Shown one piece after another: positions 1 to 64,000 of a stretch of DNA of 64,000 nucleotides. The stretch is taken from the NCBI RefSeq assembly GCF_018977255.1, contig NW_024704743.1, positions 558,001 through 622,000 of the forward strand. Direction: 5' to 3'. The translations under genes and the position numbers were made by a program. The notes under the pieces were generated by a model. The model was given only the letters and a program-made list of their open reading frames with translations, did no database searches and was not told the DNA's origin. How positions within the stretch are numbered: the stretch's first letter is position 1; every line of letters starts with the position of its first letter. This DNA comes from Callorhinchus milii (lineage: Eukaryota).

Positions 1-1258
1 GGGAATAATATCTCAGGACACAGTATATAGTTTGGCGCACAACATGTGTATGTGATGGTGGAGGTTCTTATGTTCTTATAAGTGACTAATAATCTTAGAA
101 GATAAATTGGTCATTCAAGGTTACCTGTGGGATTTTGCAGTGTGTTAATTGGCTGTTGTATTTGGCTGGAAATATACGGTTATCAATGTGTCTGTGAAGC
201 ACTTTGAGATGTTACAGGTTTCTTGAGGACCTGGGTTTGAATCCTGGGTGGGGTGGGGTGGGGGGAATGGCGAAACCTTAGGCAAGTTTCCTTACTCCAC
301 ACGCCTCTGTAAATGGCAACTCGGTTGTTAGTCGATTGGGGATCACTTTCACCAATAATAATAATTAATCAATAAAATATAATAATGATCTGGTCACTCA
401 GTCTACGAATGTTTGTGGGACGCTGCTGTGCGCAATAGGCTGCCGCGTTTTGTCCACAAAATACAGTCAATTTACTATGAAGCGCTTTTCGAGACTTAAG
501 ACTCGAAGAGGCGCTATATAAAACGCAAGGATTATTATTCATACAAAATAAATCCCAACTAGCGAACCTCACCAATATTCCTTTCATACTGAGCAATGTG
601 GTAATTTTATGTTCCTTGCATCGGTTGTATTATCCAACCCCATTAACTCTCAGCCTTTGCTCCTGGCCACATCCTTGTGATTGTCAAACCACTCCAGAGA
701 CGAGCCAGTTTATCTGTAATCATCCACCGACTTACCACCAATAAATCTTGGAAACTAAAGACATTTCAAAGCTGATATGTTTTAAGTCGAGTTTTCGAAA
801 GTATCTCAATACACTGAGCCTTCTTAGCCGTTCTGAATAAAAAGTTACCCACGGCCTAAAGCGTAGCTTTGAATCTTCTCATAACTTATGTTGATTGCTC
901 TTTGGTCTGATCAGATCCATTGATAATAATGATAATAATCTTTGCATTTGATACAGCGCGTTGTCACCTCTTCGAGACGTCTCAAAGCGCTTCACAGAAC
1001 ATACTGGAAAGTGAATTGACTGTATATTTTGTGGACAGCCAATTTGCGCACAGCAGCGTCCCCACGAACAGTCGTGGATTGAGTGACCAAATTATTTTTT
1101 TAAAGGGTTTATCATCCCCAGAAAAGCTGGCGATGATAAAAAAAAAATCCACAACCCTCCCCCCCCCCCCAAAAAAAAAAATAATGGACATATTGTACCA
1201 GGGAGCATAAATCCGTAAGGCCCCAAAAATGGCAGGATGTTTGACTGAAACTATACTT

Positions 1259-1806
1259 GTGGGGACTAGTTGGGGTAAGAGCGGGGGAGTGGGGACTAGT
1301 TGGGGTAAGAGCGGGGGAGTGGGGACTAGTTGGGGTAAGAGCGGGGGAGTGGGGCTAGTTGGGGTAAGAGCGGGGAGTGGGGACTAGTTGGGTAAGAGCG
1401 GGGGAGTGGGGACTAGTTGGGGTAAGAGCGGGGAGTGGGGACTAGTTGGGGTAAGAGCGGGGGAGTGGGGACTAGTTGGGGTAAGAGCGGGGGGGGGACT
1501 AGTTGGGTAAGAGCGGGGGAGTGGGACTGGTTGGGGTAAGAGCGGGGGAGTGGGGACTAGTTGGGGTAAGAGCGGGGGAGTGGGGACTAGTTGGGGTAAG
1601 AGCGGGGGAGTGGGGACTAGTGGGGGAGTGGGTGGGGTAAGAGTGGGGGAGTGGGGACTAGTTGGGGTAAGAGCGGGGGAGTGGGGTCTGTTGGGGTAGG
1701 AGCGGGAGAGTGGGGACTAGTTGGGGTAAGAGCGGGGGAGTGGGGACTAGTTGGGGTAAGAGCGGGGGAGTGGGGACTAGTTGGGGTAAGAGACGGGAGT
1801 GGGACT
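1259..1806 (+). repeat. ~30-bp minisatellite (gtggggactagttggggtaagagcggggga), ~18 copies
   Basis: Direct tandem repeats running into a CR1-type 3' tail (1807-1873). Confidence 0.95.
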
Positions 1807-3639
1807 CCCCCGTTGGCAGCTCTTTCGAAGAGCTGGCACAGGCACGATGGGCCGAATGGCCTCCTTCTGTGCTTTATTCTCACCTGTGAGATTCTTCCTT
1901 TGCAGGGTCCAGAGTCACGGTGAGAATAAAGTTTCGCAATGATACTTAATACCTGATCTTTCCATCTAAATTATTGAAAGTGTCAGCTATCCATTTTCAG
2001 ACTTTATTCCGGGGTTTATTTATGGATACAGTCGGGGAGAACGCAGAGCTGTTTTTTTTAAAAATTATCGACGTGAATAATTTATGGATTCATAAATGAG
2101 TTTGTAAAGCAATTAGCAAGCTCTTAAATCATACAATGAATTAATGATGAAATGAATTCTTTGCAGTAGCGAAATGCAGAACGCTGGCAAAACCGCACAG
2201 TTTTTCGGGAGCAAATATTTCTCCCTGTTTGACGTGAATTGTTCATATTAATATATTAATAGAACGCGACAGCGCATTGATAAGGCATCCCAAGGCACTC
2301 TCCTCCCCCCCCCTCTCTGTGTGGGTCCCTCTACTGTGAGTCTCTCTTTATGTGTCTGTCTCTGTCCCTCTCTCAGTCTCACTATCTCTCCTCTCGGAGC
2401 TGAAACCTCTTGTGTATTGTGTACAGACTGTTTCTCCCCCCCACCCCACACCCTCACCCCGCAGAGTCCTGTTAGCATAGGAACCCGGCTGTTAGTCGAT
2501 TGACGGGTCGCTTTCCAGGGATAATAATCCCTCCAAAAAACAACAATAATTTGGTCACTTAGTCCACGACTGTTTGTGGGACACTGCTGTGCGCAACAGT
2601 CTGCCGCATTTTGCCCTGAAACACACACAGTCACTGCACCTCACAGTATGTCGTTTGAGATGTCACAAAGACGCGATAAGGCGCTGTACCTAATGCCAGG
2701 ATTATTATTACAGAAACAGGCCATTCGGCCCGTCAAGTAATAAATTTACAGCGTGGAGGGTGGGAGGGCCCATTCGTCTATTCTGGTAGTTTCCCTCATG
2801 GAGTCTCACTTCAGTCTCATTTACTTCCTCATAGCAGGGAAAGAGGAATTTCTTTTTCAAGTTACTCCACACACACTCCTCTGTTTGCCCAGCAGTCAGT
2901 AGGAACCCGGTTGTTAGTGGATTGGCGGATCGCCTTTCTGGGGGTAATAATCCCCTCAAAATAAATTAAATCAAGAAAAACAAATGTAGTTACTCAATCC
3001 ATGACTGTTCGAGGGACCCTACTGTGCGCTATTCGCCCACAAAAGTACACAGTCAATTTACTTTACAGTACATTCTATGCAGCGCTTTGCATATCAGATG
3101 CAAGGATTATTATTAATAATATGTTAAAATATATTGGAAAAAGGTCAAAGATAGCATTTCAACAATGTAGTTCTTTCCTACGGCAGTGCACCGGAGTGTC
3201 AGCCTGGATTTACGAGCTCAAGTTCTGGTACACGACTCAAACCCTTTAATCTTCTAACCTCAGATTTGCCATCACTGCCAAACGGATAATTTGTTTTGGT
3301 CAGTTCGACACATGCTCTTAAGTGTATTCCATCTGACTGAGTCTTACACATACATCTGTGTCGACTACGCACTGGAATTTCTTTGTGTCTGAAATGGATT
3401 GCACACACACACGACATTCTCCCTCGAGGTTGTTTCCCTCATTCCAGAAAGTATTAGGCGCAGGTAGAGGAGAGCCGATGGTATGCATTGGGAGAGCGTT
3501 GGGAGTCCAACCAGCTGGAACTGCAAAGCTTCTCGCCATCCAGTGGCTGCCCAATAATCCTTCAATAATAATCCTTGCCTTTGATACAGCGCCTCATCAC
3601 ATCGTCGAGACGTCTCAAAGCGCTTCACAGAATGTACGT

Positions 3640-4008
3640 GGGGTCCTGTAGATCAGTGGTTAGAGCACTAGCCTCGCAAACGAGAGGACTTGGGTTTGAT
3701 TCCCAGCCGGGTTTCCTTACTCTACACGCCTCTGTTTAACTAGCAGTAAGTAGGACTAACAAGTAGGAACCCGGTTGTTAGTCGATTGGCGTATCGCTTT
3801 TCCGGGGGTAATAACCCCTTCAAGAAAAAATAATAATTTGGTCACTCAGTCCACGACTGTTTGCGGGGACGCTGCTGTGCGCAATTGGCTGCCGCGCTTC
3901 ACCCACAAAATACACAGTCACTCCACTTTACAGTATATTCTGTGAAGCGCTTTGGGACGTCTGAATGACGTGATGAGGCACTGCATCAAATGCAAGGATT
4001 ATTATTAT
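3640..4008 (+). mobile_element. tRNA-derived SINE (family A), near full length
   Basis: tRNA-like head (A/B boxes, ctcgc-CGC-gcgag arm), a Deu-domain-like gacgctgctgtgcgcaattggctgccgcg segment, an L2-like tail (gtgaagcgcttt...aaatgcaagg) and (ATT)n. Dozens of copies or fragments occur in the window. Confidence 0.9.
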
Positions 4009-5949
4009 TTTTATTATGTGGAGGGAGTGGACAGGGCGTTAGGATAGCAGGAGGTCGCAGAGGTATGGCGGGTAGATGTTGTAGAGGGAATTGAACCTTC
4101 GATTGAATTCAATCAGCCGAGCAATGGAATCCAGTCGATGATGGGGGTGACCGGCTTATAAGACTTGGGTGCAGGAGAGGACATGAGCTGCAGAGTCCCG
4201 GATGGCCTGCAGCTGGTTATAGGGAGCTTGAAACCGACAGTAGTTCTGTTAACGGAGAACGCCAAGCACATAGTTCAGCTGAAACCAAAGCCTCACTGCC
4301 TACAGGGCTTGTTTGCACAAGTGTTTTTGTTCAGAACTGAAGTATGAAATGCCCTCGTCGAGCTCCAGTCTCACCGAGGCGGCCTGGACCCCCCCCCCCC
4401 GCCCACCGTCTGCTTCCACTTTGCTCCAGAAGCCGAACGACAGCGAGCGGTGGGTCTCAGTTAAGACGCAGTTAAACTTTCCATCTCCGGCGGGTCGACC
4501 GGCAGAGGTAAACGTGCTCGGGCCAGGTTAGCGGCACCCCCTGGCTGGTGATGGCATCACACCAGCAGACCAAAGCCTCAGTGACGCGCAGAGAAAAGTC
4601 GTGAGAGCACGGCTTCAGCTGTGGCTCGTACAAAATCCTGCGGAGTTTATCCTCTCCCGCAGCAGCTCAGCATACCTGAACCCCCCCCCCACATACACAC
4701 ACACACACACACACACACAGGCCTTGGAAACGATCCCTGTTTAATCTTGCCTCGTACTTTCTCTATCTTTATATGCTCCGTTTCTACGGTGTCCACTACT
4801 CTCTCTCTCTCTCTGTCGCACCGTCGGTGGCTGAGCCTCGCTAGAACTCACCCCCAAATCCCCGTTCCTCCCTCCTTCACACCCCATCTTCAAAACCACA
4901 TCTCTCAGGTGACGGTTCATCAGCGTGCCTCCACATCCCTCCGCGCTTTATAATCATAATAACCCACTAAATTAGTACGGGAACAGTAACGTGTGGCACC
5001 ACCACGAAGCTCTTTGCTCGGTTTCTGTAAAGCGTAATGATCCTTTGGAGGTAAACGCAGCAGTCGGTTTTCACACAGCGATGCCCCATAAACAGCCGTG
5101 AGGTGAAGCCCTGACTTTATCTGGAGGACTGTTGGACTGTCTTCTTTCTAAAGCTCTTTGAGGCGTTCATACCACGCGGAAGACATTATATAAGTGCGTT
5201 ATAAGAAGACATTATTATACTTAAGTCTTAATTTTTAATGGTATGTTGTGTGCGATATCCAGTAGAATATAACGTGTTGTTTGGGCGTTATTTGGAGAGA
5301 GCAGGGGTGCTGTGCCGTACAGGTGCGAGCAAATGGTAGCGTTAGTTGTAAAGGAAGCCGAGATTTGCAGACCAATAAGTCTGGAGCCGGCCCGTGTGTA
5401 GTCTGCTTTATTAAAGGATAAATGGCTGCTTGTTCGATGCTCAACGGGCAGAGCAGAGCAGTGCAGAGGCCGGAGAAAGTTTCCTGCAAAAACTCCTGGT
5501 TCAAAGCCACGGCTCTGGCAAGGCGCCAGGAAACAGGAATAAATCCAGACAACAAAATGGAGGGAGAGTTGAGTCGAGCAGCAAGTCTGCTGAACACGTA
5601 GAGAATTAACGAGAGCGTAAAAAAGGGGAGGGGTGGCTGACTTATCTCCAGTTTGCTCATCTGGAAGCCTCAATTAACCAAATAGGAGCGAACTCACCCG
5701 CGAGCTGCTGACGTCAGCTTTTCCAAAGGTACTTCCTTTACAATGGTGCCTTGATTTGCAGCTCACCCCTCACGGGAAACGTGTTCAATTAACTCAAGAG
5801 GCCAAGCACCTCCTTTTTCTCCCAAATGACCCGTTTTAGCTTTATTTTTACGAATCACACTCAGATTTTCCAAGTAGTTTTTTTTTTAACCCCTCTAGCC
5901 CTGTTTTGACATTTGTCTTATACATCTATATATATATATTCGTTAAAAC

Positions 5950-6230
5950 GTTTTCAGAAGGCACTTGACAGTAGCGGAACGCGACTTCTAGTCGGTGGAA
6001 TGTGACCATAGCCACGGTCGAAGGGGAAGTATTCAGGCGAGACCTGAGGGAAAGGGGAGAGGCGGAGGGATTGAGGGAGAGAGTTCCAGGGTTTCGGGGA
6101 ATAGCGGCCGCCGACGGTGGAGCGGAGGGGGTGAGGGACGAGCAGAAGGCCGGAGCTAGTTGAGCGGAGGTAGTGGGGATGGGGGGCAAACAGGTCGGAG
6201 AGGTAGGGAGGAACCCAAAAACATTGCACT
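5950..6230 (-). mobile_element. L2-clade LINE 3' fragment
   Basis: The - strand encodes PPYLSDL..YLRSTSSGLLLVPHPLRSTVGGR..WNSLPQSLR, typical of an L2/CR1 ORF2 C-terminus. Confidence 0.75.
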
Positions 6231-6419
6231 GACCCCCTGGTTCTGCAGAGAATTTTTTACATTTCTTTCCAATTCTTAAAGGGCCAGGCCGGCTGGTCAC
6301 GGGAATATACGGCAGTGCTGGGCAACGAGGTAATGATCTTCCGCTGCTATCCACACGTTTGGGTTTCAGCAACGAGCCCTGCCTCGCCATCATGCCCACC
6401 ACCTCATTTATTTTTGTCC

Positions 6420-6692
6420 AGCCGGGTGTCTGACACACGCGGAAACCCATCACCATTTCTTAAGAGTCTCCAAACCTCAGCTGAGAATTCCTGCCTCCCA
6501 CCTCCACGTGGAAATCCCAGAGATAGATTATTGGAATGGAATGCGCTCTCTCTCTCTCTCTCTCTCCCCCTGGAGGGACACCCCTCTGCTTACCTAATTC
6601 CGAGCAGTATTAGGCGCAGGTTGGCGAGAACCAAGGATTGGGGGGGGAAGCGCAGAGCGTGCGTCAGGGTAACTGCTGGAGTCTAACCAGCT
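6420..6692. repeat. Unclassified interspersed repeat (family B) with internal (CT)n
   Basis: The agtattaggcgcaggttggcgagagcc core recurs at ~3450, 12010, 37965, 43005, 54570, 59330 and 62700 in both orientations. Confidence 0.8.
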
Positions 6693-6699
6693 ATCAAGT

Positions 6700-6963
6700 C
6701 ATCGAGACGTCTCAAAGCGCTTCACAGAATTTACTGTAAAGTTTATTGACTGTATTTTGTGGGTGAAACGCAGCAGTGCAGCAGCGTCCCACAAACAGTC
6801 GTGGATTAAGTGACCAAATTACTTTTTATTTTTTTTGAATGGATTATTACCCTCGGAAAGCGATCCGCCAATCGATCAACAACCAGTTTCCTGCTCACTG
6901 CTCGGTAAACAGAGGGAATCGAACCCTGGTCCTCGCGCTGGCTCTAACCGCTCAGCTACAGGT
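6700..6963 (-). mobile_element. SINE family A copy
   Basis: Reverse-complement match to the other copies. Confidence 0.8.
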
Positions 6964-9900
6964 CTCCCGAGTCATGCAGTTTAAGAATGAAATGGATTTT
7001 TTTTTAATGCCTGAATCCCCTCAATTAAATAGAGTTGGATTAACTTTGCAGTTCCACACTGTTATGTTAGTGCTGAAATAGATGCCACGGATCAGTTGTG
7101 TCACACAGACGTGGTGTGTTTATTTCTGTCCCTATTGAAAGACACAGCATCGGAACACGTGTTTTCAAAATGCTTTATATTAATTACTGTCGTGTGTAGC
7201 CAGGGTCCCACAAACAGTGAACAACCAACTTTATCCAGAGGATTATTGGTCAGAACATTCGAAGAAACCTCTCTTTTCCGGTTGTTTAACGTCTGCCTGA
7301 AGACAGAACCTCAGCAATAATAAATCCCTGCGTTTGATGGTAGCGCCTTATCACGTCATTGAGACGTTTGAGGGCGAAATTGGCGGCCAATTACGCACAG
7401 CGGCGTCCCCACAAACAGTCGAGGTTTGAGTGACTTGACTTTGTGGGCTTTAGTGTTTCACCCGAAGCAGAACCCACCTGACACAGCGACAGCTTCCCCC
7501 CCCCACACCCCCCCAGTCTTGCCCTGGAGAGGCGGCCGAGCCTGTGAGTTGATGTGGCTTGTTCCTCTAACCTTCCTGCCCACGGATCAGATTGTTACCA
7601 AACCAGTCTGTGCTTTGTCAGCCATGCCACCAAGGAGATAGATGAGTAAAGCCTGGCTCAGTGGTAGCGCTCTCATTCTCTCTCTCTCTCGCCTCCGAGT
7701 CTGAAAGTGATGGGTTCACGCCCCACGTCGGGACTTGGAATCACGTATTTTAAGCTGACGTTCTCTCTCTCTCTCTCTGTTTCTCTCGGCGTCCTGGCCG
7801 ACAATTCTCCCAAATAAAATTGTTTATTCACTCCACGACTGTTTGTGGGACGCTGCTGTGCGTAAACTGGCTGCCGTGTTTCCCCCCCCCCCCCACAGAA
7901 TACACAGTCAGTATTTTACACGCTTCGAGACGTCTCGACGCCGTGAGATCAAACGCGAGGATTATTATTATCAATTCACCCCCCGTCATAATTCACCAAT
8001 TTCAGAGATGCTCACCGGGGTTAACGCCGGTTAATCTGCCTCAAAGCACTGTCTAAAGCGGGAATCTGTTTTTCTTTGCCTCTCGTCCTGTTTAGCTCTG
8101 CACAATTTTTCCATTAAACCAAATATTTATAATAACACATCGAGAGGAAATAGTCTTGTCTCAACTGCTCTGTCAGAGGCCATTTCCTCCCTGGTGCCCT
8201 GGGAAACTTAGGACAATTAGCTTTTGCTTATTTGCACAGTGTCATGGAATGGAACAGCGCTTTTGAGGGCCGTCGTGGTTTGAAGAACTGGGACTTTCCT
8301 TTCAGAATCCAGCGTCTGTCTCGGCCTCCGCCACCTCCCCCCCCAACACCACCACCAATAATACTAATACTAGTAATCCTTGCATTTGACACAGCGCCTT
8401 ATCACATCTCCGAGCCCTCTCAAAGCCCTTCACAGCACATGCCGTGGAGTGTAGTGACCGCATATTACGCGGGCGAAACGCGCCAGGCGGACTGCGTGCA
8501 GCAGTGACCCACAACCAGTCGTGGATCGCGTGACCGAAAAGAACGATCGTTTTTCCCTGAGGGATTACTACTCCCGGAAAAGCGATCCGTCACCAATCGA
8601 CTGCACAGCAACAGCAAAAGAATTTTTAAGAAAGAAAAACCCAAAGCTAGCGGTGGACAGAGCACAGGCGTGCTGCCGAAAATGTCTCTCTAGATGTGCG
8701 CGACTCGGAAAACCCGCCTAAAAAAACCCCAGCCTCAGAGAGAACGCCCCAGTGTGCAGTTTTCATTTCCTAAACTGCTTTGTGTGAGGGAGATTACGGA
8801 ATTAGTGCCAGTTGTGCTGAGTGGAGCCTATTTTGTTTTGTTTTGTTCGGGTCGCGGCGGTTTCCTCCGTGTCAATGTCACAGCTCCCCCAAAGGCTGAG
8901 AGGGTGGAGGCACCTTTCGCTGCAGCGCTCGCTCCTGTTCAGCTAACCGGAAGCAAATTCCACTGAACCAGTGCTTCGGGACGTCCTCCCGACGTGAACG
9001 ACGCTGTATATCAATGCAATTTGTCGTCTCGTCCCATCGGCGGCCGCACTTTCTGCCCCAAAGCTCTGGAACGCTCTCAAGAACATGAGAATTTGCTCAG
9101 CGCAAGAAGACCTCGACCCATCTAATTCGCTCTCCGCCCTCCTGGCAGTCGCTTGACACATCGTGTCCCAAACTGTGTACTGTATCGCGAGAGAATATTT
9201 TCTGGCGGAAATCTATCTTAATTTGTTAGCGATTGTGGTAACTATCACAAGCCAGCGAGCGCGGTAAGTTTCACAAGCTTCCACCACAGTAAGACACGGA
9301 CTGTTTGCGGGACGCTGCTGTGCGCAAATCGGCTGCCGCCTTTCGCCCATGTCATGTACAAGTCAATTCACTTTGCAGTATACTCTGTGAAGCGCTTCGA
9401 GACGTGTCGACGACGTGATAAGTAATCCCTGCATTTGGTACAGCGCCTTATCGCATCTCCGAGACGTCTCGAGGCGCTTCACGGATCACGCTGTGAAGTG
9501 GATTGACTGTATTTTTGCGGCGCTATGTCCGAACGCAAGGATTACGTTAATTTGAAAACTCTAATCGAGCTCTTATATAAGTCACTGAGCGGCTAAATTA
9601 GAACCATAAATTGGATTGATGTTTGTAGTTTCTAAGGTAATTTTATTAGGTGCAAGTTTCCACTGCACCACTAGCGTTTTTAGCTCATTTAAGTGGAGAG
9701 AGGGGAAGGAGAAAACTATTGGATGGAGTGTGTGAGACCGTATGGCTGGTTTATTTGCACAGAGCAGCTGGAGTCTGCTGTTAAGGCTGGTGTTTTATTG
9801 CTCGCGGGTCCTCTCAATGTGCTTCAGGCTTCCACAAGCTCCAGTCTATGCCTTTACGAGCTCCTGGAACAAAGCTGCTGTCATCAGAATGACAAGACAC

Positions 9901-10299
9901 GCGTGTGAGCGTGTCGTGTAGTTTGGGGAGTTTGATCCCGGTTTCAGGAATAATTAGTGCAGGCAAGTTCAGCCCACATGTGGAGTGTGTTGTTTCTGTG
10001 TTTAAGGCTAGGTTTAATCGAGCGAGCGTTGATGCGAATTCACAATCGCTCGATGGTCTGTATGTAGTGAGACTGGAAAGGATGTCCTTTACTCTCTTCG
10101 TGTGAGGGGCACTCAACCAGTACAATAGAGAGGGAGTGAGATAGTCCACTAGTCAGGCCCGGTCCCATTGTGGGTGTAATGTGAGGGGCTGGTTTTCATT
10201 GTGAATTTCACAATGTGTGTGTGTGTGTACGTGTTTCTTTCTCTCTCTCTCTCTCCGACTCTCACTTTCTCCCGCTTTCTCTCTACTGAGTTACACTGT

Positions 10300-10646
10300 G
10301 GAGTCCTGTAGTGGTTAGAGCACTCGTCCCGCAAGCGAGAGGATCCGGGTTCGATTCCCGGACAGGGTGAAACTTACAGCAATTTTCCTTACTCCGCACG
10401 CCTCTGTTTACCTCGGCAGTAAGTAGGAACCCTGCTGTTAGTCGATTGGCGGAAACATTAGGGGTGTTAATCCCTTTTTAAAAAAATTGGGTCACGCAAT
10501 CCGCGACTGTTTGTGGGGACGCTGCTGTGCGCAAGTGGCCGCCGCGTTTCGCCCACAAAATATACAGTCAATTCGCTTTACAGTATATCCTGTGAAGCGC
10601 TTTGAGACGTCTCGAAGACGTGTTATCAATTGCAAGGATTATTATT
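10300..10646 (+). mobile_element. SINE family A copy
   Basis: Head to (ATT)n tail. Confidence 0.9.
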
Positions 10647-12699
10647 TTTAATTAGTGGTAACTCTCTCGCCTCTCGAGTCAGAATGTTTGAGCGTAACAT
10701 TGGGTCACTGAGCGCACAGTCTAGGCTGAGGCGCCAACGAACTGCATTCTCAGAGGTGCTACCTTTCAGGTGAGATTTATAACTACCTGCTGTTCAGGTG
10801 GGCTTTACAGATCCCCTGGCACTCCTTACATGCCAGCCAACAATTCCCCACATAAAACAATCGGTCATTCACTACATGGCTGTTTGAGGTATCGCTTTGC
10901 TCAAACTGGCTTCTGCGTTGGCCTCCGATTACATTTTAATGGAGACACTCCGTGAGTGTAACACATCCCGACATGAAAAATACACTGCAAATTTAAACGT
11001 TACTATTTATTATCTTGCTCGCTTGCCTCGGTATGTGAGATACCAGGATGCTGGGGATTTGGATAAGAAACTACAATTACAGTTGCACACAGCGCGGATT
11101 CACATCGCGAGGCCCTAGATGCTGGAAAGTCAAGGGTTTGCACCCGAGCTGGGAGCTGGGATCAGGAAGGGTGGAGGGCAGTGAGGGTGACCGGAGGTGA
11201 GGTCGAAGATGAAGGGCTTGAAGGAGGCAAGGGAGGTGGGGGGGGAGTGACGCGAATGGACTTGGGATGTAGGACGCCTCAAAGCTCTTCAACGTGGTGT
11301 AGAGATTGTGCTCCGGGGGGAAAGTGAATCGCCTGAGTTTCCGATCTGCGAGGCGGGAGGTCTGAGAGCTGCCGCCAACATCAGCCAAACGTTTAGCCAG
11401 ACTCTGGATGAGGATAGATTGGGCAGAATTCCATCTGTGATATCCTCACCATCGCAGTCACATCACGTGTCACATTCTCCACCCCTCTGATTGCTAACAG
11501 GATCCATAGGAACGCCTCTTTGATTCCTTGTGAGATGGATGTCCTTTTGATCAGTGGGACACGTACCAGCGATAAGATAAAATTATCTCACAAATAAAAC
11601 CCGTTAAGGATGTTAGGGAAAGGAAATCTATTAAGGATTGAAATATTTTTCTCTCCCCCCCCCCTACCCCCACCCTCACCACCACCCAACTCTTCTCCCT
11701 CCCCCTGCCTTTGTTTTCCAGGTAATGATTCCTCCCCCCAAAAAATAAATGAATAATTTTTAATCACTCAATCCACGACTGTTTGATAAGGCACGACATC
11801 AATTGCATGGATTATTGTAAAAGTGGTGCAGACACTTAGCTGGGTGTCTGGAGACCTGCAGAACATCGCTCTGCTTAAACCTGTCCAACCGGACTGAGCG
11901 TTTACATGTACATACGCCATCTAGACACAAAAATATTCCTGTGCCTAGAAGAGCATGTGCACCTCTCTCTCTCTCTCTCTCTCTCTCCCTGTTTGCCCAG
12001 TTCCAGGGAGCATTAGGGCGCAGGTTGGCGAGAGTCGAGGTTTGGGGGATTTGTGTTACTGCCGGAGGTTTATTCAGCGGCTAAAACCGCAGCGATATTT
12101 ATAATAGCAATCCTCGCGTTCGATATCGCTCGTTTCGTATCGCGCGACGCCTCTGTGCCTTTCCCAGGGGTTATGGTGAAGCAGAGCGACTATAATTTAA
12201 AGGCAAACGTGGCAGCCAACTTGCGCACACAGAAGAGTTAGTTTTATTTGAGGGATTGTTGGCCAAGACACCGAGAGAGAGAGAGAGAGAGAGAGAAAGA
12301 CTCCTCTTTTTGAATAATGCCATGGGATCTCAATGATGTATTGGATGGCACAAACATGCTGGGCCACACATCTTGAAAGTAATTACCAGCTGTGAATGAA
12401 AGCCTGATTCTTGTGGTTTTATCACTGACTGCTCAGCTCCCATTACGAGATTACGAGCGCAAATCCTGACGAGTGGGGGTGGGGGGGGGGGTTCGAACTC
12501 ATAACTTCCTGAGGCCCGTGAGCGCTACTAACTGAGCCAAGCTGATCCACATAAATCTATTGCAATATATTATTCCTGATGTAAGTGTGTGAGTCTTACG
12601 CGGTGCTGAATTAGCTCTGTAACGCTCTCCGAGCTGCTGCCACTCACAAATCGTGGATACAATCCCGAGTCGAGTACAAGACGTAAAAACACCAACATC

Positions 12700-12965
12700 T
12701 ACACAGCGCCCTTCACCCGGGGCCAGGGTCTCGGAGCCCGACTCCGCGGCCGGGTGCCGGGAGGAGGTGACCGTAAGCGCGATCGAAGAGGAAGGCCTTC
12801 GATTGAGAGGCAGAGGGGGTGAGGGAGAGCTGCAAAGCTTCTGGGGGGGCAGTGGCTGAAAGCGTGGCCGCCGATGGTGGAGCGGAGGGGACACGGGGCA
12901 AGCAAGGGGGCTGAGCGGAGGCAGCGGGTGGAGGTAATAAGCAGGTCAGAAAGGCAAGGAGGTGC
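12700..12965 (-). mobile_element. L2-clade LINE 3' fragment
   Basis: LRSTIGGHAFSH remnant. Similar pieces at ~59345-59680 (+) and 61370-61600 (-). Confidence 0.7.
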
Positions 12966-14079
12966 CGGGACGTGAAGGTGTTTGTAGAAGCACCGATGTC
13001 TACAACTACGTCAAAGTCCATTGGATGCGTGTCAGTGTTTGCTTCTCTATCTACTTTAATCCCAATTCCTGCTCTTTCCCCCGACCATTAAATATTCCTC
13101 CTGTTTATGCGCTTATCAATTCCGTTTCAAATACCCTCAATTTGCTGTTCCACCTCGGGCCATCGCGGGCACTTTATTTTGCATTCTAATAGTTGTTCTG
13201 GGAGAAAAAAAATTATCTTTAATGTTCCTCGTTACAATCTTAAATAAGATATAGTCTGAGCAACATCTTGACGAGGGTGATTGATGAGCTGCGATATACA
13301 GCATCTTGCGAGTGTATTCGCCTCGTCCAGCCCGTCTCTTCTCCGTGTTTGGCCGGTGGGTATTTGCTGGGGTTGAATTTGCGCCGTCAAATTACTGCCT
13401 AAGAAATCAACAGAAAAATTCTCTTTAAATCTTCTGTGGAAAAAGTTGCCGATTTTGGAATATGTCTACAGTATATATATATCTATATGTATATATCAGT
13501 CGCTCAATCTATCTCAAATGTAAGGATTATTATTAAAATGAAGGTGCGATGGGTCAAATATTGCCCACATGTTCCTCTGTCCCTAAGTGTTACCAAAAGG
13601 CTAATCTCCTAAAGGAAGATCTGCAATGTAATATCCGTCCAAGTGGAGAGAGAGAGAGAGAGAGAGCAATTGTCGATTTTAAAAAAAACCCCACAAGAAT
13701 CTTACTTTAATTCCCATTCCCAGCCGGCAGCCACTTTCCGGATGTGAATTTCAAAGCTTTCCACATCGCGTTACCTATTCTTTAGAACAGTTGCTGCGTT
13801 TCCTCACTGACAACGGCTATAATGTACTTGAGAGTCGTAATATAAATCATTGCGAGAGGCTTTCCTCTGGCCCCTCTGCCCAGTACTGTGTCTTGTAGTG
13901 CTTTGTAACGCGCTGGTTGTCGACCAGAAGACACGGCTACCGTGTGACAGTCAACAACCCTCTCTCTGCTTTCATTAACACCAACTGATTTTCAACCGGC
14001 TCATTTGGAACATTATTCAAGCATTTCAGGCCGTGAGGAGTTTAGTCAAGTCTGTTAGGATTTTATATATAATACAGTA

Positions 14080-14386
14080 TGGATTCCTGGGGGCTCAGTG
14101 GTTTGAGCGCTCGCCTCACAAGCGAGAGGACCCGGGTTCGATCCCCAGGTCGAGGCAAAACCTTAGGCAAGTTTCCTTACTCCACACACACACACACGCT
14201 GCTGTACGCCCAGCAGCAAGTAGGAACCCGTTTGTTAGTCGATTAGCGGATCCGGGGAGTAACTATCCCTTCCAAATAAAAATTATAAGAATAATTTAGT
14301 CACTCAATCAACGACAGTTTGCGGGACACCTCTGCTTTACAGCGCATTGAACGATACGGAGCTGTTATCAAATGCAAGGATTATTA
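14080..14386 (+). mobile_element. SINE family A copy just upstream of exon 2
   Basis: Head, body and partly deleted tail. Confidence 0.85.
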
Positions 14387-14454
14387 TCCTTATTGTTTGC
14401 GGGTATTTTTTTGCGCAGACCCTCACTGCTTTGCCCTGCTTTTCTCTCTTTCAG

Positions 14455-14609
14455 TGTCTCAGGGCAACATCAGCTTGAAGAAGCAGCGGAGTCGGAGTAT
14501 TCTGAACTCGTTCCTGTGTTGCTTTCGCGACTACAATGTGGAAGCAGTCCCCACCAACAACAACACCAACGCCCACCCTCCAGTGGAAGAGAATGGGTCC
14601 ATCGCCAAG
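14455..14609 (+). CDS. CTDSPL: CTD small phosphatase-like, coding exon 2 ((V)[29 protein letters not shown]...EENGSIAK)
   Basis: Polypyrimidine tract and ttcAG acceptor, AAG|GTGCGT donor. The peptide matches the vertebrate CTDSPL N-terminus ([21 protein letters not shown]). Phase 1 in, phase 0 out. Confidence 0.95.
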
Positions 14610-15182
14610 GTGCGTGTGGCTGGGCGGGAACGGTTTCGGAGTGGGCGCGTCCTCCCGACGTGAAAACACGCGTCATTTTTGGGACCCGTGGTTAGATTGG
14701 ATTCTACCCCAATTTTTGGGGAAGTTGGAGATGGATAGACTTTGATTGATTGATCGATCGATCGATTGATTGATGCTTTACTCCCTCCACAAACTATTTC
14801 TATGTCACAATGCTGCACTCCACTTGTTAGAGGTTTAAAAGCGACTAATATTTCTGTCCCGAGTTCAATTGGACCTTTGGCTGTTGGCAATAGCTTTGGC
14901 AGCAAAGTTAAGTGCATTTCGCAACGGCTGTCTATCACTCCTGCGAGATTTATTGGCCGCATGTCATTTTCTTACAAAGAACTCTTTAAATATTTCATAT
15001 TTCGCAAACCGTAAGGCCAGTGAATAAATATTAACAAATGTTACAAATTTGTATTTTATTTTACCAGTTTTTCTGTGGCCTTTTCCAGCTGCTAAAACAT
15101 CCAAAACATGTCCCTTTTGTCAATAATCTGTCACTGAACAAAATGCTGCTGAACTTTTTGTTTTCGCTTCCGTTGCCCTCGT

Positions 15183-15527
15183 GGAGCCCTGTAGCATATT
15201 GGTTAGAGCGCTCGCCTCGTAAGCCACGGGTCCTGGGTTTGATTCCCGGCCAGGGCGAAACCTTAGGCAAGGTTCCTTACTCCACGCACAGTTTTACGAC
15301 CGGTTGTTAGTCGATCGGAGGATCGCTTTTCGGGGTTAATAATCCTTTCAATAATAATTTGGTCACTCAATCCACGACGGTTTGTGGGGACGCTGCTGCG
15401 CGTAATTGGCCGCCGCGTTTCGCCCACAAAACACACAATCAATTCACTTTACAGTGTATCCAGTGAAGGGCTTTGAGACGTCTCGGAGTCGTGATAAGGC
15501 GCTGTATCAAATGCCAGGATTATTATT
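15183..15527 (+). mobile_element. SINE family A copy
   Basis: Head to (ATT)n tail. Confidence 0.9.
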
Positions 15528-16469
15528 ACAAATACACAGTCACAACATTTTACAGAAAATTCTGTGACGTGTTTTGAAATGCGCTACAACAAATGCAAAT
15601 ATTCTTGTACAGTGTGTAACTGTAGTTGGGTTTAAGTAAAGTCAGGGTTTTAGTATTGTTTTGAGCGCTTTGTATACATAGGTGAACTGAAACTTGGATT
15701 GGAAGTAAGTCTTACCTTTACAGTACATCCCTGAGCGGACTAAGGGCCTTAAAACAGAAATAGCTAAGTGATTTATTCCGCCTTACTTTCCTCATTGAAG
15801 ATACCCTCAACGCAAAGCCATTGTTTGCGAAATAACTTCATTGTTCTTGAAATGGATATTATCCATTTATTAGTATTCCCTGTACCCAGCCAAGCGAATA
15901 ATGATTACGCTTCATTTTTATTCAGTGTATTTATTGTTGAATTTTATTACCAACCCCCGTAATTTATATGAATGTTCGCAGAAGTATTCATCAGTAATGC
16001 AAGGATTTATTACAACCACCGTGTTTTCTTCCCGCCTGGAGCCTCTCACTGTCTCTCTCGCGCGCTCGCTCGATAGCGAGGGAGGGAGGGAGGGAGAGTG
16101 AAGAAGTGGAATAAATCTTCCAGGGCGATGTTTACTATAAACAATGTTTCACAAATTTAAAGCTGTACCTGAAACTACTGAAAATCTTCCTCCTCGTGAG
16201 ATTTACCAAAATGTCAAATGCCAACAGATATTGCAGTGGGTGTAATATTAATAATAATAATAATAATCCCTTGTTTGCTTTTGATACAGCGCCTTATCAC
16301 GTCGTTGAGACGTCTCAAAGCGCTTCACAGGATATACTGTAAAGTGTCATGACTGCGTATTTTGGGGCTGAAACTCGGCCGCCAATTGCACACAGCTGCG
16401 TCATACAGTTTGAGGATGGATGAGAAGGAGGGGGAGAGAGAGAGACTATAAATGCTCTTGGCCAGTTTG

Positions 16470-16876
16470 TATTCGATACAGTGCCTTATCACGTCACTGA
16501 GACGTCTGAAATGTTTCACAGAGTATACCGTAAAGTGAATTGACTGTATATTTTGTGGGCGAAACGACTTAAAATGTAAGATTGTTCAGAATTTGGTTGG
16601 GGGGGGGGCGCGGGGGGAATTCAAGATGCGCGCAGCAGTGTACCACACTGGGATTGAGTGAGCAAATTATTATTTTTTTTGACGGATTATTCCCCCCAGA
16701 AAAGCGATCCAGCAATCGAATCGACTAACAGCCGGGTTCCTACTTACTGCTAAGTAAACAGAGGCGTGTGTGTCTGTGGAGTAAGGAAACTCGCATCGGG
16801 TTTCTGCCCGCCTAGGAATCAAATCCGTGTCCGCTCGTTTTGTGAAGCAAATGCTTTAGCCGCTGCGTTACAGGAC
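16470..16876 (-). mobile_element. SINE family A copy
   Basis: Reverse-complement match to the other copies. Confidence 0.85.
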
Positions 16877-17508
16877 AGTTTTCATTGCTATGCCGATTAT
16901 GGGGTTTGAGCCTAGCAAGGGCAAACCTACCCAGCTTACTACATAGGTATATATACAGGAAGAGCGATACAGTATTGTCCTGTTGTGTTGTCCCTATCCT
17001 GTGCTTTGTGATTACGAAGCAACAGATGGTGTAGGAGACAGTGGGTGGAACAGATGTCCGCGGACAGACCAACTGAGCGAAAGGACCACAGAATCTGGCC
17101 AGCAGCGACTGTTTCTAAGACTGCTTCCTCCCAGAGAGAGAGATTTAGGGCCTCAGCAACGCTATAGAGCAGCTTGCTTAGAGACGGTGGAGAATACTGT
17201 TTGTAACATTGAAACTCTCCCATTTGTTTGCCCACAAAACATACAGTCGTTTCACTTCGCAAGATATCCTGCGAAGCGCTCAGAGACGTCTCGGAGACGT
17301 GATAAGGCGCTACATCAAACTCAGGGATCATTAGTATTCTCTTGAGCGACCGCTGTTCGTTTTACTTTTAAGATTTTAACCGTGATTGTGTTCCCGTACC
17401 TCCCTTGACATCGGCTTTGTGTTTTTTGTGTGTTTTTTACGTTGCTTATTGATTTAGGATTTTGTCTCTTGTGTTTTCTTTTTTTGCCCGCTTTGTTACC
17501 TCCTGCAG

Positions 17509-17541
17509 TCTGACCAGGTGCAGGTCATTCCCAGTCCCAGT
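17509..17541 (+). CDS. CTDSPL: CTDSPL 33-nt microexon 3 (SDQVQVIPSPS)
   Basis: Long U-rich tract, ctgcAG acceptor, AGT|GTATGT donor, symmetric phase 0. Resembles the human GDQRQVIPIPS segment. Confidence 0.88.
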
Positions 17542-17989
17542 GTATGTATGATTTCATTTTCTTTTCTTAAAACCCTTTTTGCATGTTGCGATACGCTACC
17601 ATTTTCCGGCTTGCAAATAGCTTTCGACCTTCGGGAGCCCTGGGGCTTGTGAGCAAAAAAAAAAGCAAAGTAACTAATCCGAGAGACGCTGTGAAAATCG
17701 CCGTATTTTATTCCACCCGATGTTATTACTCCTTGCGATTAATTTCCCATTCTTTGCTCTTTTTAAAAAAAATTGTATAGTTTTAATTCCGAGTGGTTTT
17801 GGTGAGGGTTCCTTTCTCTAGTTGCATGTTAACAATTTATCAGGCACCCCGTTGATTGGGTTCACGTGGACAGTTGATCTGATTATGGAACGGAGCGTGG
17901 GAGGGGAGGTGGTGGGGGAAGTGAATGAATCGATTTTATATTGAAATGACCTCAAAAATCTCAAGCTCCCATCACCCTAGCTGTTCGCT

Positions 17990-18385
17990 CATAGAAAAAC
18001 ATAGAAACGGGAGGAGGCCATTCAGCCCTTCGAGCCTGTTCTGCCATTCTATAAGATCACGGCTGATCTGTACCTCAAGTCCAATTACCCGCCTTTGCCC
18101 CGTATCCCTTGATCCCCTGACCTAACAAACATCTAATCCACCTCAGTCTTGACAATGTGAATGGATCCACAGCCCTTTTGGGGGAGAGAGTTCCAGATTT
18201 CCACTGGCCTTTGGGTGAAAAACGGCCCCTGATTTCACTCCTAAATGGTCTGGCTCTGATTTTCAGATGACGCCCCTTGTTCTGGATTCCCCACCAGAGG
18301 AAATAGTCTCTCTGTAGCTGCCCTATCAAAAATCCCTTGATTATTTTAAACACCTCAATCATATCACCCCTCAACCGTCCATTCT
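17990..18385 (-). mobile_element. CR1 LINE 3' fragment
   Basis: RLRGDMIEVFKIIKGF remnant plus the gaatggcctcc 3' tail. Confidence 0.85.
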
Positions 18386-19623
18386 TTTCCTGTATCGGTG
18401 GCTGATGTAATAAGTGGCTCGAATAACGGCATGAAGCACCGATTTGCTGATGGCATGATTGTAGCTTTTCTTTGAAAACGCCCTCTCCCAAAAGAGAAAA
18501 AAAATAGAATTTGGTTCCAATAGGACCAACTGGTAGGATCACAAGTAAATCATCGATTTGGGTCGAAGTGAGGTAAGGTCATTTGCTTCCTGCATCCTGT
18601 GGCTGTGAAGTATTAATTTGGTGTTAAGGGGCGCTCGACTTGTCTAACCTGTTTCTGATCATATAGTTTTTTTTTCCCCTTTGCTTCTGCATTTGTGCTG
18701 ATTGGCATGTCGTGTGTTTTGGACCCAGCCAAGGTCATTCGTTCCATTCACCGCCCGAACCCAGACCCGTTTCCTTTCATTCTTTTGTAGGAATGAAAGT
18801 GGAGTTCGGGTGACTGTTGAGCAGTCATGTTGTTGGTGTTATTGGATTTTTATCATGGATTTATTCCATAGAATCGTAGGAAAGTACAGCTCTATCAATG
18901 AGATGTTTAGTCCCATGGCCCTGCCTTCCCCTACATTCACCTACAAAACACAACAGTCTTTGCACTTTCCATTATATCCTGTGAAGCACTTTGAGACATC
19001 CTACCAATGTGAAAAGATTATTATTAAACGGGTCCCCTCCTAAAAGGGAATATAAATATAGATTGTGCCTTAAACATGGTTCCAGATTCTGTGGGTAGAA
19101 CAAATCTCCCAACATCACCCCTTCCTCTTTTGAATTACCTTAAATCTTTGCCCTCTCATCACTGACTCACCGACCAGTGGAATTAATTTATCTTTGTTTA
19201 TTATCAAAGTCCCCTCATAATAAAACTCTCCACCAGATCTCCCCTCAACCTTCTGTATTCTCGAGAAAATGGCTTTGGATACAAATCGGGTCAATTTCTG
19301 CTAGAAAATAATATCTGGGGGAGACGATATATAGTTTGGGACACGACATGTCACTTAGCTGCCAGGATGGTGGAAGGCAAACTGGATGGACCTCTGTTTT
19401 CTTTCGCCAGCAAATTTTTATGTTCTTAAGTTCTGAATGGCCTGGCGATGGGATGCCCCATTTGGAGGGAATGCTTTGAATATCCTTTCCACATTTGGTG
19501 TTGATGGCCTGGATGATGCTGATCATTTTGTAACGTACACCATCTTGTGCCATAATTTAATGTGTCCCGTATTTTTAAATTTTCTTTTTTTCGTTTTGTT
19601 TCTTCTTTGTTTATTTCCTGCAG

Positions 19624-19725
19624 CCTCCGACCAAATTCCTCTTACCCGAGAGAAAAGCGAACGACGCTGGAAAGAAATGTGTAGTCATCGACTTAGATGA
19701 AACCTTAGTCCATAGTTCATTTAAG
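19624..19725 (+). CDS. CTDSPL: CTDSPL exon 4 with catalytic DxDxT motif ([34 protein letters not shown])
   Basis: AG/GT boundaries. DLDET (19690-19704) is the HAD-family FCP/SCP phosphatase motif. Confidence 0.97.
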
Positions 19726-19769
19726 GTACTGAAAATTTTATTCAATTTTATTCGCGTTTCTTCCCCGTT

Positions 19770-20480
19770 TTTCTGTTGGTAGAGGGTCTGGTCTACGAGA
19801 AGCGATTAGATAAACTGGACATGTTCACACTGGAGAAGAGAAGGTTGAGGGACGATATGATTACAGTCTTTAAGATTCTGAAGGGAATAGATAATGTAGA
19901 CCATGACAAGCTGTTTTATCTTGTATCAGAGGACACGGCCTGGGATCGAAGGGGGGTAAATTCAGAATAAATACGGGGAAACACTGCTTCATTGAGCGAG
20001 TAGTAAATTTATGGAACAGGCTCCCCAGGGAGGCAGACAGTGAAAGCAGAAAATGTTGTTTGTTTCAAGAACAAATGAAACCGATTTCTGCTAGAAAATA
20101 ATATCTGGAGGATACAGGATATAGTTTGGGACACGACATATCAAGCGACTGACAAGATGGTGGAAGGTGAACTAGATGGACTCCGGCTGCTGGGTCGGTA
20201 ACCAGAGGACACGGATTTAAGATAATTGGCAAAAGACCGAGAGGGGAGACGAGAAGAATTCTTTTTTTATCCGGAGAGTTTGTTATGGTCTGGAACACAC
20301 AGCCTGAAAGGATGGTGAAAGCAGATTCATAGCAGCTTTAAAAAGGGAATGGGAAAGGTACTTAAGAAAGAAAAATTTGCAGGGCTTTTGGGAAAGAGTA
20401 GGGGGAGTGAGACTAGTTGGGTAGCTCTTCCAAAGAGCTGGCACAGGCATGATGAGCCGAAGGGCCTCCTGTGCTGTAAG
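19770..20480 (+). mobile_element. Two adjacent CR1 LINE 3' fragments
   Basis: GLVYEKRLDKLDMFTLEKRRLRDDMITVFKILKG, followed by a second CR1 3' end. Confidence 0.85.
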
Positions 20481-21192
20481 ATTATTTGATTGTAAGAATC
20501 CTCTGGGTGCCTTTTTTTAGAAAACCTCTTAACCTCTCCCTTTGACTCTGGTAATGAACTCAAATTGGAGGATGCCTTTCCAGTTAACGACCGTCCAACC
20601 TTATTCTCCTTAACAAAACCCGACGCAGAATTTATGGGGTCTCCTTTCGGCCACCCATTGCCGCTCGCCTCAAATATCGAAATTCTTGGAAAGATGCGTT
20701 AAAAGAAATGGGGTTAGCAAATCCCAGACCTTGAGTGTATCATAAAATGCTGATATTCCAAATCTAACCTTGGTCGATACCACACAATCTACAGATACAG
20801 ATACATCATGACCATCTTCAGCGTTTCAATCGCTTCGAGTTTACTGGCCAACACTCCTCCCCCCCCCATTAAACATTTAAGTTGGTCACTCACTCCAGAG
20901 GTGTTTGTGGGACGCTGCTGTGCGAAATTGGCTGCTGCGTTTTGCCCACAAAAATACACAGTCAATCACTTCACAATATATCCTGTGAGACGTCTCAACA
21001 ACGTGATAAGCGCTATATCAAATGCAAGGATTAATAATTAATATTAATGTTTCACATTAGCCCCACAGTCTCCTTCAGACTTGCACTAACAGTGCAGCCC
21101 TTCCAGCTCAGACAACACCCCAGACTGTTCTCCAGATGCATGTCTGAGGTGTTAAATTTCTCCGCTCTTAGCCCTAAAACTATCATCTTGTG

Positions 21193-21571
21193 AAGCCCTG
21201 TAGCTGAATGGTTAGAGCTCTTGCCTCGCAAGCCAGAAGACCGGGGTTGGATTCACGGGCCGGGGGTGAAACGTTGGGCAAGTTTCCTTACTCCACACAC
21301 CCCTATTTGCCCAACAGTGAGTAGGAACCTTGTTGTTAGTCAATTGGCGGATCACTTTTCCGGGGATAAAAAATCCCTTAAGAAAAGAAACCTAAAAATT
21401 GGTCACTCAGTCAGCGACTGTTTGTGAGACATTGCGGTTTGCAATTGGCTGCCGCGTGTCGCCCACAAAAGACACAGTCAATTCACTTTACAGTATATCC
21501 CGTGAAGCGCTTTGAGACGTCTCGAAGACGTGATAAGGGGTTGTATCAAATGCAAAGATTATTATTATTAT
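21193..21571 (+). mobile_element. SINE family A copy
   Basis: Head to (ATT)n tail. Confidence 0.9.
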
Positions 21572-21937
21572 TTGCCTTTATGTTGCTTGGTCCCGAATTT
21601 CCCCTTCGCACCCTTAAGCTAGTCGCATGATATCTTCTCACCCCCCCCACCACCCCCTCGTCCCTCCTCACCACCCCCTCTGCTCCCCTAACCTCCCCCT
21701 CTGACCCCCAGCCTTGCAGAGATGACACATTTGGCTCCCCAAGCGATTTGTTGGCACAGGCTACTGAGCTCCGCTGTGAATGTTGAGCTGCAATTTTCAT
21801 CTTGTGTTTCATCTGCTACAAAGGCTACTTATATAACACAGAGCTGACATTATTTTGTGATCTGAAAAACCTGGAGCTGTGGGATGTTGTCCAGCCTTGC
21901 AGAGCAGAAAGGCAGCTTTCTATTCATAACGCAAGGG

Positions 21938-21951
21938 GCACCATCTAGTGG
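21938..21951 (-). promoter_or_regulatory. Candidate CTCF site
   Basis: The - strand reads CCACTAGATGGTGC, close to the CCASYAGRKGGCRS core, in non-repeat DNA. Confidence 0.5.
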
Positions 21952-22269
21952 TAACTTTCCAACACAAGCTTTTTGATTCCCCCACTATTTGTACTGAGTT
22001 GTTTACACAGCGCCTTGCACATCCAACACCTTGGGACGTCCTCCCGACGTGAAGGGCGCTTATACCAGTGTAATTTTGTTGTTGTTCACCAGATGGGGCA
22101 AAATGATCAGCCGTGTCTGGGTACCTGGCAAATGTAATGATAATTCAGTCTTGTCAGCTCTATTCCAGCATTGGCGCCATCGTCCAGCCTGTACCTGTAT
22201 CATTTGGCTGGCGGGAATCTTGTCTGCATAACACCGATTTTTTTATGGTTGCTTCTCATTGCTTTACAG

Positions 22270-22326
22270 CCCATTAGCAATGCTGATTTCATTGTTCCTG
22301 TTGAGATCGACGGGACTATTCATCAG
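22270..22326 (+). CDS. CTDSPL: CTDSPL exon 5 (PISNADFIVPVEIDGTIHQ)
   Basis: tacAG acceptor, CAG|GTAAGT donor, SCP-family peptide. Confidence 0.97.
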
Positions 22327-23176
22327 GTAAGTCAGTTCACAATACCACTGTGCGCTAAGGATTCCATAGAAGGCGCCAGTGAGCGCCACGGACTCGCTGT
22401 TGGGTCACTTTACTTTGTGTTATATCCTGTGAAGCGCTTTGAGATATCTTGAGGAACCGATAAGGCGCTATATCAAACGCAAATATTATTTAAGCAATTA
22501 CTGTGAATGCTTTTGTCTCGATGATTAGGTATAAAACTGATAGGTTCTTTTAAGTGCTTCAAGCTGCTCGCGGAAGATAGCTGGGCGATGTGGAAATCAC
22601 GTGTGGACACATTGTCAAAATAATTTGGGAGGAGGACAGTAACACAGAGAGGAGAGAACCCTATAAAATGTAATAACCCATCCTTGAGATGAGACGTTAA
22701 ACTGAGGTCCCGTCTAACCCTCCAGATGGATGTTAAAGACTCCTGGCACCGTTTGAGAAGAGAAGAGAAGGAAATTTCTCTCTCTCTCGTGTCAGCTTTG
22801 GCCAACAATCCGCCAGATAAGATTGGTCACTCATTTCAAGGCTGATTCTGAGGCATTGGTGGGCGCAAACTGGCTACCACCTTCGCTTAACAAAGACGCA
22901 AGTGCTTTAAAGGTCCTCCCGACCTGCGAGGACCCGGGTTCGATTCCCAGGCCAAGTTTCCCGACTCAACCTACGCAGTCAAAGAGAATAGTGAAGGTTG
23001 GAGGAACCGTGGGGCTGGTGGGAAAATGAATGGAGACCGGCGGAATTAATTCCGAAAGCTTCGAAGACGTAAATAAGCTAAGTAGATGCGAAATGTTTGG
23101 GACTGACTGCAACACGCCAGGCAGGCTGCCTTGTCTGGGGATACCGGCACCGGGAATGACACAGGATGTCCAACTG

Positions 23177-23260
23177 GCTGAGACCTGGTTCAAGTAATCC
23201 AGGATAGGCTGTGTATCTCCTGGTTGGCCTATTCTCGATTACTTGCACTAGGGGGTAGTC
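23177..23260 (+). ncRNA. MIR26A1: pre-miR-26a hairpin (mature 5p 23189-23210; 3p arm ~23228-23249)
   Basis: Exact TTCAAGTAATCCAGGATAGGCT followed by the complementary arm CCTATTCTCGATTACTTGCACT. It lies in the intron after the ...TIHQ exon, the known host intron position in CTDSP genes. Confidence 0.97.
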
Positions 23261-23744
23261 ACCACACACACAAAACCAACTCACCTGCCCGAGACCGAAG
23301 AAAAACTTGTCGAGAGAGAGAGAGAGACACACGAGGGGAGAAATTATTGATCGGTGGAGCAGCAGGAGATCACCCACAAAACAAACAGGCAATTCGCTTT
23401 GCAGCGTATCCTGTGAAGCTCTTTTGTGGCGTCTCGAACAGGTGATAAGGCAGTGCATCAAGCACAAGGATTATTATTCAACCCTTCAAGCCCGCTATTC
23501 TGGTTTCTTCCCAAAGCACACCAGGCTTCAGAGTATCCAAACCAAGCCAAACCATCCCATCTACACGTGGAAAACTCCTGAGATATTTATTGGAACGGAT
23601 AGCGGCTTTGGAAAGGGGGTTTTGAATGAGACCCTGTCCGGCGCCTTGGGACATCCTCCTGAGGGGAAAGGCGCTGTACAAATGTAATTTGTTTGGGGAT
23701 GTTGTTCGCTCAGTCCCTCACCCGGGTGTCGTGTGCTTCCACAG

Positions 23745-23837
23745 GTCTACGTATTGAAAAGGCCGCATGTGGACGAGTTCCTGCAGAAGATGGGGAAGCT
23801 CTTTGAATGCGTTCTCTTCACCGCGAGTCTAGCCAAG
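23745..23837 (+). CDS. CTDSPL: CTDSPL exon 6 ([31 protein letters not shown])
   Basis: cacAG acceptor, AAG|GTAAGA donor, SCP-family peptide. Confidence 0.97.
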
Positions 23838-24000
23838 GTAAGACAGACGCCTTTGAAAGAAGCAAGACCCTTTTCCATGTCACGCTTGCAAAGTGCTGTT
23901 CGCCGTGGGTTCTGCTGCGTTTCGCCCACAAAATACACAGTCAATTCACTTTACAGTATATGTATACACTATAACAAGCACAAGGCTAATTCACTCCTGT

Positions 24001-24405
24001 GAAGTCCCGTAGCTCCGTGGGTGGAGCACTTGCCTCGCAAGCTAGAGGTCCCGGGTTCGATTCCCGGGCAGGGCGAAACCTTAGGACATAAGTAGGACAT
24101 TAGCAGTAAGTAGGAACCCAGTTGTTATCGATTGGCAGATTGCTTTTCTGGGGGTAATAATCCCTTCAATAAAAATAAATAAAAATTTTGGGGGTAGTAA
24201 ACCCTTCATCAATAAATAAAATATAATAATAATTTAGTCACTCAATCCACAGCTATTGTTGGACGCCGCTGTGCGCAATTGGCTGCCGCATTTCGCCCAC
24301 AAAATATTCTAAATATTCAACTCACTTCACAGTATGTTCTGCGAAGCGCTTTGAGACATCTCAACAACGTGATAAGGTACTATAATCAAACGCAAGGATT
24401 ATTAT
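24001..24405 (+). mobile_element. SINE family A copy
   Basis: Head to tail, with a small internal duplication. Confidence 0.9.
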
Positions 24406-26179
24406 CATCCCATTTATCATTCCGGTAAATCTCCTCCGCACCCTCTCCAAGGCCCTGCCATCCTTCCGAAAGTGTGGTGCCCAGAATTGGACACAGTACT
24501 CCAGCTGAGGCCTAATCAGTGACTTAATTATGAAGGTTTAACGTAACTTCGGCTCGCACAGCTCCTCTCTCTCCTGCCAATCCCCCCATCTCTTGCAGAA
24601 TTGGACAACGACACCAGCACGGAAACAACAACTTGATTTATGTAGCGCCCCCTGACACAGGGCTGCGCCCCAGAGCACTCGAAACAGGCCATCCGGCCCA
24701 TCACAACTTGTGCGCATCGGTCGACCAGTCTAATTGCATTCTCCTGCTAACCGCCACACCATATTATTTAACATTCCTCCTCTGTCGGCAACCATCTGAT
24801 TCCCTTTTGAAAGCATTTACAGACCCCGCCTGTACGGTAATTTATGGCAGAGAATTCCTACCACCCTCTGCGGATGAAATGTTGGTTCGTACCTGCCCTT
24901 TAATTATTTTTCTCCTCCATTCGTGCCCTCTCATTACTTACTGCCTCCCCGACTGGTGGAAATAGCTGCACACATTATTTCCAGATGCTTTACCTTTGAT
25001 CTGCAGGGTGACTGCCCCTGTTCCAGGCACTTTGGCAGCAGAGCGTGGTATGTCGATGTTGCCTCGGCTTTAGTTTTTGGCTATAAATTTAACAGAAAGT
25101 TGTGTGTTCGAGCCTCGTGCTCGCACTCAGATGGCAGCAGCGCAGCACTGAGACAACAACAACAAATTGCATTTACACCGCACCCACCTCTCACGTCAGG
25201 AGGACGTCCCAAGGCGCGGGACAGTCGGGGATTTGGACAAGAGCAGGGGTTTGGGATCAGGAGGGGTGGTGGCCAGGAGGAAAGGAGGGTGACCGAAAGC
25301 TCGGTCGAAGAGGAGGGTCTTGAGTCGGGCCTCGAAGGAAGCAAGAGAGGTGACATTGCTTCAGCTTTTCTAGGGGTAACAATCCAAAAAGACGAAAATA
25401 ATAATAATTTGGTCATTTCAGTCCACGACTGTTTGTGGGGACGCTGCTGTGCGCAATCGGCTGCCACGTTTCGCCCACAAATATACGGTCAATTCATTTT
25501 ACAGTATATTCTGTGAAGCGCTTTGAGACGTCTCGAACATGCGATAAGGGGCTGACTTATTAATAATCAAATGCAAAGATTATTATTTAAAATGAAATTT
25601 GGTGAGTGGAAAATTGTGCCTTCTTGGTTGTCAAGCGCCACACAAACGAAAGTTGTTGTTGAGTCTGACAAACGCCTGGATATGATTTAAGCATCGCTTC
25701 AGCTCTGGGTTCTGCTCCCCGTTCGCAAATCCCTCAAGCTTTGCTGTCCCCATTCTTGCCGTAAGTCGAGAAACATTCGATCAAGAAACGTTCATTTCAT
25801 TGGCCAACCAAAAAAGGTTAGCCGCCACTGGCAACAAACGGGAAATATTGAATCAAGAGAAAGTGGGAGCAGTTTAATCAAGCGGTAGCTCTCTCGCCTC
25901 TTGAGTCAGAAGGGTGTGGGTTCGAGCCCCGGGTGGGGACTTGGAATCACGTTGTCGAAGGCTCGGGGCCTACGTGTAGTGTCGCCCTGGTTTGCTCGTC
26001 GGACAGTGAAGTTGAAAATGGCTTGCGGGCCGGATGTGGCCCGCGGGCCGCCACTTGGACCACCTTAGTCTACCACAGAAATCCTGGGCTCAACTAGGGG
26101 GTTGCCCTGTACTTTGAAATGCGTTAATCTTTACCTTTTGTCTTTCTTCCTCCCCCCCCCCGGCCTCCCCTCTTAAAAG

Positions 26180-26365
26180 TACGCTGACCCTGTGGCTGAC
26201 CTGCTGGATCGCTGGGGCGTGTTCAGAGCGAGGCTCTTCAGAGAATCGTGCGTTTTCCACAGAGGGAACTACGTCAAGGATCTCAGTCGCTTAGGAAGGG
26301 ACTTGAGCACAGTTATCATTGTAGACAATTCCCCCGCGTCCTACATCTTCCACCCTGAAAATGCA
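26180..26365 (+). CDS. CTDSPL: CTDSPL exon 7 ([62 protein letters not shown])
   Basis: AG acceptor, GCA|GTGAGT donor. [15 protein letters not shown] fits the CTDSPL paralog. Confidence 0.97.
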
Positions 26366-26545
26366 GTGAGTATTTGCCTCAAATGGCCACAAATTATTGT
26401 GCTTGATGTTTTCTTTAACTCCCCCATCTCTCTCGCTATCCCTCCACCTCCTCCCTCACTCTATCCCTCATCTGCTTTAAAATCCTACGTTAACACTTAC
26501 CTTTGGGCCACCTTCCCATTTGAGACATCTCAGTGACGCGATAAG

Positions 26546-26851
26546 GCGTCCTGTAGCTCAGTGGTTAGAGGGCTCGACCCTCGAGCGAGAGACCTGGGTT
26601 CGATTCTCGGCAGGGTAAAACCATGGGCAAGTCTCTTTACTCCAAACGCCTGAAATATAATCCCTCGAAAAAAAATATAGTAATAAATTGATCGCTCAAT
26701 CCACGTGTTTGCGGGGACGCTGCTGTGCGCAATTGTCTGCCTCGTTTCGCTCACAAAATATATGATCAATTCACTTTGCAGTGTATCCTGCGAAGCGCTT
26801 TGAGACGTCTCGAAGATGTGATAAGGCGCCGGGTCAAATGCCAGGATTATT
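26546..26851 (+). mobile_element. SINE family A copy in the last CTDSPL intron
   Basis: Head to tail. Confidence 0.85.
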
Positions 26852-26952
26852 AGTAGTAGTAGTATTATTTTAAACGCTCTGCTTCTAAGATGACGTCGAG
26901 ATCCATGTGCACAGATGGCTTACGCATCGCGCTCTCCCTCTTTGAAACGCAG

Positions 26953-27078
26953 GTGCCTGTGCAATCCTGGTTCGACGACATGTCAGACACCGAGTTGCAG
27001 GATCTGATCCCGTTCTTTGAAGGACTGAGTAAAGAAGACGATGTTTACAGTATGCTGCAACATCTCCGCAACAGGTAG
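26953..27078 (+). CDS. CTDSPL: CTDSPL last coding exon ([41 protein letters not shown])
   Basis: cgcAG acceptor and TAG stop. The C-terminus closely resembles mammalian CTDSPL ([35 protein letters not shown]). Confidence 0.97.
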
Positions 27079-30000
27079 CGCTTGTGCTCCAGGTGTATCG
27101 CCATGGCAGAAGTATTTCTTACGGCTGATATCCCCCTCCCCACCAACAACACCACACCGCCAAACCCCCCGCAGAGAATTTTTTTTTTTTACACAAAAAA
27201 AAAGCCTCCTTCGGTTTTTTTTCCTGCCTAGTGCACCTGTTCGGTCAGAACTGAACTGCAGCTTAAGGAAAGGAGTCGAAAGCATTTTTGAATGCGAAGC
27301 AATTCAGCAACTGCGAGGAGGAGGAGGGGGAGGAGGAGGAGGAGGAGGAGGCGAGGATTTTTCCCATTACTTCCCATTCCCGCCATCCTCACGACGGACA
27401 CCGGGATGGGCCTTTCTCAAGCTTATCCAGCCTGGCATCGCAACATCTTTTTCTAACAAGAATTCTTACGAAACATACACGTGTGTGTGTGTGTGTATGT
27501 GTGTGTACATACCTATATACACACACAAACACAGGCACGTAAACACACTCAAACTCGCACACGCACACACACAATATCTGATAAGGACTGTGGTTTTAAT
27601 AGTTGTCTTTCCTTCTCTCTAGCTACCAAAAACAAGTATTTGGGCAGTTCTGTGATATCTTAAAAAAAATGTTTTTATTTTCTTCCTTGTTTCAGTCATT
27701 GCTGTGCAGACCAGCTTGTTGATCTCTCAGTGTTTGACCTGATTCTGTGATCTCTTTTACAGAATGAAGTGCCTTTTGTAACAAACAATAATTTTAGGAG
27801 GGAGGGCGGGCGGGGGGGTGGGGGGAGGGATGTGTGGGGGGGAGTGGGGTGGGGGGGGGAGATGGGAGGGTTGAAACAACAAAGCAGCTTTTTTTTATAT
27901 ACAGCATATTCCAGAGATCTTTATCTTTCAATGACTGTATGTTTTGAAAAAAGAAAACAAAATAATTCATCTTTATGAGCACTGTTATTTATGCTAAATG
28001 GGTCAGAAAGGTTATTCTGGCTTCGAGCCTCCAGTGTCATTTAATGTGTCTTTTTTTTTTACATCAATTGGCTTTGGGAATACCGAATGGGCACCCAGTA
28101 CATTCTTTTTGTAGTTTTATTTTGAATCTGGGGACGATTTAGAATTGCTTATGTTACAACAAGCCATGACTGAATGACTTGATAAGGAACAGATTAAGAA
28201 ATTGAGGTTAATCCAAGTGCCATCAGATGTATAGCATATTTGTTTCCCTCTCTGGCGTTCTCCTCTGGTGCTTTTTATAGCTCTTTTCCCTATTAATCTT
28301 AAACAAGAGTGTTTGTCGGTCGGGTTAAAGCAACGGGAGTTTATCAGCGCGCAGCGATTCCGAGGTTAACCTCGGCGAGGTTCCTTCAGTCGCTCTCTCT
28401 CTTCCCCCGGCCATCTGAGTTAACGTAAGTCACTTTCTTGCCTCTCTCCCTCTTTGAGTCGTGGCGTTCTGACCGTTAATGCAGCGCATGCGAGTGATCT
28501 GGGGGGCAGAGGAAGGAGGAGGTGAGGTTTGCTTGGGTTTTGGTACAGTGTTTCCGTATTGAAATGCAGGTTTTACAGCACAGAAAGGAGGAGGCCATTC
28601 GGGGGTGGGTATAGGATGTGGGACGAGAGGACTGAAGGCGTGTTAAATATTGGTTCAACTGCGATTTTTCTACACACATCAAAACCGGTGTTGAATTTTA
28701 CCCACTTCTACTGCGACGGAAATGGTGTGGGGGGGGGGGGGGTGGGATGGGGGAGACGAGACGAGAGAGAGAGAAATGGTCAGATCATATTTTTATTATA
28801 GTGCCATCCATCTGGAAATTTAACATCAACTCAACAAGAAAAAACTTTTGTCTCGCGCACATCTTACATCGCGAGTGACTTCTCTGGGCTGTTCTGGGGG
28901 CCGAGTGCTATTAGTTTGGACCAGTCGGCCTCGATCTCACACCGCAAATGGCCAAACGTCGGTCATCTGTCACGTCATCGCCTCTTTAGTCAATCCTGTT
29001 TCAGTCAGCTGACGTCCTTTCATTTCACGTCCTTTCATTACCTCGGCTAACGCTGGGTAAATTCACTCCACGGCTGTTTGTGTGGGACAATGTGTACAAA
29101 TTAGCCCACACCGTGGCCCACAAGTTACCGTCTTGTACCCCTCACAGTAAAGTCCAGTGAAGGCTTTGCCGGTCGAAAGAAAGATCGGCAGTTGTTGTTA
29201 CGCTCTCCCCAAACCACCCTTTCCAAAAACCTGCCCCTGGGGGACCTTTTGCGGATGGATTGCTGGCCACCAGGGAGGGAGGGCTTCAGTGCCTGTGTGT
29301 GTGTGTGTGTGGCTGTGTGTGTGTGTGCAGTGTGTGTATCAACAGCCAATCTTCCTGACCACAAAGTCGGTTGACGAAAGTGCCTCCCCTCTTGGTGCAC
29401 GATAGCCGTGAACCGCTTCTAGACCATTGCCCGATCTCCGCGTCTCCAAGCAGATTTCCTCTGTCGGCACCAAATAGGCCTCGGAGATGGAATTGGATGG
29501 ACGAACTGCGCTCGTGTTTGTAGTCAATGTTAGCGAGCTCGCCAGAGACAGCCTCCCGGGCTACTGGTATCAACGCACCCTGTTTGTTTGGGGGTTTTTT
29601 TGCTGTAGGAATGTTTCACTAAGGAACAGGAAATTCCTGAAGGCAGCGCCTACTTTCTGTGGTTGAGTTTGTTGTCATAGCAGTGAATTGCAGTGGGCGG
29701 AGGTGGTATGGGGGGTGGAGTTTGGCTTGGCAAACGTGAGGCAAAGGGCAGGGCTGTGCGGAGAAGATATTGTTAAGAATGTCGAGAGAACAGTCCTTTT
29801 GGAGAGAAGGTCAACATCGAACCTGGATGGGGACGATACCAATGATTGCCTCGCGCACTCTCTCTCTCTCTCTCTCGGGCCCAATACGACACGTAGAGAC
29901 CCTCGACCGGGTTGGTGACTGGGTGGGATCCAAAGGTACGAAAGCTGCACTGAATGTGCCACACGAGCATTCGCGCTGAGGAGTATTTATTCCAACAGCA

Positions 30001-30519
30001 CAGAGGGACCATTGCGTTTCCCCAGACAGTGGCTGGACCTGACCTGAGAGTGTCTGACACTGACACTGGGTGAACAAATTGTTTTGAGCCTGAGGCGATA
30101 GCCAAAGCTTTCGTTATCCATATCAGGACTCTGGCTTTATTTCGGCCTCTTTTTCGGGCCGGTGCATGTACGTGCTTGTAGCCATGTCAACATTTCGTTG
30201 TTTCCAACCATCTTCTGTTCCCACGGATCTGTTTAGCAGAAGCCAATCCATTGCAGTCTTTCTTCACAGCCGTGACTGCCTTCTTACTTTGTTCGAGACA
30301 GCTGCCTAAACTGCTGATCATCTTGAGCGGGTCCTTGTTTCTTTGTTAGCCAACAGTTTACATGAGCATAATCCTCCAAACTGCCCGAGATTGAAGGCCA
30401 ATAGGAAAGAATTGAAATTATTTTCCCCGGACTTAAATAATCCCGTGATGTAGGGAGTTAACACATTTTATCATCGGAATTAAAACCTGTGGCGTAAGCT
30501 GGTCAGGGAGAATGGAGCA

Positions 30520-30760
30520 GTTAGAATCATAGAATATTACAGCACAGAAGGGAGGCCATTCGGCCCATCGTGCCTCTTTGGAAGAGTTACCTGATAGTCC
30601 CGCTCCCCTGCTCTCTTTCCCCACATCCTTGTAATTTTTTCCTCTGCAAGTCCCTATCCAAATCCCTTTTGAAAGTTGTTATTGAATCTGTTTCCACCGG
30701 CCTTTCAAGCCGTGCGTTTCAGACCTTAACAACTCTCTGGGCAAACAATTATCTCCTCGC
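30520..30760 (-). mobile_element. CR1 LINE 3' fragment
   Basis: gaggccattcggcccatcg tail motif. Confidence 0.75.
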
Positions 30761-31518
30761 CTGTCTGTCGGATGATGTTGATCAGAGCCATTTGCAGAGT
30801 TAATGCCCAGTCACTTCACCCCTAGGAAAGGGCAGGAAGCTAACACAGCTGAGGAGGTGGGGGGTGGTTTCTAGGGAAACGTTAATGGAGCTTCTATAAT
30901 TGCCCTCTAGTTCCCGAGTCTTCCGATCACTGCACGAGAGGTTGGAGGACCCTTCGGTCCATTTGATCTCATCCTTCCAAGAATACTCCATCCTGCTGTC
31001 TTCCCAACACAGCACTCACTGAGCTGTTCCTCAGAGAAACCGGCAACATCCCACAGTCAGGCCTTCCCCCAACACACAGCAAACAGCTAACAGAGGGGGT
31101 GTGGGGTGGTGGGGGGTCTGGGGGTGGGTGCTGGGGGCTGGAAGTGGTTTACAGATCGTACTGATCAGTAGCCTTGTCAGTGCAAGAGCAAATCGATGCT
31201 CTAAATCCAGAAGTCGCTGGGATCAGGCAGCAGGTGAGGCAGCATCTATGGAGAGAGGAAAATGAGTGGACATTTCCAGTCGATGACCTTGCGTCGATGC
31301 TGTTGATCAGAGGCGTTTTCTCCATTAATTTATTCCGGGTGTAACTAACCCGCCAACGTGGAACAGTGTGAGTTGATCACACGTCCCTGGTTGGGAGTGG
31401 AGCTTGGCAATAGACAGAGAGAGAGAGAGATTATCTCTTAACAAGGGAGGGAATAGGTGGCTTTTGGGGAATAATTGCGGTTGAAGCCGGGCAGAGGCAG
31501 CTCAGCGTCTCGGTGTTT

Positions 31519-31830
31519 TGTAAGGTTAATTAAACTGGTGACCCTGAGGTGAAGCATGAACTGGCACAAATTTCCTTTTAGATCGTGAAACCGTAATAAA
31601 AGATTAGTAAAGCAACGCGTATCAAAGTCGCTAAGTTTCGTCAAATCAAACTAAAGCTTACAATGGGTTCGTAAAGTTCACCGCAATGATCGGGTCGGTA
31701 TAGTGGCTTTCATGTCACTTTCCAGAAGTAAAACAAGTCCACGAGTCTTTGGGATGTCTCTTTAGTCAATCCGAGCAATCCAGAGTTGTCCTCCAGTGGG
31801 ACAAACTAACAGCATCAGCCCCTCATCACC
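31519..31830 (-). repeat. 3' LTR (approximate)
   Basis: Ends ...aaccttaCA on the - strand at 31519. Shares colinear blocks (ggtgaccctg, attagt.aag.aacgc, gtttc.tca.at, agtggcttt, tccacg) with the copy at 33411. The far boundary is uncertain. Confidence 0.7.
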
Positions 31831-32259
31831 ATCAGGATCTTCACCACTCCCTTTCACCTCAGCCACTACATTCATCTTTTCGATTCATTTTAGCGTTCGG
31901 TTTAAGAATCGTAGAAATGTTCATGTTTCACATCGGATTTCTAGATCCAACAATGACAGCAACAGCAAATCATCATTAATAATATTATGATTTCAATTTA
32001 ATTAAATGCTAGCAAGGTTTTACGTACATAAATCGTACTACCACAACAATTTAAAGTATGACTTCAGTGGGAGTTCCCTTTTTTATTATGATGTACACAC
32101 ACACCTTTTCTTTCAACATATCATTCTAAAATTCCCAATGAATGCATCTGTACTTGATCTGTATACACATCGTTTTGATTAAATACTGGAACAAAGCAAA
32201 TGATATATAAAATAAATCATAATATCTACCAATAATATTTGGATAATTGACACTAATGT

Positions 32260-33200
32260 TTATAGACATGCCGGTTGCAAACACCGGCCCCAATATTCCC
32301 CGTTTGCTTCTTTATTAACTTCCTTATGGTCACTTTTACAGGTCTTTGGTAAGTGTCTGGTGTCTCTGCATTTACCGCAGTCTATCCCAGTCGGGACTAA
32401 TATGTCCAGACTTCCCACATCGCTAACACACTAGTGTTTTTTTTATATATCGGATTTGAGCTTCATCCATCTACCTTTGCCCTCGTCATTAAGTAGTCCA
32501 GCATTTTTTTGGGCCATAATTGCTCTCTTCCCTGACTATCTGCTGCCTGACAAACTTTAATCTCTTCTTTTTTTTTCGCTTTCCTCCTGCTCTTGTTCCG
32601 TAGCCTCCCTGAGCTCTCGGTGAAATTGAATGGCCGTATCTCTCTCATCGCAGGTATCGTGAGTGAGTGAGTGGCCAACCACGAAACCTCATTAAAATGC
32701 CCGTAAGCATCCTGCTTTCCATCACATTTCGGCAATGGACTGTGCGTGGCCCGTAGTTGAATTGCGTCGTAAGGTATCCGTACTTTAGCCTTTTCTGCCT
32801 CAATCTTGTAGGGCACATTAGAAAAGTCCGATTATCCTGATTGTTTTCTTGCTGCTCTGTCATCAACATCCCTTTAGTCATTTTTAGTCGACTTGAGCTC
32901 CATTCGAGTTTCTTCTAACTCTCGTTCTCTCTGTACTCTCCCGAATTTCTCTCGAAATTCGTTCTTTTTCCAGAAAACCCCTGAACTCTTCTTGAGAACT
33001 GACGAGTTTCTCTTCCAACTCCTTTTTTTCTCCGAGCTCAATACCCGCTCGTTCTGTTGAGAACTGGCTTCCCGTTTAATTCCCCGCTTCCAGAGCTCGG
33101 AGGCACGTCGATCGAAATCCGCAAGGACTTAAATCCATGCAGCTTTAACTTGGTTAGCTTTCACTACTTTTGTTCCAGTTCTCGACGCACTCCAACCGCG
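32260..33200 (-). pseudogene. Decayed gag-like coding remnant with two zinc knuckles
   Basis: Across frameshifts and stops it reads ..KELEEKLVSSQEEFRGFLEKE..RERELEETRMELK..RIPYDAIQLRATHSPLP.., then C*RCGKSGHISPDW (32428-32387) and CGKCRDTRHLPKTC (32379-32338). Confidence 0.75.
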
Positions 33201-33391
33201 CCTGTGTTCGAGGTTGTTCCTTTTCTTTACGATCAAAGAGTTAATGAGGAGTGGGAGGATGAGAAAACAGTGCAACCGGTTCACACACCAACCGGCAAAA
33301 CCCCGACTCACTAAACGCAACTGGTCAATTACACAAATACTTCCATTTCTAAACGGCGTTAACCGATTCCTCCGACTTCGACACAACGGGG

Positions 33392-33409
33392 TTCCCTGTT
33401 CGGGAGCCA
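33392..33409 (-). promoter_or_regulatory. Primer binding site, tRNA-Lys(UUU)-type
   Basis: The - strand reads TGGCTCCCGAACAGGGAA versus canonical TGGCGCCCGAACAGGGAC (16/18), directly after the LTR end. Confidence 0.85.
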
Positions 33410-33410
33410 A

Positions 33411-33730
33411 TCGTAAAGGTTGCGGTGACCCTGTGAAGGTGACGTAGGAACCCACGCAGATTCCTCAATCGATCGATACTCATTAATTGCAAATTAGTCA
33501 AGAAACGCACGTCAGAGTTGGACGTTTCATCAGATTAACGCTTGACAACAGGTCAGTGAGGTTCGCTGCCGTGAATTGATCAGAACAAATCAAGTGGCTT
33601 TGACGAGGAATCGGTTTGTTAATCCACGTTGAGATTGGAGTGTATCCCTCTCTCCTCGAAAATTATCTATGGTTAGGAACTCGCTGATCCTTGCAAAGAC
33701 ATGTAGCGTTCAGCTCCATGGAAACACCTT
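33411..33730 (-). repeat. 5' LTR (approximate)
   Basis: Abuts the PBS and is colinear with the 31519 copy. The far boundary is uncertain. Confidence 0.7.
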
Positions 33731-36016
33731 TTGTTCAGTCGCCCTGTTAGCAACATCCAGCAGTCGTTAGGCTTCCCCTCCCTCGCCTCGATCACGATTC
33801 CAGGAGTTTTCTTCGAAACAAGCCCGAAAAAGTCCCCATTTTGTAGCCGACAACAAGGTCTTATCAACGATGATGTTTGAAACCCTTAACGTGTTCTCCG
33901 CACGCGCTTTCGCTGTTTCCCGGCTGCCGTTTCTCCGAAGAAAAATTCCACGAGCCTTTGCCATTTTTCTTCGGCCAACTCAGACCGTCCCGAGTTCTGG
34001 GTTGGCTTCCGGTTTGGAGCAGAAAACGGAGAGAATTGAAGCCGCTAACGGAGGGGGAAAGGCTTCTCCGTGCATTGGTTGTGACCTTTCATTGGAAAAG
34101 CCCGACTTCCGACACCCGCCTCTCCCTCCTTTCTGGACCCTCAGCATCTTCTACGTTCACTACCACTAACTTGGGGTGAAGCCATCTGTCGCTCTCTCGC
34201 TCTCTCTCTCTCTGACCAATTCTCCTTGCGCTATTTTATTGTGATCTGAATCCAGCCCTTGTGTGCGCGCGAGTGTGAACTCCCTCATCTTCTCCCTCCC
34301 CGCCCCCCAACCCCCCCTTAACTCTTTGCCGTGGAGTGAATATATAAGATAGCGTTCCTCAAACGCGGCGACTGTGGTGTTAGTCCTGCAGCGGGAATTC
34401 AGTCGGGCGTGTACGGTGATTTGGAATTGAACCCGGAATCCTAGTTGGACGGGTTTTAGGGTCTGGGTGAGGATGGTGGGCTCTACAGCAACCTTAATGC
34501 CCTCCCCTGTTAGAGACGTGTCACCCACTAAACCATTGAACGTTTCAGTGCTATTCTCTCCCACCGCGATTGCCGTTAAAACCTCCGGTTCATTACGGAG
34601 GGCTTGGGCCGCTACCTTGGGTATCTCAAGCCAACGGATGGGAGGGGCGGGGAGGGAGAGAAGGTGAGGAAGAGACATCGACGTCCATTTGGCTTGATCA
34701 CCGGGGAACACATCACCACGCTTAAGAGCCAGGCAGCCGAGGGTATGGTTTTGTGTTGCCTGCTATTGAGTGCGCACACACTCTCTCTCGAACCGTGTTT
34801 GTTGCCCGTGCAATGGGAGCCGATAGATCCATCATGTTAAGTCTCACGGGCAGGTTGGGCTGTGGGAGTGGGGGGGGGGGGGTCAACACTCGCCCCTCCC
34901 GTCTCCGAGCAGGCGGTGGGGAGAAGAATATTCCCAGAGTATCCTCCCATTCCCGTTGCCGTAGTCTCCTTTTCTACGGAAGCAAAACCCGTATCGGTCT
35001 TGTACATATCAAGTTTTTCTAACGGAATAGTAACCGGCTTTGAGATGGTGCGTGGAGCGAGTTACCGATGCGTGCATTGTTCCTTTCGGGTGGGGAGTTA
35101 GCGGGGAGGGGGTGGGGGGGAGAGGGCGAGGGGGAAAATTGGCGTTTGCTGTTAAATTACACTCACCAAACGGAGTTTGGCCACTGGCTGTTCAAAACTG
35201 TTCCTCACCACTGTGCCTGTGTTAACACGTACCGCCGTATGCTACGGATTCTGGGCAATAATTTCGGAGGACGGACAGATCAATGAGCTCCCGCCTGCCC
35301 CGCCGAATTGTCCCCTCCGCGTATTAGATGTGGCGGTTGGGGGGGTGGGGGGGAGGGAGAAAAAATCGGCGGGGTGGGGGGTAGGGGAATGACGTGATTT
35401 TTTTTTTAAACGACGATCGGAATAAAAAGGTTCAACTGCATAGGATCGCTTCAGGTTTCGCAGCGGTGCGTGTGCGTGTGTGTTGGCAGTTGCTGAGGAT
35501 TTAATGTGTTCAAGTAGCCTCCACATCGTCTCTTATTCCCCCACCCCCCACCCCCCTCTCTCTCTCTCTCTCTCCCACCCCCCACACGCACACGCGCGCA
35601 CACAACACGCACGCGCCCGGCCGCGCGCGCGCACACGAGCAGAGCGTTTGGCAGTTACTGAGTGGGATTTTACGTAGCGTGTGTCGCATATTTTTTTAAC
35701 ACAAAGAAGCACACCACAACAGTACTCGCTCGCTCAAACACTAAGCATATTCCGAGCTTTTTTTTGGCGTTACGAGACGCGAGTGTCGGGACTGCCCTTT
35801 AATTCTCTTTGTTCGCTTGAGCCTCAACTTGCTCTTTTTTTTAAAGATTAAAGGAGGAGAGCTAATTATTATCTGTATTTTAATACTATTTTTGTGTGCT
35901 TTTTCCTGTTTAAAAAAACAAAACAAAAAAAAGCGCAGTTGTTCGACGGTCACGACGATCAAAGCTCCTGAAATATTCCGACTGGTTTCGCGGAGACGGT
36001 GGCGGGGAGGGGGGGA

Positions 36017-36052
<36 letters not shown>

Positions 36053-37121
36053 CTTTAATGCCGATATATACGCACTGATGTGCGTCTCTGTTGCGTACGG
36101 TTGTTGTGCAAGTCGTCTAAATCAAAGGGGAATAATAAAAGGCTGGATTCTCAGTCCGGTTAGCTAGGCATTACCTTTTCCTTTCCCAGGGCGTCGATCA
36201 TGTACAACAGCTTCACAATCGTGTTTAGCTTTTCTTTCGATCTTTAAAGTTGTTAAGCTTTTCGCTGATCAAATGAACCACTTGCCTTAAAAAGAAAATC
36301 CAGTAAATGAATGTCACCTACAGTTGTTTTTCCCCCCACACCCCCACCCCCCCCACACTCGCGAGTCGTACGGCTGATTAACCAGTTGACATCCTCGGAC
36401 ACGCAACCTTCACACGTGTTCGCGCGCGCGCACACACGACCGCTCAATCGGAGAGAGAGAGATTGCTTCAGGAGCGAAGCGAATCCCGGTCGGGATAACG
36501 TGGACGTGAAAAAAATTGTCATTCCACAATATTGTTTAATTCCCCGGAGCTCTTGACTGTTCTCACTGGTACCTGTTAAATCGATCTGTTCTGTGCCTCT
36601 GATTCCAAAGGTGCTCGGATTTTTGCCTTGTAAATGATTGCTTTGGGGACGGGCGGGCGGGCGGGCGGGGGCCTGGGAGGAGGAGGAGGAGGAGGGGGGG
36701 GGAGAAGGGAAGGGGTGGGTTGGGGGGAGAAATAGGAGGAAATGAAGCAAGAAAAGTAACTATGCAAAACAAGTGGTTAATTCTGGGTTCCTTTTAAAAT
36801 AAAGTTGGGTTACGGTCTTCGGTGTTTCACCCGCGCAAACTTTTCTCCTTAACCGTTTATTCTGAAATTGTGCAACGGGAACAGCAAACAAATGGTCGGA
36901 CTGGGAAGAGGGGAGCGGAGCGAGAGAGAGAGAGAGAGAGAGAGCGCGACGGGGAGAGGATGGATTGCTTGTTTTTCATAGTTATATGGTTCCAGAGTTG
37001 GCGACACTTTTATACAATGATAAGCAGCAATACTTGAGAACACTATAAAGTTTTAAGAGGGAAAGAAACAGAAGAGGTTGTTACTGTCAGTTACTGAATA
37101 ATCTGTTTCTTTACTTTCACA

Positions 37122-37160
37122 AATAAAATAACTTTTAAACAAGTGTGGTGGTTTTTATTT
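37122..37160 (+). terminator. Candidate polyadenylation signal
   Basis: AATAAA at 37122-37127 with downstream gtgtggtggtttttattt. SINE-dense DNA resumes at ~37271. Confidence 0.55.
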
Positions 37161-37270
37161 CCTGCTTCGCACCCCCCCCCCCCCCGACCCCCCCCCACCC
37201 CAACCCACCCACCCAGAGAGGTTTGGTCCCTGGAAAGCAGGACAAGCCATCTTTGGTTACTGATGACTTG

Positions 37271-37631
37271 GGAGTCCTGGAGCTCAGCGGTTAGAGCGCA
37301 AGCGAGAGGATCCTCGTTCGATTCCCGGGCAGTGGGGGGGGGGGGAACCGTTAGGAAAGTCTCCTCACTCCGGACACCTCTGTTTACCTAACAGTAAGCA
37401 GGAACCCGGTTGTTCGTTGATTGCCGGGTGGCTTTCCCGGGAGTAGTGATACCTTCAAAAAATAAAGCAATAAACTGGTCGCTCAACCCACGGCTGTCTG
37501 GGGGACGCTGCTCTGCGCAATCGGCTGCCGGGTTTCGCCCACAAAATATACCCTCAATTCACTTTACAGTGTATCCCGTGAAGCGCTTTGAGACGTCTCG
37601 AAGACCTGATGAGGCGCCGGGACACATGCAA
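37271..37631 (+). mobile_element. SINE family A copy
   Basis: First full copy after the SINE-free interval. Confidence 0.85.
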
Positions 37632-38798
37632 ACTGGCCAACAGCATTCATAGTCTCTCACTCTCCCCCTCAAGTGGAAGGATTATTAATAATAATGAAGG
37701 GTCGAAGACATTCCATCACTGAGTCCCAACACATGAAAGACTGACCCACTGTTCAGTACAGGGTGTCCACAAAGTCCTGTTACCCCCCCCACCCCCACCC
37801 CCCCCCCACTGCGTGTATTTCTCCGGTGCAAACTGACCAGCAACTGAAACGTGGAAGGATGATGATAATTGTATTTAGAAGTTATTTGATTATATTCAGT
37901 ACGAGGGGAATGCACTCTCTCTCTCTCCTTGGAGGGACGCCCCCGTGTTTACCTAATTCCGGAGAGTATTAGGCGCAGGTTGGCGAGAGCCAAGGCTTGT
38001 GGGGGGGTGGGGGGTGGTGGGGTGGAGCCCAGAGTGTGCGTTGGGGTAACTGCTGGAGTCTAACCAACTAAACCCACACACAGCTCGGCCATCGAGAGCG
38101 CTGTCTGGCCAAGCTCGGACCACCCTCCCCGTTAGTTAGTGAGTGAGTGAGTGAGTGAGTGAGTTAGGGCTTTGGCTGCGGGGTTACCAGGAGCTGAGGG
38201 GGGAGGATTCCCTCCAGGTCCCGCCGATGGAAGCAGAGAGTCCCCGATGGCCGTTTGCAGGTCTATAACAGCCCCCTTGTGGTTCCAATCTGCCCCGAAC
38301 TGCTTCCTGCTCTGCTGTCATAGCGACGAGAAAAACTGAGATCAGTCCCCATCACAGCGAGAAGGAGGTGAGTGGTTTTTGAGAGCTTCGAGAGCTCAAC
38401 GAGCAGAAAAGCAATAAGCAAAGAATCTAAACGTAAAGCCAAGTTGGCGAGGGGGGGGCGGGCGGGTGGGGGGGACACACGAGTGAGCGAGTGAACCTAT
38501 TGGGAGGTGTGGAGAGAAGAGATGGAGAGAGAGAGCGAGAGAGAGAGCGAGAGAGAGAGAGACGGCTTTGATTTACGCAGAAGTTTGGAAAAGTTGAACT
38601 TGTTGCGTCTCGGGTCTGGGTGGAAGGAGGAGAGTTGTGGGGACAGACAGAGAGAAAGAGAGAGAGAGAGAGAGAGAGGTGGAAATGGACCTCACTTACA
38701 ATGTCCCAAAAGCTTCACACGCACCAGACGAGGCAACACAGATTTTCCCTCTCTCTTTGCCTCCGCCAGAATTTGCACAGAGAATATGCATTTGTGGT

Positions 38799-39975
38799 CC
38801 TGTAGCTCAGGGGTTAGACCCCTCACCCCCCACCCCACAGCCCCTGTAGCTCAGGGGTTAGACCCCTCACCCCCCACCCCACAGCCCCTGTAGCTCAGGG
38901 GTTAGACCCCTCCCCACACCCCACAGCCCCTGTAGCTCAGGGGTTAGACCCCTCCCCACACCCCACAGCCCCTGTAGCTCAGGGGTTAGACCCCTCCCCC
39001 CCACCCCACAGCCCCTGTAGCTCAGGGGTTAGACCCCTCCCCCCCACCCCACAGCCCCTGTAGCTCAGGGGTTAGACCCCTCCCCCCACCCCACAGCCCT
39101 GTAGCTCAGGGGTTAGACCCCTCACCCCCCCACCCCACAGCCCCTGTAGCTCAGGGGTTAGACCCCCCCTCGCACCCCACAGCCCCTGTAGCTCAGGGGT
39201 TAGACCCCTCCCCCCACCCCACAGCCCCTGTAGCTCAGGGGTTAGACCCCTCCCCCCCACCCCACAGCCCCTGTAGCTCAGGGGTTAGACCCCTCCCCCC
39301 CACCCCACAGCCCCTGTAGCTCAGGGGTTAGACCCCTCGCCCCCCACCCCACAGCCCCTGTAGCTCAGGGGTTAGACCCCTCCCTCCACCCCACAGCCCC
39401 TGTAGCTCAGGGGTTAGACCCCTCCTCGCACCCCACCCCACAGCCCCTGTAGCTCAGGGGTTAGACCCCTCCCCCCACCCCACAGCCCCTGTAGCTCAGG
39501 GGTTAGACCCCCCCTCACACCCCACAGCCCCTGTAGCTCAGGGGTTAGACCCCCCCCCACCCCACAGCCCCTGTAGCTCAGGGGTTAGACCCCTCCCCCC
39601 ACCCCACAGCCCCTGTAGCTCAGGGGTTAGACCCCTCCCCCCACCCCACAGCCCCTGTAGCTCAGGGGTTAGACCCCTCGCCCCCCACCCCACAGCCCCT
39701 GTAGCTCAGGGGTTAGACCCCTCGCCCCCCCACCCCCACAGCCCCTGTAGCTCAGGGGTTAGACCCCTCGCCCCCACCCCACAGCCCCTGTAGCTCAGGG
39801 GTTAGACCCCTCCCCCCACCCCACAGCCCCTGTAGCTCAGGGGTTAGACCCCTCCCCTCGCACCCCACAGCCCCTGTAGCTCAGGGGTTAGACCCCCCCT
39901 CGCACCCACAGCCCCTGTAGCTCAGGGGTTAGACCCCTCGCCCCCACCCCACAGCCCCTGTAGCTCAGGGGTTAG
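38799..39975 (+). repeat. ~43-bp minisatellite (cctgtagctcaggggttagacccctccccccaccccacagcc), ~27 copies
   Basis: Direct tandem repeats. The last unit continues as a SINE. Confidence 0.95.
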
Positions 39976-40415
39976 ACTCCTCGCCTCACAAGCGAGAGAA
40001 CCCGGGTTCGCTTCCCGGCAGAGTGAAACCTCTGGCAAAGTTTCTTCGCTCCCCCCCCCCCCCCCCCCACACACACGCCACCGTTTCCTTACGCCGCAAG
40101 TCCTGAGGTGCCGCCCTGCGTTGGAGAGCGCGACACAAGAGCGAGTCTTTATTGTTTGCCCAGTCGTTATTAACCCGGTCGTTAGTCGATTTGCGGGTCG
40201 CTTCTCCTCGGGGGTTAATAATACCTTAAAAAAAATAATAATTTCGTCGCTCAAACCCGCGGCTGTTTGCGGGGACGTCGCTGTGCGCAATCGGCTGCAA
40301 TCGTGTTTCCCTCGCAAAGCGTACGGTCAAATACAGCTCATAGTATATCCCGGGAAGAACTCCGAGGCGTCTGGAAGATCAGATAAGGCGCGACAGCAAA
40401 GGCAAAGATTATTAT
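39957..40415 (+). mobile_element. SINE family A copy at the end of the 43-bp array
   Basis: Head continuous with the array unit. Confidence 0.85.
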
Positions 40416-40574
40416 TGTCGTCGTTGTTGTCTGTTAAGAGACTGTGTTTGAGGTGAGGCTTCTACCTTCGAGGGGAGTGAAGCCGATCAGAATGTTCTTT
40501 GGAAACTAAGGAGAAAGGAGAGTCAAAGTTGATGATTAACTTGTGTCCAGTTCTTGGTGACTTAATAATTGGCC

Positions 40575-41301
40575 TTCTCTCCCCCCGTCTCTCCCCCCCT
40601 CCCTCTCCCCCTGTCTCTCCCCCTGTCTCTCCCCCCGTCTCTCCCCCCCTCCCTCTCCCCCTGTCTCTCCCCCCCTCCCTCTCCCCCTGTCTCTCCCCCC
40701 TCCCTCTCCCCCTGTCTCTCCCCCCTCCCTCTCCCCCTGTCTCTCCCCCCTCCCTCTCCCCTGTCTCTCCCCCCTCCCTCTCCCCCCGTCTCTCCCCCCT
40801 CCCTCTCCCCCTGTCTCTCCCACCGTCTCTCCCCCCTCCCTCTCCCCCCCTCCCTCTCCCCTGTCTCTCCCCCCTCCCTCTCCCCTGTCTCTCCCCCCTC
40901 CCTCTCCCCCTGTCTCTCCCCCCTCCCTCTCCCCCTGTCTCTCCCCCCTCCCTCTCCCCCTGTCTCTCCCCCTCCCTCTCCCCCTGTCTCTCCCCCCTCC
41001 CTCTCCCCCTGTCTCTCCCCCCTCCCTCTCCCCCTGTCTCTCCCCCCTCCCTCTCCCCCTGTCTCTCCCCCCTCCCTCTCCCCCTGTCTCTCCCCCCCTC
41101 CCTCTCCCCCCTCCCTCTCCCCCTCTCCCCCCTCCCTCCCCCTCTCTCTCCCCCTCCCTCTCCCCCTGTCTCTCCCCCCTCCCTCTCCCCCTGTCTCTCC
41201 CCCCTCCCTCTCCCCCTGTCTCTCCCCCCCTCCCTCTCCCCCCCTCCTCTCCCCCTGTCTCTCCCCCCTCCCTCTCCCCCTGTCTCTCCCCCCTCCCTCT
41301 C

Positions 41302-41335
<34 letters not shown>
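40575..41335 (+). repeat. Polypyrimidine minisatellite (~25 bp, ccccctgtctctcccccctccctct)
   Basis: Tandem low-complexity units ending in (CT)n. Confidence 0.95.
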
Positions 41336-41338
<3 letters not shown>

Positions 41339-41516
41339 CCAACCTCCGCCCCCAAATTTTCAGGCTTAGTGTATGAAATGCCAATTTTTTTGTGTGTGTG
41401 TTATTCCAAATTATTTTAGGTCTCTCTTTCTCTCTCCCTCTCTCTCTCTCTCTCTCTCCCCCACCCCCTTCGCCCACATAGGAAATGTGGAAATATTAAC
41501 CGGTTGGGCCTCTGGA

Positions 41517-41548
<32 letters not shown>

Positions 41549-42945
41549 TTAGATATCAAACCCGCAGCGTGTGGAGCCCGAGCTGCATTCCTTCCCCTCC
41601 CTAACTGAGACAACTGTCCCTGGAGCTCAGTGGTTAGAGCCCTCACCTCCCGAGCGAGAGGACCTGCGTTCGATTCCCGGGCGAGGAGGGGAGGGTGGGG
41701 GGGGGGGATCTTACCCAAGTTTCCTTCCTCCACACGCACTCGCGCCGCTGTTTACTCAGCAGCAGTAAGAAAGAACCCAGTTGTTAGTCGATTGGGCGAT
41801 GGCTTTTCTGGGGGTAATCATTGCTTCAAAGGGATATTGTTCGGTGACTCATTTCGCTCAGAGAATACACAGTCGCGTGAATTACACAATCGCTTTACGG
41901 TCTGTTCTGTGAAGCGCTTTGAGCCGTCTCAAAGACTGCGATAAGGCGCTTTATTAACTGCAAGGATTATTATTATTATTAATTATTATTCCGCAGCTCC
42001 GTTTTGACGCTATAACCATCCTTGCATCTGATAACAGCGCCTTATCACGTCGATGAGCGCTGAACCGTGAAGTGCAGTGACTTTTTTTTTGTGGGCGAGT
42101 TGCGTGTGTCTCACAAACAGCCGCGGAAATGATCTCCGACAATGCAATACCCCCCCACCCCCCCCCCCGCACCCCCCCCACGTACGACTCCCAAGTCCTG
42201 ACGTGGGGGGCTTGAACCCACGAAACCTTCTGACTCCGAGGCGAGAGAGAGAGGGAGAGAGAGAGAGAGAGAGCGAGCGCTACCCATTGGGTTTCTGATT
42301 TTCCTTCTCAGTTGAAGCCTTCTGGCAAATTAACATTAATCATCAATTTGGTCCAAAACGGGTGAGTTTCTACCGCGATGAGAGGGAGGGAGGGAGAGCG
42401 AGAGAGCGAGCGAGAGAGAGCGAGAGAGAGCGCGAGAGAGCGAGAGAGAGAGAGAGCGAGAGAGAGCGAGAGAAGGCCAACTCCTGTCACCAGAGGGGAG
42501 TTTTCAAACCAACTTGTGTACATAACTGAATGCCGGGAACGTTTCGCTGCTTCGCTTCACCCAGTGAGTGAGGCACCTCGTCTAACAACCTTTGTACTCG
42601 GCAATGGCGTTGCTGTGGTTACAGAGCCCTATTTAATATTCCGGCCAAACCACAGGGACCACCCAACCCCCCCCCCCCCCCCCCCACATCCTCCTCCTCC
42701 TCCTCCTCCTCACGAGGTCCTCACGAGGTGACAAAAACTCTCAGCCGATTCCCGCTGGAGCTGCGTGATGGTCATTTTTTTGGGGGTGTCGGCCGGTCGG
42801 GTGTCTGTCACACGCACGGAAACCCGTCACCGTCGCTTAAGAGTCTCCAAACCTCAGCGGAGAATTCCCCGCCTCCCCCCCTCCACCTGGAAATCCCAGA
42901 GATAGGTCGTTGGAACGGAATGCGCTCTCTCACTCCCTCTCTCTC

Positions 42946-42981
<36 letters not shown>

Positions 42982-43940
42982 GACGCTCCCCGTACACCTA
43001 ATCCCGGTTGGCGAGAGCCACGGCTTTGTGGGGCCATGAGGTGATCAGCAACTTTATCTGGAGGATAAAGATCTTTATCTTCCCCTTTAACGTCCACCTG
43101 AATCAGTTTATTAATAATAATAATAATTAATATTCGCTGCACGTGACGTAGCGCCTCCTCACGCTGTTCAGCCGTCCCAAAGCTCTTCAGTGACGTGACT
43201 TTGACTGTATATTTTGTGGGCGATAACTAATTTTCGCGCAGCAGCGTCCCCGCAGACACACGTGGAATTTTTTTTGGGGTGGGGGTGGCGGGAGGGAAAA
43301 GCGATCGGACAATCGACTAAACAACCGGGTTCCTACTCGCTGCTGAGTCAGCAGAGGCGCGTGTGAGCGCGTGGAGTAAGGAGAGTTGCCCAAGGTCTCG
43401 CCCACCCCCCCCCCACCCCCCACCCCCCGCCCGGGAATTGAACCCGGGGTCCTCTCGCTCGCGATGGCGGTGGGGGAGCGTGAGTGAGGCTGGACCATGA
43501 TCTGAAAACTCCCCACTCGCTCGAACCCACGGGATTCTGACCCGGAGGTTGAGGGCACGAGAGGCTGAGACGTCCTTCCACCTGCAATCCTTGTCGTCTC
43601 TCAGCGCCAACTCTCGGGGATTGACCGCGAGTGGCGGAGCCCCAGAGGGAGATCGGTTGCTAACCAGAGGCACAAAGCTCCTCTTGGTGACCAGGTCTAA
43701 GGCAACAGTCGCTGAGCCAATCCCTCTGGGCTTAACGCCAGATTGGAAGGAAGGAGCAGGTTTGTAAATACAGAGACATTCAATCAGGCGCTGAACAATG
43801 GGAACCTCTCCATATTGTTCTTAAATACATCCTCCCGCGCGCTACAGAAAGGCCTCAGAGGAACAAACTCGACTTCAGCCTCAACTGTTTGCTTCATGAG
43901 TTGCCAGACTTTGGTTTTAAACACACACACACACACACAC

Positions 43941-44746
43941 CGGAAACCCGTCACCGTGACCGGCCGGGTGTCTGACACACAGGGAAACCCGTCACCGTGA
44001 CCGGCCGGGTGTCGGACACACAGGGAAACCCGTCACCGTGACCGGCCGGGTGTCTGATGCGCACGGAAACCCGTCACTGTGACCCGTCGGGTGTCTGACA
44101 CCCACGGAAACCCGTCACCGTGACCGGTCGGGTGTCTGACACCCACGGAAACCCGTCACCGTGACCGGTCGGGTGTCTGACACCCACGGAAACCCGTCAC
44201 CGTGACCGGTCGGGTGTCTGACACCCACGGAAACCCGTCACCGTGACCGACCGCGTGTCGGACACACACAGAAACCCATCACCGTGACCGGCCGGGGGTC
44301 TGACACACACACACGGAAACCCGTCACCATGACCGGCCGGGTGTCTGACACACACGGAAACCCGTCACCGTGACCGGCCGGGGGTCTGACACACACACAC
44401 GGAAACCCGTCACCGTGACCGGCCGGGTGTCGGACACACACGGAAACCCGTCACCGTGACCGGCCGCGTGTCGGACACACACAGAAACCCGTCACCGTGA
44501 CCGGTCGGGTGTCTGACACACACGGAAACCCGTCAACGTGACCGACCGCGTGTCGGACACACACAGAAACCCGTCACCGTGATCGGTCGGGTGTCTGACA
44601 CACACGGAAACCCATCACCGTGACCGGTCGGGTGTCTGACACACACGGAAACCCATCACCGTGACCGGCCGGGGGTCTGACACACACGGAAACCCGTCAC
44701 CGTGACCGGCCGGGTGTCGGACACGCACACGCGGAAACCCATCACC
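43941..44746 (+). repeat. ~41-bp minisatellite (cggaaacccgtcaccgtgaccggccgggtgtctgacacaca), ~20 copies
   Basis: Direct tandem repeats without spacers. Confidence 0.95.
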
Positions 44747-44800
44747 ATTGGATTTGTGAGAACCAGGAAATAAAATGATGAAGTAAAGCCGGAGGATGAG

Positions 44801-44837
<37 letters not shown>

Positions 44838-45234
44838 GAGAAGAAAGAGAATGAGAAGAGAATGAGATGCCCGAAACTGGTAACTGGGCCTTTTGTAAAG
44901 TGTGCGAAGAAGGAGGTGGGAGTGACTCTTTGATGACAGTGTTCCTCCCATCTCCATCGGATTACTCAGAACCTCGTCACTCGTGTTCCTGTGCACAACA
45001 CTGCAATGCCACGTTTACTCCCAAAACGCGCAGTCACTCACTGCCCGAGCAGTCGCAGTATGGTAATAATCCTTAATGCTAATTATTATTAATAATAATA
45101 AACCCAGCGCCTCGCCAGGTCATTGAGATGTCTCAAAGCGCTTCACCGAATAGATTGTAAAGTGTAGTGACTGTATAATTTGTGGGCGAAACGGGTCTCA
45201 ATCGACTAACAACCGACTGTTGGCAAACGGAGGC

Positions 45235-45401
45235 GTGTGTCTGTGTGTGTGCGTCTGTGTGTGTGTCTGTGTGTGTGTGCGTGTGTCTGTGTGTGTGTCT
45301 GTGTGTGTGTGCGTGTGTCTGTGTGTGTCTGTGTGTGTGTGCATGTGTCTGTGTGTGTGCGTGTCTGTGTGCGTGTGTCTGTGTGTGTCTGTGTGTGTGT
45401 G

Positions 45402-45436
<35 letters not shown>

Positions 45437-45498
45437 CTGTGTGCGTGTGTCTGTGTGCGTGTGTCTGTGTGTGTCTGTCTGTGTGTGTGTGTGTGTGT
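45235..45498 (+). repeat. Imperfect (TG)n microsatellite inside a SINE
   Basis: Flanked by contiguous SINE sequence on both sides. Confidence 0.95.
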
Positions 45499-46334
45499 GG
45501 AGTAAGGAAACTTGCCTGAGGTTTCTCTCCGCCCGGGAATCGAACCCGTGGTCCTCTCGCGTGCGAGGGAGTGCTCTGACCACCGAGCTACAGGACGCCA
45601 CGTAGCAGGGATGGGGTGGCGGGGGGGGGATGAGTCTGAGCTCGCTGTGAAGTGTAGTGACTGCGTATTTTGTGGGCGAGATTCAAACCATTTGAGAGCG
45701 TCTGATGTTACCTCCGCTGTGGATCAGGTGAAAGAATTCTCTAGGGATAAACTGGCCTCGTTGACCGCCTTGTATGATGATAATAGTCCTTTCACGTCTG
45801 GAGGACGTCTCGAAGAGCTTCACAGGAGATGGTGCAGAGTGTAGTGACTGTGGGTGTTACGGGTGAACTCAGCATGGATTTTATCGGGGGGCCAGGACAC
45901 CGGGAGAGAGAGCGAGAGAGCGGGAGAGCAACTCCCGACACTGCTTAAAAGAACCGATTTACGGTTTCCTTCAGTGCTTTCCTGACGCTGATTAACTCGA
46001 GGAACGAGGCAACACCCGCAGATGAATCAGGAGTGATTCTGGCGTCTGATTAATAACGAATTATTAATCATTCTAATAATGAATCCGTGGGCGCAAAACG
46101 GGGCAGTCAGTTTTTCGGAAAGCGGTGCCCCAACAAACGGCCACCGGAGCGGGCGACGAATTTTTTCGGGGGGAGATTGTCATCCAGGAACCCAGGGAAG
46201 GAAGAGAGAGAGAGAGAGAGAGAAAATCCCTTCTCTTTTCCTATAGAGTCGCGGGATCTTTAACGTCCACCGGAATAGGGAGAAGGTACTTTAACGGCCA
46301 AGGTCTCAGACCAAGGTCTCAGCTTAGACCTTAG

Positions 46335-46372
<38 letters not shown>

Positions 46373-46647
46373 CACTGCACTGACCCCAAAAGACTCTAAC
46401 ATTGGAATTTGGGGGTTTGAGTTGGTTTTACCCATAGGTGGGGGTGTGTATGTGTGGGGGGTGGCGGCGGCGGTGGGGGTGGGGGAGGAAAGGAGGGGTA
46501 AGAAAGGGGGTGGGATGGGCAGGTGGTGCTGATGAGGGAACACAGTCCGGGGGGGGGGGGGGGACAAGAATTCAATCCTTGGTTAAGAGGTTCTTTGGAA
46601 CGTTTGAGTTCTTGTCCCCCGTCACCACCATAACTCCGGCCGTTGGT

Positions 46648-47001
46648 CGTCTCAAAGCGCTTCACACGGGACGCGCGGCAAAGTGTGGTGACTGTGTAAT
46701 TTGCGGGCCAAACGCGGGCAGCCAATCGCCCAGAGCAGTGTCTCCCCCCCCCACCCCCAACCCCCCCGGAATCAAGCGACCAAATTATTATTATTACTTT
46801 TTGGGTGGGATTATTAACCCCTCGAAAGCGATCCCCCAATAGACTAACAGCCGGGTTCCTACTGACTGCCGGTAAACAGAGGTGTGTGTGTGTGTGTGTG
46901 GAGTGAGGAAACTCGCCCAATGTTTCGGTCCCCCGCCCGGGCATCGTACCCGGGGTCCTCTCCCTCGCGAGGCGAGCGCTCCAACCGCTGGGCTACGGGA
47001 C
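46648..47001 (-). mobile_element. SINE family A copy
   Basis: Reverse-complement match to the other copies. Confidence 0.85.
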
Positions 47002-47785
47002 GGCTCGTCACCGCGTGCGTCCAGCTGGTGGAGCGCTCGGTTTACAGGCCGCGCCTCACGGGAGTGCCGGGCGAGTCATGTTTTTCCGCTGAGGAATTCT
47101 CTGTGAGGTGGAGCTGGAACCAGAAGAGGAAAAAATCACTCTTGCGAGTCGGAGTCCGGGCTGGTTTCCCGCGACCCGCAGCTGGGAAACATTACCTATT
47201 GGCTCCGAAACGTTCTTATATATGTATTATACTTTTTTTTTTTGATGGTTGTCGTTAATTTCGCCCCCGAAATACGCAGCCGACCCTCGTCCGCTTCCGT
47301 GGAGCGCCTCGAGACATCCCGTGAACGCGGTAATAAGGCGCGGTCTCGAAGGTAAGGGTTATCGCGTCTTTATTGACAGTGAGAACGGCCGCCGCATCTG
47401 ATAAGACGCCTTTCACGTCTGGGGAGGGGCCACGTCTGTCCCGCGGGGTTTCGCTGGGGAAGAGTAGTGACTGTGTCAGCGCTCCGAGACGCAGCGCGGT
47501 GAGCTGTCGTTGTTGTGTGCACCGTCAGACCCATCCGACTGACCCCCTCCACCCCCCACCCCACCCGAAAAAAAAGTATTCTGTAGGCGGGCAGTCAGTT
47601 TGCTCACAGCGACATCCGAACAATGTTTTTCCCCCCAACTCCTCCCCCAACTTCCCCCCTCACTCCAATCCTTCCCCCTCTTTTTTTTTGGCTTTCCTTC
47701 CCCCCTTTCGCCAAATTCTTTCCTTCCTCTTTTCCATATCTGTCGTTCGTTCCTCTCCGCTCTCCTTCCATTAGTTTCTATTTTC

Positions 47786-47816
<31 letters not shown>

Positions 47817-47817
47817 A

Positions 47818-48110
47818 GTCTCCCTCTCTCCCTCTGAGTCAGAAGGTTGTGGGTTCAAGCCCCAAAGTCGGGACATGGAATCGCACGGTCTACGCTGAGG
47901 CTCCAACGCAGCGCTGGGGCGGGTGGTGGGGTGAGTGGGGGGTGGGGGGGGGGTGGGGGGTGTCGCATTGTCGGAGAGCCGTCCTTCGGATGAGATATTA
48001 AACCCAGGTCCTGTCTGCGTCCTGTTCAGGTGGACGTTAAACATCACGTGGCGCTATGCGAAAAGAGGAAGGAATTTTCTCTCCCTGCGTCCTGCCCGAC
48101 AATCCCGTTT
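47818..48110 (+). mobile_element. Second tRNA-derived SINE family (ctctgagtcagaaggttgtgggttcaagccc head)
   Basis: Related pieces at ~7655, 10655, 25880, 52020, 60630 and 63700. Resembles shark Deu-type SINEs (inference). Confidence 0.65.
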
Positions 48111-48151
48111 TCTTTCCATCCCTTTCTCTGTGTCTCCCCCACACCCTCACT

Positions 48152-48189
<38 letters not shown>

Positions 48190-48972
48190 TCTCTCTCCCT
48201 CTCTCCCTCTTTCTCTTTGGGTTGAAAGCTCTGGAGCGTTGTTGTGAGAGAGAGAGAGAGTCAGACTGAGCTGTGGGTCAGAGTGACATTCTCCGAGAAG
48301 CGTTGGCAGCTTTGAGGAGCGCCGCAGTGGGGAGGGGTGGGGGCCCGGAGCCACGGGGAGAAGGACACAAGGTCAGAGTTCAGATCCGAAAGGTGCCTTT
48401 CAAATATAACTTGTTGTTGTTGTTGTTGTTATCTCTACTGGTTCCTCGTAGTACCCTGTAGCACGTCAGCCTCTGAAGGTCCTATCAGCCGTATCCATCC
48501 ACAGCCTCCGATCAGATTGAATCAAAATCCCCGGTTGGGAAAATGTAATATTTTCCGGTGGAAACCTGGAACTCTCCCCCGTGGCCCCCCCCCCCCCCCC
48601 CCCCCCCCCACCCCAAAGGCTGTGGATCCAAGGCTTCAAGGCTGAGGTGGATAGATGTTTGTTAGGTCGGGGGATCAAGGGATATGGGGCAAAGGCGGGT
48701 AATTGGACTTGAGGTACAGATCAGCCGTGGTTTATGGAATGGCGGGAAACAGGCTCGAGGGGCTGAATGGCCTCCTCCTGTTGCTATCTTCCTGTTGTTG
48801 GGGTGATGACGTCCCGTGGGGGAATATATTGGTCCCTTTACTCCACGACGACTGGGGGTGGGGTGGGGGGGGGGTGTGGGTGGGGGGACACTCCTGTCCG
48901 CTTGACAGCGCATACCGCGAAGGGCTTCGAGACGTCTCGAGGATTGTTACGGTCATTCGTATAATTCCGACA

Positions 48973-49046
48973 GCGAGCGGGGAGCGGGGAGCGGGGAGCG
49001 GGGAGCGGGGAGCGGGGAGCGGGGAGCGGGGAGCGGGGAGCGGGGA
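48973..49046 (+). repeat. (GCGGGGA)n 7-bp tandem repeat
   Basis: About 10 copies. Confidence 0.9.
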
Positions 49047-51011
49047 GGGGTAGAGGGGAGGGGAGGGCAGGAGGGGGGGAGTCTGCTCCGACTGCTCATC
49101 CGGTTTAACTTCATTGTTTGGAGTTTTGCGGCGTCGGCAGCACAGTAACAGGAGGGCGAGGATTGAGACACACAATGCACAGCAGCCACCACCCTTAGCT
49201 GCTGGGCACGGAGCCACCTCCTCCGCTCCTCTTCGCGGAGCCCCGTACTCGCACGAGTTGGGAGGACCCGGGTTCGATTCCCGGGCGAGCGGGGAGGAAC
49301 TCCGCGCGAGTTTCCGCAAACGCGCGCGCGCACACGCACACGCGCACACGCACACACACACAAGGCTCTGTTCACCCAGCAGTGAGTAGGAATCCAGTCG
49401 TTAGTTTTCCTGGAGGGGGTAATAATAATCCCTTCATCCCCGTCCCCCACCACCAAAAAAACCTGCCGCGTTTCGCCCCACAAAATACACGCAGTCGTTC
49501 CACTTGGGGAGGGGGATGTCTCGACGGAACCCGATAAGGCCCTCCCATCAAACGCAAGGTGGGGAGGGAGAGAGTGCGGGGGGTGAAGGAGAAAAAAAGG
49601 GAGGGTGGGGTAGGGTGGGGTGGGGGTTGGGGGGGGGATGGGTGGGGGAGAATTTACGGCCCCACAAAAAATTCCATTGTCACAACAAAATGACATTCCA
49701 GCAATTGCGGTCGGATGTGTCACCGGTTTGTCTGTTGGATCAACAAAAAGCTCGAATCCCAATGCATTTGGGGTCAATGTCAATTCCCTCCCTCCCCCCC
49801 CCCCCCCACCACCACCCCCATCCCATCTCCCTCGCCACCCCCACCCCCCCCACACATCTCTCTTCCCCTCCCACTCTCCCCCCGCACCGCCCCCCCCCCG
49901 TACCCCCCCTTTCCTCTCCCCGCTACGCCTCAAAGGGAGATTTCGCTGATTTTCTCTCTCTCTCTCTCTCTCTCTTCTGCGAATAACATGTTAAACCGGT
50001 CACGGTCACCTGTCGACCCCTCCACCGCACCCGTGAGGGTTTCAGGCCACGTGGAGAGCTCGAGTTTGGTCTGAGACTAATCTGACGGAGGTGATTGAAG
50101 TAACGAGCGGCGGATGATTTCCGAGGGCACTTCACTCGCTGGGGTTTAAAACGGTCCGTGTAGAGGTTCCCCGAGAGCGAGCAATTAACTAGAAGGGTTC
50201 TGACGATTATAAAGAGAATCTGCAACGGGTTCCCGAGAGTCAAACGAGGCCCTAATCTTTTCAGAGGGATTGGATCACGGTTCATTGCTGAGCCCTGAAG
50301 CTCAGTGGTCAGAGAGTTCTCGCGCCTCTGGTTCCTCAGCGTTAAGTAGGAACCCGGTTGGTAGTCGATTGGCGGATCGCTTCCCAGGGGCAGTAATCCC
50401 TCGGAAAGAAATAACAAGTAATAACATGGTCGCTCAATCCACGGCTGTGTGTGTGGGGACGTCGCCGCGCGCAATTGGCTGCCGAGTTTCGCCCGCAAAG
50501 CGCACGGTCAATTCACTGTACGGCGGAGCCCGTGAAGGGGTTCGAAGGAGGAATTTTCGGAGATTGGCTTCTCGGGTCCCCAAATCGAAGACGGTTCGAG
50601 AATTCCTCGACGTTTGTTGCCGCCGCGATATCAAATGCAACGATTATTATTATTGTTGTTGTTGTTGTTGTTGTTATTAAGTGGGGTGCACGCTCCGGGA
50701 GAGAGAGATACAGAGCGCACACTCCATTCCTGACGCAGGGAGATTGCCGGAGGGGTGGGGGGGGGCTCAGGCGGAACTTGGAGGCTTTTAAACGCGGGGA
50801 CGGGTTTCGATGAGCGTCAAATACGACCGAGAGACCGGAGGAACAGCTGAGGGACACGTTTCCTACGACGCCGGTATGTTAAGATTCCTGAAATTCCTCT
50901 GGCGGTTCACACCCCCTGAAACTCACCGTCTCTCTCTCTCTCTTTCTCTTTCTCTCTCTCTCTCTCTCTCCCTCTCTCTCTCTCTCTCTCGCTGCGTTCA
51001 GCTGCTGCGCA

Positions 51012-51334
51012 ATAATAATAATAATAATCCTCGCATTTGATATAGCGCTTTTCACGTCGGGAGGACGTCCCAAAGCGCTTCACAGAACACACTGTAAAGT
51101 GAATTGACTGTATATTTGTGGGCGAACGCGGCAGCCAATTGTGCACAGCAATGTCCCACAAACAGTCGTGGATTGAAAATGACCAATTTATTATTGTTTT
51201 TGGTTTTGGAGGGATTATTATTAGGCTCTGTGTGGAGTAAGGAAACTTGCCCGAGGTTTCGCCCTCTGCCTGGAATTGAACTCAGGTCTCTCACTTGCAT
51301 AGCGAGTGCTCTAACCACTGAGCTACAGGACTCC
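51012..51334 (-). mobile_element. SINE family A copy
   Basis: Reverse-complement match to the other copies. Confidence 0.85.
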
Positions 51335-52131
51335 ACAGTCACATGCACAGTCACTACGCTTCACAGCAACAAAAAAAAACCCCGCGAAGCGCTTGCCAGG
51401 CGCGCTCCGACACGAAAGGCGCAGAAAGTAGGTTAACGTGCGTCGGTCGGAGAGTCAGGTTGTAAGAGAGGAGAGAGAGAGAGAGAGAGAGAGAGGAAAC
51501 GGTTATAAAACACAATACAAAGGGATTTACAGGAAGAGGGGCGGAAAATATTTCTTGACCCAGAGGGCGGGGAAGGAATGTGGATGTCTCTGCCACCAAC
51601 CGTATCTGTGGGTGAGAGAGTCTGTACGTTCTTTTCTAACAACAGCAAATATTAACCGCAGTTTGCGTTTGCTTTGAGCCTTTCGCGTCGAGAGGAAAGG
51701 TTCGCCATCTTCTCACCCCGTCCGCAAATCCCTTCGCGTCCCGGGAATAGCAATGGTATCGTTGCGTTGTATTATATTACGGGTGAAGGTTTGGAAGGAC
51801 AGGTGTTCGTAGGCGGTGTGTGTTGGAGTGGGACTGCAATTAATGTCTTGTGTTTTCTGCGGACAACATGGAGACGATTCGATCTCTCACTCGGGGTTAA
51901 ATTGGGATTCCATCAGGATTCGACGCCATTGAATTGGGACGAACGCGTGTGTGAGCGTGTGTGAGCGTGTGTGAGCGTGTGTGAGCGCGTGTGAGCGTGT
52001 GTGAGTGCGTGTCGAGTGCGTGTGTGGCACAAGTGGCATCGCTCTCGCTCTCTTGAGTCGGAAGGCCGTGGGTTCGAGCCCGACCCAGGCGGACAGTTCG
52101 AATCACACCGTCTAAACTGGTCAGGACTCCG

Positions 52132-52166
<35 letters not shown>

Positions 52167-53064
52167 ACTCCCTTCGCTTTTCCAACAACACCCCCCACCC
52201 CCCACCCCTCACCCCCTCACCCCCCCACCCCCCAGTGCTGCATTGGAGCCTCAGCCGAGACCGTGTGATTCCAAGTCCCGCCATGTCTCGTTGACACGGT
52301 GCTGTGAGATGGTTTTTTTTCCGCCCGGGTACGTGTGAGACGTTCGGCCGCCATTCTTCAGCCATCGCTTGTCCACTCTTTTCCCCACCCCACCTCCCGA
52401 CCCCACCCCCCAACCCCAACCCCCTACGCTCACTGCACCCCTCGTTGAAGCCCATTGTCCACGTTAATCTGCTCCGTCGGTCCCGGGCTATTCTGCTGCG
52501 GGACAGACTCCGTGTCGTCCACCTACGATGAGGTAAGGTGTCTGAGTCGAGGCGTGTCCTCGGGGCGGGGAGGGGGTGGGGGGGGAGCGGGGGGGGAGAA
52601 CGTTGGCAGGACAGCCAACACTTTTATGGCTCCTTATCAGGTTTCGACACCTCACAGCAATAACAACTCTGGTGTCTGACACTGGGCTTTATCGAGCGGC
52701 AAAATGGCTCCAAGCGCTTCGCGGCACTTACTGGAACCCCCGGAGTGACTGTGCGTTCAAGCGGCCGCGTTTCATCCCCCCCCCACCACCCCCCCGAACA
52801 AAACACCCAGTCACTACTCCCCTTTACAGTACATCCCGTGAAGCGCTTTTGAGACGTCTCAGCGACCTGATAAGGCGCTGCATCCAACCCAAGGATTTTG
52901 CTATCATTATTATTATTACTGTCGTTGCTTTTGAGTGTAAAGGGGGAATCTCAGGGCTAAGTCTGGGGAGGAATTTGGGAGCCTCCTGTGCCCGGGGCGG
53001 GGAACGGAATAGGAAAATGAGGCAGGAAGGAGGGGGTTAAGGCGTGGTGAGTCAGCAACCGCAG

Positions 53065-53098
<34 letters not shown>

Positions 53099-53989
53099 AC
53101 TCACTCTCTTTCACAAGGTGTGCGAGCGAGTGAGCGAGCAATGGGAGGGAGGGAGTGGGGGGGCGGGGGGGGGCGGTGAGAGAGTGCGTGTGCGTGTGCG
53201 CGTGTGTGTGTGTTTGTGTGTGTCGTCGGGACACAATCAGAGGTGGAGAGAGAGAGAGAGAGAGAGACGGTGGTTTATTTTTTTCCTCTTTCCCTCCGTC
53301 TCCGTCAGAAGGCTCTGAAAACAGAGGACACGTTCAGCCCCAAAGGAAGGTCAGCGAAGCGACGCTGACTGTGTCTACCGAGGTAAGACCCCGGGGGGGG
53401 GGGGGGGGACATCCAACCACACACCCGCGGGTGGTTGGTGATAAAATACCAGAGGCGAGAGAGCGCGTGAGTGTGTTAGAGAGAGAGAGAGAGAGAGAGC
53501 GAGACATAGAAAGAAAGAGAGATCCATACCTACTTATAGGATCTTACAGCGCAGAAGGAGGCCATTCGGCCCATCGTCCCCATGCCAACTCTTCGAAAGA
53601 GCTGCCAACTAGTCCCCACTCCCCCGCTCTTACCCCAACTAGTCCCCATTCCCCTGCTGGGGGAGTGTGGACTAGTTGGGCTAAGAGCAGGGGCTGGAGA
53701 GGGGAAAGAGGGGGGCAGAGCGGAACCCGAGGAGAGTGGGGGGGGGGGGCAGGAAATGGGGCAAACCCCCACCCCACACGTTACACGTTCCAGTGTTTGA
53801 TTGTTTCCCGGGTAGAGAAGGCTGCCTTGGGCAGCAAATCAGTTCCAGGCGTTGTATCGGGGACAGACAGCGAGAGTTGGAGCTAAACCAAAGCTTTATA
53901 TAATAAGAAAAATTAATATTTTCCACTTCCACAGTTCTTAAGGGTATTTTCGGTGCTGGATGTGAATGTCCCCCCTCCTCCCCCCCCTC

Positions 53990-54167
53990 CTCCCCCTCCC
54001 AGGACTTTTTCTCTTGTTTTTCTCTCTTCTCTCACACTCTCTCTCTTTTTCTCTCGCTCCGTGGCTCTCTCTCCCTCCTCTTACGTCTCTCTCTCTCTCT
54101 CTCGCTCTCGGTCTCTCGCTCTTTCTTCTCTCTCTCTCAATCTCTCTCAATCATTCCCACTTCTCTT

Positions 54168-54198
<31 letters not shown>

Positions 54199-54450
54199 GC
54201 TCTCGCCTATCAATCTCTCTCTCTATCTATCTCCCTCCTCTTTACCACACCCCTCTCTCTCTCTCTATCGCTCTCTCAATCAATCTCTCACAACCATTTT
54301 CTCTTCTTTCGCTCTCTCTCTCTCCTTTCTCACGCTTCTCATCTCACCTCGTCTTTATCTATCTCATCTTGCCTTTCCTCTATTCCTCACTCCCTCTCCC
54401 CTCTCTCTCACTCTCTTCTATCTCTCACTCCACTCTATATCTTTCTCGAT
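53990..54450 (+). repeat. CT-rich low-complexity tract
   Basis: Degenerate (CT)n. Confidence 0.85.
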
Positions 54451-56720
54451 CCTTTTGGGTGGTGGGGTGGGGTGGGGGGGTAAACAAGGTCTCCTTGGAG
54501 CTTACTTAACTGGCCCTCACACTCACACTCTGGGCTCCCCCCCACCCCCCCAACCCCCCACCCCAAGCCTTGGCTCTCGCCAACCTGCGCCCAATACTCT
54601 CTGGAATTAGGTAAACAGTGGGCGTCCCTCCAGGGGAGAGAGAGAGAGAGAGAGAGCGCATTCCATTCCAACCATCTTATCTCTGGGATGTCCATGTGGT
54701 GGTGGGAGGCGGTGAATTCTCAGATCGGTTTGGAAGCCGTTAAGCATCGGTGATGGGTTTCCGTGTGTGTCAAACACATGGCTGACCAAACCAAACCCTC
54801 TCTCTCTCTCGTCCTCACCCTCATGTCCATGGGCAAGGACTCTTCTGTTCAGACCCATTCCCCAACCCCCTTCCTGAACTCTTTCAATTTCACTTGCACT
54901 CCACTTTCCAGTAGGTTGCTCTGAGATGCACTCAAATTGTTATCATTCGGATAACCTTCCTCACTTTCCCGGTTACTTTTGTGACGGTAGGGAAAAAAAA
55001 TGGAGCCGGGAATCAACTCAACCCAACTCAACAGCCACTCAGTTCCTGTTGAGCCAAAGCCCTAACTAACGGGGAGGGCGATCCTAGCTGGACACGTGCT
55101 CCTAATGGCCAAGATATGTGTGGGTTTAGCTGCTTAGACTCCAACGCACACTCTGGAGGGTCCGCCCACCCCCAACCAAAGCCTTGGCTCTCATCAACCT
55201 GCCCCATCCTTCCTCTCTTTTCAATCACGACTGAAGAGCTTCCTCTTAGACCATGCTTACAGTCACCTCCTCCCTGCCCACCTCCTCCGGCTTGGCGTGA
55301 TGGGTTTCTACGTGTGTCCGGCTGACCAAAATTCCGATGAGGATTCCCTCTTGGACATAGCTTTCAGTAGGGAATTGGATAAGGTTCTTGACAAGGAAAC
55401 AAAAATGTGCAAGGATATTGGGTAAGAGAGCGGGGGCTGGGGGGGGGGTGGGGGGGGTGAGGGGGCGGGAGTGGAACTAGTTGGGTAACTCTCCCAAAGA
55501 CCTGGCACAGGCACGGTGGGCCGAATGGCCTCATTCTGAGCTGTAAGCTTCTAACGATTCTGCGGTCGACTGGGGCTTCGAGATCAGAGGTGTTTGCTGG
55601 TATCATCTGCAGCGAGGAAGGTCAGAGCGATTGATATAGGGTGTAACCCCCTCCCTCCCCTCCCTCCCTCCCTCCCTCCCTCCCTCCCTCCCTCTCTCAC
55701 CCCCTCTCTCCCTCTCTCTTCCCCCCTCTATTTTCTCTCCCCCTTTTCGGTCTTGTGGGTTTCCACATTCCTTCTCCTGCATTGCTGTCGTTACTTAAAG
55801 GGGCAAGGCTGTTGAGGGAGGAGTATTCGAAACGATGCGGTTAATCCACTTTACAGTATATTGAGGAGTCCTGGGTCCTGAGCTCAGGGGTTGGAGCACT
55901 TCCCCTCGCAAGGCGGGAGGACCTGGGTTCGAATCCCGGGCAGGGAGAAACCCTGGGCAAGTTTCCTTACGCCGCCCGCCCAGCTTACCCAAGCCGTCCG
56001 TTAGGAACCTGGTTGTTCGTCAATCGGGGTAATAAACCCCTTAGAAAAAAATCGGGGTCACTTATTTAGGTGCCCTTTTTGAAAAATAATACTCTCGCCG
56101 CTCAATCCGCGACTGTCGGTGGGGGGCGACGCTGCTGTGCGCCACTCGACTGCCGCGTTTCGCCCGCAAAACTATACGCTCGGTGAGTTTCGCAGTGAAT
56201 CCCGTGAAGCGCTTTGAGGCGCCTCTCAACGGTGTGATAAGGCGCTGCACCGAACGCGAGGGTGACTTGCGTATCAGGATCCAGAGACGCGCAGCGTATA
56301 GTTTGGGGACGCGACATGTCAAGCGACTGACAGGATGGTGGAAGATGAACTGGACCTCGGGACCTTCTCTCGTATTCCACCAAATTCCCTTTTCAAAAGA
56401 GTCCGCAGGCCTTCGCCTTCGCCTTCGTCTTCGCCTTCGCCTTCGCCTTCGCCGCAAGAGTTTGTGGCAGAGAATTCCACGGACCCAACCGCCCTCCGTG
56501 CGAGAAACCTCTCCTGTAATCGTTTTTGTGGTGGCCTTAAATTTATTCCCGCTTGTGACTGATTCACCGACCAGCATAAATAACCTCTGCCCACGACCTT
56601 TATTTAATCTTGAAACGCCTCAACTGACCCTCAGCCCCGCACGACGCTCCCCTTCCCTCCCCCCCCTCCCCACCCTCTAAATCCTCGCCAGATTGCACTA
56701 ACTTCCTGCTGGTACTTTGT

Positions 56721-57087
56721 GGAGTACTGTAGCTCAGCGGTTAGAGCCCGCGCCTCGCAAGCGAGAGGAACCGGGTTTGATTCCCGGTCGGGACAAGCGC
56801 ACACACACACACACACACACACACGCGTGTCAGTTTACCCAGCGGTAAGTAGGAACCCGGTGGTTAATCTATTGGCGGATCACTCTCCGGGGGGTAATAA
56901 CCCCTTCAAAAAAAGAATAGTGTTTTAGTCACTCTATCCGCCGCTGTTCGTGGGACGCTGCTGTGGCGCAATTGGCCGCTGTGTTTCGCCCACAAAATAA
57001 CACCCTTTGCGGTATATTCTGCGAAGCGCTTCGAGACGTCTCAGTGACGTGAGAAGGCGCAGTGGCAAATGCAAGGATTATTATTAT
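56721..57087 (+). mobile_element. SINE family A copy
   Basis: Head to (ATT)n tail. Confidence 0.9.
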
Positions 57088-57429
57088 GAGTAGTGGTAGT
57101 ATTATTATTATTATTATTATTATCGAGTTGCCTCGTGAATACATTGACGCCTTTTTGCTTCCACATTGTCACCGCTTCCCGCGGTGAGGAGATACTGTGT
57201 CTGCCCGGTGTTTCCATGTTAAGTACAATGCGCACAGGAAAGACAGGTTTTTCGCAGCCTTTCCTTATGTAAATACTGCGCTGAAATCAGGCCACACCTG
57301 CAGTGAATGCTGGAGGTGTGGGTGGCGATGGTGGGGGGGCGGAGGGGTGCGGAGGGATTGAGGGAGAGAGTTGTTCCACAGCTCTTCAGTCTTGAAAACA
57401 GACGACTCAGACAGGAGCAGGTGGATTGG

Positions 57430-57765
57430 TGTGAGAGAGCCGGGGGGGGAGTGGGGCTGGTGGGGGGTAGAGAGAGCCGGGGGGGGGGGGGGGGGGCTGG
57501 TGGGGAGGTAGAGAGAGCCGGGGGAGTGGGGCTGGTGGGGGGGTAGAGAGAGCCGGGGGGAGTGGGGCTGGTGGGGGGGGGGGTTTAGAGAGCCAGGGGG
57601 GAGTGGGGCTGGTGGGGGGGGGTAGAGAGAGCCGGGGGGAGTGGGGCTGGTGGGGGGGGGGGTTTAGAGAGCCAGGGGGAGTGGGGCTGGTGGGGGGGGG
57701 TAGAGAGAGCCGGGGGGGAGTGGGGCTGGTGGGGGGGTTGAGAGAGCCGGGGGGGGAGTGGGGCT
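57430..57765 (+). repeat. G-rich minisatellite (gagagagccggggggagtggggctggtggggggg)
   Basis: Tandem copies. The same unit recurs at 63490-63560. Confidence 0.9.
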
Positions 57766-58090
57766 GCCCCTCCCTCCCCTACTTCTCCCTTCCCTACTCT
57801 CCCTCTCCTTTCTCCCCTCATCCTCTCCTCTCTCCTCTCCTCTCCCCTCCCCTCCCCTACTCTCCCTTCCCCTACTCTCCCCTCTCCTTTCTCCCCTCGC
57901 CCCTCTCCTCTCTCCTCCTCTCCCCTCCCCTCCCCTACTCTCCCTTCCCCTACTCTCCCCTCTCCTTTCTCCCCTCGCCCCTCTCCTCTCTCCTCCTCTC
58001 CCCTCCCCTCCCCTACTATCCCTTCCCCTACTCTCCCCTCTCCTTTCTCCCCTCGCCCCTCTCCTCTCTCCTCCTCTCCCTCCCCTCCGC
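57766..58090 (+). repeat. Polypyrimidine tandem repeat, ~78-bp period
   Basis: Units recur at about 57841, 57919 and 57997. Confidence 0.85.
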
Positions 58091-58300
58091 ACCGCCTCAC
58101 TCTCCACACCACATTGGTGCCTTCGTCCCAGTTTGGAGTCCTGTAGCGCAGTGGTGAGGGCACTCGTCTCGCCAGCCAGAGAGGGCCTGGGTTCGATTCC
58201 TGGTCCCAGGGCGAAACACTGGGCAAGTTTCCTTATTCCAAACAGATTCCAACCAGAACCAGGACAATCTGTTGTCCACCGCAACCATTGATTCTATCTA

Positions 58301-58338
<38 letters not shown>

Positions 58339-58355
58339 CGTTCCGTTCCCGGCAG

Positions 58356-58456
58356 CCAAAGTGGAGAAGAAGAAGTTTGATGTGACCTTGTTGTACGCTG
58401 AGCCTGAGTTGGCAGCTCATCAGAGGATGGTGGACGATGGATCTGGAAAGCTGGAG
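58356..58456 (+). CDS. VILL: Villin-like exon, G3/G4 linker ((A)[33 protein letters not shown])
   Basis: ggcAG acceptor, GAG|GTAAGC donor, villin-family [11 protein letters not shown] motif. Phase 1 in. Confidence 0.92.
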
Positions 58457-58459
58457 GTA

Positions 58460-58800
58460 AGCCCTGCAGCTCAGTGGTTAGAGCACTCGCCTCGCGTGCG
58501 AGAGGAACAAGGGGTTTGAATGCCGGGCGGGCGGTGGGGGGTGGGTGGGGGGGGCGAACCCTCGGTTTCCTTACTCCACCCACACGCCTCTGTTCACCCG
58601 GTAGTCAGGAGGCAACCGGTTGTTAGTCGATTGGCGGATCGCTTTCCGGGGGTAATAATCCCTTCAAATAAAAAAATAATAATAATAATTTGGTCGCTCG
58701 ATCCACGGCTGTTTGTGGGGGAACCCTGTGATCGGCTGCTGCGTTTCGCCCACAAAATATACCGCACCGCAACAAAATGACACCTGTAAAAGCGCCTTTC
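58460..58800 (+). mobile_element. SINE family A copy abutting a VILL splice donor
   Basis: Head starts within a few nt of the GT at 58457. Confidence 0.85.
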
Positions 58801-59108
58801 ACGGCGGGAGGGCTTCCCAAGGCGCCTGTAAGGTGAATTGACTGTATGGTTTGCGGGTGAAGGGGTTTGAAGACGAGCGGGAGAGGATCTCGAAATCGAT
58901 CCATTCGGTGATAGGGAGCCAGCGGGGCCTGGGCAGGAACTGGTGAGGGGGTGGGGTGGGTGAGGAGTTCCGTGTGGGTGAGTGTGCGGGCATCGGAAAT
59001 TTGGATGAAGTGGATCTTGTTGGTAGTGGAGCTGGGGAGGCCAGCGAGGAGGGGGCTTTCGAGAGGTAGGGTATAACTTGAATGGACTGACTCTGTGGCT
59101 TGGCTCAG

Positions 59109-59246
59109 ATCTGGAGGATCGAAGACCTGGAGCTGGAGCCTGTGGACCCGAAGACTTACGGTCACTTCTACGGTGGAGATTGTTACCTGGTTCTCTACAC
59201 CTACATGAAGGGGCATAAACCGGCCTACATCATCTACTTCTGGCAG
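59109..59246 (+). CDS. VILL: Villin-like exon, G4 ([32 protein letters not shown]...IIYFWQ)
   Basis: AG/GT boundaries, gelsolin-repeat WRIE and FYGGDCY motifs. Confidence 0.95.
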
Positions 59247-59753
59247 GTGTGTGGGCTTCCCTCCACCGCCCCACAACCCCCCACCCAACCACCTTCCCCA
59301 CCCACCCATCCACCGCGAGCCTTGGCTCTCGCCAACCTGGCCTAATACTCTCCCTAACAACCTGTCCGCTCCCTCTCCCTCCGCTCGGCCTGCTCTACTG
59401 TCGAAGGTCAGGTCTTTCAGCCTCTCCACCCCCATCCTCTGGAACTCCATCCCGGAGACCCTCTGCCTCGCCCCCCCCCCTCCCCCACCCCTCCCTTTCC
59501 TCCTTCAAGGCCCGTCTCAAGATCCTCCTCTTCGAATGTGCCTTCGGTCACCTTCCCACCACCACCACCTCCCACCCTGCGCTTCACCCACCTCGACTCC
59601 AGCCCGCAGCTCGGGTGCAAACCCTTGACGGTCCCAGCGCCTTGGGACGCCCTCCTGACGATGAAGTGCTGCCGTGTGAGCGTACGTTGCCGTTGTCGGT
59701 GGTTGTGTCGCCGCTCTGCGGGTGCGTAACGTGCTCGGCTCTGGTCCCCGCAG

Positions 59754-59912
59754 GGTCTCCACGCCACCCAGGACGAAATCGCGGCCTCCGCCTATCAAGC
59801 CGTCAACCTGGACAACAAGTACAACGACGAGCCCGTCCAGGTCAGGGTGGTGATGGGGAAGGAGCCACGGCACTTCCTGGTTATCTTCAAAGGGAACCTC
59901 GTCGTTTACCAG
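59754..59912 (+). CDS. VILL: Villin-like exon, G4 ([53 protein letters not shown])
   Basis: AG/GT boundaries, PVQVRV.MGKEP.HF motif. Confidence 0.95.
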
Positions 59913-60422
59913 GTGCGTGTGTGTTCATGTCTGTCTCCAGATCGCCCCGGTGGCTCCCACCTTTTGGAACACCATCCCACGGTCCATTCGCCGAGCCCCT
60001 CCACCCCCACTCTCGCCTCCTTCAAAGCCCACCACCCTCCTCTTCAGCCACCCTCCTTCTACCCACCCCCCCATCCTCCCTGCCCTCCGTCCCCTCCTGA
60101 TCCCAACCGCCCCCCATTCCCCACCCCACCCCCCCCCAGCTTTGATCCAAATCCCTGACTATCCAGCGCCTTGGAATGTCCTCCCGACGCAAAAGTTGCC
60201 GTGTACGTGTCACGTGTTGCTGTTTCGTGAAGCGTTCGAGTTGTTAAACCGTAAACCTCACATAACTCTTTAGGCGCTGTATCAAACGCAATAATAATAA
60301 TAATAATGAAGACGTTCTTTTTTTCTTCCTTGTGCTTGGGCTAAAACCATTCCCAACCCCCTCCCTCTCCCACCTTCCCCCCCTTCCCCCCCGACCCCAA
60401 TCCCATCCCATCCCCAATCCAG

Positions 60423-60602
60423 GGAGGAACGGGTCGCCAAGGAGGGCAGGTGGCGGAACCCCCGGTCAGGCTCTTTCAGGTCCGGGGTACGGATGAGATG
60501 AATACCAAAGCCACCGAGGTGCCCACCCGCGCTTCCTCCCTCAACTCCAACGACGTCTTCGTGCTCAAGACAGAGCAGACCACCTACCTGTGGTGCGGGA
60601 AG
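60423..60602 (+). CDS. VILL: Villin-like exon, G5 (GGTGRQGG...[34 protein letters not shown]...YLWCGK), GC donor
   Basis: ccAG acceptor. Frame and homology require the AAG|GCAAGT donor. Confidence 0.93.
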
Positions 60603-61165
60603 GCAAGTATCGATGTCCCCTCCGAGCCGGGCTCAGTCGCTGGCACCATCGTTGCCTCTGAGTCAGAAGGTTGTGGAGTCCCAGCGGTCAGAGCCCTCGC
60701 CTCAAAAGCGAGAGGACCCGGGTTTAATTCCAGGGCAAGGGAGGAGGGTGAAATGTTGGCCAAAGTTTCCTTACTCCACACACACACACACACGCATATC
60801 GCCCACAAAATGCACAGTCACTACACTTTACAGCGTGTCCTGCGAAGCACTTTGAGATGTCTGGAAGACGCGATGAGGCGCCGGGTCAAACCCAAGGATC
60901 ATTATTATAATTATTGTTGTTGTTGTCGGTTCAAGCCCCACGTCGGGACTTTGAGCTCACAGTCCAGGCTGACGTTCTCGTCCAGTGGGGTGGGGGGAGG
61001 AGGGGGGGCGGGGAGGTTGGGGTTAGGGTTAGGAGGGTGGGGGGAGCATTGTCGGAGTCACAGTCCTCGGGATGTTGAAGCCGACTGTGCATGTTCTGCT
61101 GGACAGTCTTCCCCACGGTGAATAGTCCTTCAATCTCCTCAACCCCCCATCCTCCGTTTCCTCAG

Positions 61166-61311
61166 GGATGCAGTGGAGACGAGAGAGAAATGGCCAAGTC
61201 GGTGTCCAACAACCTGTCCAAACGAGAGAAACAGACCATTCTGGAGGGGAAGGAGCCGGCCGAGTTTTGGCTCTCGCTGGGAGGAAAAGCACCTTACGCC
61301 AACGACAAAAG
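61166..61311 (+). CDS. VILL: Villin-like exon, G5 ([11 protein letters not shown]...[22 protein letters not shown])
   Basis: AG/GT boundaries, [10 protein letters not shown] and [10 protein letters not shown] motifs. Phase 2 out. Confidence 0.95.
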
Positions 61312-61915
61312 GTACCGGCTGATTGCGGCGGCGGCAACAACAACAACAACCACCACCACCACCACCACCACTTGCATTTCGGTGACCCTCAGCGCGCGCT
61401 GGACGAGCAGGGTCTTCAGGTGCGATCTGAAGATGGCCACGTTGGAGGGAATGGGACAGGGAGCTCCGGAGCGACTAAAAGCACAGCCGTCGATGGTGGA
61501 GCGGAGGTGGTGGTGGGGGGAGGGGGGGGGTGGGAAACGAGAGAGCTGCAGAGCCGAGCGAGCGAAGGGGGTCGTGGACTTGCGTGGATGTGGGTGTGGG
61601 CTTGGAAGGGTTGACGGAACAAGGTAGAACAGGTCCACGGGTTGCAAAGGGTCCATTCTCCTCTCCCTCGCTATTGGGTACAGTTATCCCTTCGGATAGT
61701 GCAGCGGTTAGAACCCTCGCCTCGCGAGCGAGAGGACTTGGGTTCGACAGCTCACTGTCGATAAATATCTTTCATATTTATAGGCCTAAGAAGTCGGGAG
61801 GACATCCCAAGGCGATGGGATGCCTCAGCGAGCTGACAGCGTGCTGCGGGGAGTGCCAGAATTCTTACTATCATTATTTATCATTAATTCTTATTAATAA
61901 TACTGTAACGCTTAG

Positions 61916-62060
61916 GTTTCAGGAAGAGGACTGTGCGGTGGAGCCCCGCCTGTTTGAGTGCTCCAACCAGACCGGGCGCTTCATCATGAGCGAGGTCAAT
62001 GATTTCACCCAGGAGGACCTCGATGAGGAGGATATCATGCTGCTGGACACGTGGACCGAG
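61916..62060 (+). CDS. VILL: Villin-like exon, G6 (RFQEEDCAVEPRLFECSNQTGRFIMSEVNDFTQEDLDEEDIMLLDTWTE)
   Basis: AG/GT boundaries, PRLFECSN.TGRF motif. Confidence 0.95.
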
Positions 62061-62759
62061 GTATTGGTTGGCTTACACACGCCCCGCATCAGGCTCCGAG
62101 ACAACCCTCCTCTGGTTCTTTTGCCAATTATCTTCCATCTGTGTCCCCTGCTTCACCAACCCATCGGCCGGAGGAACGGTTCCTCCCCTATCTACTCTGA
62201 TCATTTAGTAAATCTTTCCTTAACCTTCTCCACTCTTGTGGAGAACGTCTCTCGTCTCTTCTCTCGTCTTCTCCGTGCCTTGGCTCGTCTTGGCTGGTAC
62301 CCAGTGAGGGCTCAAGCCCGGGCTTGTCAGATGTCAAACGGCCAGCTGGTGACTAGGCCCCAAGGTGACATGTTTGGCAACGGAATGTGGGTATCGAGTC
62401 CCCCCCCACCCCACCCCGCCTCTCTGTGACGGTCTCTAGTCCCCGGTTCCTGAGCCAGGAGGGGCCGCAGTGTCCCAGGGCACTCACGGCTGATGGCCGC
62501 CCAGCCCCGGCCCCGGCTCATCCATCAGCAGGACCTGGAAGGGCCGACCAGTCACTGGGGTCAGGGAATCCTCCCCCTCGGCTCCTGTTAACCCCACAGC
62601 CAAAGACCTAACTAACGGGGAGGGTGTCCGAGATCGACAAGCATTGGGAAAGCTTGGCCAGACAGCGCTCCCTCCCCCCCCCCCCACACCCCCCAAGCCT
62701 TGGGTCTCACCAACCTGCGCCTAATACTCTCCGGAATTAGGTAAGCAGAATGCAGTAAT

Positions 62760-63090
62760 ACATTATACATGTATGCCTACTTACATATGGACTCACACAC
62801 ATACAGATACATACAACGTGTATAGACAATAAATACACAATACACATACTTACACACAAACATACACACGCGCACATACACTCACCTACACAAATATACA
62901 CGCACATACATATACACATACATACACACATGTATACCACATGCATACATACATACACACATACATACATACATACATACATACATGCACACATACATAT
63001 GTATGTACACACACACACATACACACACACACACATACTACACATACAAATATATACCCCACACACACATATATATAACAGACGTACATA
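62760..63090 (+). repeat. (CA)/(TACA)n microsatellite
   Basis: Degenerate AC-rich tract. Confidence 0.9.
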
Positions 63091-63245
63091 CAAAAGAAAG
63101 ATATTGAGAGGTTTTGGGGGAGAAAAGGGAGTGAAATGGGATTATAGATCTTCTGTGATCTTATTAAAATGGTGGCACAGACTGGATGGGCTGAATGGCC
63201 TCCTCCTGCTCCTGCTCCTGTTCAGACCTGTGTTTTCCTCGGCAG

Positions 63246-63434
63246 ATCTTCCTGTGGGTGGGGATATCGGCCAACGACTACGAGAAGAAGGAAACTCAGA
63301 AGTCCACCAGCGAGTACCTTCAGTGCCACCCGGCTGGCCGCGACATGGACACCCCCATCATCACCGTCAAGCAGGGCTTCGAGCCCGCCACCTTCACAGG
63401 CTGGTTCCACGCCTGGGACCCCCACAAGTGGAAC
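63246..63434 (+). CDS. VILL: Villin-like exon, end of G6 (IFLWVG...[36 protein letters not shown])
   Basis: AG/GT boundaries, KQG.EP.TFTGWF.AWDP motif. Headpiece exons would lie beyond the window. The symbol rests on position downstream of CTDSPL. Confidence 0.93.
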
Positions 63435-63464
63435 GTAAGCCACACCCCCCTCCCCGGAGCTGCA

Positions 63465-63489
63465 NNNNNNNNNNNNNNNNNNNNNNNNN
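63465..63489. other. Assembly gap (25 N)
   Basis: Run of n characters. Confidence 1.
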
Positions 63490-63898
63490 GAGTGGGGCTG
63501 GTGGGGGGGTTGAGAGAGCCGGGGGGGAGTGGGGCTGGTGGGGGGGGGGGTTGAGAGAGCAATCTGAGAGCAATACTTTCTCAGCTCCACCCGGAGCAGC
63601 AGAACAAAAAAAAAGGGTTTACAGTTAAAAAAGATCATTTTGTGACCGACCGACCGACTGACGGACGGACGGTGAGAAGGATTCCTCCGTACAGTCAGCT
63701 CGGCTCAGTTGGCCCCGAGTCTGGTAGCTTTGTGGGTTCAAGCCCCACATTCGAGGCTCTAACGCAGCACTGGGGTTATAGACCACCGTTGCCGGAGGTG
63801 CGGTGCCGTCCTTCGGATGAGATGTTAACCCCCAGGTCCTGTCCCTCTGTTTGGGTGGATCTTAAAGCTACTGTCGCACTATTTGAAATGAAAAGGGA

Positions 63899-63933
<35 letters not shown>

Positions 63934-64000
63934 TCCTGCTATCGTGGCCTTATCACGTCCTCGAGACGTCTCGAAGCTCTGCACAGGAAACACCGGGACG

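Follow-up and report, generated by a model that had tools for sequence, protein, structure and literature searches.

A dead, internally deleted provirus with LTRs of two subfamilies in Callorhinchus milii, from an old retrovirus-derived family probably near SnRV and CmiERV lineage I

Background

Among the closest described systems is CmiERV lineage I (Han 2015, PMC4422223). One stretch fetched from the Callorhinchus milii genome, L076, reads by eye as the published CmiERV scaffold 2 sequence through LTR, PBS, gag and pol, and its RT is 56% identical to that of the family described below, the two falling in the same weakly supported group. As far as the available parts of that description go, both have an E/K/R-rich gag start, a CCHC motif, and a tether plus RNase H. 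CmiERV lineage I differs in its LTRs, in having one knuckle, and in its PBS, which is TGGCGTAGTCGGCAGG instead of a Lys site. We take the TGGCGTAGTCGGCAGG site to be that of tRNA-Ser. The published copy has an env, and lineage I is younger, with LTR distances of 0.018-0.033 against 0.10-0.22 in the present family. Han's two supplement files, in which line breaks could mask a match, contain the PBS and LTR-end words of the present family 0 times. Identity of the present family with the CmiERV lineage I family was considered and rejected, because LTR and PBS differ and pol identity is not high.

Further points of reference are SnRV and the clade Huo ERVs, for which we used the accessible sections of Xu et al. 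2018 (PMC6001957). Among 1.84 billion representatives, the RTs nearest to the present family belong to frog, coelacanth and turtle Pol proteins (51-57%, at most 68-78% on partial overlaps), which are compared by Pol alone and carry labels such as "NYNRIN-like", "ribonuclease H" and "Gypsy retrotransposon integrase-like protein 1"; SnRV stands at 54%. The available portion of Chong et al. 2014 (PMC4299795) states that unclassified ERVs related to SnRV and Ovex1 may have a GPY/F motif and gag zinc fingers, both of which occur in the present family. SnRV itself is not its sister in any tree, and the present family has two or three knuckles and gave no env match. Foamy-like ERVs, as covered by the parts of PMC5512871 and PMC5210030 at hand, share with it a Lys PBS and a 4-nt TSD, and a foamy virus is the best PDB match to its RT. 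CmiFLERV, described there from pol only, reportedly clusters with a Xenopus element, as does the RT of the present family. Fish foamy-like Gag is given in the same sections as being without Cys-His boxes, whereas 2-3 knuckle repeats occur in 8 of 8 copies of the present family examined.

Lokiretroviruses and Odin (Wang and Han 2021, PMC7947760; 2022, PMC9040795; both in part) also have a tether and a second RNase H, but the present family has CCHC knuckles and an RT outside the Loki clade. Its coiled-coil-like gag start resembles that of zebrafish BHIKHARI, as shown in the accessible part of PMC12067270. Finally, ectopic recombination and gene conversion are known for primate ERVs, and the discordant-LTR proviruses that they produce keep their TSD and have a mixed LTR history (available sections of PMC8781664). 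The copy described here has both properties, but unlike the cases presented there it combines LTRs of clearly separate subfamilies with a non-colinear internal junction.

Extent and remnants of the element

The window, that is, the whole stretch of 64,000 nucleotides that was analysed (contig NW_024704743.1, positions 558,001-622,000), contains at 31519-34011 on the - strand a dead retrovirus remnant of ~2.5 kb, which belongs to an old multi-copy ERV family. A first-pass annotation of this DNA had described a provirus that has lost pol but keeps a tRNA-Lys(UUU) PBS and two nucleocapsid knuckles. This description holds, and the absent pol is present in fuller family copies. The extent that it gave does not: the 5' boundary had been set at 33730 and the size at ~2.2 kb, whereas the 5' LTR starts at 34011, where it aligns without gaps to the starts of family LTRs, and with AAAC at both ends the element measures 2493 bp. 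We therefore define the element as 31519-34011, because the 5' LTR starts at 34011 and AAAC stands outside both LTR ends, as the 5' (34012-34015, -) and 3' (31515-31518, -) copies of the target-site duplication (TSD). Such a 4-bp TSD is the norm in the family, being exact in 8 of 12 other two-ended elements and carrying one mismatch in the remaining 4 (by eye); AAAC makes up 0.5% of the 4-mers of the window. Family LTRs are ~580-750 bp long, start with TGTA and have TG...CA ends. The start of the window 5' LTR is mutated and that of the 3' LTR is missing, while the second repeat copy on the - strand does terminate in CA at 31519, as first noted.

The PBS lies exactly where it had been claimed, at 33392-33409 (-). 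The word found there, TGGCTCCCGAACAGGGAA, stands alone, as no other site of the window comes within 3 mismatches of the 18-mer (0.03 matches expected; a match arose in 3 of 100 shuffles), and it agrees at 16 of 18 positions with the end of the host tRNA-Lys(UUU). The exact 18-mer is carried by family copy L064. Its 15-mer core has 16 matches genome-wide against 0 for the control, and in 3 of the 10 loci fetched with the 15-mer, host tRNA-Lys(ttt) genes terminate in the complement of the core. Downstream, 33270-33391 (-) is a leader with ~70% identity to the leaders of family copies.

The gag remnants, too, are as first reported, although more disordered. At 32877-33262 (-) lies a frameshifted E/K/R-rich remnant of the gag start, with frames at 32877-33128 that are 41-42% E/K/R; it would form a coiled coil by its composition. 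A conserved gag-middle remnant follows at 32672-32850 (-) and includes the P-Y-x-x-x-Q-L-R...L-P segment, PYDAIQLRATHSPLP, at 32730-32774 (-), read as PYDAIQLR...LP. It has 8 other matches in the genome at 50-69% amino-acid identity; at the DNA level, identity to family copies is 69-89%. From its position it may be the capsid start. A Pfam profile search of the window frames found no gag family, and a PDB search with the family gag middle gave no useful match. The next piece, 32500-32662 (-), aligns to the gag start of reference copies, in which it sits 500-700 bp upstream of the conserved gag middle, and is thus out of order. Both nucleocapsid knuckles are present. The first (32387-32428, -) is broken, with an internal stop and the last Cys absent; the second (32338-32379, -), in a different frame, is intact, and no other CX2CX4HX4C occurs in any of the window's six frames. 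Pfam scores the broken knuckle only, at E=0.007, below its cut-off. The family 3' internal region (31788-32283, -), which ends in a purine-rich stretch, is joined straight to the gag end, with pro and pol deleted. The longest ATG-open frame of the element is 78 aa. It codes for no protein and most likely does nothing; it is a genomic fossil.

The two LTRs and the origin of the window copy

The 5' LTR (33411-34011, -; 601 bp) matches the subfamily A solo LTRs L029 and L031 at 76-77% over nearly its full length (~600 bp), and by LTR alignment and tree it is a subfamily A LTR shifted to G+C and CpG. The 3' LTR (31519-31787, -; 269 bp) belongs to subfamily B and is without ~16 bp of the start and ~300 bp of the middle. 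Both gaps are common to the fragment L028, with ~90% identity across them. L028 itself (1483-2584) is a 440-bp fragment, partly tandem-duplicated, with SINEs at its borders. A replicating short-LTR subfamily was considered but found no support, since a single one of 14 other matches extends across these gaps.

That the two ends are related to each other was confirmed by the alignment that the first-pass annotation had named as a check: the local score is 334, whereas 500 shuffles averaged 158 and did not exceed 232, and the best of 298 other stretches of the window reached 215. The pair is 66% identical over 389 ungapped columns and 63% over the shared terminal 215 bp (K2P 0.52 over 198 columns), and an exact-seed repeat finder run on the window did not list it. 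Each LTR is nearer to a different subfamily and has that subfamily's diagnostic indel block. The LTR tree separates the 5' LTR (A) from the 3' LTR (B) with 100/99 support, and a tree with both in one clade is rejected by the AU test (p-AU 0.002), whereas one clade for the true LTR pair of copy L021 is not rejected (p=0.33). The truncated L023_5 was left out of the LTR tree before this test, and L022, a near-duplicate of L021, was counted once. Because the two LTRs come from different subfamilies and both show an AT-to-GC excess, their distance is no clock, and the earlier deduction of a very old insertion from their low identity fails. More generally, an intact TSD combined with mixed-subfamily LTRs and a regional GC-biased speed-up can make an LTR-based age several-fold too high.

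Our preferred reading, to which we give a probability of roughly two in three, is that the provirus is dead and internally deleted, belongs to an old ERV family related to SnRV and CmiERV lineage I, and had one half replaced later. The family would have spread by reverse transcription from a tRNA-Lys primer, its integrase inserting the product with a 4-bp stagger, and the window site would be a single insertion. Ectopic recombination or gene conversion may then have swapped one half of the provirus from a copy of the other subfamily, a process expected to leave the TSD intact. An internal deletion and neutral decay presumably shaped the remainder, and GC-biased, faster substitution near the chromosome end would have lengthened both LTR branches afterwards. 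Neither a donor locus nor a conversion breakpoint was identified among the sequences compared, and leader and gag identities sort unclearly into A and B.

The different LTR subfamilies and the non-colinear junction near 32665 could also mean that two neighbouring insertions of the same orientation, one A-type and one B-type, were brought together by a deletion that cut through gag, and L028, the close relative of the 3' part, has the same derived gaps. AAAC would then flank the element by chance. This is unlikely, given an exact repeat of the family length at ends that were set independently by alignment, and the ~0.5% share of AAAC among 4-mers. Alternatively, one integration could have taken one end from each of two viral DNAs, A and B, whose inner ends were ligated by repair. 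A single event of this kind would account at once for the TSD, for LTRs of two subfamilies and for the internal junction, and the 3' LTR end is intact, yet the same picture is expected under later conversion. No second case was found among elements with both LTRs, as L021, L023, L037, L062 and L064 have like LTRs, and the mechanism in vivo is itself conjectural; we consider such an origin improbable.

Base composition and genomic surroundings

Both window LTRs stand on long branches (0.22-0.24 vs a median of 0.085), made up mostly of A/T-to-G/C changes. Weak-to-strong and strong-to-weak changes per triplet number 24.8 and 2.9 in the 5' LTR and 19.0 and 4.8 in the 3' LTR, while the ratio of the two is 0.4-1.9 in 17 other LTRs. 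The excess extends over the whole element (ratios of 2.2-5.6) and is highest in the 5' LTR (3.4-5.6). It is also seen in SINE copies, whose ratio is 1.87 in the window vs 0.72 elsewhere; in the adjacent 10 kb outside the window, nearer the scaffold end, it is 1.01, from 8 hits only. The contig is 125.6 Mb long, with the window at 0.56-0.62 Mb counted from its start, and in the whale shark substitution rate and GC climb towards chromosome ends, according to the available part of PMC13100897. GC-biased gene conversion may be behind the AT-to-GC shift.

The first-pass annotation had called the element antisense to CTDSPL. The opposite orientation is correct, but the last coding exon of the gene ends at ~27078, 4.4 kb before the element. 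The 3' part of this CTDSPL-like gene occupies 23178-27078 (+), with exons near 23742-23873, 26174-26374 and 26953-27078, a stop codon near 27078, and a mir-26 precursor at 23178-23258 in an intron. The first two of these are Pfam NIF exons (+), the larger of which is best matched by human CTDSPL (128 bits vs 120 for SCP1); the last exon is non-discriminating. Beyond the element, gelsolin repeats lie at 60345-62426. It is conceivable that the CpG-rich 5' LTR, which stands between CTDSPL and the villin-like gene, was recruited as a promoter or enhancer, or that the element is part of an extended CTDSPL 3' UTR: the observed/expected CpG ratio of 1.17 at 33001-34000 is among the highest of the window, and the weak-to-strong excess peaks in this LTR. 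The same excess, however, covers the entire element and the SINEs across the window, and the 5' LTR evolved faster, not slower, than other copies, so that we regard co-option as a slim prospect.

Three minor observations concern the same surroundings. Positions 33001-37000, from the 5' LTR outwards, are CpG-rich (observed/expected 0.75-1.17) and could hold a promoter. Low-score ARAGORN and Rfam tRNA calls at 24004-24075, 26547-26618, 39955-40025, 46927-47001 and 56724-56795 resemble the heads of tRNA-derived SINEs rather than genes. The stretch occurs in 14 of 15 rows of a sequencing-run listing; none of these 14 is recorded as RNA, and 10 of them are RNA by guess only.

Family copies in the genome

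A DNA search of the genome returned at least 47 other family matches (40 of 159 candidates scored), and the survey was based on 54 fetched stretches of 10 kb each. The copies fall into three LTR subfamilies, namely A (the type of the window 5' LTR), B (that of the window 3' LTR) and C, and every copy seen is decayed. A search for fuller copies with pol, proposed at the outset, succeeded: L037, L061, L062 and L064 have the order gag-pro-RT-tether-RNase H-integrase, in contrast to the window copy without pol. Their tether is RNase H-like and is followed by a second RNase H, and the integrase has a GPY tail. For example, the dual RNase H of L062 is matched by PF17919/PF17917 and then by PF00075. 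Copies L021 and L022 have gag and no pol. In read-throughs of L021, L023, L035, L037 and L062, whose 3' region is too decayed for a divergent env to be recognised, Pfam matched no env, and none of the 16 PF00429 (env) matches in the genome lies within a fetched family copy. A fusion-glycoprotein env of the Mononegavirales-like type likewise had no Pfam match in the family, although Pfam also missed one in the downstream frames of the Loki-like stretches L074 and L075.

Two knuckle repeats are present in 5 of 5 A/B-like copies, the window copy included, and three in 3 of 3 subfamily C copies; the third is broken in every copy seen (L062 4221-4500, L068 and L136). Orthoretroviral nucleocapsids have 1-2 knuckles (PMC8278194), and a literature search for three-knuckle nucleocapsids gave retrotransposon and LINE cases only, so three in a retroviral nucleocapsid would be unusual. 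The nucleocapsid frame of the family is 82% identical to a predicted protein of Callorhinchus milii in UniRef.

Individual copies have peculiarities of their own. In L064, the protease and the first half of RT (3385-4210) are inverted within the provirus, right after the exact 18-nt Lys PBS, where the tRNA match runs 4 bases past the 18-mer. L021 (C33) and L022 (C3) are nearly the same old element including flanks, either a segmental duplication or an assembly duplicate.

Placement of the family

The class of the window copy is deduced through relatives that resemble it at 70-85% in LTR, leader and gag. Subfamily C supplied the longest pieces of RT (L064); from subfamily A, L061 has short pieces only, 64% identical to L064 over 50 aa. 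In a 28-row tree (of 154 rows), the N-terminal half of RT falls on the canonical-retrovirus side with 100/99 support and joins the rows of frog, coelacanth and CmiERV-I in a weak group (83/79). The C-terminal half, in a separate 27-row tree, goes to the same group on the canonical side with support of 99; in this tree and in a quick version of the RT tree, the family groups with CmiERV-I at 94. The class I, ERV-L and gypsy labels in these trees are our assumption, assigned by motifs, and outgroup rows were labelled by look. The SnRV and Loki labels are anchored to RTs printed in the PMC7947760 supplement and that of CmiERV-I to the PMC4422223 supplement. The references include no foamy RT, as neither a foamy nor a CmiFLERV RT was present among 150 representatives or the readable supplement alignments. 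RT identity is 54-57% to the group of SnRV, frog, coelacanth and CmiERV-I, 37-41% to Loki and ~30% to gypsy-like rows; of the labelled references, those of SnRV type score highest, but the family does not form one clade with SnRV. The best PDB matches to RT are foamy (92 bits), MLV (56) and Ty3 (52). The family would accordingly appear to be a canonical-side, retrovirus-derived element near the SnRV-like CmiERV lineage I, with AU tests of its RT placement that reject none of the alternatives, being borderline for Loki (p=0.055) and Ty3/gypsy (0.052), and higher for class I (0.25) and ERV-L (0.22).

That the family is instead a lokiretrovirus or a Ty3/gypsy retrotransposon could be argued from the tether and RNase H shared with Loki (PMC7947760, available part), from integrase PDB scores that are nearly equal for foamy (94 bits) and Ty3 (92), from the lack of env, and from these two AU values. 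The RT identities point the other way, and the RT trees put the family outside both groups with support of 99-100, which makes this assignment very unlikely. A lokiretrovirus, our first suspicion, was rejected on the RT, which lies outside the Loki clade. For Ty3/gypsy, the trees place RT outside Metaviridae, and the family has a tether and a second RNase H vs a single RNase H. ERV3/ERV4 elements, which have a 5-bp TSD, no zinc finger and no GPF/Y motif according to Table 1 of PMC4299795 (seen in part), were rejected for a family with a 4-bp TSD, knuckles and a GPY integrase tail. TSD length, knuckles and GPY agree with class I, but in the best trees RT is outside the class I clade.

The family falls in a region of the retroviral tree where the branching among SnRV, foamy-like viruses and class I is poorly resolved. 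A protein search with its RNase H gave one hit and then none, and a metagenome scan gave 8 distant loci at 30-36%. The first-pass suggestion of an unannotated lineage stands in so far as the family is distinct from that of CmiERV lineage I; it is, however, a relative of CmiERV-I, and the predicted protein is already in UniRef. A literature search over open papers, with Repbase and Dfam outside its scope, found no description of the present family. We hold it possible, although rather doubtful, that the family is an undescribed deep-branching lineage of cartilaginous fish, combining an RT on the SnRV/CmiERV-I side with a Lys(UUU) primer, a 4-bp TSD, GPY, no env and 2-3 knuckles, of which the window copy may join the ends of two viral DNAs. 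In any case, retroviruses of cartilaginous fish are thinly sampled, and they gain with it an old lineage for which gag, LTR and PBS are described beyond pol alone.

Age of the family

The family is old on LTR-pair evidence that is independent of the mismatch between the window LTRs. LTR pairs of L021, L023, L037, L062 and L064 have K2P distances of 0.10-0.22 (BLAST columns, possibly low), compared with 0.018 for the CmiERV-I copy L076 and 0.033 for CmiERV1 (PMC4422223, available part). By LTR distance, it is roughly 3 to 12 times older than CmiERV-I. The rate assumed by Han, 2.2e-10 per site per year, would turn these distances into 230-490 million years, but the same part of that paper cautions on the rate, and we do not rely on this age. 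That the window copy is a single provirus whose LTRs were identical at insertion and diverged by ~35% through great age alone is hardly credible, despite the TSD and the K2P of 0.52, since the diagnostic indel blocks of the two LTRs are those of different subfamilies, the one-clade tree fails where the true pair of L021 passes, and the other pairs of the family stop at 0.22.

Other retroelements in the genome

Several other retroelements were met in this genome. Long open pol frames in L075 (G000:C548, 3684-7571) and L074 (G000:C466, 896-7495) are nearly letter-identical to the lamprey elements Loki-Lca and Loki-Pma in the PMC7947760 supplement, and further Loki-like hits lie on C364, C556, C771, C909 and C1182. 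In the available part of that study, Callorhinchus is unmarked as a Loki host. The contigs C466 and C548 measure 56-62 kb, and their Loki-like frames would be due either to foreign contigs in the assembly or to horizontal transfer. Dozens of small contigs contain long open RT frames that are ~30% identical to the query, with near-equal scores, and could represent a young family or foreign DNA. Lastly, L113/L141 (C5:11.76 Mb), L140, L142 and L143 represent at least one further ERV family that has the same Lys(UUU) PBS and different LTR ends; its RT is 58% identical to that of the present family, and L113 has one knuckle.
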